This document shows positions 1 through 64,000 of a stretch of 64,000 nucleotides of DNA, piece by piece (position 1 is the first letter of the stretch; each line of letters starts with the position of its first letter). The translations under genes were made by a program, and so were the position numbers. Source of the DNA: Candidatus Woesearchaeota archaeon (GTDB taxonomy: Archaea > Nanobdellota > Nanobdellia > Woesearchaeales > ARS49); NCBI GenBank assembly GCA_037445145.1, contig JBBILB010000003.1, forward strand, positions 976-64,975. The letters are read 5' to 3'. Under the pieces are notes generated by a model that searched no databases, was not told the DNA's origin, and saw only the letters and a list, made by a program, of their open reading frames with translations.

Positions 1-453
1 CTCGCCTATCTTTGCAAAAAAGCCTTTCTTTTCCCCAACAGGCTCTGCCTTTGGAACTTCAGCCTCGGGCGCCTCAACATTTGCTGCTTCAATCTTTGGC
101 TTTTCAGGCTCTGCTTTCGGAGCCTCAGGACCGCCAACAGCATCTTTTATTTTTGCAAAAAAGCTTTTTTTCTCCTCGACTTTTGGAATTTCTGCCTTTG
201 GCTTTGCGGGCTCAACTTTGGGGGCAGGCGCTTCTATCTTCTTCTCAGCAACTTTGGGCTTTGGGGCTTTCTTTTCTTCCCTGACAGCAGGCGCCTTCTC
301 AACCTTGATAGGCTTTTCCGCCTTTTTCTCTGTCTTTGGGGTAGGCTTTTTCGCAGGCTTAGCTTCAACAACTTCTTCACTTGCTTCTGCCTCAACTTTT
401 TTCGTGAACTTTGAAACCAGTTTCTTCAGGTTATCCTTTAAGAATCCGAACAT
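1..453 (-). CDS. ftsY: SRP receptor FtsY, N-terminal part (partial, continues past window start)
   Basis: Reverse strand is open from ATG (453-451) to position 1. It is absent from the ORF track because it runs off the edge. Translation is MFGFLKDNLKKLVSKFTKKVE..., then a K/E/A/P-rich linker with two KK(S/G)FFAKI boxes as in FtsY A-domains. It lies 1 nt downstream of pfdA, matching the conserved archaeal pfdA-ftsY order. Confidence 0.65.
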   Translation of the reverse strand, partial: MFGFLKDNLKKLVSKFTKKVEAEASEEVVEAKPAKKPTPKTEKKAEKPIKVEKAPAVREEKKAPKPKVAEKKIEAPAPKVEPAKPKAEIPKVEEKKSFFAKIKDAVGGPEAPKAEPEKPKIEAANVEAPEAEVPKAEPVGEKKGFFAKIGE

Positions 454-454
454 T

Positions 455-898
455 TCAAGCACCTACAATGTCCTGAAGCTCATGCTGCAACTCTGCAGCG
501 CGCTCTGCCATCTTCTCAAACTGGGCTGCAAGCTCTGCCTGGTACTTCCTCAGGTCAGCAGCCTGCTCTGCAAGCATTGCCTTTGTTGAGGGAATGTCCT
601 TTGCCACAACCGTGTTGCCGCCGACATTGACGCCGAGCTTTTTATTGTCATCAAGCCTCGCCTTGACGAATATTCCAGAACTTATAGGAACCCACATTTC
701 AGAGCCAACCCTGCTTGCAGAAAGCGCGTCAAGGCTCTGGCTGACCTCTTCAATCTCCACAGCCTGCCGCTCGATGGCCTCAACCTGCTTCTGGACCTGC
801 TTCATCTGCTGGTCAACAAGCCGAAGTTCAAGGTATTTCTGCTGCAATTTCTTGTGCTGCTCATCATTCTTGTCGTGCTTGTGTTCCTTTTCTGCCAT
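455..898 (-). CDS. pfdA: Prefoldin alpha subunit
   Basis: 147 aa with coiled coil - two beta hairpins (VPISSGIFVKARL...LGVNVGGNTVV) - coiled coil, which is the prefoldin alpha architecture. Confidence 0.85.
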   Translation of the reverse strand: MAEKEHKHDKNDEQHKKLQQKYLELRLVDQQMKQVQKQVEAIERQAVEIEEVSQSLDALSASRVGSEMWVPISSGIFVKARLDDNKKLGVNVGGNTVVAKDIPSTKAMLAEQAADLRKYQAELAAQFEKMAERAAELQHELQDIVGA

Positions 899-900
899 TT

Positions 901-1071
901 TCAGTCCAGCTTTTTCAGCAAACCTTCCAAGAAGTGAACGTAATCATGCTCTCCCTTTAAGAAACTGACGGGCAAATCGACAAGCAGCATCTTCTTGTCG
1001 CGCCTGAAATGCTCCAATTCCTTCTGAACAACAAACTTCAAAAACTTCTTTTCATCACTTGTAAGCGTCAT
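901..1071 (-). CDS. Small hypothetical protein (56 aa)
   Basis: Hand-translated: MTLTSDEKKFLKFVVQKELEHFRRDKKMLLVDLPVSFLKGEHDYVHFLEGLLKKLD. Its ATG overlaps the scpA stop (ATGA). Its stop lies 2 nt before the pfdA start, so it is tightly packed in the operon. It is below the track cutoff. Confidence 0.4.
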   Translation of the reverse strand: MTLTSDEKKFLKFVVQKELEHFRRDKKMLLVDLPVSFLKGEHDYVHFLEGLLKKLD

Positions 1072-1808
1072 TTGCCTGCCTCCGGCTGGGATATTTCAAT
1101 CTCGCCAAAATGCTCCTTCTGCCCAAGCTCAACCTTGCGCTCATTGGCAAGATGCAATAACGGAATGAATGTGTAAACCTTGTCCTCTCTTGATTTTGTC
1201 GGAACAAGCGAGGAGAACGCGAGCTTTTTCTTTCCTGCCGCAAAAAGGCTCAATAATTTTGCGTACAATGACCTCATTGCAGCGGTAATGTCCAGCTTTT
1301 TCTCAGGAACTACAACATTTACGTCGTGAAGGCTGTTGAAAAGCCTGCGCTTCTTGACTTCCAATGCCTTCTCCAAAGCCCTGACAAGATCATAAACAGA
1401 AACCTTGCGCTTTCTTGGCTGCGGCAATCTCGGAATAAGCTCAAGAGACTGATCCTGCATTCCTGCCACCTCACCCCTTGCAAGTTCCTGCTCAAGCTCG
1501 TCATAGAACTGATCTTCTGAAATCTCGCCTGCCGCCAAAAGCCTGTCAAACTCATCCATATCCTCACCAACAAGCCTCTTGCTCTTGATTCTCAGCAGGA
1601 TAGCAGCAGCCAAAAGGACCTTTCCGGAAACCTTCAGGTTTGTTTCCTTCATCTGCCTTATCCTTTCAATATACCTCTGCGTCAGAACACTTATGTTTAT
1701 GTCCCAGGGGTCCATCTGCTCGCTATTAACAAGATCAAGAAGAATAGACTTCCAACTAAAGTCGTCATTCTCAACAATCAGCTGGTAAAGCTTCTCCTGC
1801 ATACACAT
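1068..1808 (-). CDS. scpA: Segregation and condensation protein A (kleisin ScpA)
   Basis: N-terminal motif DPWDINISVLTQRYIERI...VSGKVLLAAAILLRIKSKRL and a C-terminal winged-helix region, typical of ScpA. Confidence 0.8.
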   Translation of the reverse strand: MCMQEKLYQLIVENDDFSWKSILLDLVNSEQMDPWDINISVLTQRYIERIRQMKETNLKVSGKVLLAAAILLRIKSKRLVGEDMDEFDRLLAAGEISEDQFYDELEQELARGEVAGMQDQSLELIPRLPQPRKRKVSVYDLVRALEKALEVKKRRLFNSLHDVNVVVPEKKLDITAAMRSLYAKLLSLFAAGKKKLAFSSLVPTKSREDKVYTFIPLLHLANERKVELGQKEHFGEIEISQPEAGK

Positions 1809-1858
1809 CCTGACAAGGATTAGTTATATAAAGGTATTGTGAAGAGTATATAATATAC

Positions 1859-1931
1859 GAGCCCGTAGTTTAGCGGCTATAACGCCTCGTTTACACCGAG
1901 GAGGTCGCCAGTTCGAATCTGGCCGGGCTCA
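1859..1931 (+). tRNA. tRNA-Val (anticodon UAC)
   Basis: Hand-folded cloverleaf. 7-bp acceptor gagcccg/cgggctc. Anticodon arm cctcg-tttacac-cgagg. T-arm gccag-ttcgaat-ctggc. TATA-like ttatataaagg lies about 30 nt upstream. Confidence 0.85.
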
Positions 1932-2109
1932 TCACAGCACGGACAGGCTGGACGACCGCAGTCGGCCACTGTCTGGCCGGGCTAATTATTTTCATTAATA
2001 ATAGGCTCCAATAAATTGGGCGCCTACGGTGCAGAAACCAACCATAAACGAGTTTTATAAGAAAACTTAAAAAGCAACTCTTAATCCAACAAGTAAATAA
2101 TGCAGTGTT

Positions 2110-2180
2110 GCGCCCATGGTTTAGTGGTAGAATACGACCTTGCCAAGGTTGAGACGCGGGTTCGATTCCCGCTGGGCGCA
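2110..2180 (+). tRNA. tRNA-Gly (anticodon GCC)
   Basis: Acceptor gcgccca/tgggcgc. Anticodon loop ttGCCaa. T-arm gcggg-ttcgatt-cccgc. Confidence 0.9.
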
Positions 2181-2212
2181 TTCGAGTGACAACGAGAAAG
2201 CGGCTGTGCGGG

Positions 2213-2256
2213 CTTGAAAATCCCAGACAAGCATGCGAGTCGGGATTTTCATTGTC
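2213..2256 (+). repeat. Conserved hairpin element, copy A (after tRNA-Gly)
   Basis: cttgaaaatcccagac - 10-nt loop - gtcgggattttcattgtc. Both arms are identical to copy B at 5819-5863 and only the loop differs. Confidence 0.8.
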
Positions 2257-2285
2257 CGACAGGCGCACACCGGAACATAAAATTT

Positions 2286-2386
2286 GGCCCTGTAGCTCAG
2301 TCCGGCAGAGCAACGGTCTTATATGACCACTGACGGAACAAGTCTAAGAGCACCGTCGGTCGCCGGTTCAAATCCGGCCGGGGCCA
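2286..2386 (+). tRNA. tRNA-Ile (anticodon UAU as read) with 27-nt canonical-position intron (2324-2350)
   Basis: Acceptor ggccctg/cggggcc. Anticodon stem acggt/accgt, loop c-t-TAT-a. The intron lies after position 37 with a good BHB: 3-nt bulge UA|U, 4-bp helix cuua/uaag, 3-nt bulge AG|C. Confidence 0.75.
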
Positions 2387-2443
2387 CTTTTTATTTTTTG
2401 CGCGATAACTTTTTAAAAGCACCAACTTCCTTTAGTGTTATTG

Positions 2444-2535
2444 CCCCTGTCGTCTAGTCCGGCCAAGGATAAGGGCCTTTCGAGCCAGAACGCAAGGAAA
2501 GCCTTTGACACGGGTTCAAATCCCGTCGGGGGCAT
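2444..2535 (+). tRNA. tRNA-Glu (anticodon UUC) with about 17-nt intron (2484-2500)
   Basis: Acceptor gcccctg/cgggggc. D-loop agtccggccaa is typical of archaeal Glu/Asp tRNAs. Anticodon loop ct-TTC-g. BHB-like bulges CG|A and AA|A flank a 4-bp helix. Confidence 0.75.
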
Positions 2536-3488
2536 ATGGTCATCCGAGAAGAAGTTCTTAATTATTACGCAGGAGAAAAAGTTAAAATAAGCAAAGCAGT
2601 GGAACGATACAACCAACTAAGGGAATTGTTGCAGGAGAAAAGGGACAAGGAGCTTCTTGAAATGCTCGATGATGTCGTCAGGGCATGCAGAAGGTATGTC
2701 GAGGCCGTCATCAGGATGGAATACAAGGCAATGATGATAAAGAAAAAATACGGCACAGAGGACCCTTGTGCGTGGAAGCTAGCCACTCAATATTTCCCCT
2801 TGTTTCTCCAATCACCGACATAGCATATGGTAACCGGGGTTGTTTTTAAAGGTTCACTCTGTGCTTAACCCGAGTGTCAGGTAGAATGCCCACTCGGCAA
2901 TTGCCCCTTGGGAAGTCTTGGAACTGGGATCGGACAAATAAACAGGGTCGAGCGTGAAGAGCCCGCCTATTGGAGTCCTGCCTTCTGGCTGCCAGCCGTA
3001 TTTTTTTGCAGCATTGCGGTTGAATGCCTCCAAGTACGAAATGAGCGCATCATGTACCACGCGCCTGTCCCTGTCAGCAGGTTCTATTTCTACTGGAAGA
3101 AAGCCTTGAATTGTTCTCAAAGCTTGCGGAAACGGCAAGCTATTATATTTGCAGGCCAGAGGAACGTACAGACTGGCGCAATAAGTTCGGCGACTTTGTT
3201 AGCAGGTATAATCGTGCGGCAAAGACTGCTGGAATGCCCGTAGTTCCACCTGACGAGCACAGCATGTTTGCGCAGGAAATCTGCAACTATTTCTGGAAAA
3301 AACGTGCCCAATAATCTTAGAAGAACTTGAACAATCGTTATGTCAGAAATGCGTACATGCATATACATTAATGCGCATTTTCTGATAAATCACCTGAGCA
3401 AACATCAGGCGCGGTCGGCTTTGCCACTTAACTTGACTGCATTCAAAGCCGCAAGATATATAAACAAACAATTTACAAGGCACAAACA

Positions 3489-3599
3489 ATGAAACGTTCA
3501 TCCCGCCGCTGGAAGAAAAAAGGACAAATGCGCTGGAAGTGGCAAAGAAAGCGCATGAAAAAGGAAAAGAGAAAGCGCAAGCAGCGCGCAACAGCATAA
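3489..3599 (+). CDS. rpl41e: Ribosomal protein eL41 (36 aa; alternative start 3528 gives 23 aa)
   Basis: Hand-translated: MKRSSRRWKKKGQ-MRWKWQRKRMKKEKRKRKQRATA. The distal part matches the eL41 pattern MRxKWxKKRMRRxKRKRRK. A strong TATA atatataaa (3456-3464) lies about 29 nt upstream of the first ATG. It is below the track cutoff. Confidence 0.7.
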   Translation: MKRSSRRWKKKGQMRWKWQRKRMKKEKRKRKQRATA

Positions 3600-3989
3600 G
3601 GATTCCCGAGCATATTCTTGACCGAAAGCTTTATAAACAACCTCAAAAGTATCAACATCATCAACACCAAGAGCCGGTAAATCATTCCGGCAAACCTTCT
3701 GTCCTCGGGAGAGCTGAGGATGCCTACCAAAAACAGGTAGGAATGAGTGTCTCAGCCGAGCATGGGGCATGATGGAGAGCAGCAATAGAACCCAAAAGCC
3801 AAATTCTTCAAAGTCAGTTATAGTCGATGCGACCACATATGTGGAAGGGTTTATACGACGAGGCTCCATTGATTCGTCAATGGTCATTTCGTCTTGACAT
3901 TATACCTTCCTGAGGAAAACTCGAACATGTCAAGAACTGCGAAGTTCTTGAGCAGGCTCAGAAATTGCACAGCAATTTCTGACATAACA

Positions 3990-5454
<1,465 letters not shown>

Positions 5455-5478
5455 TATTTATTTGTTAGGACGGAGTCC

Positions 5479-5580
5479 TTTGCAAGATGGGTCGAAAGAT
5501 CCATCCTGCAAATGTCACAAAAATCGCTTCGCGATTTTTGGGAACTCGAGAATTAGTGCATTCTCGAGCGATCACCTCCT
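5479..5580 (+). other. Structured 16S-23S spacer segment: three consecutive hairpins plus a second copy of the 16S 3-prime 11-mer
   Basis: Hairpin 5479-5512 has a 15-bp stem and a GAAA loop. Hairpin 5519-5539 is aaaaatcgc/gcgattttt. Hairpin 5545-5568 is ctcgagaat/attctcgag. Then gatcacctcct (5570-5580) is identical to 5444-5454. Confidence 0.8.
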
Positions 5581-5697
5581 ATTTCGTTTATACATTTAAA
5601 CGGAAAATTGTTGGCTGGGTGAAGCTTGCTGCTCTCCATTTTTCATATTCATTATGCGACCCAGAGCGATGGGTCCATGGATGAGTGCAAGTCTTCC

Positions 5698-5788
5698 GGG
5701 CCCGTAGCTCAACGGTAGAGCACCTGCCTTGCAAAGATGATGTCTTCAAGAGCGCGGGAGGCTTCGGGTTCAAATCCCGACGGGTCCA
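5698..5788 (+). tRNA. tRNA-Ala (anticodon UGC) with 19-nt intron (5734-5752), in the rRNA spacer
   Basis: Acceptor gggcccg/cgggtcc with the G3:U70 Ala identity pair. Anticodon loop ct-TGC-a. BHB: bulge CA|A, helix cuug/caag, bulge AG|C. Confidence 0.85.
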
Positions 5789-5818
5789 TAAGCCCAGAAG
5801 GGCGAATGGAGCCGGCGA

Positions 5819-5863
5819 CTTGAAAATCCCAGACGACCAACGTTAGTCGGGATTTTCATTGTC
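5819..5863 (+). repeat. Conserved hairpin element, copy B (after tRNA-Ala)
   Basis: cttgaaaatcccagac - 11-nt loop - gtcgggattttcattgtc. Arms are identical to copy A at 2213-2256. Confidence 0.8.
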
Positions 5864-6035
5864 TACAAGTCCATTAAACAAAAATCACATTCATCATTTC
5901 ATTCGATGAACGCAAATCGCAATTCCAAACAATTGCGGTTGAAGGGCAATAGGCTGTAGGAGTATGCTTGAGTGCATACGACCAGTTTACCACACCTACT
6001 ACATGCTAATGAAGCCGTGCAAAGATTGAGATCAT

Positions 6036-8958
6036 ATCTGGTCCTACACTACCCTAACAGGTGGAAGACTTGGTTCGAGACGCCGACGAAGGACGCGGCT
6101 AACGGCGAAATGCCCCGGCGACGTGTATGCAACGGTTGAACCGGGGGTGTCCGAATGGGACTTCCTCTTGAGCACGAAAGTGCGGGGAACGCGGGGAATT
6201 GAAACGTCTTAGTACCCGCAGGAAAAGAAACCAATTGGGATGCGCTTAGTAAGAGCGACTGAAAAGCGCGCAGGGCAAACCGAACGAGGGGACGAAAGTT
6301 CTCTCGAATGTGGTGTTTGGACCCATGCCAATGTCTCGCTGGGAAACGCAAAGTCGCCTGGAAAGGCGCGCGATACAGGGTGACAGCCCCGTAGCGGCAC
6401 CTCAGCAGATTACGAACATGGAGTTCCAGAGTACTGCTCCTCGGAAATGGAGCAGGAATACGGGGGGCATCAACCTCCAACCCTAAATACGTCTCGAGTC
6501 CGATAGCATACAAGTACCGTGAGGGAACGTTGAAAAGAACCCCTGACCGGGAGTTCAAAGATCCTGAAACCTGTTAGGCATGGATCGCTAGGGCACCACG
6601 GTGTTCTAGCGTTCGTTTAGAATAACGAGCCGGGGAGTGCATCTCAGTGGCAAGGCTAACCTTTACCGGGGAAGCCGAAGCGAAAGCAACAAGCCCGCAG
6701 GCAACGAGGGGCGAGGTGCTAATCCGCCTGGAGTCACTGGGATTCAACCCGAAACCGCTCGATCTTATCCTGAGTAAGGTGAAGTGCGGGTAAAACCGTG
6801 CGGAGGCCTGAAGAGGTTCTATGTGCAAGTGTTCTTCTAACTTGGGATAAGGGGTGAAAAGCCAATCGAGAGCGGTGATAGCTGGTTCCTATCGAAGTAG
6901 GCGTCAGTCTAACCTGGGACGAGCTGACAGGCGCTGTAGAGCTACGGATTGGGGGCTAGGGCATCGAAAGGTGTCGACCCCTTGTCCAACTCCGAAAGTG
7001 CCTGTAGTGTAGACTCCCAGAGACGGGGTGTCGGCGTAAGGTTGACATCCGAGAGGGGAACAACCCTGACGCTGGTTAAGGTCCCAAAAGATGCATTAAG
7101 TGTGAACGGGCATAAGGGTATCTGCGTCCAGAGACAGCGGGGAGGTCGGCTTAGAAGCAGCCATCCTTTAAAAAGTGCGTAACAGCTTACCCGTCAAGGA
7201 TGCGGGTCCCTAAAATGGACGGGGCTAAATGCATTACCGATACCAGCGACGCCCCAAAAGGGCGGAGTAGGTAGGCGTACTGCGTGGGCAGAAGCCTCTC
7301 CGTGAGGAGGGGTGGACCGCGTAGTAATGAAAATCCCGGCAGTAGTAGGATCGTAGCAGCGTGAGAATCGCTGCCACCGAAAGGGCAAGGGTTCCTTGGC
7401 ACTGTCGATCAGCCAAGGGTCAGTTGGTCCTAACAGAGCTCCCAACAGGAGCTGATGTGGAAAGGGAAACCGGTTAATATTCCGGTACTGCCTGTGTATG
7501 CGTGGCAACACAAGCCTTGTGTCAGACGCTTTTGGCTAGATGGGCGCAGACAGTCGTCTGCGTTAACCTGGATACGCCGCGGAAGTATCATCATGATGAG
7601 AACGCGGGGAAACCAGGGAACAGCATTCCTTTGGAGTGTCCTGTCAATGCCTGGAATCCGTGAAAATGGCACTGGGAAAAATCGCAGGCATCCGTACCCA
7701 GAACCAGCACTGGTGCCCCTAGGTGAGAAGCCTAAGGTGTGAAGGACGAACCTAGACAAGGGAACTCGGCAAATTGGCCCCGTGACTTCGGTTTAAGGGG
7801 TTCCTGCTTCTGTGCGCAAATGCGTGGCGGGAGCAGGGCGCAGTGACTCGGGGGGCCCGACTGTTTAACAAAAACACAACTGGTTGCGAAGCCGTAAGGC
7901 TGTGTACAACCGGTGACGTCTGCCCAGTGTCGGTATCCGAATCTCGTTTTCAAGCGGGCTAAGGACCGATTAACGGCGGGAGTAACTATAACTCTCTTAA
8001 GGTAGCGTAATGCCTTGTCGTTTGATTGGCGACGTGCATGAAGGGCGCAACGAGGTCCCCACTGTCCCTGTCTGGGAGCCTCCGAACAAATCCTTCTGGT
8101 GCAGAGACCAGAGATCTCCAGTGGGAAGCGAAGACCCCGTGAAACTTTACTGTAGCTTGTCGCTGCGACGCGAGTTGTGTTGTATAGGGTATGTGGGAGC
8201 TGCTTGAGCCCAGAGCCGTCAGACTCTGGGTGAGGCGACGATGTAACACCACACTCCACGACTTGCGTTGCTTACCTCTCGCAAGAGAGAGACACCGGCT
8301 GGCGGACAGTTCGGCTGGGGTGGCACGCAGTTGAAAAAATATCAATTGCGACCAAAGGTCTGCTCAACCCGGTCAGAAATCGGGTGTAGAGTTTAAGGGC
8401 AAAAGCAGGCCTGATGGGATACTTAATAAGATTGTATCCCAAGGCGAAAGCCTGGCCTAGCGAACCTCAATGCCTTCTTGATGAGGGCTTGGGATGACCG
8501 AAAAGTTACTCCGGGGGTAACAGAGTCGTCGCGCCTGAGAGTTCACATCGACGGCGCGGCTTGCTACATCGACGTCGGCTCTTCCTATCCTGGGCGTGCA
8601 GAAGCGTCCAAGGGTGCGGGAGTTCACCGTTTAAAAGGGATCGTTAGCTGGGTTCACAACGCTGTGAGGCAGTTGGTTTGATATCTACTGGAGATGCGAG
8701 ATGTCTGAGGGGAAGGAAGCTCTAGTACGAGAGGAACGAGCTTTCGGCGCCACTGGTGTACCGGTTATCCGATAGGGTATCACGCCGGGCAGCTACGCGC
8801 TGAGGGATAAGTTCTGAAAGCATCTAAGAATGAAACCCTCCTCGAAACGAGACATCATAGTGCACGGATTCAACATCCGTTTGATGGAAGCGGGGTGTAC
8901 GCGCGAAGGTAACGACGCGCTCAGCCTGCGCTCCCCAACGCACATACTTGGATTAGAT
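6036..8958 (+). rRNA. 23S rRNA (ends approximate, plus or minus 20 nt)
   Basis: Conserved 23S blocks are present (ccgacgaaggacgcgg, gtccgaatggg, ggggaattgaaac, gacggggctaa, ctgaaagcatctaag). The flanks pair as a processing stem: agccgtgcaaagat (6013-6026) with atctttgcacggct (8967-8980). No 5S follows. Confidence 0.9.
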
Positions 8959-9289
8959 ACGGTCTCATCTTTGCACGGCTATCATTCTTTTTCGTTATCT
9001 CGTTAACTCATTAACCGGTTAATTAGGCGTTAATTCATTTGGTTGGGCTTAAAGTGCATGAGAAATAATCCAGAATTCCTGCAATTCTTCCGGTAAAACA
9101 CCCAGTTCTCGGAGATTCTTAGCCGCCTGCCGCAAAAACTTCCTGTTACGCCGAAAACTCTTATGATTTTTTGAAAAAGCATTTTGATTCCAAAACATCT
9201 CTTGCCGTTATGCTCTGCGGAAAGCTTGATCACAGGAAACTGGAGATATGTGAGCTCGCGCACCAGTTTGTCATGCATACGTACCAATT

Positions 9290-9625
9290 ATGTGCATAAT
9301 CTGCGCATTTTTCATTGGTTCTGCATCAATCTACATTTACTACAACGCAGAACTGCAGCAGATAACAAAAGTGTTCAAGAAGGAAAACCTTGAAGAAAAA
9401 TACAAGCAAATCTTGTCCCTTTTGAAGCCTGATGAGCGCAAGGTTGTGCTTGAACTGCTTGGCTCAAAAGGGGAAATGCTTCAGAGCGCGCTTGTGTCAA
9501 AGCTTGGCATTTCAAAAGTCAAAACAACAAGGATACTCCACAGGCTTTTGCAAAAAGGGCTTATTGTAAAAGAAAGGCATGGCTTCACGAACAAGATAAT
9601 ACTCAAGAAAGAATCGCAGCAATAA
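9290..9625 (+). CDS. Membrane-anchored winged-helix (MarR/ArsR-like) transcriptional regulator
   Basis: N-terminal hydrophobic helix, then ERKVVLELLGSKGEMLQSALVSKLGISKVKTTRILHRLLQKGLIVKE (wHTH pattern). Confidence 0.6.
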   Translation: MCIICAFFIGSASIYIYYNAELQQITKVFKKENLEEKYKQILSLLKPDERKVVLELLGSKGEMLQSALVSKLGISKVKTTRILHRLLQKGLIVKERHGFTNKIILKKESQQ

Positions 9626-9638
9626 GCTGAAAAGCTTG

Positions 9639-9863
9639 TTAATGCCTGAAGAACGCCAATCCCTCCTCTAGTACTGCGCCTACGAAAGCGCCGATTATGC
9701 CACATGATGAGGCAATGAAGAGCATTGCGACAAAAGAGACTGCAAGGATGTGCGCCCCTTCTGGCGACAGGGCAACCATTCCAGTGCTCCACTGACCATA
9801 CGCTTGCAGGGCTAATCCTACAAGAAATCCTATGATTGCACCAATAAGCATTCCCTTGCGCAC
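9639..9863 (-). CDS. Small membrane protein (2 TM helices)
   Basis: 74 aa with two Gly/Ala-rich hydrophobic helices. Convergent with the 9290 gene. No family recognised. Confidence 0.45.
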   Translation of the reverse strand: MRKGMLIGAIIGFLVGLALQAYGQWSTGMVALSPEGAHILAVSFVAMLFIASSCGIIGAFVGAVLEEGLAFFRH

Positions 9864-10016
9864 GGCTTTTTGTATTAGTCAAGGACTATAATAACATATC
9901 CTGATTCCGGCGCTCTGCACAATTACTCTCGCGGCGAGTTCGGCTTCTCGCCGCAGGCGCCTAGCATCACTCAGCAGTTCGGAAAACAATAAATAATAGC
10001 ACCTCGCTTCTTTGCC

Positions 10017-10664
10017 ATGATGGCAAGCACAGGCAAGGCGCTTGAGGTCATTCAGATTCTCAGGAACACTTATCCAAATGCCAAGTATTACCTTAACTTC
10101 AGGACTCCCCTTGACCTTCTTGTTGCTGCAATACTCTCAGCACAAGTCAGGGACGAGGTTGTAAATGCAGCAACTGCTGAACTGTTCAAGCATTACAAGA
10201 AGGCAGAGGATTATGCAAAAGCGTCTGTTAATGACCTCCTGAAATATGTCGGTAAGGTTACTTTTGCCGGAAACAAGGCAAAAAACATCATTTCAGCTTG
10301 CAAGTTGCTCGTTGAAAAGCACAAGGGGCAGGTGCCGAAAACGATTGAGGAGCTTACAGAACTGCCCGGCATTGGAAGAAAGACGGCAATCGTGATTCTG
10401 ACAAATGCGTTTGGGATTGTTCCGGGAGTGGTTGTTGACACGCACGTAATCAGGATTGCATACAGGCTTGGGTGGACCAAACAAAAGAATCCTGAAAAAA
10501 TAGAGGAAGACCTCAACAGGCTAATTCCTGAAAAGCACTGGAAGGAAGTCCAGTGGCTTCTCAAGGCGCACGGAAGGGCAGTCTGCCAGGCGCCAATTCC
10601 TTACTGCTCAAAATGCCCTGTTGCAGGCCTTTGCCCAAAGACAGGCGTGACAAAGAAGTTCTAG
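10017..10664 (+). CDS. nth: Endonuclease III (DNA glycosylase/AP lyase)
   Basis: HhH-GPD motif LTELPGIGRKTAIVILTNAF, catalytic VDTHV, and a C-terminal 4Fe-4S cluster C-x6-C-x2-C-x5-C (CQAPIPYCSKCPVAGLC). Confidence 0.9.
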   Translation: MMASTGKALEVIQILRNTYPNAKYYLNFRTPLDLLVAAILSAQVRDEVVNAATAELFKHYKKAEDYAKASVNDLLKYVGKVTFAGNKAKNIISACKLLVEKHKGQVPKTIEELTELPGIGRKTAIVILTNAFGIVPGVVVDTHVIRIAYRLGWTKQKNPEKIEEDLNRLIPEKHWKEVQWLLKAHGRAVCQAPIPYCSKCPVAGLCPKTGVTKKF

Positions 10665-11185
10665 TGATTTTCCGCTATCTTGAAAAAAGTAGGAGAATAG
10701 CGGTTGAATGCTGCGACAATCATGAATCTTTTTTTCTCGTCTGCCCTGACATGCACTTCCTTAAGCCTGTTTTCAAAACATACAGAGTCAGGCACCAAAA
10801 GCAGTTCCTGAGGCTGATTGTCGAGCTCAATGCCAAGTATGCACCCTATTGGCGGGTTCTGAACGTGCTCCAGTGCAGTGCTGAAATTGCCGTAAAGCCT
10901 GACCGCATTAAGCCATTCTGTCTCTGAAGGCATGTTGGGTGTTTTTATCCTGATGTCAACAGGGTGCCTTATGCCTGCAACACGCATGGCAAGGTCTGAA
11001 AGCGATTCGTTCGGGCGAAGATACGACCCAACATAATCATCAAAGCGCCTCCTGTCATCAGGATTTCGGCTTTCCTGAAGCTTTTGCAAGCGCATAAGCT
11101 CGTAAAGGTAAGGGCAGAGAATTGTTCCGCGCTTGCTGACAGCCAGCATTACTTCAAGTGCGTCAGGATAATAGAAGAGCGTCAT
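10661..11185 (-). CDS. Hypothetical protein (174 aa), co-operonic with the GH15 gene
   Basis: The ATG at 11185 overlaps the GH15 stop (ATGA). The track ORF start at 11218 would overlap by 37 nt and is less likely. No family recognised. Confidence 0.5.
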   Translation of the reverse strand: MTLFYYPDALEVMLAVSKRGTILCPYLYELMRLQKLQESRNPDDRRRFDDYVGSYLRPNESLSDLAMRVAGIRHPVDIRIKTPNMPSETEWLNAVRLYGNFSTALEHVQNPPIGCILGIELDNQPQELLLVPDSVCFENRLKEVHVRADEKKRFMIVAAFNRYSPTFFKIAENH

Positions 11186-12174
11186 GCTGCAGCCACCACA
11201 AACAAGGATTGCGCCCATCCGAGAGGGGTATTCTCGTTGTGTTCTGAGGAATTTGCAAAATAAAGCTCAGGGAGCTCTCCTTTCTCGTTCATTGCCGCCT
11301 TTGTTTTCTCGAGGAAGAACCTGTGCTTGTTCAGTATTCCAAGCTGCTTGTAAATAATTGCGAGCCATGCAAGACCCATAGTCCACTCAGCCTCTCCATT
11401 CTTGTTGTAATACTTATCACCTGCGTAACGGATGACTCCTTTCTCACGGAGCAGCTTTTCTTCGACGTTCCTGAGGATTGTGTCGCGCTGCTTTTCATCG
11501 ACGATATTGTAAGGATAAATCAGCGAGAGCAGTGCAAGGTCGGTTTCCTTGGTTATTGACTCGCGCGGCAAAAGCTTGTTCAATGCTTCTTTTCCATTGT
11601 CAATCAGTATTTGAGGGACAACAACTATTCCCTTAACTGCCTGAAGCCCTGCAACACAGGCTCCAATGCTTGATGCGTGGACTTCCTCGTTTTCCTCCCA
11701 CATTCCGTTGTCAGCGTCGTGCCAGTACTCAATGGCTGCAAGATAGCTGACAAGCTTTTGCACGATGCGCTTGTCATCATCAGAAAGCGTTAATATGCCC
11801 TTTCTCACCAGTTCGCCTATTTTGAAGAGTATTGCGCCTATTGCGTCATTCTGCTTGTTTCCCCACTCTTCATTTATCTCGTCGCCAGTAACCGGGTCAT
11901 AACGTGCGTGGATGTAACGATAAGCAGCCTTTGGCATCGGCTCTTTTATCATCCAGTCAATCTTGTACTCGTGCTTTTTGAGAACTTCAAGGATTGCGCG
12001 GTATGTCTTCGCAACAGCATCATAATTGCCTGCAGCTTCAAGGCCAAGGGCCGCATAGACATTGTCCCTGAGCCATGCCCTGCTGTAGCCTGTTTTCACA
12101 GTCTGCGCAGCAGCTGCAAAAAGACCAGAAGGATACTGCAGCTTTTGCAAGAGTCTAACGCTGTTAAATATCAT
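11182..12174 (-). CDS. Glycoside hydrolase family 15-like protein (glucoamylase / phosphorylase-kinase alpha-beta type)
   Basis: Motifs WLRDNVYAA, WGNKQNDAIGAILF, NGMWEENEEVHASSIGACVAGL. Start moved to the ATG at 12174, which is preceded by gggggtg (SD-like). TATA catttatatac lies about 40 nt upstream. Confidence 0.8.
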   Translation of the reverse strand: MIFNSVRLLQKLQYPSGLFAAAAQTVKTGYSRAWLRDNVYAALGLEAAGNYDAVAKTYRAILEVLKKHEYKIDWMIKEPMPKAAYRYIHARYDPVTGDEINEEWGNKQNDAIGAILFKIGELVRKGILTLSDDDKRIVQKLVSYLAAIEYWHDADNGMWEENEEVHASSIGACVAGLQAVKGIVVVPQILIDNGKEALNKLLPRESITKETDLALLSLIYPYNIVDEKQRDTILRNVEEKLLREKGVIRYAGDKYYNKNGEAEWTMGLAWLAIIYKQLGILNKHRFFLEKTKAAMNEKGELPELYFANSSEHNENTPLGWAQSLFVVAAA

Positions 12175-12236
12175 AAGCACCCCCACGAATACACAATAAT
12201 ACGACGATTTAGTATATAAATGTTTCGGTATAATAA

Positions 12237-12261
12237 CCACTTATTAGTGACTACACATCTG
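12237..12261. promoter_or_regulatory. 25-nt upstream element, copy 1 (GH15 promoter)
   Basis: ccactTattagtgactacaCatCtg. 22 of 25 positions are identical to 20520-20544. It contains the 9-bp palindrome TAGTGACTA and lies just upstream of the TATA of a minus-strand gene. Confidence 0.6.
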
Positions 12262-12485
12262 AAACATCAGAATCTGCACGAGACAGGCGTTCCTGCGCTT
12301 TCTCATGGTGCGAAAAATTGCGCACGGCTTTTGGCAAGCCAGCGCGGCTCAAATCGGATTGTGTACGGATTGAGCTTGCAATCATTCGCATCTTGTCGGG
12401 ATGTAAGCATAACTGGTTTATGAAGGTACTTTGACTTTTCAGCATTTGTGAGCTTTGGCTTTACGAAAGGTTTATATATCAATAA

Positions 12486-12501
12486 TGGATAATATTATCC
12501 A
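12486..12501. promoter_or_regulatory. Perfect 16-bp palindrome between TATA and start of the wHTH-nucleotidyltransferase gene (putative operator)
   Basis: tggataatattatcca lies between TATA tttatatat (12471-12479) and the ATG at 12505. Confidence 0.55.
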
Positions 12502-12504
12502 ATT

Positions 12505-13080
12505 ATGGATAACAAGCTGAAGGTCATCAATTTCCTGGGAAAAAACGCTGAAACAGCCTTCACAATGCACGAGCTTAGCAAGCAGACAAAGATACCTTAC
12601 GCCACGTTTTACAGAACAATCAAAACAATGACTGACCTGATCGCTCTGACCAAAGCAGGAAAAGCCACCCTTGTCCAGCTTAACCAACAGAATCCTCTAA
12701 CAAAGCATTATCTCATCATATCTTCAAAAGAAGAAAAAGACGATTACGTCAAAAGACAGCCCATCGTCAAGAAAATTACTGGCGAATTGCCGCCTGGAAA
12801 ATACGCCGTGATATTGTTTGGCAGTTATGCCAAAGGCACGCAAACAGCCAAAAGCGACGTCGATATTCTCGTTATTAATGAAAAGGGAGAGCGAATACCA
12901 GATTTTTCCCGCTACGAAACAATCTTCAAGATGAGAATAAACCCAATCTATATCACGCCTGAAGAATTCACTGCAATGCTTAAGGAAAGTGAAGAGAATG
13001 TTGGAAAGCAAGCATTAAAAAACCACGTCATCCTGTACAACCCAGAACTGTTTTGGAACCTCGTCTATGGAATTCAATAA
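12505..13080 (+). CDS. Winged-helix + minimal nucleotidyltransferase (MNT) protein, antitoxin-like
   Basis: N-terminal wHTH. NTase motif ILFGSYAKGTQTAKSDVDILVI (GS-x9-11-DxD). It overlaps the HEPN gene by 14 nt. Confidence 0.8.
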   Translation: MDNKLKVINFLGKNAETAFTMHELSKQTKIPYATFYRTIKTMTDLIALTKAGKATLVQLNQQNPLTKHYLIISSKEEKDDYVKRQPIVKKITGELPPGKYAVILFGSYAKGTQTAKSDVDILVINEKGERIPDFSRYETIFKMRINPIYITPEEFTAMLKESEENVGKQALKNHVILYNPELFWNLVYGIQ

Positions 13081-13483
13081 AACACACTACAAGGACGAAT
13101 TTAAAAGATTGCTCGCTGAAGGAGATATTCGCAAGTCCAATGAATTGTTCAAAATCAAGCTGTTCTTGAAGAAAGGAGAAAACAGCTTATTGATTGCCAA
13201 GTTCATCAAGGACATCAATCCCTCGACGGGACAGCCAGACAAACTGTACTGGAATTACTGGGCAATCACCATCAGCTATTACTCAATGCTGTACGCCGCG
13301 AAAGCAGCCATCCAAAGCAAAGGCTACGACACAAAAGACCACTATTCAGCACAAATCGCCCTCGGACACTTACTCGTTCCCGACAAGATCGAGCAAGAAG
13401 ACTTGAAATTACTAGAACAAGCCCACAAAATCTTTGAGGACGAATACGTCAAATACTTCTCACAGCACAGAAAATCAGTTTGA
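13067..13483 (+). CDS. HEPN-domain protein (partner of MNT), possibly C-terminally truncated
   Basis: All-helical 138 aa with a HEPN-like core (ITISYYSMLYAAKAAIQSKGY). It ends ...FSQHRKSV, at the position where the R-x4-6-H motif would be expected. Confidence 0.65.
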   Translation: MEFNKTHYKDEFKRLLAEGDIRKSNELFKIKLFLKKGENSLLIAKFIKDINPSTGQPDKLYWNYWAITISYYSMLYAAKAAIQSKGYDTKDHYSAQIALGHLLVPDKIEQEDLKLLEQAHKIFEDEYVKYFSQHRKSV

Positions 13484-13535
13484 TTTTACTCACAATTCTT
13501 CTAGTTTTATAAATACCACGTTATAAACAAAAGAT

Positions 13536-14516
13536 ATGCCGCAATACTGCCTTGGGATTGAAAGCACAGCGCACACATTTGGGATAGGCATTGCCTCTTT
13601 TGACGGCAAAATACTGGCAAATGCCAAAAGCACTTTTACAACCGAAAAGGGTGGGATGATTCCGAACGAGGTCGCAAAGCATCACGAAAAAGCCAGGCAA
13701 AAAGTCCTTGCTGAAGCCCTTAAAGAGGCAGGAATCAGCATTGAAAAAATAGCCCTCATTGCCTATTCAAGGGGTCCTGGCTTGACTCCTGCAATACTCG
13801 CTGTTGGGCAGAAAATGGCGGTTGAGCTGGCAAAAAAGCTCAATGTCCCAATCGTCGGGGTAGACCATTCTGTAGCCCACTTAAGCATAGGCAATCTCGT
13901 GACAGGAGCAAAAGATCCTGTTTACCTGTACGTTTCAGGACCGAATACGCAAGTCATTGCGCTTGCCGGCGGCAGGTACAGGATTTTCGGCGAGACTCTG
14001 GATATTGGGCTTGGAAATTTGCTTGACAAGTTTGCCCGCGATGCAGGGCTCGGCTTCCCCGGCGGACCGAAAATAGAGGAACTGGCAAAGGGTGGAAAAT
14101 ATGTCGAGCTTCCTTATGCTGTCAAGGGCATGGATGTCAGCTTTTCAGGAATCCTGACAAAAGCAGAGCATTTGCTAAAGAAAGGGACATCGGTAAATGA
14201 CATTTGCTTTTCATTGCAGGAGACCTGCTTTGCAATGCTCGCAGAAGTGGCAGAAAGGGCAATTGCGCACACAGGCAAAAAAGAGCTTTTGCTTATCGGC
14301 GGTGTGGCGGCAAACAAAAGACTGAAAGAAATGCTCGACAAAATGTGCTCAGCAAGAGGGGCGAAATTCTATGCAGTGCCATTGGAATACTCAGGAGACC
14401 AAGGAGCAATGATTGCCTGGCAGGGAATACTCCAGCAAAAAGACGCGGCCACACCAGAAAAAGCTGCCATTCTGCCCCACGAAAGGATAGATGAAGTGGA
14501 AGTGAATTGGGTATAG
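13536..14516 (+). CDS. kae1: tRNA N6-adenosine threonylcarbamoyltransferase Kae1
   Basis: CLGIESTAHTFGIGI..., HHEKA, VGVDHSVAHL. ASKHA-fold Kae1/OSGEP pattern, not fused to Bud32. Confidence 0.9.
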   Translation: MPQYCLGIESTAHTFGIGIASFDGKILANAKSTFTTEKGGMIPNEVAKHHEKARQKVLAEALKEAGISIEKIALIAYSRGPGLTPAILAVGQKMAVELAKKLNVPIVGVDHSVAHLSIGNLVTGAKDPVYLYVSGPNTQVIALAGGRYRIFGETLDIGLGNLLDKFARDAGLGFPGGPKIEELAKGGKYVELPYAVKGMDVSFSGILTKAEHLLKKGTSVNDICFSLQETCFAMLAEVAERAIAHTGKKELLLIGGVAANKRLKEMLDKMCSARGAKFYAVPLEYSGDQGAMIAWQGILQQKDAATPEKAAILPHERIDEVEVNWV

Positions 14517-14546
14517 ACAAAGCCGTGTCTAACACAAAAAAATTGC

Positions 14547-14846
14547 TTACCACCAACCCCATTTCTTCCTGGCTGGCTTTTTTCTCGCTTTTTTTGCAGG
14601 CCTTGCTTTTGCCCTCTTGGCTTTTGGCGATTTCTTTGCCTTTTTTGTCTTGGCAGGTTTTGCCTTCTTTGCCGCTGCCGGACGAACTGCTGCTGCAGGA
14701 GCCTCCACAGGCGTGAAAGGCTCAAAGACCAAGCCGCAGTCCTTGCAAATAATCTGGTCGCGCATTGCGCTGTGCACGATGTTCTCAGACGCGCAGTCAG
14801 GGCATTCGGTTACGCCCTGCAAATGGTCGTCAGTTTCTTTCCCCAT
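14547..14846 (-). CDS. TFIIB-type zinc-ribbon protein with Lys/Ala/Pro-rich basic tail
   Basis: Start placed at MGKETDD (14846) with TATA tttttatacc about 27 nt upstream. CPDCASENIV-x10-CKDCGLVFE matches the TFB N-terminal Zn ribbon. The tail is AAKKAKPAKTKKAKKSPKAKRAKARPAKKARKKPARKK. No cyclin folds. Confidence 0.7.
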   Translation of the reverse strand: MGKETDDHLQGVTECPDCASENIVHSAMRDQIICKDCGLVFEPFTPVEAPAAAVRPAAAKKAKPAKTKKAKKSPKAKRAKARPAKKARKKPARKKWGWW

Positions 14847-14924
14847 AAAGCGCGGGGCTTGCAGGCAGGTATAAAAATGTTGCGGAAAAGAAAACCGCAT
14901 CAGGCAATAGCGGCTGAATGCAGG

Positions 14925-16781
14925 TTATCTTTTCTTAACCTTGCCAGCCAATGCCTCTTCAAGAACCTCAGAAATTGATTCTACGGGAATAATCCTTATC
15001 TTATCAAGCCTCTTTTTGTCAACAACTATGTCCTGAATATTGCTCTTCGGCACAATGACACGCTTTAAGCCAGCATCTATTGCCGCCTCCACTTTTGCAC
15101 TGACACCGCCAACTGGCAAGACTTCCCCCCTGACTGACAATGAGCCGGTCATTGCAGTGTCCTGCCTTACAGGGGTGCGTGTTAATGCGGATATGATGGA
15201 CGTAGCAACAGCTATGGACGCACTGTCACCCTCAACACCCTCATAAGTCTGCAAAAACTGCACGTGAATGTCATAATTCTTTATGTCTTTCCCAAATCGC
15301 CCTTTTATGATTGCAGAAACATTCTTCACCGCCTCTTTTGCTATTTCGCCGAGCTTTCCTGTGGCAATAATCTCCTTCTCCTTGCCGCCAGGCGTTACTT
15401 CTGACTCTATCGGCAAGATAATTCCTGAGTAAGAGCCCCCTCCGCCAATGACTGCCAAGCCATTCACCCTTCCAACCTGCTTTCCTTCTGTGACAATAAC
15501 GTCGTATTCCTTTTTGCGCTCTATGAACTTGTCTGCAATTTGCTGTTCCAGAGTCCTTGCAATCTTCTTGGCCTCCTTGACGTGAACGACATCAACAAAT
15601 TTTGCCTTCTGCTCCAAAGCCAAATCACCTGCTGCGCGGATAAGCCCTCCAAGCTCACGGAGCCGCAAAGTCAGGGAGTTCTTCCTGTTTGCCATCTTCC
15701 TCGCTTCCTCAACTATAACGTCGACAGCGGCTTTTGTGAAGTGTGGTATTTTCCTGTCCTTAACAACCTCCTGCGCGACAAACCTTGCAATCTTAAGCCT
15801 GTTTTGAGGGGTGTCAGGCATTGTGTCCTTCATGAAAACCTCATAGCCATAACCCCTTATCCTTGACCTCAACGCAGGGTGCATATGGCTTATTGTCTCT
15901 ACATTTCCTGCTGCGACAAGGATGAAGTTGCACGGCACTGGCTCTGTGCGGACCATTGCCCCAGAGCTCCTCTCAGACTGTCCTGTAATGGAATACTTGC
16001 CCTCCTGCAGGGCAGTCAATAATTCCTGCTGCGTGGCTGGCTGCAAGGTAGCTATCTCATCAATAAAAAGCACGCCCATGTTCGCCTTGTGAATCATTCC
16101 CGCAACAACACGCTCATGCGCGGGAGTGCCAAGACCGCCTGACTGCAACGGGTCGTGCAAAACATCGCCAAGCAAGGCTCCTGCATGGGCACCTGTCGCG
16201 TCCCAGAACGGAGCGGTCTTCCTGCCAAAATTATCCACGATTACCTTAGGAACCTCAATCTTTTGCTGGGGGTTTATGCGCCTGCCAAGGCTTATTATTA
16301 TGGCAATACCTAGGATAAAGACTATTCCTGTAATCATTGAGGCAGCATAAACAACAGGACTGTCAAACGGAAACAACTTTTTTGCATACAAATAATAAGG
16401 GATAAGCGAGATAATAATCGCGAGCACCAGCAAAAACCAGTTTGTCCCTCCAAGGGCACCCATTGAATGCATCCTGCTCCTTGCAACAACATCCCTGCCC
16501 TTTCCTGCAGGAACTACCCTTATCAGAGGCTGGTTCTCATCATTAGGATTAGGCAAAGCAAGGACATCAACAAGCTTTTCCTTGGGCAACAACTCAGCCA
16601 AGGCAAGCCCGAGCATTGACTTTCCAGTGCCAGGCTCGCCAATAAGCAAAACATGCCTTCTCTGCATTGCTGCCTTGCGGATGACCTCAACAGCAGCATC
16701 CTGGCCGATGACCTGATCCACTATGCGCTCAGGGACTTTCAGGTCTGCAGTGGTTTTGAAATCAGCAGAATTTTTTGCCAT
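14925..16781 (-). CDS. lon: Archaeal membrane-bound Lon protease (LonB)
   Basis: Walker [12 protein letters not shown], a TM insertion inside the AAA+ domain ([18 protein letters not shown]...), and a C-terminal Lon protease domain (GDSASIAV..., Ser-Lys dyad region). Confidence 0.9.
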
Positions 16782-16910
16782 CGCCCTTATCGAGCCACTT
16801 GTGGTTTATAAAGGTTTACAAATGATGGTTTAACTTTTTTACAGTAGTAAAAAAAAAGAAAAGTTTATATGTTGGTGTAATATTATAAATAATAATTCAC
16901 GGGGGAAACC

Positions 16911-18215
16911 ATGAAACTTGAAGACAGCGTGAATGCAGCATACAACCAACCAGAATACAACACAGACAAAATGACTTCAGTCGTAATTCTCAGCATGAAC
17001 CGCTTGCAGGACCTGAAAGCAAACATCAACAGCCTCTACAAACACACAAAACTTCCTTTCGAGGTTATTATTTTCGACAATGGCTCAACACAAAAGGAAG
17101 TAAGAGAATATCTCAAAAAAATCAACGGAAAAACAAAAAGAGACTGTAATGGAAGAATAAAGGTAATTCTCAACGACAAAAACATAGGTTGTAGTGGAGG
17201 AAGAAGAGAAGCAATAAGGCACGTATCACAACTCTCTTCATACATAGCCACGATTGACAATGACATAACTTACACAAAAGGATGGCTTGAGGAACTAATC
17301 AAAGCTGTTGAACAAGATGAGCGTATAGCAGCCGCGTGCAGCAAGGTCATACTTCCTGAGGGAGACATCCAGCTTACAGGCGGTAAAATAGAGTTAAAAG
17401 ATAACTATTACGCATCATTCAAGCAAGTAAATGAAGGCAAAAGATGGAACGACCCTTCAACTTATGAACAGCATGACTGCGACTGGCTCCCAGGCGGAGC
17501 AATGCTCATCAAAAAAATTGTTGCAAAAACGATTGAGCACGAACAAGGATACCTGAACGGTTTTGAAGACTATGATTATTCTCTACAATTACGAAAGAAA
17601 AAATACAGGCTTGTCAGCGCACCAAAAAGCATTCTAATACACCACCACATACATCGCGACCGACAAAAACAAGAAAAGGAAAAAGAATACCTCAAGCACC
17701 GTTGGAACCACAAACTCACATTTGAGTCAATGTTGCTTTTTTTGGAACGCACAGGACTCAACCTTGTCAAAGACACAACGTTTTACGGACACAACTGGCA
17801 GGGCGCAAAAGACTTCCTTGAACAATACCCAGAAGAACAAGCAAGCATGCTTGCGCCATATGAAAGCATGTCAGATGATGACCTCAAGAAGCACTTTGAC
17901 AGGCTTCTTAATATCAGGAAAGAACGCAGAAAAGCGCCACCACTTGAACAATTGTTTTATTACCACCACAACACATTCGCCCAATGTTTTGAACAATACA
18001 ACCTTAAAAATCTCGCAAGCCACATCGCGTGGTTATTGCATAATAACAAGAAAAATCTTGAGGAATTGCTTGTTCAGGAACTCTTACGGCACGGCGTTGT
18101 TCGCGACAAAGAAAAAGTCAGAGTGCTTGCTCGTGAACTTGCAAGAAAATACGCAATAATATGCAGCATGAACGCAAATGATGTTGGAAGAATAATCAAG
18201 GAATTGCAACAATGA
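16911..18215 (+). CDS. Family 2 glycosyltransferase with long C-terminal helical extension
   Basis: VVILSMNRLQDLKANINSL...EVIIFDNGS...ATIDNDI (GT-A, DxD). About 190 aa of extra C-terminal sequence has no recognised family. Confidence 0.8.
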   Translation: MKLEDSVNAAYNQPEYNTDKMTSVVILSMNRLQDLKANINSLYKHTKLPFEVIIFDNGSTQKEVREYLKKINGKTKRDCNGRIKVILNDKNIGCSGGRREAIRHVSQLSSYIATIDNDITYTKGWLEELIKAVEQDERIAAACSKVILPEGDIQLTGGKIELKDNYYASFKQVNEGKRWNDPSTYEQHDCDWLPGGAMLIKKIVAKTIEHEQGYLNGFEDYDYSLQLRKKKYRLVSAPKSILIHHHIHRDRQKQEKEKEYLKHRWNHKLTFESMLLFLERTGLNLVKDTTFYGHNWQGAKDFLEQYPEEQASMLAPYESMSDDDLKKHFDRLLNIRKERRKAPPLEQLFYYHHNTFAQCFEQYNLKNLASHIAWLLHNNKKNLEELLVQELLRHGVVRDKEKVRVLARELARKYAIICSMNANDVGRIIKELQQ

Positions 18216-18220
18216 CAATC

Positions 18221-18769
18221 TTATTCTAAAGGCAAAGGTCCATAAGGTCCTGGAGGCACAGGACCTGGCTTTGGCGGCTTCTTTTTTTCCGGCTTCTGAC
18301 TAAGCACCCAGTAAACAACAACTATGGCAATATAGGCTGCAATCATCAATGGCATTATCATCCTGTACGCAGTATCAGGATAAAGCACACCTGCCATTAC
18401 CAATACTTCGAGGAAAACAAACGAAAGCAGGACAAGCGCAATGTACATGAAGATGGTGTGGTAGCGCCCCCTGAGCCCGAGGAACGAGAACAATATCCCG
18501 AGAAAAATAAAAGCAAGGAGCAAGAGCGCAATGTAGCGGACAAGCCACGTGACAACCTCCAAAGCCTGCATCATAACGAGCACAAAAAACGCAAGCACAA
18601 AAGCAACCATTGCGTTGTAATTTGTATTCGGATTGCCCTTTGCGTCAACACCAAGAACCCTGCTCTTCTGCAGGACAGCAAAAACAACAGTAAAGACAAG
18701 AATAAATGGTAGGATTACGTCAGTAAGCCCAATCTGCTCCATTGCCACCAAAACATCCCTTAACGCCAT
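18221..18769 (-). CDS. Multi-pass membrane protein with Pro-rich C-terminal tail
   Basis: About 5 hydrophobic helices. The tail is KKKPPKPGPVPPGPYGPLPLE. It is the last gene of the cyclase-nuclease operon. Confidence 0.6.
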   Translation of the reverse strand: MALRDVLVAMEQIGLTDVILPFILVFTVVFAVLQKSRVLGVDAKGNPNTNYNAMVAFVLAFFVLVMMQALEVVTWLVRYIALLLLAFIFLGILFSFLGLRGRYHTIFMYIALVLLSFVFLEVLVMAGVLYPDTAYRMIMPLMIAAYIAIVVVYWVLSQKPEKKKPPKPGPVPPGPYGPLPLE

Positions 18770-18800
18770 ATTTAGGGCAGCTTGTTATTAAGTATAAAAA

Positions 18801-19652
18801 TTATTCTTCTGCCTTCCTGACCAATGAGGCTTCGCTTACAAAACTTTCTTCAGGGTGCTCGTCAAAAGGCCTGCAAATGTCAAAGAAGTCACACTGTCCT
18901 GTGGACCATTTGCACAGCCTGCTGGGGCTTCTCGGGTAGTCCTTTATTTTGTCAGACTGCGTGCGGGCGTGTATTAATCCTATCTCTCGCCTTGCAAGCT
19001 CAAGCAGTGACTGATCAACATCAATAAACTTCGGCCTGTCTTTCAGGAAATAAATCCCTGCCTTATCAGGGAGCTTTCCGTGCTTTTCATGGTAAAGCAG
19101 GGTATAAATCGCCAACTGCAGCCGGTACTCCTCCTCATCGCTATGACTGCTTGTCTTGTAGTCCATAATCCTGACCTGGCCGTCATAACACTCAATCGCA
19201 TCAATAATCCCCTTTGCCTGCAGTGTGTCACTCTTGATTAATTCCTCCCGTATTGGCGTTAGCTTTGCAAAACGCTCAGGAAAAGAGCCCTCTATTGTAT
19301 AGACCTTCCTTACAAAGTGGTTCAGCCAGTTAAGGAGCATCAATAATGTGTCCTCGAAATAAAACCGCCTTTGCGCAGGCGTTAATCCCAATGATTTCAG
19401 CTTTGCATCTGCCTTGTTCCATTCCTTCAAAAGCAAATCCTGCATTATTTCCATCAGGCCGAGCTCAAAAGAGTCAAGAGTCAGCCCGGAAATATCCTGA
19501 TCAAAAAAGGATTCAAGGACAGAATGCGCAATGTTGCCCCTTACTTGGTGGACATTCGGCTTTGTCTCCAACTGCTCAATATACTGATAATAATACTTTC
19601 TCGGACACTGCTTGAAACAACTTATTGAGCTTGGACTCTCCACACGAGGCAT
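18801..19652 (-). CDS. PD-(D/E)XK nuclease, Cas4/RecB-like with Cys cluster
   Basis: N-terminal SISCFKQCPRKYYYQY. Core IDAIECYDGQVRIMDYKTS (D...D-x-K). LQLAIYTLLY. C-terminal CKWSTGQCDFFDIC. Confidence 0.75.
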   Translation of the reverse strand: MPRVESPSSISCFKQCPRKYYYQYIEQLETKPNVHQVRGNIAHSVLESFFDQDISGLTLDSFELGLMEIMQDLLLKEWNKADAKLKSLGLTPAQRRFYFEDTLLMLLNWLNHFVRKVYTIEGSFPERFAKLTPIREELIKSDTLQAKGIIDAIECYDGQVRIMDYKTSSHSDEEEYRLQLAIYTLLYHEKHGKLPDKAGIYFLKDRPKFIDVDQSLLELARREIGLIHARTQSDKIKDYPRSPSRLCKWSTGQCDFFDICRPFDEHPEESFVSEASLVRKAEE

Positions 19653-19707
19653 TCACAAAAGGCAAACAAGGGTGTTTATATGCTTTGTGCAAGAACGTCC
19701 AGTGGAA

Positions 19708-20421
19708 TCAGCTCATCGACGTGAGGTTCTCAATCGTCTCTTCCACCTGCGGCGAAAGGCCGAAATTCACCCATAGATAATGCCCAAGCAGGAACACGAG
19801 AACCAGGACTATTGCTATTGCAACAACCTTCCTTATGATGCCCTGTATCCTCTGCCTGCGCTGCATTATCTCATCTTCCCTTGTCTTGACTCGGAACAGC
19901 CTCATAGGATACTTAAGACCCCTAAGCTGCTGCCAGCCAAGACTGATGAAAGGAACCTCATTCTTGTTCATTGCAGAAAAGACAGCATCACTGAAAACAA
20001 CCTGTCCGGGCTTTGCCATCTCCTCAATCCTTGATGTCGCGTTTACAGCATCCCCGAAAACATCATTGTCCCTCTTGAGGACTTCTCCTGTGTGTATTGC
20101 GACGCGAATCCTGAGCGGGTGGCGAAGCCTGTTCGTGATGTTGTAGCGCCTGAAAGTGTGCTGCAAGGCAATCCCGCACAGGACAGCATCAGTGGGCGAC
20201 TTGAAAGTTATCAAGAGAGCATCCCCTATCTTCTTCACAAGGGTCCCGCCATACCTGTCAATAACAGGCATGGGAAGCGTTTCAAAAGCGTTAAGAAGCT
20301 GGTCTATGAGGTCGCGGGTCATTCCTGCAGTTGTCTTTGTGTAGCCGACAAGGTCAACAAACATCACTGTTGCGGTCTCAGAAGAAATCCTTCTCCTTGA
20401 TGGCTGCTGTAAATGCTGCAT
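19708..20421 (-). CDS. Class III nucleotidyl (adenylyl/guanylyl-type) cyclase with C-terminal TM anchor
   Basis: VMFVDLVGYT (metal Asp), KKIGDALLITF (second Asp), GDAVNATSRIE (Asn/Arg), and the C-terminal helix VVAIAIVLVLVFLLGHYLWV. Start moved to the ATG at 20421, preceded by caggagg 8 nt upstream. The track start at 20523 is GTG. Confidence 0.8.
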   Translation of the reverse strand: MQHLQQPSRRRISSETATVMFVDLVGYTKTTAGMTRDLIDQLLNAFETLPMPVIDRYGGTLVKKIGDALLITFKSPTDAVLCGIALQHTFRRYNITNRLRHPLRIRVAIHTGEVLKRDNDVFGDAVNATSRIEEMAKPGQVVFSDAVFSAMNKNEVPFISLGWQQLRGLKYPMRLFRVKTREDEIMQRRQRIQGIIRKVVAIAIVLVLVFLLGHYLWVNFGLSPQVEETIENLTSMS

Positions 20422-20519
20422 TGTTGAGTTCCTCCTGACTGCCTTGCTTATAAACCTTGAGCCCTTTTTGGCTTGTATTCCAGGAACACTTAAGGGTATA
20501 TAAACCTTTCGTTCTGTAG

Positions 20520-20544
20520 CCACTAATTAGTGACTACATATTTG
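20520..20544. promoter_or_regulatory. 25-nt upstream element, copy 2 (cyclase promoter)
   Basis: ccactAattagtgactacaTatTtg, matching 12237-12261 at 22 of 25 positions. Same position relative to a minus-strand TATA (aaggtttatatacc). Confidence 0.6.
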
Positions 20545-20666
20545 TGGTGAAACTGCTGTTTAGAAACGCATATAAAGAAGAACACATTCACTGAAAACAA
20601 GATTGTCTTGCATCGGAAACAGTCCGACAATTCAGAAAACTTTCCGGAAATTAGCGTAAGCACTGA

Positions 20667-21848
20667 ATGATAACCGCATTTGTCCTCGGAATCGCGTTCG
20701 GTCTAATCGCAGGGCTCGTGCCGGGATTACACATCAACCTGATTTCATCACTAATCCTCGCAGGAAGCGGGATTGTCCTTGACTATTTTTCCGCAAAAGA
20801 AATAGGGGTTTTTATCGTGGCAATGGGCATAACGCATGCCTTTGTGGAAGTTGTGCCGTCAATATTCCTTGGAGCACCTGACGACACCACAGCCCTCCTG
20901 ATGCTGCCAGGGCACAAAATGCTTCATGAAGGGCTTGGCTATGACGCAGTAAGGTTTGCCACGACTGGAGCTCTTGGCTGCCTGCTTTGCACGCTTGCAC
21001 TTTTTCCTGTGCTACTTCTGGTTTTTCCTGCAGTATTCCACACCATAAAACCTTTAATTGGCTGGCTTCTTCTCATACTTGTAATCGTGCTCATAGCAAG
21101 AGAGAAAAAAGACTGGTGGAAGGCACTAATCGTGTTCTCAATAACAGGCCTGCTTGGTTTTGCCGTGCTGAAAAAGCTAGCCATTGAACAGCCATTGCTC
21201 CCATTGCTTTCAGGGCTTTTTGGCGCAAGCTCTCTTGCATTGTCTTTGTTTGAGCGCACAAAAATACCAGTCCAGATAGGCAGGTTTGCACGGCTGGAAA
21301 AGAAAGAAGGCATCAAGGGAATCATTGGCGGGCTTGCCGGCGGAACACTCGTGACCCTTTTCCCAGGGCTTGGGCCAGGTCATGCAGGAGCGCTGGCCAC
21401 GACGATATTCAGGTCAACAGGCAGAACATACCTCGTACTTGTGGGCGGCCTGCACACAGCAGACTTTCTGGCGTCAATAACAACACTTGTTGCACTTGGC
21501 AAGGCAAGAAACGGCGCAATAGCAGCGCTCGAGCAACTCATGCACGTGACAACAAATGACCTGTGGCTTTTTGGAATTACAGCACTGATTGCGGGAATAA
21601 TTGCAGCTGGGCTTGCCTTGCTTTGCGCAAAAGGATTTTCTGAAATCATTGAGCGAGTAAATTATCCCCTGCTAAGCTTATCAGTGCTTGTTTTCCTTGC
21701 AGTGCTTGTTGTCTTGATTTCAGAATGGAAAGGCATTGTGCTGCTTGCAGTTAGCACACTTATCGGGATGCTGGCACCTTGGCTAAAAGTCAGCAGGGCT
21801 CACGCAATGGGCTGCTTGCTTGTTCCAACACTAACCTATTACTTGTAA
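20667..21848 (+). CDS. Integral membrane protein, DUF112/TctA-like
   Basis: About 10 TM helices. GLVPGLHINL and LGAPDDTTALLMLPGHKML resemble the TctA/DUF112 family. Confidence 0.55.
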   Translation: MITAFVLGIAFGLIAGLVPGLHINLISSLILAGSGIVLDYFSAKEIGVFIVAMGITHAFVEVVPSIFLGAPDDTTALLMLPGHKMLHEGLGYDAVRFATTGALGCLLCTLALFPVLLLVFPAVFHTIKPLIGWLLLILVIVLIAREKKDWWKALIVFSITGLLGFAVLKKLAIEQPLLPLLSGLFGASSLALSLFERTKIPVQIGRFARLEKKEGIKGIIGGLAGGTLVTLFPGLGPGHAGALATTIFRSTGRTYLVLVGGLHTADFLASITTLVALGKARNGAIAALEQLMHVTTNDLWLFGITALIAGIIAAGLALLCAKGFSEIIERVNYPLLSLSVLVFLAVLVVLISEWKGIVLLAVSTLIGMLAPWLKVSRAHAMGCLLVPTLTYYL

Positions 21849-21901
21849 AATATTCCATAAGATTTTTATATGTGGAATATTATTCCAGATTTGTGAGTAA
21901 A

Positions 21902-22342
21902 ATGGATAATAATGACATAAAGCTTTTGCAGCTTGTTCACAGGGATTCCAAGCTTTCAGTGCAGCAATTGGCAAAAGAAACAGGGCTTCCGCCAACAACA
22001 GTGCACAACAGGATAAAGCGCCTGGAAAAAGAGGGAATAATCAGGAAATACACTGCTGAAATTGACTGGAAAAAAGCAGGAAAGCCAGTAACAGCTTACG
22101 TGCTTGTTTCCTTCGAATACATCCTGCCGACAGGCGGAAGAGTGCAGCAGGAGGACACTGCAAAGGAAATAAGACAAATGGAAGGAGTGGAGGAAGTCAG
22201 TGTTTTGACTGGCGATGCTGACATGCTTGTCAAGGTGCGCGCAAAAGACCTTGACGACCTTAATGATTTTGTCGTCAGAAAACTGAGGAACGTACAGGGT
22301 ATTGACAAGACCCAGACAATGATAGCGCTGTCGTCATTCTAG
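21902..22342 (+). CDS. Lrp/AsnC family transcriptional regulator
   Basis: Start moved to MDNNDIKLLQLV...SVQQLAKETGLPPTTVHNRIKRLEKEGIIRKY (HTH), followed by a RAM/ACT-like C-terminal domain. TATA tttttatat lies about 35 nt upstream. Confidence 0.85.
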   Translation: MDNNDIKLLQLVHRDSKLSVQQLAKETGLPPTTVHNRIKRLEKEGIIRKYTAEIDWKKAGKPVTAYVLVSFEYILPTGGRVQQEDTAKEIRQMEGVEEVSVLTGDADMLVKVRAKDLDDLNDFVVRKLRNVQGIDKTQTMIALSSF

Positions 22343-22379
22343 CAAACCTTTTTAAAAGAGACCCGAATTCCCTGCACTC

Positions 22380-22643
22380 ATGGAAGGACGAATCAGCGCA
22401 TTCAGGGGAACTTTCAGGCGAAAAAGCGGCAACCAAATGATAATAGTTGTAGACGGCATTGATAACAAGGAAAAGGCAAAAGCGCTTGTCGGCAAGACCG
22501 TTGTCTGGACAGCTCCTGGCAAGAACAAAAAGCAGCTGAAAGGCAGGATTTCTGCAGTCCACGGCGGCAAAGGAGCAGTCAGGGCAATATTTGAGACAGG
22601 CATGCCAGGACAAAGCCTTGGCGCGCCTGTCAAGATTGAATAA
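22380..22643 (+). CDS. rpl35ae: Ribosomal protein eL33 (L35Ae)
   Basis: ...LKGRISAVHGGKGAVRAIFETGMPGQSLGAPVKIE, a close match to the archaeal L35Ae pattern. Confidence 0.9.
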   Translation: MEGRISAFRGTFRRKSGNQMIIVVDGIDNKEKAKALVGKTVVWTAPGKNKKQLKGRISAVHGGKGAVRAIFETGMPGQSLGAPVKIE

Positions 22644-22653
22644 ATTTTTCCTT

Positions 22654-22664
22654 AAAAAAAAAAA
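22654..22664 (-). terminator. Oligo-T (T11) terminator directly after a stop codon
   Basis: An A11 run on the plus strand abuts the stop of the minus-strand gene at 22665. Archaeal RNAP is known to terminate at oligo-T. Confidence 0.5.
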
Positions 22665-23087
22665 TCACTGCATCCAGCTGGGAAGCATTGGAGCTATAAA
22701 CGGCCAGACATAAGGGGCTGCGATGACAAGAGCCGCAACAATTGCACTGTGGAACCAGGTTTCTTTCATGCCCACAGAGATGCCACCCATCCCTGTTGTC
22801 CTGATTGCCGCAGAAACGCCATGAATCTTTATCATCGTGATTATTCCAACAATAACCTGCAGAGTAATTGCTGACATGAAAGGAATTGCCTGAAGGAACG
22901 TGAAATTCTGAAGCACCCACGGCGCATTCATTGTTACAAAACACGCAATGACAGCATAAACAAGAGCGTGGATGCTGTGCCCAAAACGGTGCATTGGAAC
23001 AGTAACATCCCTGTGAATGAGAATAATCTCGTAAATGCCAATGACAAGCCCCAACAAGATCGGCGGCATAACAACAAATTCTGCCAT
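22665..23087 (-). CDS. Membrane protein (4-5 TM), unknown function
   Basis: Start moved to MAEFVVMPPILLGLV. Several conserved-looking His residues sit in the helices. No family recognised. Confidence 0.55.
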   Translation of the reverse strand: MAEFVVMPPILLGLVIGIYEIILIHRDVTVPMHRFGHSIHALVYAVIACFVTMNAPWVLQNFTFLQAIPFMSAITLQVIVGIITMIKIHGVSAAIRTTGMGGISVGMKETWFHSAIVAALVIAAPYVWPFIAPMLPSWMQ

Positions 23088-23200
23088 AATACAAAAGGGC
23101 GAATGGCTAGTATTTAAACGTTTTCTTTGCTTATCGCAACAGGGCGCCAAAATATTTATATACACAGTTGCAGAAGGCAGAGCAAAAGAGCTGGTAGGCT

Positions 23201-25342
23201 ATGGCAATAACTCAAATCACAAACATTCCTGTTCTGGGCGCTCTTCCAAATATCCCAAAACTCTATTCCGGCAACCCAAGCCTCAGCTTCATCATTGACA
23301 TGGTTCTGCTTTCTGTCGCTTTCGGCTCACTTCTTGCACCACTCGGTTACAGGATTGTGAAGGAAAAGAAGCTCGGCTACAGGTTTGGCGCAGTGCTCGG
23401 ACTCATCTTCGGCATTACCGCTGCATTCGCACTGCACAACGCAGGGCGCACACTGTTCACATTCTGGCTGACAAGCGTTGCTGTCGTGGCAGTAATCGGC
23501 GTTGTCCTTTACAAAATAATGAGGGCTATTGGATTAAACAAGCTCTGGGCAAACATTGTTTTCATAGCAGTCACATTTACCCTAATATTATTTTGGTTTG
23601 CTCAGTCCGGATTGTGGAGCGAAAATGTGGCACTTGGCGCCAGCGTTCTTCTCTTATTCCCTATTCTGTTGATAATGCTATTAATGGTCGTATTCCAAAT
23701 AGAAGGAGGAAAAATTAAAGGTTTGGTTAAAAAGATATTCAAAGGCGAACCAACACCACCCCCAGGACCAACCCCGCCAGAAGCTCCGCCCTCAAAAAGG
23801 GGACTGCCTGGCAAAATATTAGGACCTGTAGGTGGCCTATTTAAAAAAATATTCGGACCGCCACCAGTGCAAGGCGCAGGCAGGCAGGTGCAGGAAACGC
23901 TCAGGCGCGGCGAAAACATAGCAGCCCAAGGCCAGGCAGAAGCAGGCGACATTGCAAGAGGCGGCCAGCAGGCACTGGAAAATCTTGAAATTGTTCAGGA
24001 CGAGTCAGGGCGGGCAATCGCGTCAGCAGAGCAGGGCAACATTGAACAATTATGCAGCCAGATTGAGACACTTGTTTCATCCATCCAGGCAATGCTGAAG
24101 ACAATGCAAAGGCAACAGCGCCAAATGGCAGGCGTCCTCAGCCTCAGGCGTGCCATTGAGGACGTGATTTCGCAATACAACAGGTATGTCAGTAACCTGC
24201 AGGTGGTCAGCGCACAAACAATTGAACAGCTTGAACAAAGAATAAATGCATTGCCGGAACCTGAACGGGAACAGCTGGCTTACTCGCTTGAGCGGCTTAG
24301 GGGTGAGGTTGCTGCAGTTGAGACATTGAGGGAGATAGAAAAGCGCCTTAATGAGCAGCTCCGCGCCCTTGATGATGCCAGGCTGACACACCGGTATAAC
24401 GAAGTTGTTGAAATCACAACACAATTGCGCGAATATACCAAAGACTTGGCAAGAAAACAATGCAGGCAAATGCGACCAGAGGCTGCCAAAGAAATGCTGG
24501 ACGAAATCAAAGGTATGCTTGGGAATATAATAGCAGATCTTGAATGCACAAGGCGCAATTACGAGCAGTTCCTTGACTTGGTAAGGACCCTGCAAATCAG
24601 AGTAGGAACAATAAGGGGCGAGATAAGGCACTGGGCAGATACATTCGACACACTCTATGAAAGGCTATCGCAGGGATTTGCGCAGGTCATGCAGGACCTG
24701 AGAAGTCGGATTGAAGAACTTGAAGCAAGACAACAGCCGCCGCCAGGAGCACCACCTGCAGCACAGCCGCCAAGACCAGCGCCGTCGCAAACATTGCAGT
24801 ATTTCGAAATACTGAGAAACGTCCATGCAAAAAAAGCAGGGCTCCAGGCAAGCTCAAAACAGCTAAGGAACCTTATCAAAAAACTAAATTTCGTAAGGGG
24901 GGATGAGAAAACATTTGAAAATGCAAACGCAGTAACAAATATGGCCCAAGCTGCTTACGATGCTGCGCGGCAAAGCGCAATACGGGAAGGAAAATACAAT
25001 CCGGCAGTTGAAACACAAGGAGTGCTGTGCTTTGAAAAAATGCGCGAATCAATGGAACAAGCCAGGGTCCTTTCGTCGCAAGCACCGCCTGAACAAGCAG
25101 CGCGACTAAGGGGACTATTGCAGCAGCTTGATGCATTAATGCGTTCCTCAGGTCCTGCAATGCAGTATCTTTCCAACTTCAAGGAGCTTTGCAAAAGCGT
25201 GGCAAGCGAGGTGTACGAAGCAAACCCTACCATCACAAAGGAGAAGCTAAACAGGGAAGTCAAAAAAAGGCTCAATAACATTGCAGACAGCTTTGACGAA
25301 TTAGTGAACTTGACTGCAGGATTCCAAAGAAGGCATATATAA
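23201..25342 (+). CDS. Large membrane-anchored coiled-coil protein (713 aa), uncharacterised
   Basis: About 5 N-terminal TM helices. Duplicated amphipathic box GLVKKIFKGEPTPPPGP / GGLFKKIFGPPP. About 480 aa of heptad-rich helix interrupted by a PPPGAPPAAQPPRPAP linker. Confidence 0.7.
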   Translation: MAITQITNIPVLGALPNIPKLYSGNPSLSFIIDMVLLSVAFGSLLAPLGYRIVKEKKLGYRFGAVLGLIFGITAAFALHNAGRTLFTFWLTSVAVVAVIGVVLYKIMRAIGLNKLWANIVFIAVTFTLILFWFAQSGLWSENVALGASVLLLFPILLIMLLMVVFQIEGGKIKGLVKKIFKGEPTPPPGPTPPEAPPSKRGLPGKILGPVGGLFKKIFGPPPVQGAGRQVQETLRRGENIAAQGQAEAGDIARGGQQALENLEIVQDESGRAIASAEQGNIEQLCSQIETLVSSIQAMLKTMQRQQRQMAGVLSLRRAIEDVISQYNRYVSNLQVVSAQTIEQLEQRINALPEPEREQLAYSLERLRGEVAAVETLREIEKRLNEQLRALDDARLTHRYNEVVEITTQLREYTKDLARKQCRQMRPEAAKEMLDEIKGMLGNIIADLECTRRNYEQFLDLVRTLQIRVGTIRGEIRHWADTFDTLYERLSQGFAQVMQDLRSRIEELEARQQPPPGAPPAAQPPRPAPSQTLQYFEILRNVHAKKAGLQASSKQLRNLIKKLNFVRGDEKTFENANAVTNMAQAAYDAARQSAIREGKYNPAVETQGVLCFEKMRESMEQARVLSSQAPPEQAARLRGLLQQLDALMRSSGPAMQYLSNFKELCKSVASEVYEANPTITKEKLNREVKKRLNNIADSFDELVNLTAGFQRRHI

Positions 25343-25354
25343 GAATTCTTTTCT

Positions 25355-26332
25355 TCATTCAATTGACTCTCGCGGACGACGCCTAGCAGGAGGGGCTGCC
25401 GCGGGCTGAACACGCTGAGCAGCAGGAGCAACCTGAGCAGCGTCTGCAGGAGCAGCAGCACATGCATCAGAAGCAGGCTGTGCAGCAGGAGGAGCAGCAG
25501 CACATGCATCAGAAGCAGGCTGTGCAGCAGGTCTTTGCCTGGGAGGACGGGCAACAGAAGCAGCCTGGGCATCCGGAGAATGCTGCATGGCAGCATTAGC
25601 AAGAGCATCCTGTGCAGTTTCTGCAGGAGTGACAGGAGCAGGAGCAACAGGCATGTTCCTTATGAACTCCCTGCACTGCTTCATCATTTCCCTTATTTCC
25701 TTTGTTTTTGTGCAATACCCAAATTCCTCAAGAGCCTCGCTGAACTGTCCATTGTTGAAATACAGCCCGCCAATGCATGCATGAATTGCCTTCTTCCTTT
25801 TCTCGCTTGGCTCAACAGCAAGGGCTTTTTTGTAAAGCACAAGCGCCTTATCCATATTCTTATAATACCACTCAAAAGCAGAATTGCACAGTCCTACAGA
25901 ACGTTCTGATGAGCGCAGAATGCCGTAATTTTCTCTCCTCAACTGCCTGTTTTCCTTGTTCAGCCTGCTTATCTCCTGCCTGAGCCCTTTGACGTGCAGT
26001 GAAGTAAGGTTTTGGCTGAGCCTTTCCAGAACGCAGTATTTCTCCGGCTGTTTCTTCTTGAAGTCTGTCCTGCCAACATGGGCGGCATAAACATCAATCA
26101 TCCTTGCTGCATAAGCGCGCACGCTGCCGGAAAGCTCATAAGCAACGTCGCCAAGAGTGCTGACAAGATAATCGATGCGGTTGCTGGTTGTCCTTGGCTC
26201 AATTTTGCCAACAATCGCTTCTTTTATCAAGTCAAGTGCGTACTGCCTTGACTCGCTCATTTTTTCATAAGCTTCCTTGAAATCAAGGGAATTCCAAATC
26301 TCGGCAATTTTCCGCTCAAGCCTTGATGTCAT
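25355..26332 (-). CDS. TPR-like protein with Ala/Pro-rich repeat tail, uncharacterised
   Basis: Helical N-terminal half and TPR-like ALVLYKKALAVEPSEKRKKAIHACIGGLYFNNGQFSEALEEF. The C-terminus contains a 14-aa tandem AAQPASDACAAAPP. Confidence 0.65.
   Translation of the reverse strand: MTSRLERKIAEIWNSLDFKEAYEKMSESRQYALDLIKEAIVGKIEPRTTSNRIDYLVSTLGDVAYELSGSVRAYAARMIDVYAAHVGRTDFKKKQPEKYCVLERLSQNLTSLHVKGLRQEISRLNKENRQLRRENYGILRSSERSVGLCNSAFEWYYKNMDKALVLYKKALAVEPSEKRKKAIHACIGGLYFNNGQFSEALEEFGYCTKTKEIREMMKQCREFIRNMPVAPAPVTPAETAQDALANAAMQHSPDAQAASVARPPRQRPAAQPASDACAAAPPAAQPASDACAAAPADAAQVAPAAQRVQPAAAPPARRRPRESIE
25451..25531. repeat. 42-bp-period tandem duplication inside the CDS
   Basis: The 39-nt unit agcagcagcacatgcatcagaagcaggctgtgcagcagg occurs at 25451-25489 and 25493-25531. 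Confidence 0.85.
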
Positions 26333-27848
26333 TGCTGTTGACCCCTTGGCTGTTTTTCCTTACGTCGGCAAGGAATTTTTGGGCGTTTATATGGTTTGGG
26401 TCTATCCGCAGCACTTGCTCAAGGTCAGAAGCTGCCATATTGAGCAGTCTAAGCTCCTCAAGCGCGGTTGCGCGGTTGTAATAAAGGGCAGCCAGTTTAG
26501 GGTCGTCCTCTGCCGCAGTGATTATTGCAAGCGTGTACACCAATGCCGCACCCTCATAGTCCCCCCTCTCGTCAAGCCCGAACGCAAGCTTCCTTGCATC
26601 AGTGCTTACCCTGGCAAGCCTTTGCTCAAGCTGGATAATCCTTTCATCCTTTTCTTCCTGCTCCCTTTTGAATCGCGCAGTGGTTTCTTTGTATTCTTCC
26701 GCATAGGCTTTCTTGAGGGCATCATGCTCTTTTACAAGTTCATCGTAATCTTTTTTCAGTTTGTTGTAATCCCTGAGCGCTGCCTGCAAACCTGCATTCT
26801 CCTTCTGCAATGCTTCGTTTTCCTTAACCTGTTTGCCCGATATTTCTTCCAGTTTCTTATATTTGCCACCAAGCTCATCCAGCCTTTGTGTCTGTGATTT
26901 GATTGTGTCGTCTCGGTCAGCAACTGTTTTTTCAAGCTCTGCAATCCGGGCTTTCAATGCAACGTAATCATTGAGTGCTGTTTCTGCGTCTGCAACCTTC
27001 CTGGTTAGCTCATCATAATCAGCCCTGACTGACTTCAGTTCTTCAAGCTGTTTCTGCAGGCTTTCATTGTCCTTGAGCAGCTGATTACGTTGCGCCTCTA
27101 ACGTGGCACACGTTTCTAGGAGTTCATTTAATCTCTTATCCCGTTCAGAAACAGTTTGTGTGCTCTCAGCCAGCCTTGCTTCAAGCTCTTTTTTCTGCTT
27201 TGCATCAGCAGCCAATTGGCCGCGCTCCTCATTCCTGCGGCCAAGCTCTTCCTTGATTTTGGTGATGGCAAGAGGGTAAAGCTCCATAACCCTTTCAGGA
27301 CCAGCAGGGCTGTCTGCAACGCCATTCTTCTGGAGGAGATTCTCCTTTTGCTCATTGTACCAGCCCCTGAGCCCAAGGCAGTCCACAATCTCCTCTATTG
27401 ATGCAAGGCAGCGGTTGAATGCGCGCTCTGTTTCCTGTTCCCTGCGCCCAAGTGCTTCCTTTGCGGTTTCGATGAGGAAATCATAAACTTTCATTTCCAC
27501 AGGATGAGGTGCAGGACGGTCAGGAGCAATTCCATGGCTTGCGTAAATTTCCCTTTTCTTTCCCTGGCACCAATCAAACAGCCTTGCATGCATTATGATT
27601 TCGTCCACAAATGTTGCAAAGCGCATAACGATGTCTTCCTTTTCTTTCACCTGATTCGCGTAGAAGTCAATGATGTGCGCGAGCTGCTGGGGCCTGTCAA
27701 ACCCTGCCTTGCGGATTTTTTGCGCAAGCTCAGGATTTTGTCTTTCCAAAATGGGCAAAACGCGCATCATGTCAGCAGCCATGTCAGTCAACTGCACGGC
27801 TGCTTCTGCGTCTGACTGCCTTGGCAGCTTGCCTGCCGTGGCGCTCAT
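26316..27848 (-). CDS. Coiled-coil protein with C-terminal TPR, uncharacterised (510 aa)
   Basis: Internal duplication (HGIAPDRPAPHPVEMKVYDFLIETAKEALGRREQE / NGVADSPAGPERVMELYPLAITKIKEELGRRNEE). About 230-aa continuous coiled coil. C-terminal YYNRATALEELRLLNMAASDLEQVLRIDPNHINAQ (TPR). Confidence 0.7.
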   Translation of the reverse strand: MSATAGKLPRQSDAEAAVQLTDMAADMMRVLPILERQNPELAQKIRKAGFDRPQQLAHIIDFYANQVKEKEDIVMRFATFVDEIIMHARLFDWCQGKKREIYASHGIAPDRPAPHPVEMKVYDFLIETAKEALGRREQETERAFNRCLASIEEIVDCLGLRGWYNEQKENLLQKNGVADSPAGPERVMELYPLAITKIKEELGRRNEERGQLAADAKQKKELEARLAESTQTVSERDKRLNELLETCATLEAQRNQLLKDNESLQKQLEELKSVRADYDELTRKVADAETALNDYVALKARIAELEKTVADRDDTIKSQTQRLDELGGKYKKLEEISGKQVKENEALQKENAGLQAALRDYNKLKKDYDELVKEHDALKKAYAEEYKETTARFKREQEEKDERIIQLEQRLARVSTDARKLAFGLDERGDYEGAALVYTLAIITAAEDDPKLAALYYNRATALEELRLLNMAASDLEQVLRIDPNHINAQKFLADVRKNSQGVNSNDIKA

Positions 27849-27869
27849 TTCCCTGAGGTTAATCTCGGA

Positions 27870-28826
27870 CTAGGGATAGAACATGAGCTTGTTATTATGC
27901 AAAAAGTACATTACGCGCATGCCTGCATCATTGCCAAACGAATAAAAAGACATGCTTAAAGGACGCTCGAGGAACAGCAAATTGCCTGGATAATGCTCGG
28001 CAGGATTGGCTTTCTTGTCAAACAGGTCGGGTTTGCCCACAATGACAATCTTTTGTTTGCTCTCCTTCAATTGCTTGAGCAGTTCTATGGGCATGCCGTA
28101 AGTGATTGTGATTTTGCCCTGAAACGGCTCAAATCCTGCCAGCGAAAACCGGGTATCGCCACGCATTGCCGCGTCAACAACATATTCAGGAACTGCAAAA
28201 TCAATTCCTGTCATTCCCACTGTTTTTATCAATTGCTGCTGCGGCGCGCCAAGAAGCAGGCTCTTCCAGTGCAGCCATCTTTTCTCAGGAATCACCTGCT
28301 CCAAAAAGAAGGTGTCTGCCGCAAAATAAACAGGAATTTTGCTTTCTTTTGCAATTTCCTCCATCTGGCGGTACTGCTCAACAATGCGGTCTTTTACCTC
28401 ACCGAAACTAACCCACGCGCAACCCTTCTTCAGCCCGATAAGCCGCTCTATAGTGGGAATAAGCGTGGTCTGTTCATACCTGCGCGGAAACTTTGCATGG
28501 TGCTTTAAATAATGCGCCAAGCTAGGAACATCAGTAATGTTCAATAGGCTGTAGACGACGTCCTTGCCGTGTTCCAATTCTTCCTGAAGCCAGTCACGCG
28601 CATTCCCAACAGCCCTTGCCTCCTCCGGACGGAACAACGGGTCAACAAGCCTTCCAATGACGAAAATTGCTTCAAGCCCCTCGACTTTCTGCTTTTTGGA
28701 CTTTTTTGTGCGCTCAACCTCCCTGTGCGGAAGCTCAAGGATTGCTTTTCTCAGAAAGTCTATATTGCCTGCTGGGTCTGTAATGACTGCAAAGCTCAGC
28801 CTTTCGTCAATACTGGTGTCCGCCAT
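27870..28826 (-). CDS. Hypothetical protein (318 aa), possibly a degenerate metallophosphoesterase-like fold
   Basis: First gene of the minus-strand operon. FAVITDPAGN and AIFVIGRLVDP resemble MPP motifs I and II but lack the His/Asp ligands. Weak assignment. Confidence 0.6.
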   Translation of the reverse strand: MADTSIDERLSFAVITDPAGNIDFLRKAILELPHREVERTKKSKKQKVEGLEAIFVIGRLVDPLFRPEEARAVGNARDWLQEELEHGKDVVYSLLNITDVPSLAHYLKHHAKFPRRYEQTTLIPTIERLIGLKKGCAWVSFGEVKDRIVEQYRQMEEIAKESKIPVYFAADTFFLEQVIPEKRWLHWKSLLLGAPQQQLIKTVGMTGIDFAVPEYVVDAAMRGDTRFSLAGFEPFQGKITITYGMPIELLKQLKESKQKIVIVGKPDLFDKKANPAEHYPGNLLFLERPLSMSFYSFGNDAGMRVMYFLHNNKLMFYP

Positions 28827-28928
28827 TATCCCCTTTCACCTGTTAATTTCATCACTGTAAAAGAGTGCTGGTTTTAAAGGTGCGGAAAAAGAAAGGTATT
28901 TAAACTTGGCAAGACAGCATTTTCAGGC

Positions 28929-29672
28929 ATGCAGAAAAAAGGGGTTCACAAACCGCACAAATTGCACATCAAGCTTGTGCTTTCCAAGAAGCCCAAAGGA
29001 GCAACAGTCATTGAAGGCTTCCCAGGGCTGGGCCTTGTAGCAACAATAGCAACAGGATTTTTGCTCGACCATTTGAAGTGCGAAAAAATAGGCACTTATT
29101 ACTTTGAAGACCCTCCTGCGACTTTAGCAGTTCATGGCAACAAGATTATTGACCCGATAGGCATATATTACAACAAGCAGTATAACCTCGTTATTGTCCA
29201 CGCAATAACGTCTGCACAGGGAATGGAATTTGCAGCAGCAGACCTGATACTTGACCTTTGCAGGCAGATTAATGCAAGCTTGCTGATCACTCTCGAGGGA
29301 GTTGGCAGTTCTGAAATAGGAGAAACAAGAGGTTTCTTTTACACAAGCCACCCCCAGATGAGAAGAACAATGGAAAACCTTGGCATAGACTACCTTGGCG
29401 AGGGAATCATAATGGGAGTCACGGCAGCATTGTTGATGCGCGACCAGCTCCCAATTCTTTCATTATTTGCAGAAACGCATTCTAAACTGCCTGACAGCAA
29501 GGCGGCTGCAAAAATCATTGAAATCCTTGACAGGCTTCTCGGGCTAAAAGTCAATTACGAGCCGTTATTGAAGCAGGCAGAGGAATTTGAGAGAAAGCTC
29601 AAGGGAATGCTTGAGCAGACAATGAAAGCCAGGGAAATGAAGGACAAGAAGCAAGTAGGATATATAGGTTAA
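28929..29672 (+). CDS. PAC2-family proteasome assembly chaperone-like protein
   Basis: VIEGFPGLGLVATIATGFLLDHL...IDPIGIYY...LITLEGVG, the PAC2/COG1938 pattern. Confidence 0.7.
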   Translation: MQKKGVHKPHKLHIKLVLSKKPKGATVIEGFPGLGLVATIATGFLLDHLKCEKIGTYYFEDPPATLAVHGNKIIDPIGIYYNKQYNLVIVHAITSAQGMEFAAADLILDLCRQINASLLITLEGVGSSEIGETRGFFYTSHPQMRRTMENLGIDYLGEGIIMGVTAALLMRDQLPILSLFAETHSKLPDSKAAAKIIEILDRLLGLKVNYEPLLKQAEEFERKLKGMLEQTMKAREMKDKKQVGYIG

Positions 29673-29699
29673 CTATTCGAAAGTAATAAAAAACAAAAG

Positions 29700-29725
29700 A
29701 TGTATATACTTGATGTATATACTTG
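29700..29725. repeat. Perfect 13-bp tandem duplication in a promoter region
   Basis: atgtatatacttg x2, duplicating a TATA-like core about 20-40 nt upstream of the ATG at 29744. Confidence 0.8.
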
Positions 29726-29743
29726 TGATGATTTATTCAGCCC

Positions 29744-30028
29744 ATGAACACAAACCAATCATTTGGAAACATTTACAGCGCGAAAGGCTTTGATCTCAAG
29801 AGCGAGATTGCTGCCTACGAGCCGCATTACGAAGGGCAGAAGCCTGCACCAGTTGCAGTTCCGCCTGTGGTTCCAGCACCGGCTAAGCCGGTGCTGAACC
29901 CTGATGATGTTTCAATCGTCATATTCGGCAGCCATGAGGAACAGACTTGCAAGCTTGCAAAGCATGACCGCGACCTGAACCACATACTCAACTCAGGAAG
30001 CATTCCAGAAGACGAAGACATGTCCTGA
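29744..30028 (+). CDS. Small hypothetical protein (94 aa), Pro-rich centre
   Basis: ORF with an ATG start and an upstream TATA. No family recognised. Confidence 0.4.
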   Translation: MNTNQSFGNIYSAKGFDLKSEIAAYEPHYEGQKPAPVAVPPVVPAPAKPVLNPDDVSIVIFGSHEEQTCKLAKHDRDLNHILNSGSIPEDEDMS

Positions 30029-30260
30029 TTTTTCGCTTTTTCTTTATTTTTTTAACTTATTTTGTTAGTCTCACTTTCGTTCTCTTACCCTGTCACCTCT
30101 TTATGTTTTATCAGACAATTCCAATAGTGCCTAAGCACTTTTTGGTTCCTGAGTCGGGTTTTTTTTGGCAAATCCCAGCACAACACTCTTGAAAACCAGC
30201 TGGGAGTTAGGCGCTTCCTGTTGACTTCTGTTTCCTATGTAACTCTCACTTTTGTTTAGC

Positions 30261-30380
30261 AATGGTTTTTATTTTTAATATTTAGAGAAATATAGACAAA
30301 AATATGCTCTTAGTAATACTGTTTCTAAACTATTTTTTATTAAAGATATTTTTAAAAAGAATATTTTTTAAAACAACTTT
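30261..30380. other. Extreme AT-rich block (DUE-like)
   Basis: By my count, 18 G/C in 120 nt. It is flanked by CTCACTTT boxes on the left (30070, 30245) and an inverted AAAGTGAG box on the right (30722). Confidence 0.6.
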
Positions 30381-30970
30381 CCTGATTTCTAGTTTATGCT
30401 ACAACTGTCACCCAAGGTAAGTAAAATTTTGGTTTTCCGTCGGTAAAACAGCTAAAACCCGCAACCGATTTAAAATGAATTTTTTGCAAAAACCTTTTTT
30501 TGGCTAAATCAGGGTTTTTTGGGCTTTCAGAAGATACTCAAATTTGTCAGGGAAAAAGCCAGAATTACTCATAGTTGGGTCTCGGACTGGGTGTTTTGGC
30601 ATATAACCAAGGGTATGAGCCAAGAAGCCCTTGACCTTGTTTGTTGGGAAAATACCAAAAAAGCAGGCATTTTACCGACGCTGACTGTATTTTTGCTGAA
30701 ACCTTGATTTTTGCGCACACCAAAGTGAGGATGGTTTGTGTTTTTAGTCGGGATTTTTAGCGAATTCTGACGCTGATGGTTGAAAAATGCTTTAAAAAGC
30801 CATACTTTAAGACGTTTTCGTAAAAAAGTCTTTCCTAAAGCGGTTTAAACGAAAAAACAGCCAAATTCTGGTATTTCTACGACAATTTTCAATAATCCCT
30901 GTCGGTTTTTCACTGGACACTGGTCGGGATTACGCAAGGCTTTTTAAGGAGTAGTGCTCAACACTTGAAA

Positions 30971-31498
30971 ATGAAAATCCAACTCGAGCATTCTGAATTG
31001 CCAGAACAAGCAGTTACAGAGGATATTGCCAAAACAATCCTTGCAAGGTTCGGGCTTTTGCCCAGGAAAAAAGACGGCAATGCACAAATGCACAAGCTCC
31101 TTCTCGAGCTTTTAGAACGGAAAAAGGCTGCAAACAGGGAGAAAAAGCCAGAAGCAGCAGTCATGCCTGTCGAGGACATGGGCCTTTTTGCAGGCATAAA
31201 AAGGCAGACCATGTACGAATACTTGCACCGCTGGCTTGACCTGAATATCCTCAAGAAAACCAGCTTTGTGAGCAATGGGAAAGTCGTGATTGGCTATGAG
31301 CTGAACGGCACAAACCTGGAAGGGGCTTTCAGAAAGGCAGAAGCGACGATAAAAACACACCTTGACTACTCCTTCAAACTCATTGAAAAATTGCAAAACG
31401 AAATAAAAAAGGAGAAGCTCAGGACAGGGGCTTCTGAACTGCCTGAGAATCCTGAGGCGCCTGCATCCAGTGAGACAAAAGAGAATTCAGGCCAATAA
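30971..31498 (+). CDS. Small winged-helix protein, uncharacterised (175 aa)
   Basis: ATG at 30971 with TATA ctttttaagg about 28 nt upstream. HTH-like GLFAGIKRQTMYEYLHRWLDLNILKK plus a wing (VVIGYELNG). Helical tail. Its 3-prime end overlaps the convergent gene by 80 nt. Confidence 0.55.
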   Translation: MKIQLEHSELPEQAVTEDIAKTILARFGLLPRKKDGNAQMHKLLLELLERKKAANREKKPEAAVMPVEDMGLFAGIKRQTMYEYLHRWLDLNILKKTSFVSNGKVVIGYELNGTNLEGAFRKAEATIKTHLDYSFKLIEKLQNEIKKEKLRTGASELPENPEAPASSETKENSGQ

Positions 31499-31988
31499 CG
31501 ACCTCTTTTGCCTGTTTCTGCCTGAATTTGGGCTCTAATTGCACAAAAGCATGTCCACCGTCGTATTTCTTGATTATGGGAACGCCTTTCTCAATGAGGT
31601 TTGTGACAAAGCCTGAAACCAAAGCCTCGCTGGTGCCGAGCTTCCTTGCAAGCTGTTTGTAGCTGACAAAAGGGATGCTCTCTCCGACGATATACAATGC
31701 CTGGAAGACCTCCTGCTCGCGCTTTGTCAGCGGCTGGATTTCAACCTTATGCTCTGCCTTTTTCCCCTCAACAAGAAGGAAAAGCTCCTCTATGCGGGCG
31801 TGCAGCTTGTCAAGCTTTTCCTCGACAGAACGAATGTATTCGTGGTTTGCCTGAATCTCATTCGTGTTCTCGTTAATTGCTGCCCGATGATCGTCAAGCT
31901 CCTCCCTCAAGGCGTCAAAAATTGAATTCATTGCAAGCCGTGCGCCTGCATCGTCACTGTGCACTAACAATGCCTGTTTTCCCTTCAA
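31419..31988 (-). CDS. Coiled-coil + C-terminal winged-helix protein, uncharacterised
   Basis: TTG start at 31988 preceded by aaggggtgg (SD-like); alternative ATG at 31931. LREELDDHRAAINENTNEIQANHEYIRSVEEKLDKLHARIEEL, then LTKREQEVFQALY...YKQLARKLGTSEALVSGFVTNLIEKG. Confidence 0.6.
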   Translation of the reverse strand: MKGKQALLVHSDDAGARLAMNSIFDALREELDDHRAAINENTNEIQANHEYIRSVEEKLDKLHARIEELFLLVEGKKAEHKVEIQPLTKREQEVFQALYIVGESIPFVSYKQLARKLGTSEALVSGFVTNLIEKGVPIIKKYDGGHAFVQLEPKFRQKQAKEVVIGLNSLLSHWMQAPQDSQAVQKPLS

Positions 31989-32074
31989 ACAGTACCACCC
32001 CTTAATGTACCCTTACCGTCGATGACTTTCTCGTCTCGGCCAGCTCCTTTAAAAGCATTTTTGTTCTGGAAACC

Positions 32075-32785
32075 TTATTTTCCAATCGGCTTTTTCAGGT
32101 GGCCTCCGACCATAAGCAGCTTTTCCTTGCCGTCGTGAATCACGCTAATGGCATTTTCTGCCTCAAGCTCCTCAAGTAGCCTGTAAAAGCTGCTCTTGCT
32201 GGCAAGACCCTGCTCCTCGACGAGCATCTCCCTCAGCTGGAGTGCTGAGATCTTGCCGTACTTCGTGATCATGCTCATAATAAGCCCCTTCAGGTATTCC
32301 TTTGAGTTCCTCGTGATGCGCTGGACAATCTTGTCCCTCAATGCCTGTGTTCTCGATACTGCAGGGGGTATGTGAGGCAGTTCTGAAACATCACGCCTTA
32401 CTTGCTGGACAGCAGAAGCTGCCTTCAAATGCTCCAATCTGGTCAATTTGTCCTCTATTTGCCTGACGCGCTCCAAAATGGCATCAAAATCGTAATAGGC
32501 GTCTATTATGCGCTTTATTGTCGCAGAATCTTTTGGCACTGACCTGATCTCTGCCTGCAGGCGCTCTATCATCTGCCTTTGCCTCAGGATTTCCTGCTCG
32601 TAGTCATCAAAGTCATGCTGTTGGGCTTCTATTATCTGTTGCTGCCTTGCTGCCTGCTGTTGGAAAAACTGCACCCACTGATAAAGCGCGGTAGTATCTT
32701 GCTTTACATGAGCAAAGCTCGCCCTGAGCGCCTTGTCCAACCGGTCAACTTTGTCCTCAACCTCTTTTCCGAAAATCCACCCCAT
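32075..32785 (-). CDS. Coiled-coil + C-terminal winged-helix protein, uncharacterised (236 aa)
   Basis: ATG at 32785 with TATA tttttatacc about 25 nt upstream (leaderless). Q-rich coiled coil, then ISALQLREMLVEEQGLASKSSFYRLLEELEAENAISV (wHTH). Confidence 0.6.
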   Translation of the reverse strand: MGWIFGKEVEDKVDRLDKALRASFAHVKQDTTALYQWVQFFQQQAARQQQIIEAQQHDFDDYEQEILRQRQMIERLQAEIRSVPKDSATIKRIIDAYYDFDAILERVRQIEDKLTRLEHLKAASAVQQVRRDVSELPHIPPAVSRTQALRDKIVQRITRNSKEYLKGLIMSMITKYGKISALQLREMLVEEQGLASKSSFYRLLEELEAENAISVIHDGKEKLLMVGGHLKKPIGK

Positions 32786-32854
32786 ACCCAAACAAAAACA
32801 AACAGAGGTATAAAAATTTTTCTAACAGCATCTTTTCAGCTGATTTTTCAGGTT

Positions 32855-33318
32855 TGGGATGGTCCCAGGACCTTCCTGGCACAGTCCCAGGACTCTTTTG
32901 GGAATATCCTGGGAACATTTTGGTTTATTTTATCGACGATAAAACAATATTCCCACATTCCCAATTGGGACTATATGGGAATGAATTGGGAATATCTTAA
33001 GACGGAGATGGGAATATTCTGGGAATGATTGGGAATGAAACAGGACTATCAGAAACTTTTCGGGACGATAAACTGGGACTGGTTGGGAATATCTGGGAAT
33101 GAGTTGGGAATGAGAATGATGTGCTGATTACAGGATAATGCTGAACTCCTGCGAAAAAGACAGCCCTATTTAGGATTGTGAATGAGCGGGAATAAAATGC
33201 TTTGTGGAAAATTCCAGATTATCATTCCCAACAATATGATTGTTTGTAAACAAGAAAGGCATGGAACAGGACGCAAGCTGCATATAATATATAGTGTGAC
33301 AGCAAAGTAATTGGGAAT
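32855..33318. repeat. Array of about 20 TGGGAAT heptamers (iteron-like), 10-11 bp phasing within clusters
   Basis: Exact forward copies start at 32899, 32976, 32987, 33009, 33020, 33030, 33084, 33094, 33105, 33312. Reverse copies (ATTCCCA) start at 32949, 32957, 33224. One-mismatch variants are at 32855, 32910, 32966, 33074, 33187. Confidence 0.9.
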
Positions 33319-33648
33319 GCTTGGATTTGGGGCGTGGCTGGGCAGGACTTGGTTAGGCATGTCAGGCAGAGTTAACAGCAGAAGGCAGGTATGGTGCATT
33401 GATAAGGATTTTCTGGTGCCTAATAACTTACAAAACACATGGTGCCTAGGAGGTTAAAAGTAAGCGTTCAGAACAGGTTAGGAAAGATTAAGAAAGGACA
33501 ACCTTGTGAGTGAAAAGTGAGAGTTCAATAAAAGTTTTAGTATATTAGGCACTATTAAAGAATGGTGATTTTAAGTCAAAAGTGAGCAAAAACCAGCATC
33601 AAAAGGGTTAAATATACGGCGTTTATTCATAAAAAGTGAGTAGAACAC

Positions 33649-34353
33649 ATGATGGATCCAAACAAATATCCTTGGTTTTATGCACCAGAACTGCCAAAAA
33701 GTGGCGAAATCAGCCTGGATGCTGAAGAATTAAGGCACATAAAGGTCCAAAGGATAAAGCCAGAAGACAAAGTGAGCCTGTTCAATGGTAAAGGCACTGT
33801 GGCCATTTGCACAATCACAAGCGAAGGCAAAGCAAGAATAATCGAGGTTCATGAAGTCCCAAAAAGCACGTTTTCGCTGTTTATAGCCGTTGGCGTACCA
33901 AAAGGAGAGCGTGCTGACTGGATGCTACAAAAACTCGGCGAACTCGGCGCCTCGTCAATAATACCCTTACAAACAGAGTGTTCTGTGGTGCTTCCAAGAA
34001 AAACAAAACAGGAGCGCTGGCAAAGAATCCTGACAGAAGCATGCAAGCAGAGCAAGCAGGCATGGATTCCAGAGCTAAAGCCCCTGTCGACGATAGAAGA
34101 GGCATTGAAGCAAGAGGCAGAGCTTAAAGTCCTTCTTGACCAAACAGGAAAGAATACCACTGAACTTCTGCAGGAAAAGCCCAAATCAGTGCTTGCATTT
34201 ATAGGGCCAGAAGGTGGCTTCACACAAGACGAGAAAAAGCATCTTCTGGCATCAGGATGCAGGCTTGTGTCCCTTTGCAAACAAACACTCAGGGTAGAAA
34301 CAGCAGCAATAGCAATGGCGGTTGTGATAAATATTCTCGGAAAAAACGAATAA
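33649..34353 (+). CDS. rsmE: 16S rRNA (uracil-N3) methyltransferase RsmE-like (SPOUT)
   Basis: N-terminal PUA-like (HIKVQRIKPEDKVSLFNGKG). C-terminal knot IGPEGGFTQDE...LSLCKQTLRVETAAIAMAV. Confidence 0.8.
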   Translation: MMDPNKYPWFYAPELPKSGEISLDAEELRHIKVQRIKPEDKVSLFNGKGTVAICTITSEGKARIIEVHEVPKSTFSLFIAVGVPKGERADWMLQKLGELGASSIIPLQTECSVVLPRKTKQERWQRILTEACKQSKQAWIPELKPLSTIEEALKQEAELKVLLDQTGKNTTELLQEKPKSVLAFIGPEGGFTQDEKKHLLASGCRLVSLCKQTLRVETAAIAMAVVINILGKNE

Positions 34354-34375
34354 AAAAACAAAAAAATTTGCTGGC

Positions 34376-34765
34376 TTAAATGTCAGGGTTAAATGCAAGC
34401 CCTGACTGCTCCTTAAGGCATGCACCGTTCATGCATCCATTAACGCACCTTTGCACGTAAGTAAACAATGCACCTCCCCTACAATAGTACTCTATGAGCT
34501 TCGGCCCTGCTCCCTGCACTGCATTGTTCCTGTTGTCTGCACACGTGTCAGTGAACTCTCCGCCTGCATATGTTGCTGTGCCACGGGTGTAAAAGTCCAT
34601 TGCCCTGTCTGTGTCTGTGCACGCCCATCTTGACACGCTCTCTCCTGTTGCCAGCGTGGCTTCTCCTGTCGCGCTGCCCTTGGTGAACAAGAGTATCAGT
34701 CCGACCACTGCAATCACTGCAACAAGACCCAGAATAACCAATGCCACATTTGCCTTTTTGTTCAT
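34376..34765 (-). CDS. Secreted/anchored Cys-rich protein with pilin-like (class III-type) signal
   Basis: Start moved to MNKKA-NVALVILGLVAVIAVVGLILLF. 8 Cys in the ectodomain. The N-terminus is paralogous to the 36459 gene. Confidence 0.55.
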   Translation of the reverse strand: MNKKANVALVILGLVAVIAVVGLILLFTKGSATGEATLATGESVSRWACTDTDRAMDFYTRGTATYAGGEFTDTCADNRNNAVQGAGPKLIEYYCRGGALFTYVQRCVNGCMNGACLKEQSGLAFNPDI

Positions 34766-34865
34766 AAAATGCAACCTCTTTTTAATTAGTTTTCTTGGCG
34801 ATATGCAATACAAGTATTAAAACATTTACAAAACCTTTTTAAAGAACCGCCCAAAATCAGGCAGT

Positions 34866-35138
34866 ATGGAAATCAAGATTCTTGAGGAAAAGAAAAACAG
34901 GCTTGTCTTCAACATAGAAGGAGACGGTACAACAATAGCAAACATGTTAAAAAAGGAGTTGTGGAATGACGAGCACGTGAAGGCAGCAGGATTCAACGTT
35001 GATCACCCGCTTATCAATGTTCCAACATTCATAGTTGAGACAGACGGCGAGGAAGCAAAAAAGGCAGTCTCTGCAGCTTTGAAGCGCATTGGAAAGCAGG
35101 TAGAAAAGTTCAGGGACGAGGCAAAGGCGCTGAGATAA
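34866..35138 (+). CDS. rpoL: DNA-directed RNA polymerase subunit L (Rpo11)
   Basis: MEIKILEEKKNRLVFNIEG...NMLKKEL...VKAAGFNVDHPLINVPTFIVET, the RpoL/Rpb11 pattern. Confidence 0.8.
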   Translation: MEIKILEEKKNRLVFNIEGDGTTIANMLKKELWNDEHVKAAGFNVDHPLINVPTFIVETDGEEAKKAVSAALKRIGKQVEKFRDEAKALR

Positions 35139-35195
35139 GACAATTTCTCCACCCAAAATCTTTAAATAGTGCCTAAGGATTTCTTGCGGGTTACG

Positions 35196-35717
35196 ATGGG
35201 GTTTGTAAGAATTAAAAAGATAAAAGGAAGCGAATATGGCTATCTTGTAGAAAATACCTGGACTGCAAAAGGCTCAAGGCAGAAAGTCAAGGCATACCTT
35301 GGCAAAATCATAAAGCCCGTCAAAGAAAGTGAGCTGCCTGCTCCTGAACTGAAAAAGCTTTCTTACCCGGATGCAGTAAAGGCAATAGCAAAATGGACCC
35401 TTCTCCAGCACGGCTTTCAGGAAGGCTCTGAGAGCATGCTGATAAGCGGAACAGTGCTTGCAGACCTTGGAGAGCTCAAAGTCATCAACAAGACAAGCCC
35501 TGCAGTAATCAAGATGCACGAAGGATTCCTCTGCACGCACACATTGCAGCAGGCAATAGGGTTTATTCCATCAGGCAATACGGAGGAAATAATTGGCAAG
35601 GAGCTGGCGAATGTGCTTCTTGAGGCAGGGCTTTCAGTCCCGCACGAGATCTTTGTCCAGCTTTTTGAGAAAGTCCATAACGCTTATAAACCGAACACTA
35701 ATGAGGACACGCAATGA
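35196..35717 (+). CDS. Conserved hypothetical protein
   Basis: ATG at 35196 (the track GTG at 35169 is rejected). MGFVRIKKIKGSEYGYLVENTWTAKGSRQKVKAYLGK N-terminal box. TATA tttaaata at 35161. Confidence 0.55.
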   Translation: MGFVRIKKIKGSEYGYLVENTWTAKGSRQKVKAYLGKIIKPVKESELPAPELKKLSYPDAVKAIAKWTLLQHGFQEGSESMLISGTVLADLGELKVINKTSPAVIKMHEGFLCTHTLQQAIGFIPSGNTEEIIGKELANVLLEAGLSVPHEIFVQLFEKVHNAYKPNTNEDTQ

Positions 35718-36427
35718 ATGTGGAAAAAGTCCCAAGGCACATCGGAATCATACTTGACGGCAACAGGAGATTTGCAAAAAAGCTAATGATGAAGCCATGG
35801 ATGGGGCACGAGTGGGGGGCAAAAAAAATAACCCAGTTCCTTGACTGGTGCCGTGAGCTCGGAATCCAGGAAGTCACTTGCTATACATTCTCGGTACAGA
35901 ACTTCAACAGGCCAAAAGAGGAATTTGACTATTTGATGCAGTTGTTTGAGCGCGAATGGCAGAACCAGTCAAAGCCGGAAAGAATTGAGGAGCTAAAAAA
36001 GAACGGAGTCAGGATTAATTTCATAGGCAGGACTTGGATGTTCCCACAGGCAGTCCAGGAAGGAATGAAAAAACTGATGGCATTAACAAAAGACAACAAG
36101 CCATACCAGGTAAACTTTGCAATGGCATACGGCGGAAGGGAAGAAGTCATTGATGCTGTAAAGAAGCTCTCAGAAGACATCAAGGCAGGAAAGGTTGACA
36201 TTGACAAACTCAACGAAGAAGTGTTTGGCAAGTACCTTTACCTGAATTCAGACCCGGACTTAATAATAAGAACAGGCGGAGAAAAAAGGACAAGCAACTT
36301 CCTTGCATGGCAGGGCATTTACAGCGAATGGTTCTTCCTTGAAAAGACATGGCCTGAGATAGAAAAAGAAGACCTTGTCAAGGTTATTGAGGAATTCAAC
36401 CAAAGGGAAAGAAGGTTTGGAAAATAG
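35714..36427 (+). CDS. uppS: cis-Prenyltransferase (undecaprenyl diphosphate synthase family)
   Basis: PRHIGIILDGNRRFAKK, YTFSVQNFNRPKEE, IRTGGEKRTSNFLAWQ. Confidence 0.9.
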   Translation: MNVEKVPRHIGIILDGNRRFAKKLMMKPWMGHEWGAKKITQFLDWCRELGIQEVTCYTFSVQNFNRPKEEFDYLMQLFEREWQNQSKPERIEELKKNGVRINFIGRTWMFPQAVQEGMKKLMALTKDNKPYQVNFAMAYGGREEVIDAVKKLSEDIKAGKVDIDKLNEEVFGKYLYLNSDPDLIIRTGGEKRTSNFLAWQGIYSEWFFLEKTWPEIEKEDLVKVIEEFNQRERRFGK

Positions 36428-36449
36428 GAATTCCACTAAAAAGGCAAAG

Positions 36450-36458
36450 AAAAAAAAA
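36450..36458 (-). terminator. Oligo-T (T9) directly after a stop codon
   Basis: An A9 run on the plus strand abuts the stop of the minus-strand gene at 36459. Confidence 0.45.
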
Positions 36459-36803
36459 TCACCTTGTTCCGCAGCCAAACCTGAAGTTTAATATTGGCTG
36501 TCCCCCGCAGATTGACTCCAGCATTTTCCTGCAAGTAGCTTCTGCATCTGCAACCAGGACATCAACAGTTGGCGAAGCCCTCACAATCTCACTGGTGTAT
36601 GCACACACACCGTCGCACCCGCACGCATAACCGCCAGGACGCTCAATGCGGAATGGCTCTGAAGTCGGCAAAATCTCCCTTGCAACCGGCTGTCCTGCAG
36701 CCTCGCCTGTAAGCCTGCCTGACATCAGAAGCACAAGACCCACAAACGCAAGCACAGCAACAATGCCGAAAACCAGAAGCTCAACCGAAGCCCGATTGTT
36801 CAT
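36459..36803 (-). CDS. Secreted/anchored Cys-rich protein with pilin-like signal (paralog of 34376)
   Basis: Start moved to MNNRA-SVELLVFGIVAVLAFVGLVLLMSGRLTGEAA. Compare MNKKA-NVALVILGLVAVIAVVGLILLFTKGSATGEAT. Confidence 0.55.
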   Translation of the reverse strand: MNNRASVELLVFGIVAVLAFVGLVLLMSGRLTGEAAGQPVAREILPTSEPFRIERPGGYACGCDGVCAYTSEIVRASPTVDVLVADAEATCRKMLESICGGQPILNFRFGCGTR

Positions 36804-36915
36804 AATCAAGCACCTCTTGATTTTTTTTAAGGAGTTTTCTGCAAGTGAGTATATAAGCTTTGCTTTCACAAACAACGAAATCTATATATACCTGTTTCTA
36901 CTCTTGAAGAGTATT

Positions 36916-37347
36916 ATGAACAAAGCAGTTATTTTGACAGTGATTGCAATGTTAGTTCTCTTAACAGCCTGTGGCGGAAAGCAGCTGGAGGCAAAGCCGT
37001 TAAGCAGCAGGGCGCCGACAGCAGCAGTTATTTCTGAACCAGAACCTGCACCAGCGCCAGAGCAAACCAGCATTGAGACGGCAGCGCAGGCAATAGTTAG
37101 GCTCAGGGAGCAAATGCAAAACGTGCAGCCAATAACCAAAACATCCTCGCTAAAGGAAGGAAACACAGGAATGCCGCCAGCACCGGCAGGAGTGACAGGC
37201 AAGGATGCCCTTGCAGCACGCACAAGGGCGCTGTTCAGCAAGAGCACAGGAATATCAGAAGCAGTTGATGCAATCACAGCATTCCCTGATTATTCAAAGG
37301 AATCAAACCTGCCAGAAGAATACCAGCAGGGCGGACAGTACGACTGA
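36916..37347 (+). CDS. Putative lipoprotein
   Basis: Start moved to MNKAVILTVIAMLVLLTAC-GG (lipobox-like LLTAC), followed by a Pro/Ala-rich linker. Confidence 0.55.
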   Translation: MNKAVILTVIAMLVLLTACGGKQLEAKPLSSRAPTAAVISEPEPAPAPEQTSIETAAQAIVRLREQMQNVQPITKTSSLKEGNTGMPPAPAGVTGKDALAARTRALFSKSTGISEAVDAITAFPDYSKESNLPEEYQQGGQYD

Positions 37348-38021
37348 CTGATTTCTCAAAAGGGCAAAGTCAACTCTTTGGTGGTAAAATAAATCCTGGT
37401 TCTTTTTGATAAGAAAAAGATCGGCAGCTAACATGCATTGTAGCTAATGTTGCTGATCAGAGACACAAAAATGGATCTACAAACAGATCTGAATAGTTTT
37501 AGCTGTGAAAATGGTACGGTTGTTCCATAGTGCAAAAGGTGTGACGTTGCAAAACTCGGCCATAATTCAGACCTGCTGAAATCATTACAGACGGACTCTG
37601 GCAGTAACAAGCCGCCATCAGAAAAGTTTTTGGGTGGAAGCACACCAAACACGCCATCGATAGCGGCATTGGCAAGAATGCCAGAATAGAACGCATAAAC
37701 AAAGAAACCAGAAAAAGAATAAAATGGTTCACCACGTTCCAATCATTACGGTCTAAAGGCGTTCTTCAACATATTCTTCTACCATTATAACCACACCAAG
37801 CACAATAGAATAACAGGCATGACGCCTGCAGCAAAGGCTGGAGTTAAAACTCCTACCTTTCAAACACTGCTCTGGCGCTTCCCATCACCAGAACAGTTGA
37901 CCATCTTCTCAAAAGAAAGCTTTATAAACAGCACCCCTTGAGCCAAGAGCAATCTTCCCGCAAACTACCGCCTCCGGGAAAACGGTTCGCCGTTCCAACG
38001 GTTTGGTAGGAGGGTCGAATA

Positions 38022-38792
38022 ATGGCAAGCAAAGAAGAATTCATCAAAACACTGCAGTTTGTCCGGGCTAATTCTCCCAAAAGGAAGTTTGCACAGAGCA
38101 TAGACCTAATATTCAACCTCAAAGACCTTGACCTCAAGAAACCGGAAGAACAGCTTGATGTCTGGGTGCCCCTTGCGCATGCCCGCGGAAAGGAGGTAAG
38201 GATTGCAGCCCTTGTCGGACCAGAAATGCAGGAGCAAGCAAAGGCATTCTGCGACACAGTCATAATGCACGACGACTTCAAGAGGTATGAGGGCAAAAAA
38301 AAGGAAATCAAGAAGCTCGCAAAGACTCACGATTTCTTCATCGCGCAGGCAAACATAATGCCTGACGTTGCAAAATTCTTCGGACGCGTCCTTGGACCGA
38401 GGGGAAAAATGCCAAACCCAAAGGCAGGATGCGTTGTGCCGCCAAACGCAAACCTCAAAGCACTTGTTGAAAAACTCAAGAGGACACTACACATTGTTGC
38501 AAAGACGCAAATGTCTGCAAAGTGCGCTGTTGGAAAAGAAGACATGAAGGATGAAGAACTTATCGAGAACATAATGACGGTCTTTAACGCAGTGGTCCAC
38601 GCGCTCCCGCAGGAACAGAACAACATAAAATCAATCATGCTAAAGTACTCTATGGGACCTGTGGTAAGGGTTGGCGCAGAAGAACCTCCCAAAAAGCCCG
38701 AATCAGAGCAGAAAAAGGAAGAGCCAAAGCCAGAAACATCTGCAAAGCCAAAGAGAGCGCCAAAAAAAGGCAAAGGAGGTGAAGCCCGATGA
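38022..38792 (+). CDS. rpl1: Ribosomal protein uL1 with about 40-aa K/E/P-rich C-terminal extension
   Basis: uL1 core (FAQSIDLIFNLKDLDLKKPE..., GPRGKMPNPK). SD aggaggg lies 8 nt upstream. Confidence 0.9.
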   Translation: MASKEEFIKTLQFVRANSPKRKFAQSIDLIFNLKDLDLKKPEEQLDVWVPLAHARGKEVRIAALVGPEMQEQAKAFCDTVIMHDDFKRYEGKKKEIKKLAKTHDFFIAQANIMPDVAKFFGRVLGPRGKMPNPKAGCVVPPNANLKALVEKLKRTLHIVAKTQMSAKCAVGKEDMKDEELIENIMTVFNAVVHALPQEQNNIKSIMLKYSMGPVVRVGAEEPPKKPESEQKKEEPKPETSAKPKRAPKKGKGGEAR

Positions 38793-39664
38793 GCAGAAAG
38801 GATAGGAGCAAGAAAACCTCCAATGCAGCGCCGGAAAAAAAGGCAGTAATCAAGAAAATACTGGAGCTCTCAAAAAAATATCCAATAATAGGCGTGCTGA
38901 ACATGCACTCACTTCCTGCAGCGCAGTACGCACGCATGAGGGGCAAGCTCAGGCAGAATGTTGAAATGCTGATGACAAAGAAAAGCCTAATCCTGCTCGC
39001 GCTTGAAAAGCTGAAAGAAACAAAGAAAGGCATTGAGACACTGGAAAAATACCTGCCTAAAATGCCTGCGCTCATATTCACAAAGGACAACCCGTTCGCG
39101 CTGTTCAAGACAATAAAGAAAAACAAGAGCAAGGCACCTGCAAAAGCAGGCCAGCTGGCACCATTTGACATTATTGTGCCGGCAGGACCAACGCCGTTTG
39201 CCCCAGGACCCGTGCTTTCAGAGCTCGCACAGCTCGGAATAAAGGCAGGTGTTGAGGGCGGAAAGGTCGCTGTAAAGCAGGACTGCACGGTATGCAAGCA
39301 GGGCCAGGCAATCAAGCCGGCGCTTGCATCAATGCTTGCACGCCTGGGAATTGAGCCGATGGAAATCGGGCTTGACCTTGTGGCAGTCTATGAAGCCGGA
39401 ATGATTTATCCAAAGACAGTCCTTGACATTGACGAAGTCAAATTCATGAGCGACATTACAACAGCAGCAAGCTGGGCATTCAACCTAGCAATGGAAAGCT
39501 GCTATGCCTCAAAGGACACTGTGGAGCCATTATTGCAGAAGGCATTCAGGGAGGCAAAAGCGGTCGCGCTTGAAGGCGGAGTCATGGAGCCAGAGCTCAT
39601 GGGAGAGCTTCTGGCAAAGGCAGAGCGCGAGGCGATGTCCGTGCAATCAGAATTACCAAAATAA
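38789..39664 (+). CDS. rpl10: Ribosomal stalk protein uL10 (P0)
   Basis: ATGA overlap with rpl1. P0 pattern (YPIIGVLNMHSLPAAQYARMR...). Confidence 0.9.
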   Translation: MSRKDRSKKTSNAAPEKKAVIKKILELSKKYPIIGVLNMHSLPAAQYARMRGKLRQNVEMLMTKKSLILLALEKLKETKKGIETLEKYLPKMPALIFTKDNPFALFKTIKKNKSKAPAKAGQLAPFDIIVPAGPTPFAPGPVLSELAQLGIKAGVEGGKVAVKQDCTVCKQGQAIKPALASMLARLGIEPMEIGLDLVAVYEAGMIYPKTVLDIDEVKFMSDITTAASWAFNLAMESCYASKDTVEPLLQKAFREAKAVALEGGVMEPELMGELLAKAEREAMSVQSELPK

Positions 39665-39685
39665 CAGTTATCGGAGGTATGAACA

Positions 39686-39997
39686 ATGGAATACATCTAT
39701 GCGGCCATGCTGATCCACAAGGCAGGCGGCAAGGTGGACGAAGCAACAGTCAAGAAAGTGCTTGATGCAGCAGGAGTCAAGCCAGACGAGGCGCGCATCA
39801 AGGCACTGGTTGCTTCATTGCAGGGCGTCAACATTGACGAGGCAGTGAAGAAGGCGGCTGTTGCTCCAGTTGCTGTTGCAGCCGCGCCGGCAGCCGGAGA
39901 GGCAAAGGCAGAGAAGAAGGAAGAAAAGAAGTCCGCAGAGGAAAGCAAGAAGCAGGAAGAAGCTGCGGCTGCGGGCCTCAGCGCGCTCTTCGGATAA
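39686..39997 (+). CDS. rpl12: Ribosomal stalk protein P1 (L12e)
   Basis: [17 protein letters not shown]...Ala-rich hinge...[13 protein letters not shown]. Confidence 0.9.
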
Positions 39998-40074
39998 AGA
40001 AGGACGCTGAGGGCTCGTAGTTTTAAGCTTCTGGCGGCTGCGGGCCACTTCAACGAGCCAGATGCACTGCCCAA

Positions 40075-40959
40075 ATGCTGACACCTGAGGAACGCAAGGC
40101 CTTACAAGCACAACTGGATGAGCTTCAACCAAAAATCAGGGAACTGAAGCAGAGACTTAACCAGCTGAACGACCAGAAGGAAAAGGCGTTCCAGCAAAGG
40201 AACCCTGTCGGCAAAGAGATTTCTAAGCTCGTACACGAGATCAAGCAGCTAAAGCAGGAGCGCGATTCCTTAACAGATGAAGTCAAGAAGCTGAAAGAAA
40301 AACGCACAGAACTTAACGAGATTATCAAGAACAAGATTGAGGAAGCAAAAAAGCTCAATACGGAAAAGAAAAAGGTAGCAGCAAAGTTCGGGCTCAAGGA
40401 AAACCCCTCATTCATCAAAAAACAGATTGACAAGCTTGAGCACAAGATAGAGACAGAGGTGATTTCTTTTGACAAGGAAAAGGCAATAATGAAGGAAATA
40501 AAGGAACTCAAAAAGCGCTACAATGAGGCAAAGGAATCAAGCGCTGTCTGGGACGCAGCGCACCAGATCAGCAAGGAAATTGACGCAATACAAGAGCAGT
40601 CAGACGAAATCCACAAACAAATACAGCAAAAGGCAAAGCTCAGCCAGGAAAAGCACGAGCGCATCATCGAGCAGAGCAAAAAAGTGGATGAACTGCGCGG
40701 GAAAGGAAACACGTTCACAAAAGACATAACTGAAAGTAAGTCAGAAATAGCAAAGCTCAGCGAAGAGCTTGGAGTCCTTCTGAAGCAGGCGTCTGAGCTG
40801 AACGCAAAGCTTTCTGCCGAAAGAAAGGAAAAAGAGGCTGAAAAACAGAAGCAAAGGGCAAAGAAGTTCTCGGAAAAGCTTGCCGAAGCCAAGGAAAAAC
40901 TCAGAAAAGGCGAAAAACTCACAACAGAAGACATACTAATAATGCAGGGCGAGAAATAA
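40075..40959 (+). CDS. Archaeal coiled-coil protein (COG1340-like)
   Basis: 294 aa, nearly all heptad repeats. LEHKIETEVISFDKEKAIMKEIKELKK box. Positioned after the stalk operon. Confidence 0.55.
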   Translation: MLTPEERKALQAQLDELQPKIRELKQRLNQLNDQKEKAFQQRNPVGKEISKLVHEIKQLKQERDSLTDEVKKLKEKRTELNEIIKNKIEEAKKLNTEKKKVAAKFGLKENPSFIKKQIDKLEHKIETEVISFDKEKAIMKEIKELKKRYNEAKESSAVWDAAHQISKEIDAIQEQSDEIHKQIQQKAKLSQEKHERIIEQSKKVDELRGKGNTFTKDITESKSEIAKLSEELGVLLKQASELNAKLSAERKEKEAEKQKQRAKKFSEKLAEAKEKLRKGEKLTTEDILIMQGEK

Positions 40960-40960
40960 A

Positions 40961-41158
40961 TTACTTCTTATCCTGCTTTTCAGGCTTTTCCACCTTGATA
41001 AACTCGGCGTACTTGCAGGCTCCGCAGTAAAGCCTGTCCTTGTGAGCAGCCAACGTGAAGCCAGTGCCGCATTTCGGGCAGGACTTGTTCTTCTTCACAA
41101 CCTTATCGCCTTCCTTCTTGTACGTGTTCCAGATACCCTTGGGTGCCTTGTCTGCCAT
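40961..41158 (-). CDS. rps27ae: Ribosomal protein eS31 (S27ae)
   Basis: CPKCGTGFTLAAHKDRLYCGACKY zinc ribbon. Confidence 0.9.
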   Translation of the reverse strand: MADKAPKGIWNTYKKEGDKVVKKNKSCPKCGTGFTLAAHKDRLYCGACKYAEFIKVEKPEKQDKK

Positions 41159-41520
41159 TATGATTTCGCCTCTGCCTTATTAGGCTCTTCTTTCTTTGCC
41201 TCTGCTGCCGGAGCTGCACCTGCTGCAGGCGCTGCCGGCCCGCCTGCAAGCTTTTCCTTTGCCTTCTTCCCAAGCCTCACAACCTTTTCAAGCTGCTCCC
41301 TGCTTGGGTAAACGTGCGCCTCAAACCTTGCCTTTTTGACTCCAAAACCAGTGTAAATGTGCGTTATGAAGATCGCATCTGCCTTTGCATTAAGCTTTGT
41401 TGCAAGTGCATCAATCAATTGTTTTTGTGAAGGGGTTGCTGCCTCAAAAACAATTTCACCTTGCACTTCCTTCCTTTGCAGGAAAGGATTTTCTGTTGTT
41501 TTGCTTATCATAATCTCCAT
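41158..41520 (-). CDS. rps24e: Ribosomal protein eS24 with Ala/Lys-rich tail
   Basis: NPFLQRKEV...ATPSQKQLIDALATKL...FGVKKARFEAHVYPS. Confidence 0.9.
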   Translation of the reverse strand: MEIMISKTTENPFLQRKEVQGEIVFEAATPSQKQLIDALATKLNAKADAIFITHIYTGFGVKKARFEAHVYPSREQLEKVVRLGKKAKEKLAGGPAAPAAGAAPAAEAKKEEPNKAEAKS

Positions 41521-41709
41521 TCAGGTCACCTTTATTGCATACTCACCCTTCACTCCAATACCCATCTTCCTTGCAATGTCGCTTTTGTTGGAGTCAATGA
41601 TGTTAATCCTGCCTTTCCAGTTAACGACAAACTGGGCGCTGTGGCAAACAGGGCACTCATTGCCCTCAACAAACAACTTGCACTTCTTGCATGCCTTTTT
41701 CTTGGTCAT
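41521..41709 (-). CDS. spt4: Transcription elongation factor Spt4 (RpoE-double-prime)
   Basis: ACKKCKLFVEGNECPVCHS...WKGRINIIDSNKSDIARKMGI...GEYAIKV. Confidence 0.85.
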   Translation of the reverse strand: MTKKKACKKCKLFVEGNECPVCHSAQFVVNWKGRINIIDSNKSDIARKMGIGVKGEYAIKVT

Positions 41710-41712
41710 CTT

Positions 41713-42300
41713 TTATTTCTCCGCCTTCTTGGCTTTCTTTTCCTTCTTCTCTTCCTTCTCAACAGCAGGCTTTGCCTCTGCAGCCCAGTCTGTCTTGCCC
41801 ATTCCCTGCTGGCGCATCGTGAGACCGATCTTCGGGTTGTTCGGGTCCTTGAACGAGACTGCTATGACTCTTGCCCTGCAGATGTCTCCGACTTTCAGCA
41901 CGCGCTTTGAGTCCCTTCCTGAAAGCACTTTTTCCTTTGCAAAGCTGACAAAGTCATCCATTGTCTGCGAGATGTGAATCATTCCGTCAATCGGGCCAAG
42001 AGTTATGAAGGCGCCGAAATCAGCAATGTCCTTTATCCTGCCGACAACAACCTCCTGCAGCTCTGGCTTGTAAGCAAGTATGTCAAAAGTTGTCTCATAA
42101 TAGCTTGCGCCGTCTCCTGGAATTATTATGCCTTCTCCGACATGCTTGACATCAACAACGTCAATCACGACGCCTATGCCAGGGTCAATTAGCCCGTCGT
42201 ATTTCAGCTTGATTCCTGCCTTTACGGCATCCTTCAGGTCTTTGCCAAAAAACCTTGGCGATACCCTGATGTGGTCCTGAACAGTCACCTTGTAATACAT
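41713..42300 (-). CDS. rpoE: RNA polymerase subunit E-prime (Rpo7) with Lys-rich tail
   Basis: Start moved to MYYKVTVQDHIRVSP. S1 domain GRIKDIADFGAFITLGPIDGMIHISQ. Confidence 0.85.
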   Translation of the reverse strand: MYYKVTVQDHIRVSPRFFGKDLKDAVKAGIKLKYDGLIDPGIGVVIDVVDVKHVGEGIIIPGDGASYYETTFDILAYKPELQEVVVGRIKDIADFGAFITLGPIDGMIHISQTMDDFVSFAKEKVLSGRDSKRVLKVGDICRARVIAVSFKDPNNPKIGLTMRQQGMGKTDWAAEAKPAVEKEEKKEKKAKKAEK

Positions 42301-42381
42301 TTTTTGCCTCTTGGTTTGCATCAATGCCTGCAGCCAAAAAAAGGCCAGGCATCTCATTATTGTGAAAAGATAAGGGGCTGT

Positions 42382-42777
42382 TTAAAAAGCTTTTGGAATG
42401 AACTCCAAATACTTCCTTTGCCGTATTACAACAACAGAAATCCCCTTTTCCCTTAGCTTTCTCTTCAGGCCCTGGTCCTGTGTGGCGACAATCGTGTCTT
42501 TGTTTGCCGCCTTCAGGATAAGGGCGTCTGTGTAGCCCTTTTTGTCCGTCGTTATGATGCCAATGCGCTTCTTCATAATGAGCTGCTTTGCAAGGCGCGC
42601 GCCTGTCCTTGCATCCTGCTTTCCTCCTGTTATTATCGTGTCAAGCTCGTCAAGGGTCTTGTCAACAACAGCAAGCCTGTGCTGGAACGGCAGTATCCGC
42701 GCAATTTCGCTGAAAAAATCAACCTTCCTAGCAAGGCAGTCTACAAGGAAGTTCGTGTCAAGTATTACTGTCTTCAT
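42382..42777 (-). CDS. PIN-domain protein (Fcf1/COG1412-like)
   Basis: Start moved to MKTVILDTNFLVDCL... ...IVATQDQGLKRKLREKGISVV. The order PIN-Rpo7-Spt4-S24e-S27ae is conserved. Confidence 0.8.
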   Translation of the reverse strand: MKTVILDTNFLVDCLARKVDFFSEIARILPFQHRLAVVDKTLDELDTIITGGKQDARTGARLAKQLIMKKRIGIITTDKKGYTDALILKAANKDTIVATQDQGLKRKLREKGISVVVIRQRKYLEFIPKAF

Positions 42778-42847
42778 ACCGGCAAAAGAAAAGACAGGAG
42801 TAATTAAATGTTGCCTATTTGAGTTTTGTTGCAAAGTCAGCATTGTG

Positions 42848-42875
42848 CCGCGGTCGTGCATTTGCACGACCGCGG
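42848..42875. other. Perfect 12-bp GC-rich hairpin downstream of the Cys-rich protein gene
   Basis: ccgcggtcgtgc-attt-gcacgaccgcgg. Confidence 0.6.
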
Positions 42876-42916
42876 GTTCAGGCGCGACGCTGTACGAGAA
42901 ACCTTGCAATGCAAAC

Positions 42917-43351
42917 CTATTTGAAATCAGGCTTTTCTCCCTGTGGAATGCTGTAATAATCACAGCCCTGAAGACACCTGAGAAGGTCAGTGTCACACTT
43001 CTGGTGTGTTGCATTGTTCCGCGCACCAACATGACACCACAAGTTCACCCTGTTGCACCTCTTCTGGCACAATGCATAATTTTGCCAAGAATAAATGCCA
43101 GAGATAGGCACGTCCTTTGCCGCAATGCACCTCCCCAATGAGGGCGAGCACATATTGCACTTGCCAATGCAGTCAGAAGCGCGCAGGCAGACAGCACCAC
43201 AGTTATCAGGAAGATAAGTTGGCTTCTGCCACCACGTCACCCTTGTGCCATACATCCCTATTGTGTTTGGACCTGAAAGAATTGCATAAATGCCTATCGC
43301 AGCTATTAACAACACTGCAAGAAAAACAGCAACAGGGCTTCCTTTTTCCAT
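42917..43351 (-). CDS. Secreted Cys-rich protein (14 Cys in 144 aa)
   Basis: N-terminal signal/anchor VAVFLAVLLIAAIGIYAIL. Many Cys. TATA cttttataac lies about 25 nt upstream. Confidence 0.6.
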   Translation of the reverse strand: MEKGSPVAVFLAVLLIAAIGIYAILSGPNTIGMYGTRVTWWQKPTYLPDNCGAVCLRASDCIGKCNMCSPSLGRCIAAKDVPISGIYSWQNYALCQKRCNRVNLWCHVGARNNATHQKCDTDLLRCLQGCDYYSIPQGEKPDFK

Positions 43352-43423
43352 AAAAGAGTTCTTGTTGCCCCTGTTATAAAAGGGTTTCGGCGGCGGGTAA
43401 GGTCAAGCCCGGTATGTTGTGCC

Positions 43424-43515
43424 AAGCCGACCGCAGTTTTTTACTGATTTATCTCTCCCCGCACAAGCAATGGGAGAGATAAATCACCCGGGCGAAACTC
43501 GGGCGCAGTCGGCTT
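43424..43515. other. Nested-hairpin structured element (possible small ncRNA or palindromic repeat)
   Basis: Outer pairing aagccgac (43424-31) with gtcggctt (43508-15). Inner perfect 15-bp stem 43445-59 / 43472-86. A second hairpin is cccggg-cgaaa-ctcggg. A T6 run lies at 43436-41. Confidence 0.45.
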
Positions 43516-43604
43516 AGCATAACTGAAATCAAATTCAGGTACGGCGCTGAAAGCAGGGTTTCTATCAAGCCACGGCATTACCTTTTTATACAAGCATTAG
43601 CGCA

Positions 43605-44873
43605 GTGAGCAAAGTGGAAGGCACAAAACATATTCTGAAGCAGGTCCTGGAGGAAATAACACCAAGCAGGGAGGAAAGGGCGGCCACGCTCAAGACAGTC
43701 AATACTTTCCTCACGGCGCTGAACAAGTCATTGAGTAAAAACAAGCTCAGTGCAAGGGCGGTGCTTGGTGGGAGCTATGCAAAAGACACGTGGCTCAAGG
43801 GAGATTATGATGTTGACATTTTTGTCAAGTTTGCCCTGAAGCACAAAAAAGACAACTTGAGCAGCCTGCTTGAAAAGGCATTGAAGCCGTGGAAGGCAGA
43901 AAAAGTGCACGGCTCAAGGGACTACTTCTGGGTTCACGAAAAAAAGTTCAGGTTTGAAATAATCCCTGTGCTGGCAATAAGGCGGGCAGAGGACGCGGAA
44001 AATGTCACAGACTTCTCGCCATTGCACGTGCAGTGGGTCAACAAGAACGGCAAAAAATACAAGGATGACATAAGACTGTTCAAGAAGTTCTGTAAAGCGC
44101 AGGGCGTTTATGGCGCAGAGAGCTACATACGCGGGTTTTCAGGGCACGTCGTAGACATACTTGTTATTTATCACAAGGGATTTCTGCCGTTGCTTAAGGC
44201 AGCAGCAAGATGGAAGCCAAAGACAATCATTGATTATTACCATCATTTTGACAAAAAGGCGTTGTTCATGCTTAACAAGAGCAAGATACAAGGGCCATTA
44301 ATCATTATAGACCCTGTGCAGAAGGAAAGAAACGCGGCAGCCGCCTTGAGCTATGACAAGTATGACGGGCTTGTTGCAGCAGCCAAGAAATTCCTGAAAA
44401 AGCCGTCAAAAGATTTTTTTGTAGAAACAGAGATTGACCTTGGAAAGCTTGCAAAGCGCGGGCATTTGGTGCATGTCTGCGCAAAAGCTCCAAAGGGAAA
44501 GGAGGATGTTGTTGGGACGCGGCTTTTGCACGTGTTTGAATACATCAAGCGCTGCCTTGAGGACTTTGGGCTTGTTGCCTCTGGATGGCGGTGGAACAAG
44601 GGAGCAGAGGCAGAATTCTGGTATGTTGTAAAGCAGGAAAAGCTGCCGCCAACAATGACAAGGGCAGGGCCTCCGCTTGAGCTCAAAAGCGCTGTTGAAA
44701 AATTCAAAAAAGCCCACAAAAAGACATTCATTTCAGACCACCGCATGATGGCAGAGGTGAAAAGGCGGTGGAGAACACCGGAAGAGGCCGTATGCGCAGC
44801 AACAAGAGATGAATATGTTGTGCTTCGCGGCATAAAGCTCTGGATTTTGTCCGGCAGGGAGGCCCGCGGATGA
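43605..44873 (+). CDS. cca: Archaeal class I CCA-adding enzyme
   Basis: GTG start. LGGSYAKDTWLKGDYDVDIFV and GVYGAESYIRGFSGHVVDILV. Confidence 0.85.
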   Translation: MSKVEGTKHILKQVLEEITPSREERAATLKTVNTFLTALNKSLSKNKLSARAVLGGSYAKDTWLKGDYDVDIFVKFALKHKKDNLSSLLEKALKPWKAEKVHGSRDYFWVHEKKFRFEIIPVLAIRRAEDAENVTDFSPLHVQWVNKNGKKYKDDIRLFKKFCKAQGVYGAESYIRGFSGHVVDILVIYHKGFLPLLKAAARWKPKTIIDYYHHFDKKALFMLNKSKIQGPLIIIDPVQKERNAAAALSYDKYDGLVAAAKKFLKKPSKDFFVETEIDLGKLAKRGHLVHVCAKAPKGKEDVVGTRLLHVFEYIKRCLEDFGLVASGWRWNKGAEAEFWYVVKQEKLPPTMTRAGPPLELKSAVEKFKKAHKKTFISDHRMMAEVKRRWRTPEEAVCAATRDEYVVLRGIKLWILSGREARG

Positions 44874-45337
44874 ACGCAATACTGCTTGGAATACTGCTCA
44901 GCATGACTCCTGTTGGAGAGCTTAGGGCAGGGCTGCCTGCTGCATTTGTGGCAGGAGTGCACCCCTTGCTGGCATATCTTGTTTGCGTTGCAGCCAATGT
45001 TATGGTAGCGCCGATAATTTTTGTCTTCCTCGAATACATCCATTACCATTTCCTGCACGTTGGCATGTACAGGACTGCCTTTGACAAGTTCATGGAGCGC
45101 ACCAGGCAGAAAACAGAGAAATACGTACAGAAGTACGGCTATTTCGGGCTTACTTTGTTTGTTTCAGTTCCACTACCACTGACAGGCGTATACACAGGCG
45201 CGCTTGCAGCATGGTTTTTCGGCATGAACAAGTGGAAGGCCCTTATTTCGATACTGCTCGGCGCTGCAATTGCAGGCGCAATTGTCCTTGCGGTCCTGCT
45301 AACAGGCAACACTGCATGGCAATGGGTAAAGGCTTGA
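44870..45337 (+). CDS. Small membrane protein, Sm_multidrug_ex / COG2426-like
   Basis: TPVGELRAGLPAAF motif and 4 TM helices. Confidence 0.55.
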   Translation: MNAILLGILLSMTPVGELRAGLPAAFVAGVHPLLAYLVCVAANVMVAPIIFVFLEYIHYHFLHVGMYRTAFDKFMERTRQKTEKYVQKYGYFGLTLFVSVPLPLTGVYTGALAAWFFGMNKWKALISILLGAAIAGAIVLAVLLTGNTAWQWVKA

Positions 45338-45419
45338 CTATCACGCAGTGGTTAGCAATGATTTTATACGCTCTGGCGTCTATTTTTTCCAAATTAACCA
45401 GTTAATGGAGGGATGCATA

Positions 45420-45752
45420 ATGGAAAAAGTAGGAACATGGGCGTTCCTGATTGGAGTCCTGATTGCCGTAGTGGCAGGGCTCGTACCAGCATTTGGCCAG
45501 CCACCCCTTGCAACGCAGGTCGCTTGGGTACTGGTTATTCTTGGCCTTGTGGTAGGATTCCTGAACATACGCGCAAGGGAAGCGCAGGAATTCCTGGTCG
45601 CCTGCATTGCAATACTTGTCATTGCAGGAATGGGCGGACTGCCACCGTTGGGAAGGACGATTGGAACAATCCTGACCAACATAATTGCATTTGTAGCACC
45701 GGCAGCAATACTCGTAGCGATCAGGGCAATCTGGGCTCTCGCAGAAGAATAA
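45420..45752 (+). CDS. Membrane protein (3-4 TM), unknown function
   Basis: ATG at 45420 preceded by ggaggg 8 nt upstream. It is followed by T6-c-T8 runs (45760-45774). Confidence 0.5.
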   Translation: MEKVGTWAFLIGVLIAVVAGLVPAFGQPPLATQVAWVLVILGLVVGFLNIRAREAQEFLVACIAILVIAGMGGLPPLGRTIGTILTNIIAFVAPAAILVAIRAIWALAEE

Positions 45753-45772
45753 ACAGAAATTTTTTCTTTTTT

Positions 45773-46414
45773 TTATTCTTTTATTCCAAACTTCCCGGTT
45801 AAAGGGACAAAAACATAGTCGCCTAAGTCGCTTGTTTCCAGCTTTCCTTTCAGTTTTCTTGCCTTAATCATTCGCTGCGCATGCATTTGGCCGACAGGAA
45901 TGAGCAGGATTCCGCCTTCTTTCAGCTGCCTAACAAGGACATCTGGAATTTTCGGGGCTGCTGCAGTGCAAATAATGCGGTCATAAGGCGCTTCTTTCGC
46001 ATAGCCCCTGCTGCCGTCAGAATGAATGATAGCGACGTTTTTTATGCCTGCCTTTTTGAGATTTGCTTTTGCGAATTTTACGAGCTCTGGCACGATTTCC
46101 GTGGTGATGACTTTGCCCTTTTCGCCGACAAGAACGCCCAGAAGGGCTGCATTGTAACCAGAGCCAGCGCCGATTTCAAGCACCTTGTGCCCTGGCTTTA
46201 CTTCAAGCGCGTCAAGCATAAGTACAACAGTTGTTGGCTGACTTATTGTCTGGCCAGCAGGAATAGGCAATGGCTCATCAATATACGCTTCCTTCTTGTA
46301 TTCCTCTGGAACAAACAGTTCGCGCCTGACTTTTTGGAATGCGGAAATAACTGCTTTGTCATTGATTTCACCTGATGCCAGCCAGCGTTCAACAAGCAGT
46401 TCCTTTTCGAGCAT
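45773..46414 (-). CDS. pcm: Protein-L-isoaspartate O-methyltransferase
   Basis: Start moved to MLEKELL. ISQPTTVVLMLDAL, VLEIGAGSGYNAALL, YDRIICTAAAPKIP. Confidence 0.85.
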   Translation of the reverse strand: MLEKELLVERWLASGEINDKAVISAFQKVRRELFVPEEYKKEAYIDEPLPIPAGQTISQPTTVVLMLDALEVKPGHKVLEIGAGSGYNAALLGVLVGEKGKVITTEIVPELVKFAKANLKKAGIKNVAIIHSDGSRGYAKEAPYDRIICTAAAPKIPDVLVRQLKEGGILLIPVGQMHAQRMIKARKLKGKLETSDLGDYVFVPLTGKFGIKE

Positions 46415-46483
46415 ATTCACTCCATACTCATACACAATATTTAAATATTCACTGAAGAGACTAACCGCCAAAAAAAGGAAAAT

Positions 46484-48907
46484 ATGGCGCGCGAAAAAGA
46501 ATTTGTTCTCTGGTTCAAGGACCTCAAGATAGAGGACGTGCCAATCGTGGGAGGCAAGAACGCATCCCTGGGAGAAATGTACAGGGAACTAACAAGAAAA
46601 GGTGTCAGGATACCCAACGGGTTTGCAATAACAACACACGCATACAAGCACCTGTTAAAGCACTCAGGGATTGAGAAAGAAATGCGGCAAATTCTTGAGG
46701 GAATAGATATCAAAAACGTCAGGCAGCTTGCAGAGCGTGGCAGGAAAATAAGGGAATTAATCAGAAGGGCAGAATTCCCAGAAGACCTAAAAGAAGCAAT
46801 CTTCAAGGCATACAGGCAGTTGAGCAGGGAATACCGCTCAGCAGAAGTTGATGTTGCAGTAAGAAGCTCTGCAACAGCAGAAGACCTGCCAGAGGCAAGC
46901 TTTGCAGGACAGCAGGAAACATACCTGAACATTGTCGGCGAGCACGCGCTCCTGGACGCATGCAGGAACTGCTTTGCATCATTGTTCACAAACAGGGCAA
47001 TAGCTTACAGGGCAGAAAAAGGGCTTGACCACTTCAAGGTGTACTTGAGCATAGGCGTGCAGAAAATGGTAAGGTCTGATCTTGCCTCTTCAGGAGTGAT
47101 GTTCACGCTGGACACAGAAACAGGATTCCCGCATGTCTGCTTTGTCACAAGCAGCTGGGGCCTTGGCGAGAACGTGGTGCAGGGCGCAGTAAACCTTGAC
47201 GAATTCTATGTCTTCAAGCCAACCCTGAAGGCGGGCTACAAGCCAATAATCCAGAAAGTGCTTGGCGAAAAGGCAATCAAGATGATTTACTCAACAGAAG
47301 GGCCGCACCCGACAAAAAACATCCCGACACCGCCAGAAGACCGGCGCAAGTTCTCAATAACAGACGAAGAGGTGCTACAGCTCGCAAAATGGGGCATAAT
47401 CATCGAGGATCATTATTCGCAGAAAAAAGGAAAATGGACTCCAATGGACATTGAATGGGCAAAAGACGGCCAGTCAGGAAAACTGTTCATTGTCCAGGCA
47501 AGGCCAGAGACAGTGCAGAGCCAGAAGGCAAGGAACGTGCTCGAGGAATACGTTCTCAAGGAAAAAGGAAGAGTCATTGCAACAGGAAAAAGCGTTGGAA
47601 ACAAGATAGGGCAGGGAGTTGCGCAGGTCATCAAAGATGTCAAGGAAATCTCGCGGTTCAGGCCAGGCGATGTGCTCGTTACAGAAATGACAGACCCTGA
47701 CTGGGTGCCGATAATGAGGATGGCAAAAGCAATCGTGACGAACAAAGGCGGCAGGACGTGCCACGCAGCAATTGTTTCCCGAGAGCTCGGAATCCCCTGC
47801 GTTGTCGGAACACTCAATGCAACTGAGAAAATCAAAAGCGGGCAGAAGGTGACTGTGAGCTGCTCGGAAGGCGAGGAAGGGCGTGTCTATGACGGGCTTT
47901 TGAAGTTTGAAATCAAAAAGCTTGACCTGAAGCAGATGCCAAAAACCAGGACAAAGATAATGATGAACGTCGGCAACCCTGAAGAGGCATTTGACCTCAG
48001 CTTTATCCCAAACCAAGGAGTCGGGCTTGCGCGAATGGAATTCATAATCAACGAATACATCAAAATCCACCCAATGGCGTTGCTGAGGTTCAACAGCCTG
48101 ACCGATGAGGGCGTCAAAAGGGAAATAATCAGGTTAACCCATGGCTACAAGAGCAAGCCTGACTTTTTCATCGACAAGCTCGCGCAGGGCATCGCAATGA
48201 TAACAGCGGCATTTTACCCGCACGACGTGATTGTAAGGCTGAGCGACTTCAAGACAAACGAGTACGCCAATTTGATTGGCGGTGCGGGCTTTGAGCCAAA
48301 AGAGGAAAACCCAATGATTGGATGGAGAGGGGCAAGCAGGTATTACCGCCCTGGCTACAGCCCTGCTTTCGCGCTTGAATGCAAGGCAATAAAGAAAGTC
48401 AGGGATGATTTCGGACTCACGAATTTGAAAGTGATGGTGCCTTTCTGCAGGACAGTCGAGGAAGGCAAAAATGTTGTTGCAGAAATGAACAGGCACGGCT
48501 TGAAGCAGGGCAAAAACGGGCTTCAAGTATACGTAATGTGCGAAATTCCAAGCAATGTTGTGCTTGCAGACGAGTTTTCAAAGGTCTTTGACGGCTTTAG
48601 CATAGGTTCAAATGATTTGACACAGTTGACTCTGGGTTTGGACCGCGACAGCGCGCTTGTTGCAGACCTTTTTGACGAGCGCAATGAGGCAGTGAAGCGC
48701 ATGGTTGAGTATGCAATAAGGACAGTCAAAGCAAATCACAGGAAGATCGGCATTTGTGGAGACGCTCCGAGTACGCACAGCGACTTTGCGCAGTTCCTTG
48801 TGCAGTGCGGAATTGACTCGATATCATTAAGCCCTGATGCAGTGATAAAGACAACCCTGAAGATTGCAGAGATGGAAAAAAAGCTTAAAGGTGAGAGTTT
48901 TAAATAA
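46484..48907 (+). CDS. ppsA: Phosphoenolpyruvate synthase (pyruvate, water dikinase)
   Basis: VGGKNASLGEM, phospho-His region GGRTCHAAIVSRELGIPCVVG, and a C-terminal PEP-utilising TIM barrel. Confidence 0.9.
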   Translation: MAREKEFVLWFKDLKIEDVPIVGGKNASLGEMYRELTRKGVRIPNGFAITTHAYKHLLKHSGIEKEMRQILEGIDIKNVRQLAERGRKIRELIRRAEFPEDLKEAIFKAYRQLSREYRSAEVDVAVRSSATAEDLPEASFAGQQETYLNIVGEHALLDACRNCFASLFTNRAIAYRAEKGLDHFKVYLSIGVQKMVRSDLASSGVMFTLDTETGFPHVCFVTSSWGLGENVVQGAVNLDEFYVFKPTLKAGYKPIIQKVLGEKAIKMIYSTEGPHPTKNIPTPPEDRRKFSITDEEVLQLAKWGIIIEDHYSQKKGKWTPMDIEWAKDGQSGKLFIVQARPETVQSQKARNVLEEYVLKEKGRVIATGKSVGNKIGQGVAQVIKDVKEISRFRPGDVLVTEMTDPDWVPIMRMAKAIVTNKGGRTCHAAIVSRELGIPCVVGTLNATEKIKSGQKVTVSCSEGEEGRVYDGLLKFEIKKLDLKQMPKTRTKIMMNVGNPEEAFDLSFIPNQGVGLARMEFIINEYIKIHPMALLRFNSLTDEGVKREIIRLTHGYKSKPDFFIDKLAQGIAMITAAFYPHDVIVRLSDFKTNEYANLIGGAGFEPKEENPMIGWRGASRYYRPGYSPAFALECKAIKKVRDDFGLTNLKVMVPFCRTVEEGKNVVAEMNRHGLKQGKNGLQVYVMCEIPSNVVLADEFSKVFDGFSIGSNDLTQLTLGLDRDSALVADLFDERNEAVKRMVEYAIRTVKANHRKIGICGDAPSTHSDFAQFLVQCGIDSISLSPDAVIKTTLKIAEMEKKLKGESFK

Positions 48908-49035
48908 GCAAAGCTTTTTCTTTAATTTATGATTGCAGACAAAAGATAAAGGCCATAGTCTCTCAGTTATAAATCCCTGCAATCATTATACGATAAAGGC
49001 ACCCTGCAATTCTGGGGTGCTGATGGTAAACTACG

Positions 49036-49539
49036 ATGAGCCATAGGAAAATCGAGCTGATGGGCAGGGGCTCATTGCAGTTAAACCTCGGAAGGCTTGG
49101 AATAAATCTGACAGAAGAGCAGGAAAGCAAAGTATATGTAGAACTGAAAAAGCTTGGCGATTTAAAGCAGACAATTGCAGACATTGAAGAGCTAAGGCTG
49201 ATAATTGCCGAAGAAATTGGCGACACTTCGCAGCAAAAATACAGGATAGTGCATTACGAATTTCATTCTTTCAAGGGAAAATTGCCAACCGCAACTGTGG
49301 AAATCATGAACGGTGAGAGAACTTACACTGCAAACGGTGAGGGAGGCGGCTGTTACGATGCGTGCATGAATGCGATATCCAAGATTTTTGACAATCTTCC
49401 AGAGCTTGTTGACTACAAAGTAAGGATTCCGACAAAAGGAACAGATGCGCTTGTGGAAACAACAATCGCGTGGAAGAACGGCGAGAAATCATTCAGGACG
49501 CGCAGAGTGGACTCAGACCAGGTTGCATCAGCGCTCTAA
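49036..49539 (+). CDS. Stand-alone LeuA/CimA C-terminal (LeuA_dimer) domain protein, likely a 5-prime-truncated remnant
   Basis: Matches only the distal third of 2-isopropylmalate/citramalate synthases (LNLGRLGINLTEEQESKVYVELKKLGD...NGEGGGCYDACMNAI...DYKVRIPTKGTDALVETTI). The catalytic TIM barrel is absent. Confidence 0.6.
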   Translation: MSHRKIELMGRGSLQLNLGRLGINLTEEQESKVYVELKKLGDLKQTIADIEELRLIIAEEIGDTSQQKYRIVHYEFHSFKGKLPTATVEIMNGERTYTANGEGGGCYDACMNAISKIFDNLPELVDYKVRIPTKGTDALVETTIAWKNGEKSFRTRRVDSDQVASAL

Positions 49540-49575
49540 GCAACAGAAAAATGCTCAATCTTGCTGATGTGAAGG

Positions 49576-50523
49576 TCAGGCAGAAATAACAACAATCTTC
49601 TTGGTCAGGCGCTCATTGATGTAATAATCATATTCCCCCCTGATTTTCAGCTTTGCTTTCCTGATTAAGCGCTTGTAATTGATATTGCTTGGAAAGCCGA
49701 GGACTGCTTTTCCTTTGAGAACTTGTTTCAGCCTTGCCAGGAACTTTGCGTAAAGCATTTCCAGCCCTTTTGGCGGAGTGTTTCTGCCGTATGGGAGGTC
49801 AGCAACAACATATTTTGCATTGGTTAGCATTAATGCATCCTTGTTTGAGAGCCTGAAATGCCTTATTCCGTAGCCAAGAAGGTTTTTTGCTGCCTTTTCA
49901 AGAAGCTTTTGCTCAATATCATAGCCAACCGGAATGAATTTCATCAGGCCCGCCTCAATTAAAATGCCCCCTGCGCCGCAGAACGGGTCAACAAGCTCGC
50001 CTTTTGTGATTCCTGTGAGGTTTATCATTGCCCTTGCTATCTGCGGGTGAGTCCCTGTTGGGTGCGGGGCAGGCCAGTGATGCACTTTCCTGCCTTCAAA
50101 GTTCTCCTTGTTCTGCCACAAGAGCTTTCCTGCAATTACTTTGTCGCCGACAAAAAAGAAATTAAACCACGAAACCGGCTTTTTCATCTCTGCTTTTGAA
50201 TTTTTTATCCTTTCCCCAACCTGCTGAGCGATTGATAGCTCAATGCAGGGATCAGTATGGTGGCAGGTGACCTTGAAGTCCTTCTTGTAATGCTTTTGCC
50301 AAGAAAATTCCCTTATGGTTCTGCCCAAATCCTGTTTTTTGCAGACAAAAAACAGCTCAAAAACAGCGTGGCTGAGCCCAAGCCTTTGGAATGCAGCATT
50401 CTTGGCATCAGCAGCAAGGATTTCATTGCCATAAAGCGCAATTTTCCTTCCTTTTGAGACTTCAAGCGCTTCAGCTATTGCCAAATCAGCATACCGCTTG
50501 TATAATTGGAAGAAAACCTTCAT
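49576..50523 (-). CDS. THUMP-domain tRNA (guanine-N2) methyltransferase, Trm11/Trm-G10-like
   Basis: DPFCGAGGILIEAG (SAM) and VVADLPYG (catalytic D/N-PPY-like). Start moved to MKVFFQLY. The alternative at 50640 overlaps the upstream stop. Confidence 0.75.
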   Translation of the reverse strand: MKVFFQLYKRYADLAIAEALEVSKGRKIALYGNEILAADAKNAAFQRLGLSHAVFELFFVCKKQDLGRTIREFSWQKHYKKDFKVTCHHTDPCIELSIAQQVGERIKNSKAEMKKPVSWFNFFFVGDKVIAGKLLWQNKENFEGRKVHHWPAPHPTGTHPQIARAMINLTGITKGELVDPFCGAGGILIEAGLMKFIPVGYDIEQKLLEKAAKNLLGYGIRHFRLSNKDALMLTNAKYVVADLPYGRNTPPKGLEMLYAKFLARLKQVLKGKAVLGFPSNINYKRLIRKAKLKIRGEYDYYINERLTKKIVVISA

Positions 50524-50636
50524 TTCTTCTTTTGCTTTTCCTGGATTGCCTTCTTTACTTGCCTGTTTACTATGTAAAGCACGACAAAGAAGGTTATCAG
50601 CATCAGGGCAAACCCTATTTTTGTCCTTGCATAGTC

Positions 50637-50999
50637 TCAATAGCTGACTGTTGCTGCAAATGCAGTGACAATAGTTCCAATGAAAACACCCATAAGTATT
50701 GCATCAACAAGCGGAAGCAAAAGCGCAAGGATAAGGATAACAAGGTTAAAGCCTGTTATTGCAGCATACTTCCAGCCGTTGTACACGCTTCGCTCCTCAT
50801 TCCAGGCCTGTTCTGCCACGCGCTGCTGTGCAAGGCACTCACTTATCTTTTTCTGCTGCACCTCTGTAATTGCCTGCTGCTCCTCAGCAGTCATTTTTGC
50901 GCTCGGCGGGTATTGCGGGTAGCATTCCTCTGTGCCGCGGAAATAAGACTCAGAACCCGTGAACTTGGGGAAGAAAACATTAGCCCCAAGGAAGACCAT
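50637..50999 (-). CDS. Small membrane protein
   Basis: 120 aa with two C-terminal TM helices. No family recognised. Confidence 0.45.
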   Translation of the reverse strand: MVFLGANVFFPKFTGSESYFRGTEECYPQYPPSAKMTAEEQQAITEVQQKKISECLAQQRVAEQAWNEERSVYNGWKYAAITGFNLVILILALLLPLVDAILMGVFIGTIVTAFAATVSY

Positions 51000-51116
51000 T
51001 GGTAATAGAGCAGTGCGATAACCAACACGTATAAGAATTTCAGCCAGTTTACCATAAGGCCTGCTTAAGAGGAGGGTATTATAAATTTAACTGTTTACTG
51101 CGCATTCATGTATATT

Positions 51117-51480
51117 TCATATTTCATCAGGCGCAAGAAGAACATTGTTAAAGCTCTTCTCAGGTGTTGGCTGAACTTCTGCCCTGTTTATCAGCAGGAT
51201 TGGCTTTTCTGCCATGAAAGACATTCCAATATCAAACCTGCTTACTTCGCTTGCGGGATTGCAGAAAACCATGACTTCCCCTGATTTTTTCATCCCTGTC
51301 CTGTTTTGCTTGCAGATAGCCAGCCCAATAATGTCGCCCTGGTGCGTCGTGTTATCAGGAGGATAATATTAATATACGCTGTAGCCTTCGCGCTTAAGCC
51401 CATCAACATACTGCCCCCAAATAATCTGACTCTGCCTGCGTAATTTTCCTCACAGGGCAAATTATGAAGATAGCCCTTGT
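51117..51480 (-). pseudogene. Nucleoside 2-deoxyribosyltransferase-like gene, disrupted (one frameshift plus one in-frame TAA)
   Basis: Hand-translated pieces: ...IFIICPVRKITQAESDYLG / (frameshift) QYVDGLKREGYSVY*YYPPDNTTHQGDIIGLAICKQNRTGMKKSGEVMVFCNPASEVSRFDIGMSFMAEKPILLIN. Joined, they recreate the family layout (ICPVR...S-x-G/S-x-FD-x-GM-x-F...KP). Confidence 0.6.
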
Positions 51481-51593
51481 CTGCTGTTCGAGGTTTTTTC
51501 CGCACCCAGAAAGAAAACAAGAAAGGTCAATAAAAAGCTTCGGACTTTTGCAATATGGAAAAATATTAAAAGCTGACAGACAAAAAGAGCAGT

Positions 51594-51938
51594 ATGCCGC
51601 GCGGAAGACCAATCAAGTCAGAAATCAGGCAGGGCATGGTTGAAATTCTTGCAGTAAAAGGCTCTGCATATGGCTATGAGCTTGCAAAAATTTACAACGA
51701 GATTTTCCCCCAATGCACAAGGGAGAACATTTACTATCATCTGAGAAAAGGGGTTGCTATCGGCGAGTTTGTTGTCAAGGAGATAAAGGAAGAGCGAGGC
51801 GAATATTCCTGGGGAAGCATTGTTGAGAAAAAATATTATGCGCTTGGGCCGAATGCAAAGCCTGTTGGCAATGAGAGAGTAAGGAAGTATTTTGAGGGAA
51901 AAAAAGGCCTAATGGCACTTACCAACGCACTGCGCTGA
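51594..51938 (+). CDS. PadR-like winged-helix transcriptional regulator
   Basis: ILAVKGSAYGYELAKIYNEIF...NIYYHLRKGVAIGEF. Confidence 0.6.
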   Translation: MPRGRPIKSEIRQGMVEILAVKGSAYGYELAKIYNEIFPQCTRENIYYHLRKGVAIGEFVVKEIKEERGEYSWGSIVEKKYYALGPNAKPVGNERVRKYFEGKKGLMALTNALR

Positions 51939-52397
51939 GCAGAATTCTATGAATTTTGGCTCGCAAATCCTTGCACTCCTCAAAGAGCACGCTGTTGAGC
52001 ACGCGCTTGGGTCAATTATCTGGCCGCAGGCAGACTTGCAGTCAGCCCCGCTTGGCTTTGAGCAGGCATAAGTTGCAGAAGTCTTGCAGGATGATTCGCA
52101 TTTCTCAATGCATTCAGCAACAGGGTCTTCTGCTGGCCTGTTCTCAGGGATGACAATCACTTGGGGCTCATCCCTTGGAATCACATTTGTCGGAATGTAA
52201 TTGAGGGGGGTTTCTGACGGCTGCGAGGGGGCAGGCTCTGGCTCTGGGACGGGCTCGCTCGTGACAACAACCTCCTTCGGTCCTTCGGGAGGGGCCTGCA
52301 CGATTACTGCCCCTGAAGGAGATTTCTGGCAGGCAGAGAGCAATGCCAAGACAAGGATGCACGCAATAATGCTAATGCATAAAGCCCGCAATGACAT
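51909..52397 (-). CDS. Putative lipoprotein, Pro-rich linker + Cys-rich domain
   Basis: Start moved to MSLRALCISIIACILVLALLSAC-QK (lipobox-like). C-terminal 90 aa has 14 Cys. Confidence 0.55.
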   Translation of the reverse strand: MSLRALCISIIACILVLALLSACQKSPSGAVIVQAPPEGPKEVVVTSEPVPEPEPAPSQPSETPLNYIPTNVIPRDEPQVIVIPENRPAEDPVAECIEKCESSCKTSATYACSKPSGADCKSACGQIIDPSACSTACSLRSARICEPKFIEFCSAQCVGKCH

Positions 52398-53544
52398 TTG
52401 CAACCACCAGCAACAAAAACACGATGCTGATGAACCTCCAAACTTTCTGACCGGCTTCCTGCTTAAAAACCTTTTGCAAAACAACCTGGAGCATCCTGCC
52501 GCCGTCAATCGGCCCTATTGGCAAAAGGTTGAACAAGCCGATGCCAAGGCTTAGCAGGAAAAGCCAGTACAAAAGACCGAAAGACCAAAGGATGATTGGC
52601 ACAAGCCACTCGCCGTACTTTGCCCTGAATGCCTCATTTATTTCCGCATGCTGGCGCGAATAAAGCCCAAGATGCGACTTGGAGGCATTATTTGGGTTTT
52701 CTGCGAGCACAACGGCATACGTGGCATTCCTTGTTTGCACCGTGACAGTGTCGCCCGGCTTTTTTGCAGCAAGCTCAGAACTCAGGTTTTCAAGATAAGG
52801 TGTTGGAATGCCGTCAATTGCGGTTATCACGTCACCTTCCCGGATGCCAGCAAGGGCAGCAGGGCTTCCTTCATCAACACCCGTGACGCGTACACCTTCA
52901 GGATAAATCATTGACTGCGCAACAGGGTTTGCAAAAAGCACCACTGCCAGGAACACGACGCCTGCAGTCACGAGGTTTGAGAACGGCCCTGCCGCAAAAA
53001 CACTCAACTGCCTGAACCTGCCCTGTTTTTTGAGATATTCCTCGTCAGGCTCCACAAAAGCGGCAGGAACCAAAGGAACAAAAATGCCAAGGAATGCAAG
53101 ACCTGCATTCTTTATAGGCATTTTGTAAATCCTTGCCGCAATACCGTGGCAGAACTCATGGACAAGCGCGATGACAAAAATGCTCAGAATCCAGTAGACA
53201 AACGGCACGAAGAAAACGCCTTTTGCCTCAAAAGGAAGCACCGGCTGGATTCCGGGCAATGCGCCGGGCGAAACAAGCATCAGGACAGTATTCTTGACAA
53301 GCTCATAGCTTATCATCAGCAACCCTGCGAAGCCAGCAACAACCCCAAGTCCGAAAAACCAAGACCAAAAGCCAGGCATCAGCTGCGCAAGGCGGTCCAT
53401 AAACTTCAAGCCGCGCTGGGTGCGCCACATCACGAAATAAAGTATTGGAAAAACGCCTTGCAGCTGGATGTTTTTCCTCTGCAGCCATGAAAAGACAATC
53501 ATCAGCAGGATGAAGATGGCTAATAGCGTGTATTGGAAGTCCAT
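52372..53544 (-). CDS. Site-2 protease (M50 family) with PDZ domain
   Basis: HEFCHGIAAR (HExxH). PDZ GSPAALAGIREGDVITAIDG. Distal LFNLLPIGPIDGG. Confidence 0.85.
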   Translation of the reverse strand: MDFQYTLLAIFILLMIVFSWLQRKNIQLQGVFPILYFVMWRTQRGLKFMDRLAQLMPGFWSWFFGLGVVAGFAGLLMISYELVKNTVLMLVSPGALPGIQPVLPFEAKGVFFVPFVYWILSIFVIALVHEFCHGIAARIYKMPIKNAGLAFLGIFVPLVPAAFVEPDEEYLKKQGRFRQLSVFAAGPFSNLVTAGVVFLAVVLFANPVAQSMIYPEGVRVTGVDEGSPAALAGIREGDVITAIDGIPTPYLENLSSELAAKKPGDTVTVQTRNATYAVVLAENPNNASKSHLGLYSRQHAEINEAFRAKYGEWLVPIILWSFGLLYWLFLLSLGIGLFNLLPIGPIDGGRMLQVVLQKVFKQEAGQKVWRFISIVFLLLVVANVIAGFMH

Positions 53545-53595
53545 GATTTGCCCAGCGGTTTACCCGTATAAAAAATGTTCGGTTCAGAATGCCAA

Positions 53596-53757
53596 TTACT
53601 TCCTTCTCTTGGGCTTGAAGCTCCTGCCCTGGCACTTCCTGCACTTGACGGCGCCTTCTGCCATCTTCCTGCTGGGCGCGCTGATGACAGACTTGCACCT
53701 CCTGCACACGAACTTGTTGCGGAACATCCGCGCGTCAGCCTCTGGGAATTTCACCAT
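53596..53757 (-). CDS. rpl40e: Ribosomal protein eL40 (53 aa)
   Basis: Hand-translated: MVKFPEADARMFRNKFVCRRCKSVISAPSRKMAEGAVKCRKCQGRSFKPKRRK. Its ATG overlaps the aIF5A stop (TAATG). Below the track cutoff. Confidence 0.85.
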   Translation of the reverse strand: MVKFPEADARMFRNKFVCRRCKSVISAPSRKMAEGAVKCRKCQGRSFKPKRRK

Positions 53758-54158
53758 TATTCTGCACCGCTCTTCAACTGCTTCATCACTTTTTGCCCCA
53801 TTATTATCCAGTACAATACCTGGCAGCCCTCAACAACGCTTTCCTTCAGCTCAGGGGGGATTGCCAAATCAAAAGTTTCATACGTTTCGGAGTCCATCAC
53901 GTTTGCCCTGTCTCCTGAAATGCTCAAAACCTGGGCGGTTTTCTTTTCTATGATCGGGACCTCAACATTGTCATGGCCGGGAATAACCATTTCGCGCTTC
54001 TTATCGTCAATAAGCCCGATGGCAACAATGCGCACCTTTGCGTGCCCGTGCTTCCCTGACTTGCTTGTTTCGGCACTCACAACCTTGCAGGCGGCATTGT
54101 CAATGAGGATATAGCCACCCTCCTTGATCGAGCCCGCGCTAACGATTTTCGTCGACAT
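53757..54158 (-). CDS. eif5a: Translation initiation factor 5A
   Basis: Hypusine loop TSKSGKHGHAKVRIV. Confidence 0.9.
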   Translation of the reverse strand: MSTKIVSAGSIKEGGYILIDNAACKVVSAETSKSGKHGHAKVRIVAIGLIDDKKREMVIPGHDNVEVPIIEKKTAQVLSISGDRANVMDSETYETFDLAIPPELKESVVEGCQVLYWIIMGQKVMKQLKSGAE

Positions 54159-54250
54159 TGGAGGAATCGGACTTTAAGCTGTTTAAATAGTTTTCGGAAC
54201 CTGCAAGGATTTCGAGAACTCCGCCGGCTGAAGTCTGCAATAGTTTTCGG

Positions 54251-54261
54251 AAAAAAAAAAA
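54251..54261 (-). terminator. Oligo-T (T11) directly after a stop codon
   Basis: An A11 run on the plus strand abuts the stop (54262-64) of the minus-strand DUF45-like gene. Confidence 0.5.
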
Positions 54262-54924
54262 TCAGAACCAATCCCGGAAATAACTGCGTTTGCGCTTTGA
54301 GACAAGCCTTGACAATTCCTTTTCCAGAGCCGCAGAGTTTGGGTATGACTTCTCATCCTGCCTGAACTTTGAGCTGTGAAAAGTCCTCTTCAAGCCAAAA
54401 CCCTTGAACTGGTGCTTCTTGTGCAGCAATTCGTGGTACATCACGTAATCAAGCAGGCGCGGATACTCGAGCAGGATTGAGCTTATGCTTACAGTGTCAG
54501 TGCCAAGGTCATAAGAACCGAGCTTTGTTATGCCATTGCCTATGACAAGGTTTGGCTGGTCCAACAAGCCATTGAATTGTAGCTCATTTACGCGCCTGAA
54601 GCTTGCCTCAAGGACAGGGTGCGACCTTGTCTTGGCTATTGTTGAAGGAACGCTTTTCAGGAAATAATTGTACAAGTCCATCTGTGTTGTTCTGCGCTTT
54701 TCCTTGAACAGCCTGCACAGCAGGTGCTGGACAAGCCCGAGCTGGATGTCTCTGCTCACTGTTTTCCACTGCCTGCTGAGGTTAAGGACAAGGCGTTTCT
54801 GCAATTTGTTCAGCCTGATGTTCGCGTTGTAGCCCCTGAACCTGCCGGAATACCTGACCTCTGCAGAATAAGCATAAGGTTTTTCCGGAAAGACTGTGTT
54901 GAATGCCTCGCGAACAAGGTCCAT
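54262..54924 (-). CDS. DUF45/SprT-like zinc metallohydrolase
   Basis: YVMYHELLHKKH...HSSKFRQ (HExxH plus a distal His). Confidence 0.6.
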   Translation of the reverse strand: MDLVREAFNTVFPEKPYAYSAEVRYSGRFRGYNANIRLNKLQKRLVLNLSRQWKTVSRDIQLGLVQHLLCRLFKEKRRTTQMDLYNYFLKSVPSTIAKTRSHPVLEASFRRVNELQFNGLLDQPNLVIGNGITKLGSYDLGTDTVSISSILLEYPRLLDYVMYHELLHKKHQFKGFGLKRTFHSSKFRQDEKSYPNSAALEKELSRLVSKRKRSYFRDWF

Positions 54925-55000
54925 AATCGCTATGAGTGTCGCCGCGGCTCATAAACATTTCGCGAAATGTTTATATACAGAACATTACCACTTGTGAGCG

Positions 55001-55651
55001 GTGGTGGGCTTGTTTGGAACAGACGGAATTAGGAGGATAACCCCTGTCTTAACGGCGGCATTAATTCTTGTGCTGGGTTTTTTCGCATTCCGCGGCGGCA
55101 TCGGGGTGTTGAACCCGACAGGGCTTATGGTCCTCAAGAACACGACGCTGACAGGCACGTTCTACATAAATGACAACAAGCTGGGTGTTTCTGCCAACAA
55201 TGCCGCAGTAAAGTTCTCAGCGCCGGAAGTAGCAAGAATAAAGACACGGGGTGGCCAAATCAACGGCACAGGAAACTTCTGGATAGATGGCTTCACTGGC
55301 ACAATCGCGTGGAACGGCAAAACAATAGAGCTTGACGGCACAATGGCAAGCGTCCACGGCAACCAGCTGGACATCACATACACTGTTCGGGAAATCACAA
55401 CAATAACACTTACGGCAGGAAGTGTTGAGGCGTCAAAGGTCAATATTTCATCAATAAGCAGCGACCTGACAGGCAATCTCAGGCTTGAAGGGCGCTGGAC
55501 CATAAGGACAAACGAAACGCCAATAAGCATAAGCGGCTATGATGGAAGTATCATCTTCCAGCGCGTAAACAACGAGACAACGCTTTACTTGAGTGGCAAT
55601 GCTGACAAGATAAGGGTTGAGCAGGAAAACATCATTAAGAACGTGGCTTAA
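55001..55651 (+). CDS. Membrane-anchored extracellular protein, beta-rich
   Basis: GTG start, one N-terminal TM, and many N-x-T/S sequons. No family recognised. Confidence 0.45.
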   Translation: MVGLFGTDGIRRITPVLTAALILVLGFFAFRGGIGVLNPTGLMVLKNTTLTGTFYINDNKLGVSANNAAVKFSAPEVARIKTRGGQINGTGNFWIDGFTGTIAWNGKTIELDGTMASVHGNQLDITYTVREITTITLTAGSVEASKVNISSISSDLTGNLRLEGRWTIRTNETPISISGYDGSIIFQRVNNETTLYLSGNADKIRVEQENIIKNVA

Positions 55652-56748
55652 TACCCCACCTCGTAGCGCAGGATTGCGCCATACATTCCCAAATCCTTGA
55701 GCTGGGCGCCCTCGCGGGTTTCTGTTGAGATAATCCTGACCTCTGTGCCAAACCTCTTTGCGGCATTCTCAAATTCATCTATTTTCTCTTCAGACAGGGC
55801 TTCAGACAGCAGCAGCGTCTCAACAGCACCCAGCTCAAGCATCCGCCTGACCTCTGCCTCGCCGTAAGCGACCATGTTCTGCCTTGTGGCAAGAAGCTCC
55901 AAGAACCTGCCTACTATCTTTTTCTCGCCTGCAATTTCCTCCTGAGAAAGTATGTCCTGGGACTTGTCGACCAGTTCCTCAAGACCGAACTCCTCAGTGT
56001 AGCTGAGGTCCTTGATGCAAAGGATTTTCTTCTTTAAGTCTGCAGTGATAAACCCGCTGTCAACAAATTCGTACTTTGTGGGTCCAGGACCGCCGATAAT
56101 GATTCCTTTCAGCCCTTCAAGCGTGAAAAACTGCTCTTTCATCAACTCAGCAACCTTGCCAAAATGGTCCTTGACCGCGATTTCGCGGTTTCTCTGGAAG
56201 CGGACAGCAGACTGCCCGCCTGCCTTGAACTTCCCTGGAACGTGGGAGTGAGTCTTCGTGAGCGGCACGATTGTCTTTCCCTTCAGAAGTGCAAGCATTG
56301 CGTCCCGTGCATCAATCACAACAAGGCCGTAAACTTCCTTTGCCTCGAGCATATCACGCAGTATGTCAAGGTCAAAGGTTTTCTCGCACTTGTACAAGCG
56401 CATCTTCAAGGGCACAGGAGGCTCAATACTCCAAACCCTGACGTCTGACTTGCCCTCCCTTGCAAGGATGTTGCCTGAAAAGACAGCAAGCCCGTTCTTG
56501 GGGGTCCTGCCAATAACGCGCAAGTGCTGTATCATCCTTTCCAGAGCGTCAATGACATTCTTCCTCGTGCTCGCGCTCTTGATGTTGCTTGCAGTGCCCT
56601 GCTCCTGCGCCAAATGCTGGATTATCTTCGTGAGGTCATAACCAACGGGGACGTAAACAGTGACGAACTCCGTGTGGGCAGCCTTGTGGCTCTCAAGTTC
56701 CTTGATGAATTTTTTCAGGTTGAACTTCTCGTGCGCCGTAATGCTCAT
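55648..56748 (-). CDS. prf1: Peptide chain release factor aRF1
   Basis: NIKS motif (TASNIKSAS) and GGQ motif (KAGGQSAVRF). Confidence 0.9.
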   Translation of the reverse strand: MSITAHEKFNLKKFIKELESHKAAHTEFVTVYVPVGYDLTKIIQHLAQEQGTASNIKSASTRKNVIDALERMIQHLRVIGRTPKNGLAVFSGNILAREGKSDVRVWSIEPPVPLKMRLYKCEKTFDLDILRDMLEAKEVYGLVVIDARDAMLALLKGKTIVPLTKTHSHVPGKFKAGGQSAVRFQRNREIAVKDHFGKVAELMKEQFFTLEGLKGIIIGGPGPTKYEFVDSGFITADLKKKILCIKDLSYTEEFGLEELVDKSQDILSQEEIAGEKKIVGRFLELLATRQNMVAYGEAEVRRMLELGAVETLLLSEALSEEKIDEFENAAKRFGTEVRIISTETREGAQLKDLGMYGAILRYEVGY

Positions 56749-56912
56749 TTTAGAAGAGCGGCAGGCAGGCTAACAACTATCAAGAAGAGACTATGCCCCA
56801 CAATGCCTGTCAGTGCTCATGACAGAATGAGTCGCTAAGCCCCCTTATTAAGCTTTGCATGATGCAAGGCTTCGATAGCTTTAAAAACCAACCGTTGTTT
56901 TCACGCAGCACA

Positions 56913-57212
56913 ATGGTAGAAAAGAAGCAGAGCCTGGGTCCTGTGAAAAGGTTCGGCGCGCGCTATGGAAGGACGACAAAGTTCAAGCGCGCAGCCATTG
57001 AGATAATGCAGAAAAAGAGCACGAAATGCCCTTACTGCAACAAGGACAGGGTCAAAAGGAAATCAAAGGGAATCTGGCACTGCACGAAATGCAAAAACAC
57101 ATTCGCAGGCCAGGCATACACTTTCGTTGCAAAGCCAAGCATCACAGCACTGCCGCCTGTTGAGGAAGTGATGGCAGAAACGCAGGAGCAGTCAGAGGAA
57201 GAGGGCGCATAA
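56913..57212 (+). CDS. rpl37ae: Ribosomal protein eL43 (L37ae) with acidic tail
   Basis: Start moved to MVEKKQSLGPVKRFGARYG. Zinc ribbon CPYC...CTKC. Confidence 0.9.
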   Translation: MVEKKQSLGPVKRFGARYGRTTKFKRAAIEIMQKKSTKCPYCNKDRVKRKSKGIWHCTKCKNTFAGQAYTFVAKPSITALPPVEEVMAETQEQSEEEGA

Positions 57213-57214
57213 GC

Positions 57215-57352
57215 ATGGTAAGATACACTTGTTTCAGCTGCGGCAAGAAAATCTCAGAAGACATGATGGGCAAGCGAGTGCGCTGCCCGTACTGCGGAAG
57301 CAAAATGCTCTACAAGTCAAGAAGCATTCCAACAAAGATAAAGGCGGTCTGA
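57215..57352 (+). CDS. rpoP: RNA polymerase subunit P (Rpo12), 45 aa
   Basis: Hand-translated: MVRYTCFSCGKKISEDMMGKRVRCPYCGSKMLYKSRSIPTKIKAV. Its stop overlaps the pfdB ATG (TGATG). Below the track cutoff. Confidence 0.8.
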   Translation: MVRYTCFSCGKKISEDMMGKRVRCPYCGSKMLYKSRSIPTKIKAV

Positions 57353-57681
57353 TGGAAATACCAAAAGAAACACAGGAAAGCATCAGCAGGCTCCAAATGA
57401 TTGAGCAGAATGTCCAGTCCCTGCTCATGCAGAAGCAGCAATTCCAGGCACAACTGTTTGAGCTAGAGAGCGCGCTCAAGGAGATAGAGAAGACAGACGA
57501 GGCGTTCAAAATCGTCGGGAACGTTATGATAAAGACTGACAAGACAGCCCTCAGGACAGAGCTTAATGCGAAAAAGGAAATAATTGACTTGAGGCTCAAG
57601 AACATTGACAAGCAGGAAAAACAGCTGAAGGACAAGGCAGAAACGCTGCAGAAGGAGGTAATGAGCAAGCTCAAGAAGTGA
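57352..57681 (+). CDS. pfdB: Prefoldin beta subunit
   Basis: Start moved to MEIPKETQESISRLQ. Coiled coil - single hairpin (FKIVGNVMIKTD) - coiled coil. Confidence 0.85.
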   Translation: MEIPKETQESISRLQMIEQNVQSLLMQKQQFQAQLFELESALKEIEKTDEAFKIVGNVMIKTDKTALRTELNAKKEIIDLRLKNIDKQEKQLKDKAETLQKEVMSKLKK

Positions 57682-57926
57682 TTCTTATGGACCAACTATC
57701 AATGATTATTGCGGCATTGCGCGAACTCGAGCAGGACAACCAGGTCCCGAAAAACGTCAAGACAAGGATTGCGAGCACAATAACAGTCCTTGAGGAAGAT
57801 GCTGAAATGCCGATAAAGGTTTCCAGAGCCCTTCAGGAGCTTGAGGAAATTGCAGAGGACAACAACATGCAGGCATACACAAGGACGCAGATATTCAACA
57901 TTGTAAGCCTGTTAGAAGTCATCTGA
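57678..57926 (+). CDS. UPF0147-family protein
   Basis: ...VPKNVKTRIASTITVLEEDAEMPIKVSRALQELEEIAEDNNMQAYTRTQIFNIVSLLE, the UPF0147/COG1698 pattern, in its usual place after pfdB. Confidence 0.7.
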   Translation: MILMDQLSMIIAALRELEQDNQVPKNVKTRIASTITVLEEDAEMPIKVSRALQELEEIAEDNNMQAYTRTQIFNIVSLLEVI

Positions 57927-57986
57927 TTTTTAGTGTGTTTTCGCCGTTGCAAACCTATATAAACAACTGTGCCATATTACTAAAGT

Positions 57987-58943
57987 ATGAAGAAAGCCGT
58001 CAATGCTGTTGTTTCTGCAATAAGCGCGGCAAGGCTTGGGGATATCCAGCAGTACCAGAACCTTGCTGTTGTCCCATTGCTCAAGAAGAATGGCGGCTCT
58101 GGTCTTGAAAGGCTTGTCCTTGAGGAAGCCCTGAAAAGCGGGCTGAAAATAGAGGAAATGCGCCAGACAAATGCCGGTGAGGTCGCAGTAAGCAATATTT
58201 CTGAGCTTGCAGTTAATAATGCCACAGGCAAGGACGTGATTATTGTCGCAGGAGAATACCTGGTCGGAGGCGGGCAGAACAGGATGGTCTCGGCAAGCGT
58301 TTATCTCGAAGCAGGATACAAGGGAAAAGTGCCTGTCAGGTGCATTGAGCACGGCAGGTGCAGAGGGCACAGCAGGGAATTCGGGTATGGCGGGCACACA
58401 AACCCATCTGTCAAGCACACGCAAAGCCAGGATGCGACTTGGGATGAGGTTACAACAATACTCGACAATACAGGAATAAAGTCAGGCTCGCAGGACTTCA
58501 GCAAGGTAATGGAGCAAAAAGGCAAGGAGTTGGGAGACATTGCAAAGCGCTTTGCAATACAGCCAAACCAGGTCGGAATTGTCGCTGTAATCGGGCTGCC
58601 TGACCGGAAAAAGTATGCGCTTGAGTTCTTTGATGACCCTGGAATAATGCAAAAGCACTATGACAGAATAATGTATGCAATGGCTGTGGAAGCACTGCCG
58701 CACAGCCAGGTAGGGCTTGTGGTTGACAAGAATGAGATTACCGGATTTTTGGATGAGATAAAGTCAGCAACCCTCAGCCACAGGCATTCAACAAGCAAGG
58801 GAGGAGATTATTCAATAGTGACCCCTTCTGCGTCAGGCTCAACGCTGATATGCGAAGATGACACAACGGCATACATCACACTTGTAAGCTCCAAGCCCTT
58901 TGCGCAGGAAAACACAACCATACTGCCGCCGAAAAAGAATTAA
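57987..58943 (+). CDS. Conserved hypothetical protein, DUF6569/ARPP-1-like (tentative)
   Basis: NLAVVPLL..., GEYLVGGGQNRMVSASVYL..., VPVRCIEHGRC resemble that family from memory. Not verified. Confidence 0.45.
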   Translation: MKKAVNAVVSAISAARLGDIQQYQNLAVVPLLKKNGGSGLERLVLEEALKSGLKIEEMRQTNAGEVAVSNISELAVNNATGKDVIIVAGEYLVGGGQNRMVSASVYLEAGYKGKVPVRCIEHGRCRGHSREFGYGGHTNPSVKHTQSQDATWDEVTTILDNTGIKSGSQDFSKVMEQKGKELGDIAKRFAIQPNQVGIVAVIGLPDRKKYALEFFDDPGIMQKHYDRIMYAMAVEALPHSQVGLVVDKNEITGFLDEIKSATLSHRHSTSKGGDYSIVTPSASGSTLICEDDTTAYITLVSSKPFAQENTTILPPKKN

Positions 58944-59479
58944 CGCTTTCTTACCCTTATTTCATGCCTGAGAAAGTTTGCGTTTGGAACGTGTATTATG
59001 TCGCCTGTCTTGCTGACGAGCTTTGTCTCGAGAAGACCAAGCTCCCTGACTTTGCCAGAGACCGAGCCGACAGTTATGGTGTCTCCTGCCGAGAAGAGCT
59101 TCTTGCGGCTGAGCCTTATTCCTGCAATGAAGTTCGGAATGAAATCCTTCATGCTGAGCAGGAATGCAATGGCAAGCACTGAAAGTATGGCAGCAATGAC
59201 CATGTAAAGGACAATTGCAGTAACCCCGAGCTGGTCAAGCGCAAGAACAATCGCGATGAAATAAATAAGGCACTCAACAAGGCGGCCCAGGAATTCCTCC
59301 ATCCCAAACCTTATTTTTGCCTTCAGCAGCATTCTGTTAAGCTCTATCTCGTGCAGTCCGCGCTGCACAAGCTTTCCAAGGACCTTGCCGATGATGAAAC
59401 CGATAAGCAGGACTATAACTGCTGATGCAATGATGTTTACCCAGCCCTGCGCCTCGCTCCAAAGATCAAGCAATGCCAT
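58940..59479 (-). CDS. Small MscS-like mechanosensitive channel
   Basis: 3 TM helices followed by a beta domain: GDTITVGSVSGKVRELGLLETKLVSKTGDIIHVPN. Confidence 0.7.
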   Translation of the reverse strand: MALLDLWSEAQGWVNIIASAVIVLLIGFIIGKVLGKLVQRGLHEIELNRMLLKAKIRFGMEEFLGRLVECLIYFIAIVLALDQLGVTAIVLYMVIAAILSVLAIAFLLSMKDFIPNFIAGIRLSRKKLFSAGDTITVGSVSGKVRELGLLETKLVSKTGDIIHVPNANFLRHEIRVRKR

Positions 59480-59574
59480 GGTTTGAATGAAACAGCGATG
59501 ATTTTATAAACCTTTTCGGGGCCTGTTGTTAGCAGGGACGCCAGCAAGGCCTGCTGGTCCATTCGCTAACGCTC

Positions 59575-60666
59575 ATGGGCATACCCGAGAGAATAAAGGA
59601 AATTGAAGACGCAATGAGAAAGTGGCAGTACAACAAAGCCACTGAGCGCGCATTTGGTGTGGCCAAGGCGCAAATTGCAAGATTGCGAGAAAAAATGGAA
59701 AAAGAGGCGGCCAAGAAAAGTGCTGGCGCCGGTTTTTTTGTCAAGAAGTCGGGTGACGCAACAGTAATTTTATTGGGCTTTCCTTCTGTCGGGAAAAGCA
59801 CCCTTTTGAACAGGCTCACCGGCGCCAAAAGCAAGACAGCCGCGTATGCATTTACAACACTCAACGTGATTCCGGGCATTTTGCAGTACAACCAGGCAAA
59901 AATACAAATCCTTGACGTGCCAGGAATAGTTGCAGGAGCTGCTTCCGGACGTGGAAGAGGGAAAGAAGTGCTTGCAATGGTAAGAGCAGCAGACCTGATA
60001 CTTATACTGATTGATGCCTTGCACCCAGAGCATTATTCCGCAATACTCCGGGAACTGCATGATGTTGGCATCAGGATAAACCAGGAAGCGCCGGATGTCA
60101 AGATAACAAAGAAAGCAAAAGGCGGAATTGACATAAGCGCAACAGTGCCGGTCGAAATAAGCAAGGAAACAATGGCAGACATACTAAAGACATTCAGGAT
60201 AACCAATGCCGATGTCGTGATAAGGAGTCCTGTAAACATTGACAGCTTTATTGATGCCGTGGAGGGAAACAGGCGCTACATACCTGCAATCACTGTTGTC
60301 ACGAAATTTGACCTGCTTGACGAGTTCCAGCAACAGGACCTGCTTGAGAAACTCAACCCGGACCTTGCAGTGAGCGCGGAACAGAACATAAACATTGAAG
60401 AGCTGAAAGAGCTAATATTTACCAAGCTTAACTTCATCAGGGTGTTCCTGAAAGAAATTGGCAAAAAACCAGACCTTGAAGAGCCAATGGTGCTGCGCAA
60501 AGGGACAACAATAGGTGATGTCTGTAACAGGATTCACAAGGACTTTGTAAAAAAGTTCGTGTTTGCAAAAATCTGGGGCAAGTCAGCAAAGTTCCCGGGC
60601 CAGCAGTTCAGAGACCTTGACAAAGAGCTCGATGACGGCGACATTGTTGAGATTCACATCAAGTAA
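59575..60666 (+). CDS. DRG/Rbg1-family GTPase with TGS domain
   Basis: GFPSVGKSTLLN (G1), DVPGIV (G3), and a C-terminal TGS (GDIVEI). Confidence 0.85.
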   Translation: MGIPERIKEIEDAMRKWQYNKATERAFGVAKAQIARLREKMEKEAAKKSAGAGFFVKKSGDATVILLGFPSVGKSTLLNRLTGAKSKTAAYAFTTLNVIPGILQYNQAKIQILDVPGIVAGAASGRGRGKEVLAMVRAADLILILIDALHPEHYSAILRELHDVGIRINQEAPDVKITKKAKGGIDISATVPVEISKETMADILKTFRITNADVVIRSPVNIDSFIDAVEGNRRYIPAITVVTKFDLLDEFQQQDLLEKLNPDLAVSAEQNINIEELKELIFTKLNFIRVFLKEIGKKPDLEEPMVLRKGTTIGDVCNRIHKDFVKKFVFAKIWGKSAKFPGQQFRDLDKELDDGDIVEIHIK

Positions 60667-60698
60667 ATTAATATATTTGATTGCATTTCAGTTTCCTT

Positions 60699-61088
60699 AT
60701 GCAGTTCAACGCCTATGGAAACGCAGGAATTGAGGGGACGCACACAAGCGTTCTTGAGTTCACGCAAAGAACAAGCGTGATACCAAAAGGCGCTTCTGTT
60801 GTTGGAACAAGGGCTGATTTTGAGCCAGAGGCGCTTAGCGCGCTGGCAATGGTTTCAAAAAAAATAAGGATAACACTCAAAGTAAAAGGTTTCACAGAAA
60901 CAATAACAGGCGAGGTAAACAAGTCATTTTTGCCAGGGGTAGATGTGATAATAAGAAAAGGCGCTCAGGGTTCTCCGGGAACACTGCTCATTAATGCTGA
61001 CAAGTCAGCAAGCGATTTGCCAAGGAAAATGATAGAGTTATTGAAGAATCCTGAGGAAAGGATGATTGTCACGCTTGAGCGCATATAA
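60699..61088 (+). CDS. DUF371-family protein
   Basis: ATG at 60699 (the track start is TTG). GTHTSVLEFTQRT...ITLKVKGFTETITGEV. Confidence 0.55.
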   Translation: MQFNAYGNAGIEGTHTSVLEFTQRTSVIPKGASVVGTRADFEPEALSALAMVSKKIRITLKVKGFTETITGEVNKSFLPGVDVIIRKGAQGSPGTLLINADKSASDLPRKMIELLKNPEERMIVTLERI

Positions 61089-61548
61089 GAATCTGGTCTA
61101 AAGGAAGCTTCTCTTTTGGAGGAACAGGCGTTGTGTACTCAATGCCATTCCCATGGTCTGTGCGCAGGAAGCTGTTGCGCTCAAAAAAAGACTGCGATTC
61201 AAGGTTGTCATAATCAACATATGCAAACACTGATTTTGCGCACTCATACTGCGCGATTACAAGCGCTGCGTGCAAAAGAGCCCTGCCAACATAGCGGGCA
61301 TCGCAGTACGGCTCAACGCAGACAAGCAAGATGCCCAATGCCTTCTCTCCAGGGGTTGGCTCTACAATCTGGAAGTTCAGGAAGCCCTGGTGTCCTGAAA
61401 CCTCTCCGGGATACGCCTTGAACAAAGGACCATAAAGCTTGGCGCTCTGACGCATATCATCCCTGATTGGAGTGCCTGCTATAATGCGCTCAATGTTCAG
61501 CCCTTCCTTTTTCCTGAAAGGGACCAAGCGTATTGTAACAGGGTCCAT
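61069..61548 (-). CDS. GNAT-like N-acetyltransferase (weak)
   Basis: Start moved to MDPVTIRL. VEPYCDARYVGRALLHAAL...SQSFFERNSF resembles GNAT motifs A and B. Confidence 0.5.
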   Translation of the reverse strand: MDPVTIRLVPFRKKEGLNIERIIAGTPIRDDMRQSAKLYGPLFKAYPGEVSGHQGFLNFQIVEPTPGEKALGILLVCVEPYCDARYVGRALLHAALVIAQYECAKSVFAYVDYDNLESQSFFERNSFLRTDHGNGIEYTTPVPPKEKLPLDQILICAQA

Positions 61549-61579
61549 GCAGGCAGGTAGAATTACAATGCTTAAAAAA

Positions 61580-62035
61580 CTAATCAACCAAAAGCCTTCT
61601 TGCCTTAGGGACAAAATTCAGGAGTTTTCCTTCCTTTACCCTTCCGCAACCCACAAAATCACTGCCAGACTTCATTATTACATAACCTTCCTGCTTGACT
61701 TCCTTGATTAAGTCCTCGCCCCTGAGCCATTGTCGTAATTCGTCCTTGTCAAGCTCTACAACATTCTTTTTTGCATGCGGACCGATTAATTGCGAGCCCT
61801 CAATGCTCAGCCGTATTTCTCCTTTCTTGAACTCGCCAATATACAAGCCGACACTGTTTATCCTGAGCTTTTTAGGATCAATCTTGGTGATGTCCTTGCT
61901 CAGCACGAAGAGGTCATTCTTGGTGCTCTGGTACCAAGCCCAGGGAAAATCAATCTCAGCACCCCATTGCTCCTTAATCCTGGCAAGAACCGGCTTCAAG
62001 TCGCGTCCCGACAAAGCAGTAAGGTTGGTTTTCAT
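61580..62035 (-). CDS. NIP7-like pre-PUA/PUA domain protein
   Basis: GLYIGEFKKGEIRLSIEGSQLIG...DFVGCGRVKEGKLLNFVPKARR. Confidence 0.6.
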   Translation of the reverse strand: MKTNLTALSGRDLKPVLARIKEQWGAEIDFPWAWYQSTKNDLFVLSKDITKIDPKKLRINSVGLYIGEFKKGEIRLSIEGSQLIGPHAKKNVVELDKDELRQWLRGEDLIKEVKQEGYVIMKSGSDFVGCGRVKEGKLLNFVPKARRLLVD

Positions 62036-62126
62036 TTTAGTACCATTTCCTTAACGAGCTTATTAAGCCTGCTGATTATTTCAAGCGCTGTTAGGGATTT
62101 GTGGCAATAATAATCCTTTAAAAGTA

Positions 62127-63881
62127 TCACACTCCCCACACAGGGTTATTCTTCCTCATTATTTGGGCGATTTCTTTCAAGAGCTCTTTTTCGTCATTTG
62201 TGATGTATTCCTTGTATTCCTTGTATTTCCTGAAGTGCTCTTCCGGAATTGAGCTGTAGAGTATGTCGCCCTCGTGGATTTGGCGGCCGATGATTACGTT
62301 TGGCATGCTTACTGCGACCTGCTTTCCCTTTTCTGCCTTTTCAATGTTTTCCTGCTCCTGCTGCAAGCCCTTGACAACTGTAAGCTCCCGCCCTTCTGCA
62401 TTCATCAATGGCGTTCCTGTCTTTATCGTTCCTCCAAGGACATGAATGCCGCAGACAGCAGGATTGCTCTGCCTGAAGACATAGCCCTTGAGGATTTCAA
62501 TCTTGCATGGCTTCACGAGGACATCAAGCTCTGCAAGCTCAATTGCCTTTTTCTTGTGCTCTGCCCATTTCTGGTAGTCCTCGATAAGGCGGTAAATCAC
62601 AGTGTTTGTAAGCACAGAAACATTTTCAGGAACACCTTCTGGCTGGGGAATGTTAAAGCCGAGAACGACCCCAAACAAGGGGTCTTTCTCTGCGTTTGCT
62701 GCAGCATCACTGATGTCCTTCTTTGTGACAGGACCAATTCCAGCGCGCATCACAGGTATTTTCGCTTCCTTAAGCAGAGTGATTAATGCCTCCAGCGAGC
62801 CAAGAGAATCTGCCTTGATTATGATGCCTTCCTTGCCTGTCTCAAGGACAACCGCCTCAACTTCCTGCCGGACTTTTGCCTTTGCCTCTTCAACATTTGC
62901 GGGGCTGCCGATGAGAGGCATTCCTGAGACAACATTCTCAATTTCAGGGGCGACAATCTTGACTCCGGTTGCTGCACTGGCTTCCTTTACAGAGGTGAAC
63001 TTTGTCTTTTTCTCCCTTAATTCCTGCAATGGCGCAGGCAGGAACAACGCCTTAACCCTTGAAACTATAGGTCCTTCAATCCCGCCAATGACAATCGTGT
63101 CTCCGACTTTCAAGGTACCGTCGTAAAGGATGACGTCCATTGTCTTGCCCAGCCCTTTGTCCTCCTTGACCTCAATAACTGTCCCCTGTGCAGGTCCGCC
63201 TTCTGTGACTTTCAGGCCGCTTTCAAGGTAGCGCTGGGCAAGACCTGTGAGTACCATCAAAAGCTCAGGGATTCCCTCGCCAGTAACAGCAGAAGTTGGG
63301 ACAACCGCAATCTGCTTTGTGTAGTCGCTTACCCTGTCAAAGCGCTCTGCCTCAAAGCCAATATCATACATCTTGCCCATAAGCTCATAGACTTTTGTTT
63401 CAATTGCCTTTTGCGCCTCCGGCGCCTGCTCAGCAATGTTCTGGAGCAATGGCTTTTGCGCTGCAGGCCGCCATCTTGGCAGCAGGTCTATCTTGTTAGC
63501 GGCAATGACAAAAGGGGTCTTGTAGTGCTTCAGGATTTCAATGCATTCAAGCGTCTGGGGCATAAAGCCCTCCATGACGTTAATCACAAGGACAGCAATG
63601 TCAGCAAGGTTGCCGCCCCGCCTTCGGAGATTTGTGAAGGCAGCATGACCGGGGGTATCAATGAAAAGCAAACCGGGAACAGTAAGTTTTAGCTTCAATG
63701 CCTCAAGCAAAGGACCGCAGATTTTCTGTATTGTGGGCAAAGGGATGATTGATGCGCCTATTGCCTGCGTGATTCCGCCTGCCTCGCGCGCAGCAATTGC
63801 ACTACCACGAATCTTGTCCAAAAGCAGTGTCTTTCCATGGTCCACGTGGCCCATAATAGCCACAATCGGCTGGCGTATCAT
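62127..63881 (-). CDS. infB: Translation initiation factor aIF5B (IF-2)
   Basis: IMGHVDHGKTLLLDKIRG, FIDTPGH, ANKIDL. Four-domain length. TATA tttttaaac lies about 27 nt upstream. Confidence 0.9.
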   Translation of the reverse strand: MIRQPIVAIMGHVDHGKTLLLDKIRGSAIAAREAGGITQAIGASIIPLPTIQKICGPLLEALKLKLTVPGLLFIDTPGHAAFTNLRRRGGNLADIAVLVINVMEGFMPQTLECIEILKHYKTPFVIAANKIDLLPRWRPAAQKPLLQNIAEQAPEAQKAIETKVYELMGKMYDIGFEAERFDRVSDYTKQIAVVPTSAVTGEGIPELLMVLTGLAQRYLESGLKVTEGGPAQGTVIEVKEDKGLGKTMDVILYDGTLKVGDTIVIGGIEGPIVSRVKALFLPAPLQELREKKTKFTSVKEASAATGVKIVAPEIENVVSGMPLIGSPANVEEAKAKVRQEVEAVVLETGKEGIIIKADSLGSLEALITLLKEAKIPVMRAGIGPVTKKDISDAAANAEKDPLFGVVLGFNIPQPEGVPENVSVLTNTVIYRLIEDYQKWAEHKKKAIELAELDVLVKPCKIEILKGYVFRQSNPAVCGIHVLGGTIKTGTPLMNAEGRELTVVKGLQQEQENIEKAEKGKQVAVSMPNVIIGRQIHEGDILYSSIPEEHFRKYKEYKEYITNDEKELLKEIAQIMRKNNPVWGV

Positions 63882-64000
63882 AGTTCATGGGCATTTTACG
63901 GTGTTTAAAAATGTAGTTGCTTTGTAACAGCAGTAAACTCCAAAATACGGGCGCGTACCGCGCCAGAGACATAAGCGATAGTGGAAGAACTATCAATATG

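Follow-up and report, generated by a model that had tools for sequence, protein, structure and literature searches.

We found that a 3.6-kb island on the chromosome of an uncultured member of the Woesearchaeota (DPANN) holds three small genes, here called pA, pB, and pC, flanked by two ~0.9-kb non-coding arms, and that the motifs of this locus are conserved throughout the order. Our preferred reading, which we put forward tentatively, is that the island regulates itself and, bound by the proteins that it encodes, serves as a centromere-like assembly site. A protein-DNA platform that organizes or anchors the chromosome is more likely than a replication origin. The features discussed below are numbered by their position in the window, the whole 64-kb stretch of DNA that was analyzed.

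30029 to 30261, no strand: distal left arm, with two CTCACTTT boxes at 30070-30077 and 30245-30252
30127-30134: GTGCCTAA in the distal left arm, paired with TTAGGCGC ~75 nt away
30152-30169: GTCGGG-T8 stretch in the distal left arm
30262 to 30375, no strand: AT-rich block, 14.9% GC versus 47.4% for the window, between oppositely oriented AAAGTGAG boxes
30376 to 30970, plus strand: pA upstream region, with co-oriented GTCGG(G)AT at 30439, 30747, 30901, and 30923 and CCGAC at 30675
about 30943, plus strand: pA promoter, TTTTTAAGG
30971 to 31498, plus strand: pA, 175 aa, winged helix at residues 67-111, long helix at 116-154 toward the C-terminus, then a disordered tail
31419 to 31988, minus strand: pB, 189 aa, conserved motif EELDDHxxAINENTNEI at the N-terminus, coiled coil, and HTH at the C-terminus
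32075 to 32785, minus strand: pC, 236 aa, aromatic cluster MGWIFGK at the N-terminus, then a helix of 79 residues and more helices, with a disordered linker leading to the winged helix at the C-terminus
32786 to 32830, minus strand: pC promoter with BRE/TATA, conserved across every aligned relative and reading GAAAAATTTTTATACC on the pC strand
32883 to 33318, no strand: TGGGA(A/C)T array, with 16 exact and further degenerate copies grouped into blocks of 3-4 at a phase of 10-11 bp
33283 to 33300, no strand: AT palindrome in the middle of the right arm, TATA-box-like, ACTATATATTATATG on the pC strand, conserved
33416, 33442, and 33545: GTGCCTA elements in the outer right arm, the one at 33545 inverted
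33416 to 33776, plus strand: outer right arm, with four co-oriented AAAGTGAG boxes at 33514, 33579, 33633, and 33769, the last within rsmE

All three genes lie where the initial annotation had placed them, and the 80-nt overlap of the convergent pair recurs in relatives (80 nt in L003 and 53 nt in L001). The arms (30029-30970 and 32786-33648), described as free of credible ORFs, indeed carry just short or overlapping mechanical ORFs and are the longest ORF-free stretches of the window, the rRNA operon excepted. The gaps of 0-150 nt reported for the rest of the window were an underestimate, as other gaps reach about 430 nt. Could the arms be frameshifted coding sequence of relatives? Across six relatives, substitutions in the arms showed no codon periodicity (p = 0.71 and 0.17), and those in pA, pB, and pC were strongly 3-periodic (p < 1e-15). 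The arms are genuinely non-coding and dense in repeats, and strong purifying selection acts on all three genes. The GC content of the island is unremarkable except in the AT-rich block.

The gene order rsmE / arm / pC→pB→←pA / arm / PAC2 recurs across Woesearchaeota, and the chromosomal neighbors are identical across the order. A comparison with relatives found the island present and its repeats conserved: the syntenic locus is kept in 80 fetched loci (not all of which have pA) and in at least 80 related species, and pC is encoded by 180 species representatives. Gene content in the central region varies: one clade has pA there, and the other has membrane proteins and a tyrosine recombinase. 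In 28 loci, pB is immediately followed by a XerA-like recombinase gene; this linkage, which would suit an assembly site, may reflect just one or two evolutionary events.

The three proteins had resisted assignment to known families, and they still do, with no match to any Pfam, PDB, phage, or defense family. For pA, searches of Pfam, NCBIfam, and PDB sequences gave no matches, and a profile screen against 1.8 billion representative proteins returned 55 clusters only. By these searches, pA, pB, and pC are lineage-specific to Woesearchaeota. Each had been described as a winged helix-turn-helix combined with a coiled coil. The AlphaFold2 models bear this out for pA (winged helix and long helix; pLDDT 86.5) and for pC (winged helix and long helices, with a coiled coil of ~120 Å; pLDDT 79.5); for pB, the evidence consists of weak profile matches to an HTH of the LuxR/HTH_24 type. 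pA is the best conserved of the three (65-90% identity), and pB is always immediately downstream of pC. Within pC, the wing and the recognition helix (SKSSFYR) are invariant, and the remainder drops to 34% identity. The Foldseek matches of pA and pC were generic winged-helix regulators (Fur, ArsR, MarR, TFE-alpha, and Lrs14-like), so these proteins may be ordinary transcription factors.

The phased heptamers noted earlier were recovered: 16 of the 30 TGGGAMT copies in the window fall within 32883-33318, where ~0.1 would be expected for such a length. Successive spacings are 10, 11, 22, 11, 10, 44, 10, 10, and 11, and the heptamers mostly read TCCCA on the pC sense strand. The array ends ~45 bp 5' of the pC start codon, just past the conserved pC TATA/BRE. 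It is kept in at least 77 loci; nearly all loci have 3-29 copies of TGGGA in the 900 nt 5' of pC, against a background of 0.4-2.1 per kb. Pooled spacings peaked at 11 (274), 10 (96), 22 (55), 33 (34), and 44-45 (31), and 80% of the copies share a single orientation. Because the spacers are variable, these peaks indicate helical phasing on DNA and not copied units. In the clade without pA, the heptamer count falls to just 3-10, which is a point against our preferred reading.

The conserved region upstream of pA has a different signature. Across loci, GTCGGGAT (GTCGGGA) occurred 62 times in the 600 nt 5' of pA versus 1.1 expected, and no such enrichment was found elsewhere or in loci without pA. 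This region also holds one AAAGTGAG box (30722-30729).

All six CTCACTTT boxes listed in the initial annotation are present, and a seventh copy lies at 33769 within rsmE. Their whole-window count alone is not significant; the weight of these boxes lies in their clustering and conservation. The AAAGTGAG boxes form two groups of opposite orientation that bracket the locus. Those of the distal left arm are conserved together with a GTGCCTA/TAGGCAC pair (alignment A2 and locus maps) and are antisense to adjacent genes; those of the outer right arm point away from pC, and the final one lies 8-15 nt 5' of the outward-facing gene's start codon (window, L003, L001, and L041). Just 12-23% of boxes have a TATA-like element 5' of them, so they are not simply promoters. 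Boxes inside ORFs are mostly sense-oriented. In relatives, AAAGTGAG occurs at three fixed positions within the coding sequence of a methyltransferase (26-36 of 41 genes), where it persists though the encoded residues vary (KSE, ESE, QSE; KVR, KVS) and the majority-codon share at conserved residues is just 0.58. Selection thus maintains boxes within neighboring coding sequence despite synonymous drift. The ~120-nt block of 15% GC reported between inverted boxes agrees with our measurement (14.9%, 30262-30375). In relatives, an equivalent 100-nt window has 10-17% GC and inverted boxes on either side, and the lowest-GC window lies in the arms or at most 300 nt from a box in 64 of 83 loci.

On the basis of these results, we propose that the island would be a vertically inherited chromosomal nucleoprotein assembly site, specific to Woesearchaeota, in which three lineage-specific winged-helix proteins are encoded within the DNA that they bind. 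pC would dimerize or oligomerize as a long coiled coil and, through its C-terminal winged helix, would bind cooperatively, on one helix face, to the 11-bp-phased TGGGA(A/C)T blocks that abut its own promoter, and the resulting filament-like or wrapped complex would also autoregulate the pC-pB operon. pA would bind the co-oriented GTCGGGAT sites 5' of its own gene, and the strictly conserved AAAGTGAG boxes would be bound by a third specificity, for which pB is the candidate. The complex would not start replication but would serve as a centromere-like or organizing site, pairing, bridging, or anchoring the chromosome. That the three proteins are the natural candidate binders of the repeats, as first suggested, is backed by the co-occurrence of motifs and genes, by arrays at the proteins' own promoters, and by the invariant recognition helix and wing of pC, which match the invariant TGGGA core and likewise support the assembly-site reading. 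Co-occurrence and position alone suggest which protein pairs with which motif; this pairing, the autoregulation, and the centromere-like role are all predictions from sequence.

Are there known systems of this kind? In bacteria, DNA-binding proteins with a winged helix, a coiled coil, and repeat arrays as targets beside the encoding gene act in segregation or anchoring, namely RacA, pSK1 Par, and RocS (PMC11500499), a parallel that favors our reading. As we propose for the proteins of our locus, pSK1 Par, Streptococcus pneumoniae RocS, and Bacillus subtilis RacA join a winged helix to a long oligomerizing coiled coil, have repeated centromere-like targets (beside its own gene for Par), and need no NTPase of their own in the cassette (PMC11500499). 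However, the domain order is reversed here, with the coiled coil N-terminal and the winged helix C-terminal; there is no sequence or profile similarity, and a profile search of the locus proteins found no MerR-type fold signal or DUF536/RocS-like_C domain. Our locus is also archaeal; its operon encodes two such proteins, another gene encodes a third winged-helix protein, and there are several motif families.

In the type II and type III plasmid systems ParR-parC (R1) and TubR-tubC (pBtoxis/c-st), short direct repeats spaced by a helical turn lie at or upstream of the promoter of the binder operon, and cooperative binding yields a higher-order filament or ring that is also autoregulatory. The island is similar in having repeat blocks of about one helical turn directly 5' of the operon promoter. 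Unlike those plasmid systems, it is chromosomal, is conserved across an order, and has no adjacent filament-forming NTPase (ParM or TubZ), and ParR has a ribbon-helix-helix fold in place of the winged helix. Indeed, we found no ParA, SegA, ParM, or TubZ NTPase motor, nor any P-loop ORF, in the locus, which counts against our preferred reading. As we predict for the island, SegAB and pNOB8 AspA-ParB-ParA have an archaeal site-specific binder on repeats beside its own operon that organizes a segregation complex, and the winged helix of pC weakly matched AspA, among others (5k5q and 4rs8; E = 0.04-0.08). Yet those systems include a ParA-type ATPase, which is lacking here, and show no sequence relationship; SegB has a ribbon-helix-helix fold, and AspA is not known to have a coiled coil. 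In the comparable B. subtilis RTP-Ter system, a small winged-helix protein with a C-terminal dimerizing helix is encoded beside opposed polar sites that it also uses for autoregulation. RTP (1f4k) is among the weak Foldseek matches of pA (rank 18; E = 0.01), a similarity no better than that to generic MarR/ArsR folds, and a fork trap would be expected at a skew switch, none of which was seen here.

The conserved AT-rich block with inverted boxes also argues against the centromere reading, as it is unneeded there and is a classic origin signature. Is the island a replication origin? It could be one without an adjacent Orc1/Cdc6 gene, secondary or atypical like oriC3-WhiP of Sulfolobus, with the AT-rich block as unwinding element, AAAGTGAG as initiator boxes, and one winged-helix protein as initiator or cofactor; we regard this as improbable. 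The layout proposed at the outset did stand, in that divergent boxes enclose a conserved block of 10-17% GC, with more boxes on both sides and winged-helix genes linked to the site, and in 21 loci a RecJ/DHH-family gene lies ~4.8 kb away. AAAGTGAG appears to share just a short CACT core with the ORB/mini-ORB consensus, and no archaeal origin is known to contain anything like the heptamer array. In those origins, a DUE is flanked by ORBs and the initiator is genetically linked (PMC5333045); oriC3-WhiP of Sulfolobus islandicus and the ORB/mini-ORB and DUE origins thus resemble the island in their AT-rich block, opposed short boxes, and linked winged-helix gene (PMC5333045), but the island has neither a linked Orc1/Cdc6 gene nor a switch in strand asymmetry. 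Top-strand AT skew at four-fold sites was positive in 21 of 23 genes to the left (91%) and 30 of 35 to the right (86%), on either gene strand, and in 7 of 8 genes of a further 10 kb. This strong asymmetry has the same sign on both sides of the island, over about 74 kb in all, and pooling 36 related loci likewise gave no flip, so the skew check weakened the origin claim. The clade without pA has no usable strand asymmetry, and the skew result covers the other clade. The window does have a GC-skew minimum at 32-33 kb because of its G-rich heptamers and minus-strand genes. The absence of Orc1/Cdc6 from the 64-kb window was confirmed and extends to the extra 10 kb and to within 6 kb in 82 loci; its status as a single-copy core gene in these archaea (preprint 10.64898/2026.05.13.725050) also counts against an origin.

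Alternatively, the locus may be only a circuit of autoregulated winged-helix transcription factors whose arrays are very large operators with no structural role, controlling the three genes and the outward-facing neighbors (rsmE or the methyltransferase, and the gene past the far arm). This somewhat unlikely reading accounts for all Foldseek and Pfam similarities being to transcription regulators or TFE-alpha-type winged helices, for every motif family lying at the promoter of some locus gene, and for the position of the last AAAGTGAG box just before the outward start codon. However, ~20 phased sites plus 4-7 boxes over 600-700 bp, reaching into neighboring coding sequence, go far beyond the needs of an operator, and the low share of boxes with an upstream TATA-like element, a 120-Å coiled coil atypical of a simple repressor, and ~1.8 kb of conserved non-coding DNA, costly in genomes reported to be ~93% coding, tell against it too. 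That the arms encode unannotated ncRNAs, with the motifs as RNA hairpins or protein-binding repeats, is very unlikely. Conserved left-arm blocks, potential hairpins (GTGCCTAA...TTAGGCAC and GTCGGGAAAAT...ATTTTACCGAC), a related perfect hairpin 3' of two tRNA genes, the conserved TATA-like element in the right arm, and the mostly sense orientation of boxes within ORFs would fit it. Nonetheless, an Rfam search (E up to 5) matched no family, many T5-8 runs, read as archaeal terminators, break both strands, the second halves of the hairpins are not preserved by compensatory change in 24 relatives, left-arm boxes are antisense to adjacent genes, and the 10.9-bp phasing with variable spacers is DNA helix geometry. 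The relic of an integrated element first suggested, decayed or domesticated and once ending in terminal repeats that are now the inverted boxes, is scarcely credible. Inverted box groups do bracket a region of variable gene content, but the same chromosomal neighbors across the order, purifying selection on all three genes, boxes extending into host coding sequence, a GC content anomalous only in the AT-rich block, and the lack of relatives in IMG/VR (viral contigs), PHROGs, and PADLOC searches largely refute it.

Several minor repeats had also been reported. The outer-edge direct repeat is without meaning, with its left copy across the PAC2 stop codon and its right copy in a conserved AT-rich stretch (likely TATA) just 5' of rsmE. 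The 13-nt inverted pair that brackets the genes is present, and the arms hold the four GTGCCTA(A/G) boxes out of five window copies of GTGCCTAR. Half-copies of the tRNA-associated hairpin occur at 30746, as an exact AGTCGGGATTTT, and at 30152, with one mismatch, and the distal left arm has hairpin/T-run terminator-like sites 3' of a 94-aa gene.

The window derives from an archaeal chromosome and encodes tRNAs, ribosomal proteins, and translation factors as well as a 16S-tRNA-23S operon; the nearest relatives of its proteins come from metagenome-assembled Candidatus Woesearchaeota and Nanoarchaeia genomes. The rRNA operon excepted, its longest ORF-free stretches are the two arms of a central island, which is made up of the following features:

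30029-30970, left non-coding arm, with the PAC2 gene beyond it
30262-30375, AT-rich block within the left arm
30971-31498, plus strand, gene for protein pA
31419-31988, minus strand, gene for protein pB
32075-32785, minus strand, gene for protein pC
32786-33648, right non-coding arm, with rsmE beyond it

Are these three genuine genes between two arms that lack a credible ORF, as the initial annotation proposed? Both arms contain just short or overlapping mechanical ORFs, in agreement with that description. The range of 0 to 150 bp given for the gaps elsewhere was somewhat overstated, as other gaps reach about 430 nt. In a comparison among six relatives, substitutions in pA, pB, and pC were in excess at third codon positions (p < 1e-15), whereas no codon periodicity was found in the arms (p = 0.71 and 0.17). 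These data indicate that the genes are real and that the arms are truly non-coding. The AT-rich block was likewise confirmed (14.9% GC), and copies of CTCACTTT, GTGCCTAR, and AGTCGGGATTTT were found where they had been annotated; an outer direct repeat reported at 29667 and 33606 was without support. That the non-coding arms hold RNA genes is very improbable; no RNA family was found in them with Rfam, either at gathering thresholds or at E values up to 5. After the arms and the rRNA region, the next longest ORF-free gap in the window measures 433 nt (51939-52371) and has no Rfam match at the gathering threshold.

We then asked how widely the arrangement is shared. Every one of the 173 pC homologues belongs to Woesearchaeota or Nanoarchaeota; a scan of GTDB species representatives gave 180 pC relatives, and 80 loci were fetched. 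On relatives' contigs of 227 to 505 kb the common gene order runs Spt4, S24e, S27, ..., L10, L1, ..., UppS, RpoL, rsmE, and continues past rsmE with a gap of ∼800 to 850 nt, then pC, pB, and pA (convergent and overlapping), a gap of ∼900 nt, and PAC2. The pB gene immediately follows pC in 80 of 83 loci, comprising all those whose sequence extends far enough for this to be seen, and pA adjoins in about half. Where pA is missing, pB is separated from a module consisting of an AT-rich block and AAAGTGAG boxes by 3 to 5 kb of other genes, which include one for a membrane protein and, in 28 loci, one for a XerA-like recombinase. The recombinase, of the tyrosine type, lies directly downstream of pB at L041:7992-8807 and in 27 other loci of this no-pA clade. 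An integrated mobile element or provirus would be marked by variable presence or position, an integrase, and viral or plasmid homologues. Here the position is fixed across 80 loci, just one clade has the Xer-like recombinase next to the locus, and relatives of the island proteins were not found in viral contigs (IMG/VR, for pC and pB), PHROGs, or PADLOC. The proposed relic of an integrated element is thus refuted by the fixed position and neighbors across the order and by the lack of relatives in these collections, and we regard it as scarcely credible. We also observed that a protein of 167 to 182 aa encoded at window 35169-35717 (MPKDFLRV...KGSEYGYLVEN...) is kept beside RpoL and UppS in 69 of 83 loci; it has no PHROGs match.

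Candidate binding sites for the island proteins are the TGGGAAT blocks, the AAAGTGAG boxes, and GTCGGGAT, both as single sites and in palindromes with TCCCAGAC. The clustering and phasing reported for the heptamers held: 16 of the 30 TGGGAMT copies in the window fall within 436 bp, where ∼0.1 would be expected, at spacings of 10, 11, or multiples thereof. In nearly all loci the 900 nt upstream of pC contain 3 to 29 copies of TGGGA (background, 0.4 to 2.1 per kb), 80% of the pooled heptamer copies share a single orientation, and the array reaches the conserved BRE/TATA element of pC. Pooled spacings peak at 11 (274 cases), 10 (96), 12 (30), 22 (55), 33 (34), and 44 to 45 (31). Because the spacers themselves vary, selection acts on the phasing rather than on a copied repeat unit. 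TATCGTC elements, which occur between the blocks of heptamers, were considered as a general part of the locus and set aside, being clade restricted and missing in 30 of 77 loci.

Beyond the heptamers lies a co-oriented group of three to seven AAAGTGAG boxes directed away from pC, and a second group with the opposite orientation occupies the far side. The block at 30262-30375 is flanked by oppositely oriented boxes, an arrangement kept in relatives, in which one or two copies across a 100-nt block of 10 to 17% GC are inverted. The boxes also extend into the neighboring gene. In the window a seventh box sits within the rsmE coding sequence, and in the no-pA clade the methyltransferase that replaces rsmE carries three to five internal boxes (L041:4924-5556 and 40 other loci). 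There the 8-mer occupies three fixed codon positions in 26 to 36 of 41 methyltransferase genes; it is kept despite changed amino acids, and the majority-codon share at conserved residues is just 0.58, which shows that the nucleotide motif itself is under selection. Two other roles for the boxes were rejected. As tandem promoters they do not qualify, since a TATA-like element precedes only 12 to 23% of them and many lie inside coding sequence; as Shine-Dalgarno sites they would, on our reading, pair with the 16S 3′ end over ∼4 nt, and the relatives' real Shine-Dalgarno sequence is GAGGTGA.

Upstream of pA, GTCGGGA occurs 62 times across loci within 600 nt, against 1.1 expected, in co-oriented copies with conserved offsets, ∼104 and 21 to 22 bp apart. 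No such enrichment was found elsewhere at the loci or in loci without pA. The whole window holds 11 copies (2.7 expected; 0 of 100 shuffles reach 11), which may reflect a wider regulon. The following copies were listed:

12395, GTCGGGA copy
13378, GTCGGGA copy
47322, GTCGGGA copy
57514, GTCGGGA copy
59788, GTCGGGA copy
62006, GTCGGGA copy

A small HTH-like gene at 12505-13080 has a copy 110 nt upstream.

What are the three proteins? Searches of Pfam, NCBIfam, and PDB gave no sequence match for any of the three beyond weak hits of pB alone to HTH_24, GerE, and Fe_dep_repress. With PHROGs and PADLOC included, neither pA nor pC could be placed in a family, and pB and pC yielded no more than weak noise of HTH or coiled-coil type; profile-profile comparison detected no paralogy among the three. 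The AF2 model of pA (pLDDT 86.5) shows a winged helix followed by a long C-terminal helix, and its top Foldseek matches were the TFE-alpha extended winged helix (E = 1e-3), the Lrs14-like AbfR2, and MarR/ArsR regulators, so that the modeled fold similarity is generic. An assignment of pA to TFE-alpha/TFIIE-alpha, a universal archaeal protein that combines an extended winged helix with a zinc ribbon, was not retained: the best match, 6xjf (E = 1e-3; TM-scores of 0.35 normalized to the query length and 0.52 to the target length), was no better than MarR or ArsR regulators, the β-strand element after the wing was not found in the model, and PF02002 did not match. The pA profile recovered 55 clusters only among 1.8 billion representative proteins, which makes the family lineage specific. 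For pC, the AF2 model (pLDDT 79.5) predicts a 79-residue helix, two more helices, a disordered linker, and a C-terminal winged helix, with generic fold matches to Fur, ArsR, Hop2, and AspA. Its recognition helix SKSSFYR and wing GKEK are invariant though overall identity drops to 34%, and a short N-terminal aromatic cluster (MGW[IL]FGK / MFWKKD), which could be an anchor, is also conserved. The C-terminal NSLLSxW of pB was considered as a PCNA-interaction box and discarded, as it is not retained in the more distant clade.

Could the island be a secondary or atypical replication origin? A conserved AT-rich block between divergent boxes, linked to a winged-helix gene, is the textbook layout of an archaeal origin, with oriC3-WhiP as precedent (PMC5333045). 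Orc1/Cdc6 is reported to be a single-copy core gene of these archaea (preprint 10.64898/2026.05.13.725050); an ORF of the Orc1/Cdc6 P-loop type was absent from the window and from a further 10 kb, and none was found within 6 kb at 82 loci. The island proteins, with a single winged helix each, show no similarity to Cdt1/WhiP or Orc1. We also read strand asymmetry per gene at 4-fold degenerate sites, expressed on the top strand. At a bidirectional origin or terminus, the sign of this asymmetry is expected to reverse. Irrespective of gene orientation, AT skew was positive in 21 of 23 genes to the left of the island (91%; mean, +0.23) and in 30 of 35 genes to the right (86%; mean, +0.17), as well as in 7 of 8 genes in the further 10 kb. 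The polarity was likewise unflipped in 36 pooled related loci, in a test that would miss an origin that is dormant or seldom used, as well as unidirectional replication, and that is silent in the no-pA clade, which has no strand asymmetry to read. Overall, A exceeds T at these sites in ∼88% of genes over at least 74 kb (window plus L084:1-10000), the exceptions including the highly expressed genes S24e and Rpo7. A cumulative GC-skew minimum at 32 to 33 kb was not accepted as origin evidence, because G-rich heptamers and minus-strand gene orientation account for it. The origin claim of the initial annotation is thus weakened: the AT-rich block with inverted boxes speaks for it, the skew and the lack of a linked Orc1/Cdc6 gene speak against it, and we consider an origin improbable. 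One specified by a new winged-helix initiator with no adjacent Orc1 gene is less likely than a motor-free centromere. Iteron plasmid origins resemble the island in their helix-phased direct repeats beside the gene of the binding protein (here 10- to 11-bp phasing at the pC promoter), and differ in their Rep with two tandem winged-helix domains, as the models of pA and pC have one each. The sole Rep-type profile matches (Rep3_N and Phage_rep_O) were to distant pA relatives, at E values of 0.03 or weaker.

Known partition and anchoring systems offer a functional analogy, in particular pSK1 Par, RocS, and RacA and the ParR-parC and TubR-tubC centromeres, and the island belongs to none of them. 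It shares with type II/III systems a phased-iteron centromere-like array upstream of the operon, overlapping the promoter. ParMRC and TubZRC, however, encode a filament-forming NTPase (actin-like ParM or tubulin-like TubZ) in the operon, whereas the island operon is pC and pB alone, with no nucleotide-binding motif and no Pfam match. ParABS and SegAB combine a Walker-type ParA/SegA ATPase with a ParB/SegB partner; no P-loop ORF was found in or beside the locus, nor any ParB or ribbon-helix-helix match. Members of the pSK1 Par/RocS/RacA family have an N-terminal MerR-type winged helix, a central coiled coil, and DUF536 or a C-terminal anchor. In the pC model this order is reversed, and no PF04394 or MerR match was found at E values up to 1.

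The feature is real, deeply conserved, and uncharacterized. Our tentative explanation is a self-encoded nucleoprotein assembly site with a chromosome-organizing or centromere-like role. The pC protein would coat the phased heptamer blocks, with binding predicted to be cooperative and phasing dependent, and would autoregulate the pC-pB operon; pA would bind the GTCGGGAT sites, and a third specificity, probably pB, the polar boxes. A circuit of transcription factors and nothing more would agree with an array that reaches the pC promoter and with sites upstream of pA, and is somewhat unlikely. Several features argue for the organizing or centromere-like role: how many sites there are, how they are phased, and how far they spread; the long coiled coils; the expense, in compact genomes, of keeping 1.8 kb of non-coding DNA conserved; and the XerA linkage. 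Of the options in the initial annotation, partition is the most attractive, though unproven. In its full form, which we hold to be possible at a rather low level of confidence, the locus would be a Woesearchaeota chromosomal centromere or anchoring site working without a motor. Acting with pB and pA, pC filaments formed on the phased array would hold sister chromosomes paired or attach them to the membrane, the attachment running through the conserved N-terminal aromatic motif and a 120-Å coiled coil, and the polar AAAGTGAG boxes at the flanks would serve to load or delimit the complex.

Archaeal chromosome segregation is poorly understood in general (PMC7617429), and how the small chromosomes of DPANN archaea are organized, segregated, and replicated is essentially unknown. 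The locus provides an order-wide conserved handle, with three uncharacterized protein families and at least three defined DNA motifs of strict geometry, copies of which are maintained even within a neighboring gene. It makes the question accessible to direct experiment, for example through ChIP and binding assays, and 123 complete Woesearchaeales genomes have now been described (preprint 10.64898/2026.05.13.725050) on which skew or marker frequency could be analyzed. A centromere-like function would make it the first such element described from DPANN archaea, and one without an NTPase motor; an origin function would make it a second archaeal example, after oriC3-WhiP, of initiation at a site specified without Orc1/Cdc6.

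Elsewhere in the window, two perfect hairpins or palindromes of almost identical sequence, TTGAAAATCCCAGAC-N-AGTCGGGATTTTCATTGTC, lie at 2214-2257 and 5821-5864, one after tRNA-Gly and the other after the tRNA of the 16S-23S spacer. Of their two arms, one is like the heptamer-type island motif TCCCAGA and the other like the pA-type motif GTCGGGAT; close to genes for stable RNAs, the hairpins could be extra sites for the island proteins, or they could serve in RNA processing or as terminators. The spacer tRNA is Gln according to ARAGORN and Ala in the initial annotation; Rfam counts five tRNAs and ARAGORN four. Several tRNA genes are over-long (∼91 to 101 nt; 2286-2386 and 5698-5788) and therefore probably contain introns. 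At 25448-25531, in a Gln/Ala-rich repeat region of the ORF at 25355-26332, a 42-nt sequence is perfectly duplicated in tandem (2.0 copies, 100% match).

Follow-up and report, generated by a model that had tools for sequence, protein, structure and literature searches.

The locus described here lies within a 64,000-nucleotide stretch of Woesearchaeal DNA (the window) in a chromosomal setting, with the rRNA operon and ribosomal protein genes nearby. Its conserved neighboring genes are UPPS, o173, rpoL, a methyltransferase gene, wH236, wH189, wH175 or XerA, and PAC2. The wH236 gene (32075–32785, minus strand) encodes a 236 amino acid protein, identical to public-collection entry P0001, and is leaderless; its ATG at 32785 and its TATA box about 27 bp upstream of this codon (32809–32816, minus strand) match the description in the first-pass annotation of this DNA. 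Just downstream, wH189 (31419–31988, minus strand) is a second coiled-coil plus winged-helix gene with an SD-like leader and a separate TATA box, and is present in 78 of 80 related loci. The third member of the cluster, wH175 (30971–31498, plus strand), encodes another DNA-binding-like protein that is very highly conserved and restricted to about half of the clade. BLASTP detected no paralogy between the three proteins. Divergent from wH236 lies a gene for an RsmE-type rRNA methyltransferase (33649–34353, plus strand; PF04452, E = 2.5e-44), whose place is taken in an AT-rich clade by a different small SAM methyltransferase gene. A XerA-type recombinase gene is syntenic in half of the order; in the clade lacking wH175 it adjoins the wH236/wH189 pair at 25 or more loci. 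Two small open reading frames, 29744–30028 (plus) and 29827–30021 (minus), are not conserved. No partition NTPase (ParM, TubZ or actin-like ATPase) was found in the conserved neighborhood, either in the window or in the relatives, and no Rep-like gene was found linked to the repeat array described below.

The phased repeat array

The intergenic region upstream of wH236 is 860 bp long, and its promoter-proximal portion, beginning about 40 bp upstream of the TATA box, is occupied by an array of the heptamer TGGGAAT and its variants (called “a” sites here). All of the sites listed in the first-pass annotation were recovered on rescanning the sequence: exact forward copies starting at 32899, 32976, 32987, 33009, 33020, 33030, 33084, 33094, 33105 and 33312, exact reverse copies (ATTCCCA, minus strand) starting at 32949, 32957 and 33224, plus-strand variants at 32855 (TGGGAT), 32910 (TGGGAAC), 32966 and 33074 (both TGGGAC) and 33187 (CGGGAAT), and two GGTCC-CA-GGACC-type palindromes (32861–72 and 32883–94) that carry “a” cores on the gene strand. 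The core array (32855–33111, plus strand; consensus TGGGA[A/C]T[A/G][T/A]nn) is divided into blocks A (32855–32916), B (32966–32993), C (33009–33036) and D (33074–33111). The outlying sites, CGGGAAT at 33187 (plus), ATTCCCA at 33224 (minus) and TGGGAAT at 33312 (plus), occupy a stretch (33177–33318) that aligns poorly between close relatives.

The enrichment of TGGGAAT in the array is beyond doubt. Thirteen exact copies lie within 32899–33318 and ten across the remaining 63.5 kb (at 4809, 24520, 28213, 28454, 28602, 39345, 46774, 53743, 55685 and 61147), where a non-exhaustive look had earlier noticed just two; the heptamer is rare outside the array, and not common at a similar density throughout, as had been considered. 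The window total of 23 compares with 9.9 ± 3.1 (maximum 17) in shuffled sequences, the background rate predicts about 0.07 copies per 420 bp where 13 are observed (Poisson probability ∼1e-25), and sites with at most one mismatch number 12 and 9 in the two 500-bp bins of the array versus a mean of 1.6.

The phasing of this TGGGAAT-type array is real. Successive sites are 10, 11, 22, 11, 10, 44, 10, 10 and 11 bp apart, and the 12 plus-strand sites in 32899–33111 share a single phase (best period 10.85 bp, R = 0.91, Rayleigh p ∼4e-5), so that the period is closer to 11 than to 10.5 bp. Steps of 11 bp place all of the sites on one face of the helix; a common face had been proposed from the 10/11-bp spacing inside clusters, and the phase extends across the blocks as well. 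Sites occur on both strands and form dyads at the promoter-proximal end, where TGGGAT at 32855 together with the palindromes of 32861–32894 makes TGGGA-N3-TCCCA, and the reverse copies at 32949 and 32957 make TTCCCAATTGGGA with the site at 32966. The TGGGA-N3-TCCCA dyad near the promoter is as expected of a dimeric DNA-binding protein.

Other conserved non-coding elements

Other motifs are interleaved with the “a” sites and are likewise conserved. The palindrome block GGGATGGTCCCAGGAC hardly varies in alignment A2, and palindrome-type sequences TCCCAGGA / CCCAGGAC are found in 24–27 of 77 loci. The “d” element (32928–32944), a perfect 17-bp palindrome TTTTATCGACGATAAAA between blocks A and B, is conserved in the same alignment; a relative of its half-site, GGGACGATAAAC, lies between blocks C and D (33062–33073), and “d”-type sequences GACGATAA / ATCGACGA are present in 26–31 of 77 loci (≤450 bp). 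A conserved TATA-like element, GCATATAATATATAGTGTGACA, lies in mid-intergenic position (33280–33301) and is followed by some 90 nt of variable, GC-rich sequence, for which no consistent common fold was found in the relatives. Beyond this, a distal field (33416–33640, plus strand) contains motif “c” (GTGCCTA at 33416, 33442 and 33546 (−)) and motif “b” (AAAAGTGAG at 33514, 33579 and 33633). The “b” copy at 33633 overlies the point where transcription of the RsmE gene is expected to begin (TATA 33608–33615, ATG 33649), and in the loci “b” also occurs on the sense strand in the 5′ end of the divergent gene and, in two different reading frames, within its coding sequence. Motif “b” is as universal and invariant as “a”, and its strand distribution over the loci is 347:0; “c” tracks wH175 (22 of 33 loci versus 0 of 30).

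On the far side of the three-gene cluster from the array lies a second conserved non-coding region (region 1, 30060–30970), with an AT island (30258–30397, GC 17.9%) located 2.5 kb from the array, GTCGG[G/T] repeats, one “c” site (30127), and “b” sites at 30070 (−), 30245 (−) and 30722 (+) that point away from the AT island on each side. No AT island lies inside the array itself, and “a” sites are absent from region 1 ahead of wH175.

Conservation in related genomes

The locus was compared in 80 related genomes with 34–88% protein identity (81 loci with the window). TGGGA[A/C]T[A/G][T/A] is enriched upstream of the wH236 homolog in all 80, and the position, orientation and periodicity of the array, whose presence beside homologous genes the first-pass annotation had proposed to look for, are conserved in every one; the array is thus conserved across the order and linked to the wH236 gene. 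The array consists of 12–20 copies of the 9-bp site, set 11 bp apart in blocks of 3–4. The orientation bias across loci is 868:214, with a median per 700 bp of 10 cores in the main orientation versus 1 in the opposite one, and about one core per locus over the other 7 kb. Adjacent sites are most often 11 bp apart (230 cases, compared with 85 at 10 bp and 21 at 12 bp), all-pair spacings peak at 22, 33, 44, 55 and 66 bp, and this helix-type ladder is retained in genomes of 29–50% GC. In a consensus built from the 230 eleven-bp units of the 81 loci the information lies in positions 1–9, and positions 10–11 are free. Close relatives retain the sites while the spacers between them have changed, which argues for selection on the sites rather than recent duplication. 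When viral and metagenome collections were scanned for TGGGAAT in three phased copies, most of the matches listed were unrelated tandem repeats, and the Woesearchaeal ones among those listed all lie at the wH236 locus.

The wH236 protein and its promoter

The AlphaFold2 model of wH236 (pLDDT 79) has an N-terminal helix of about 80 residues and two more helices, which make up a coiled-coil extension of about 125 residues, then a disordered linker (residues 124–144) and a C-terminal winged helix (146–226). No family in Pfam or NCBIfam matched the protein, and a PDB profile search with it returned coiled-coil noise only. Foldseek searches with the model found generic winged-helix folds (ArsR, MarR, PadR, Fur); the TubR structure 6aht is among the weak matches (E = 0.04, TM 0.21/0.42), as a generic winged helix. 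The recognition helix reads SKS[S/T/A]FYR in 267 of 267 family members examined (those from the profile search being among its best 150 of 565 matches), and this invariance parallels that of the TGGGA core; no member with an altered helix, in which covariation with the motif might be seen, was present in that set. The recognition helix of wH189 is poorly conserved, which makes wH189 a less likely array binder, and “a” sites are not enriched before its gene (12 of 78 gaps). The products of 32075–32785 and 31419–31988 had both been put forward as partners of the array; the first stands as the candidate and the second is less likely.

Across the 56 loci with a confident start, the wH236 ATG is preceded by a TATA-like element at about −32, and in 18 of these loci an “a” core falls inside −30 to +6. 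In many relatives the sites adjoin the TATA box or fall between it and the ATG: in the AT-rich clade they stop at the BRE/TATA box, with TGGGA[A/C]T in gene sense at about −20, and in another clade a core lies at about −10. In the subclade of the window some 40 bp separate the TATA box from the closest good site upstream of it, and the one-mismatch TGGGTAT that overlaps the ATG in the window is not conserved in L001, so that simple promoter occlusion is not evident in this subclade.

A possible platform for cooperative binding

The array is most likely a docking platform on which many copies of wH236 would line up along one face of the DNA. We propose, with moderate confidence, that it is a cis-acting element for cooperative binding of wH236, which would repress its own gene and build a complex resembling those on parC and tubC. 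The choice of wH236 as binder is an inference from the adjacency of its gene and the conservation of its recognition helix; the cooperativity, the repression and any structural role are likewise putative. The single winged-helix head of each molecule would read a single site, heads on neighboring sites would touch one another, and the long N-terminal coiled coils would join adjacent molecules into a continuous stripe, block by block. In many lineages this stripe should reach the BRE/TATA region and the transcription start, and so shut off the wH236 promoter. The large complex may also act structurally, in a centromere-like or chromosome-organizing role, much as ParR-parC and TubR-tubC combine autoregulation with segregation. 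The presence of XerA beside the gene pair in the clade without wH175 is circumstantial support for the platform. Against this proposal, the number of sites (10–22) greatly exceeds the needs of an ordinary operator, and a plain DNA-binding model leaves the absolute strand specificity of “b” in the same intergenic region unexplained.

The first-pass annotation had read the array as a site of cooperative protein wrapping of the iteron or parC type. The conserved array on one helical face is as that reading predicted, and R1 parC and tubC are its closest formal analogs; but no Rep, partition NTPase or Orc1/Cdc6 gene is linked to it, which leaves iteron, centromere and operator unseparated, and its sites lie on both strands. 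In R1 parC two sets of five 11-bp iterons flank the promoter, ParR binds cooperatively at about one dimer per iteron, and the complex, a large and bent nucleoprotein structure, represses the promoter (PMC2241845). The array shares with it direct repeats of about 11 bp, split into blocks beside the promoter of the putative binder's gene. It differs in its size (12–22 sites over 260–460 bp, compared with 10 over 159 bp), its interleaved extra motifs, its chromosomal, archaeal and vertically inherited state across an order, the lack of a linked ParM or other NTPase gene, and its candidate reader, modeled as a winged helix with a coiled coil where ParR is a ribbon-helix-helix protein. The tubC sites of pBtoxis and phage c-st always lie upstream of a small winged-helix binder gene, consist of direct repeats in blocks that can exceed 350 bp, and cover the promoter, serving both repression and segrosome formation (PMC6009700). 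Here too the array has split blocks of direct repeats upstream of its candidate binder's gene that overlap the promoter, but its repeat sequence and period are different, TubZ is absent, wH236 matches TubR as a generic winged-helix fold, and TubR has no coiled-coil extension of about 125 residues.

Other repeat systems are more distant. Plasmid iterons are 17–22-bp repeats beside a rep gene and an AT-rich region, whereas the array has an 11-bp unit, no Rep-like gene and a chromosomal context. The omega repressor of pSM19035 binds cooperatively to many 7-bp heptads, direct and inverted, upstream of the promoters it regulates, and doubles as a centromere-binding protein; its heptads follow one another without gaps (7-bp period) and their reader is a ribbon-helix-helix dimer, unlike the 11-bp period and winged-helix candidate reader here. 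In RacA-ram and MatP-matS a DNA-binding head with a long coiled coil ties specific chromosomal sites together or connects them to structures of the cell. The wH236 protein also appears to be a DNA-binding head fused to a coiled coil, but the ram and matS sites are dispersed over a chromosomal domain and do not form one phased array before the binder's own gene.

Alternative interpretations

At least three other conserved motifs (“b”, “c” and “d”) and two other winged-helix genes are present at the locus, so the binder could be a different protein: wH189, wH175, a XerA-type recombinase or a distantly encoded regulator might read the phased array, and might chiefly control the divergent methyltransferase gene or the divergent promoter region as a whole. 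Three winged-helix genes share the locus with four motif classes, “c” follows wH175 so that an arrangement of one motif per protein is plausible, and “b” could be the wH236 site instead. XerA reads 11-nt arms, and the Thermococcales dif arms (ATTGGATATAA, PMC4640148) are loosely similar to TTGGGAATAT. However, the “a” sites cluster specifically at the wH236 promoter and not before wH189 or wH175, the reading helix of wH189 varies while the “a” core does not, and wH175 and the adjacent XerA are each absent from half of the array-bearing loci. A Xer/dif site is a single-copy pair of 11-nt inverted arms 6 nt apart (PMC8371274), but no conserved 11-6-11 dif-like site was found beside the syntenic XerA genes, nor any dif-like dyad composed of “a” units within the window. 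We consider a reader other than wH236 rather unlikely. The repeats might instead act in RNA, a transcript with UGGGAAU and AAAAGUGAG sequestering an RNA-binding protein in the manner of CsrB/RsmZ; the strand bias (4:1 for “a”, absolute for “b”), the sense-strand “b” copies in the divergent gene, a GGA core like that of CsrA targets and the conserved TATA-like elements within the intergenic region all point this way. Yet the repeat ladder tracks the DNA helical repeat, one-fifth of the “a” sites are inverted and make DNA dyads, and “a” sites border the TATA box and start of a gene on the opposite strand. The covariance models of Rfam 15 gave no match at gathering score in the whole window and nothing relevant at E ≤ 5 in 29900–33750, and no structure is consistent in the relatives. 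Single-sequence and alignment folds score strongly, but equally so on both strands because the elements are DNA palindromes, and such scores are thus uninformative; a role at the RNA level seems very improbable. The least credible explanation, of almost negligible probability, is a neutral minisatellite without function. Unrelated contigs from phages and metagenomes also contain three to five copies of TGGGAAT set 11 bp apart, so an independent origin of such repeats is possible, but place, orientation and phase are kept here in 80 genomes at 34–88% protein identity, and the conserved cores with varying spacers together with the conservation of the locus rule a minisatellite out.

The array could also be part of a chromosomal replication origin or origin-control region: a 3.6-kb replicator with origin-associated proteins, made up of region 1, the three DNA-binding genes and the array-bearing intergenic region, in which the array would load or titrate an initiator or accessory factor. 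Region 1 is conserved like coding DNA (74–80% over about 880 bp, nearly gapless), and its AT island, 140 bp with the lowest GC content anywhere in the window (the next has 27% GC), lies between inverted “b” repeats, as in the textbook picture of an AT-rich unwinding element with repeats on either side (PMC5333045). Cumulative GC skew reaches its minimum at 32–33 kb, and the best strand-corrected GC3 boundary, with origin polarity, is at 33 kb; but the skew is weak, as 20 of 300 permutations reach the GC3 boundary signal and the difference at fourfold sites is about 1.5 SE over 64 kb. Like the mini-ORB arrays of Pyrococcus and Methanothermobacter, the locus has numerous short repeats within a conserved intergenic region of some length; its AT-rich island between inverted repeats lies 2.5 kb from the array and in the wH175 clade only. 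Mini-ORB arrays bind their initiator cooperatively, with repeats on both sides of a DNA-binding gene and a second cluster inside a neighboring gene; in Pyrococcus, cdc6 lies between ORB clusters, one of them within dp1 (PMC1904270), and DNA-binding genes between two repeat clusters together with “b” sites inside neighboring coding sequence recall this arrangement. The mini-ORB consensus has invariant TTCC and GAA cores as a dyad (PMC1904270), of which “a” contains only TTCC; no cluster of TTCC-N3-GGAA dyads was found, and ORB-type TTCCNNNGGAA occurs three times in the 64 kb and nowhere near the locus. The 11-bp register is shorter than a mini-ORB, and ORB footprints of 13–36 bp are too large for it. 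Orc1/Cdc6, which is single-copy in Woesearchaeales (10.64898/2026.05.13.725050), was not found in the window or in the 10 kb past its right end, which covers 33 kb on the left of the locus and 41 kb on the right, nor within 4–10 kb in relatives. The half of the clade without wH175 also lacks region 1 with its AT-rich DNA, yet keeps the array, and the rRNA operon (4–9 kb) is transcribed toward the locus and thus head-on to forks that would leave it. An origin function for the array is accordingly judged unlikely.

Implications for Woesearchaeal biology

DPANN archaea are uncultured or barely cultured, and their gene regulation and chromosome handling are almost unknown. The locus offers a fully specified DNA element (site, register and blocks), a candidate protein, and natural replication in more than 80 genomes, and the proposal is therefore directly testable in vitro with synthetic DNA and recombinant protein. 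A bolder and distinctly tentative idea, to which we give little weight, is that the whole 3.6-kb module (AT-island region, three lineage-specific winged-helix genes and array) is a chromosome-maintenance hub of the Woesearchaeales, the array being the chromosomal centromere or origin-control element that a “kinetochore-like” coiled-coil adaptor reads, away from orc1 and with no linked ParA, ParM or TubZ motor; we know of no description of such an arrangement in archaea. Should the AT-rich region turn out to be an origin, this would be an archaeal origin unlinked to orc1, and the rotation and comparison of complete Nanobdellota genomes would be affected. If wH236 binds as proposed, the array and wH236 would be the first defined pair of cis element and factor for Woesearchaeota, and a chromosomal archaeal counterpart, without motors, of the plasmid parC and tubC complexes.

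Genomic setting

The window comes from the chromosome of a Woesearchaeota (DPANN) archaeon, and the nearest relatives of its proteins carry the label Candidatus Woesearchaeota. The archaeal 16S-23S operon occupies 3990-8957 and has in its spacer a tRNA that ARAGORN calls tRNA-Gln(ttg), with no 5S rRNA detected downstream of the 23S gene. Several tRNA genes are present, some of unusual length; three of 91-101 nt (2286-2386, 2442-2535 and 5698-5788) presumably owe it to introns, and the first of these was called by Rfam and missed by ARAGORN. The genes for ribosomal proteins L1, L10, and L12 lie at 38-40 kb and those for rpoL and UPP synthase at 35-36 kb; between the latter two, here and in 69 of 80 related loci, sits o173 (35196-35717), whose 173-aa product matches nothing in Pfam or NCBIfam. 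Two adjoining minus-strand genes at 25355-27848, kept in the closest relatives only, encode large coiled-coil and TPR proteins, one of which has an alanine/proline-rich repetitive C-terminus with PAAQPASDACAAAP twice.

The TGGGAAT array (its repeats are called 'a' sites here) is the wH236-promoter-proximal part of an 860 bp intergenic region (32786-33648) between two divergent genes, wH236 (32075-32785, minus strand), encoding a 236-aa winged-helix-type protein, and a gene for an RsmE-type rRNA methyltransferase (33649-34353, plus strand; PF04452, E = 2.5e-44).

The phased array and its conservation

The window contains 23 TGGGAAT copies, compared with 9.9 ± 3.1 (maximum 17) in dinucleotide shuffles. 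Thirteen of them fall in 32899-33318, 420 bp in which the background rate predicts about 0.07 copies. All site coordinates given by the first-pass annotation proved correct; its view that the heptamer is rare elsewhere stands, but ten copies lie outside the array rather than the two it had noticed. From 32966 to 33105, one plus-strand site follows the next at 10, 11, 22, 11, 10, 44, 10, 10, and 11 bp, and a period of 10.85 bp (R = 0.91) fits the 12 sites in 32899-33111 best, so the helical phasing claimed within clusters holds between blocks as well as inside them.

When genomes were scanned with an alignment of wH236 homologs, 80 loci from different species-level genomes were recovered (34-88% protein identity). 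Their gene order is stable (UPP synthase, o173, rpoL, methyltransferase, the long intergenic region, wH236, a second winged-helix-type gene wH189, the next gene, and PAC2), and the slot between wH189 and PAC2 is filled either by a third winged-helix-type gene, wH175, on the opposite strand or by an XerA-type recombinase gene. TGGGA[A/C]T is concentrated upstream of the wH236 homolog in every one of the 80 loci, with typically 5-17 exact TGGGAAT in the upstream 1.2 kb versus 0-3 in the other ∼7 kb. Orientation is biased 868:214, with TGGGA predominantly on the strand that does not encode wH236. Successive spacings are 11 bp (n = 230), 10 bp (n = 85), and 12 bp (n = 21), and all-pair distances peak at 22, 33, 44, 55, and 66 bp; within the 11 bp unit, positions 1-9 carry information (TGGGA[A/C]T[A/G][T/A]) and positions 10-11 carry none. 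Close relatives keep the sites while spacers and site number change, which rules out a young tandem duplication as the source of the array; judged from these alignments, selection acts on a register of sites. The first-pass annotation had considered that the heptamer might be common throughout the genome or the array not conserved in relatives. The count of 13 copies in the array versus ten in the rest of the window, and the conserved position, orientation, and spacing ladder in the 80 loci, therefore reject both, and the sequences describe a real, strongly selected, helically phased, putative protein-binding array.

Many public MAGs with this Woesearchaeota-specific locus are titled "uncultured Methanosarcinales archaeon" and one "Patescibacteria group bacterium" (L003, L007, L008, L057, and others among the fetched loci, which carry L-numbers); these labels are probably wrong or the contigs misbinned.

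Viral and metagenome collections were also scanned for three phased TGGGAAT copies; the matches listed were mainly unrelated tandem repeats, and the Woesearchaeal ones among them were all at this locus. Unrelated phage contigs (L083/L096, L086/L090/L105, and L091/L094) carry 3-5 exact copies at 11 bp spacing (e.g., TGGGAATcgttTGGGAATcgttTGGGAAT) and appear to have independent iteron- or operator-like arrays with the same heptamer and register. Thus, the heptamer-plus-11-bp design is not unique to the Woesearchaeal lineage; what is unique to it is the conserved linkage of a phased heptamer array to wH236.

Other motifs and elements of the locus

Three further conserved motifs occur in the intergenic region. 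Motif 'b', AAAAGTGAG(agtt), is found 347:0 on one strand across 81 loci and in the window at 33514, 33579, 33633, and 33769; one copy covers the point at which transcription of the divergent methyltransferase gene is expected to begin. An AT-rich clade has three more copies inside the methyltransferase coding sequence (L038 2924-3600), and since these lie in two different reading frames, the constraint on this one-strand-only, frame-indifferent motif is evidently on nucleic acid and not on protein. Motif 'c', (TA)GTGCCTAA (also written GTGCCTA), is present in loci L001-L036 in both orientations, overlaps TATA-like sequences, and lies at 33416-33552 and 30127 in the window. Motif 'd' is a palindrome, TTTTATCGACGATAAAA (32928-32944), positioned between 'a' blocks, and relatives of it exist. 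Mid-intergenically, the segment 33280-33412 begins with a strongly conserved TATA-like element, GCATATAATATATAGTGTGACA (33280-33301), which may be the promoter of a small transcript; it is followed by a GC-rich stretch of about 90 nt whose sequence differs from relative to relative and for which no shared fold is predicted.

In the clade without wH175, an XerA/XerC-type tyrosine recombinase gene adjoins wH189 in at least 25 loci. It encodes 276 aa (L232 11794-12624, just downstream of the wH236-wH189 pair) and is usually tail to tail with the pair, sometimes 55 bp off; other such loci are L018, L029, L030, L033, L037-39, L043, L044, L047, L048, L050, L052-54, L056-59, L063, L071, L075-77, and L079. 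No 11-6-11 dif-like site was found beside the syntenic XerA-type genes, and the 64-kb window has no gene of this type.

The candidate binding protein and the wH236 promoter

No Pfam or NCBIfam family includes the wH236 protein. AlphaFold2 models it (mean pLDDT 79) with an N-terminal helix of ∼80 residues, two more helices, a disordered linker (residues 124-144), and a C-terminal winged helix (residues 146-226). Foldseek finds only generic winged-helix relatives (ArsR/SmtB, MarR, PadR, and Fur), with TubR and the archaeal centromere-binding protein AspA among the weak matches. All 267 family members compared have SKS[S/T/A]FYR as their recognition helix, which fits the invariant TGGGA core of the 'a' sites. 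The wH189 gene (31419-31988) is universal too, but the recognition helix of its product is poorly conserved; the gene is preceded by a TATA box and an SD-like leader of its own, and in the related loci 'a' sites show no enrichment upstream of it. The wH175 gene (30971-31498) is nearly invariant where it occurs, but about half of the loci lack it. Two or more copies of motif 'c' lie upstream of wH236 in 22 of the 33 loci that possess wH175 versus 0 of 30 without it; this difference suggests that 'c' may be the wH175 site but is confounded by shared ancestry. On these grounds 'a' is assigned to wH236, which we regard with moderate confidence as the candidate reader.

The wH236 TATA box (32809-32816) precedes the ATG by about 27 bp, a distance that makes the mRNA leaderless. 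In the 56 loci with a fixable start codon, a TATA-like element lies at about -32, and an 'a' core falls within -30 to +6 in 18. The last two or three 'a' sites of the AT-rich clade run up to the BRE/TATA box, and beyond the TATA box, at about -20, comes a TGGGA[A/C]T in gene sense; another clade has an 'a' core at about -10. For the subclade of the window, the closest good site lies some 40 bp upstream of the TATA box and is part of a conserved dyad, TGGGAT-GG-TCCCAGGACC. Because of these positions around the BRE/TATA box and start, the factor that reads 'a' almost certainly controls the wH236 promoter.

Alternative roles of the repeats

The strand bias, and the fact that 'b' lies in the sense direction of the methyltransferase gene, argue that 'b' works at the RNA level. 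For 'a', however, the spacing ladder follows the DNA helix, inverted copies and dyads are present, the sites flank the TATA box of an oppositely oriented gene, and neither an Rfam match nor a consistent fold was found for the region, all of which argues that 'a' acts as DNA.

It is also unlikely that the array belongs to a replication origin, although a second conserved non-coding region on the far side of the three winged-helix genes (region 1, 30060-30970) has a textbook origin layout (PMC5333045). Region 1, found only in relatives with wH175, is conserved like coding DNA (74-80% identity over ∼880 bp against the related loci L001-L005, with hardly any gaps) and includes the 140 bp of the window that are richest in AT (30258-30397, GC 17.9%); AAAGTGAG ('b') sites lie in inverted orientation around this AT island (30070 and 30245, minus; 30722, plus), accompanied by several GTCGG[G/T] repeats and, at 30127, by GTGCCTA ('c'). 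The placement of DNA-binding genes amid two repeat clusters, with intragenic sites, recalls Pyrococcus oriC-cdc6-dp1 (PMC1904270), and the cumulative GC skew of the window is lowest at 32-33 kb. When GC3 skew was regressed on gene strand and side, the best boundary, with origin polarity, likewise fell at 33 kb, but it is not significant (reached by 20 of 300 permutations), and the four-fold-site skew difference is only about 1.5 SE. Moreover, orc1/cdc6, single-copy in this order (10.64898/2026.05.13.725050), is absent from -33 to +41 kb of the locus, no ORB-type dyads were found in the window, the 11 bp register is too tight for ORB footprints, half of the clade lacks region 1, and the rRNA operon points toward the locus.

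Proposed mechanism and known parallels

We propose that wH236 binds 'a' as DNA, each 9 bp site being occupied by one winged-helix head. Adjacent heads would lie 11 bp apart on the same DNA face and the coiled-coil domains would bundle neighboring molecules, so that binding should be cooperative inside blocks of 3-4 sites and in phase from block to block. The complex would reach the BRE/TATA box and start site, and wH236 would repress its own promoter. The 10-22 sites per array and their order-wide conservation suggest that the predicted complex may have an architectural role too.

The closest formal analogs, as judged by layout, are R1 parC, in which two sets of five 11 bp iterons flank the promoter and ParR binds cooperatively in both autoregulation and the partition complex (PMC2241845), and tubC, with direct repeats in split blocks upstream of tubR and a dual function (PMC6009700). 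The array does not belong to either family: it lacks a linked RHH protein, genes for ParM, TubZ, or ParA are not linked to it in the window or the related loci, and it is chromosomal. It is a chromosomal archaeal, putatively protein-binding array of the iteron/parC/tubC kind that is conserved across an order and tied to a new winged-helix coiled-coil protein family, with no linked motor or initiator.
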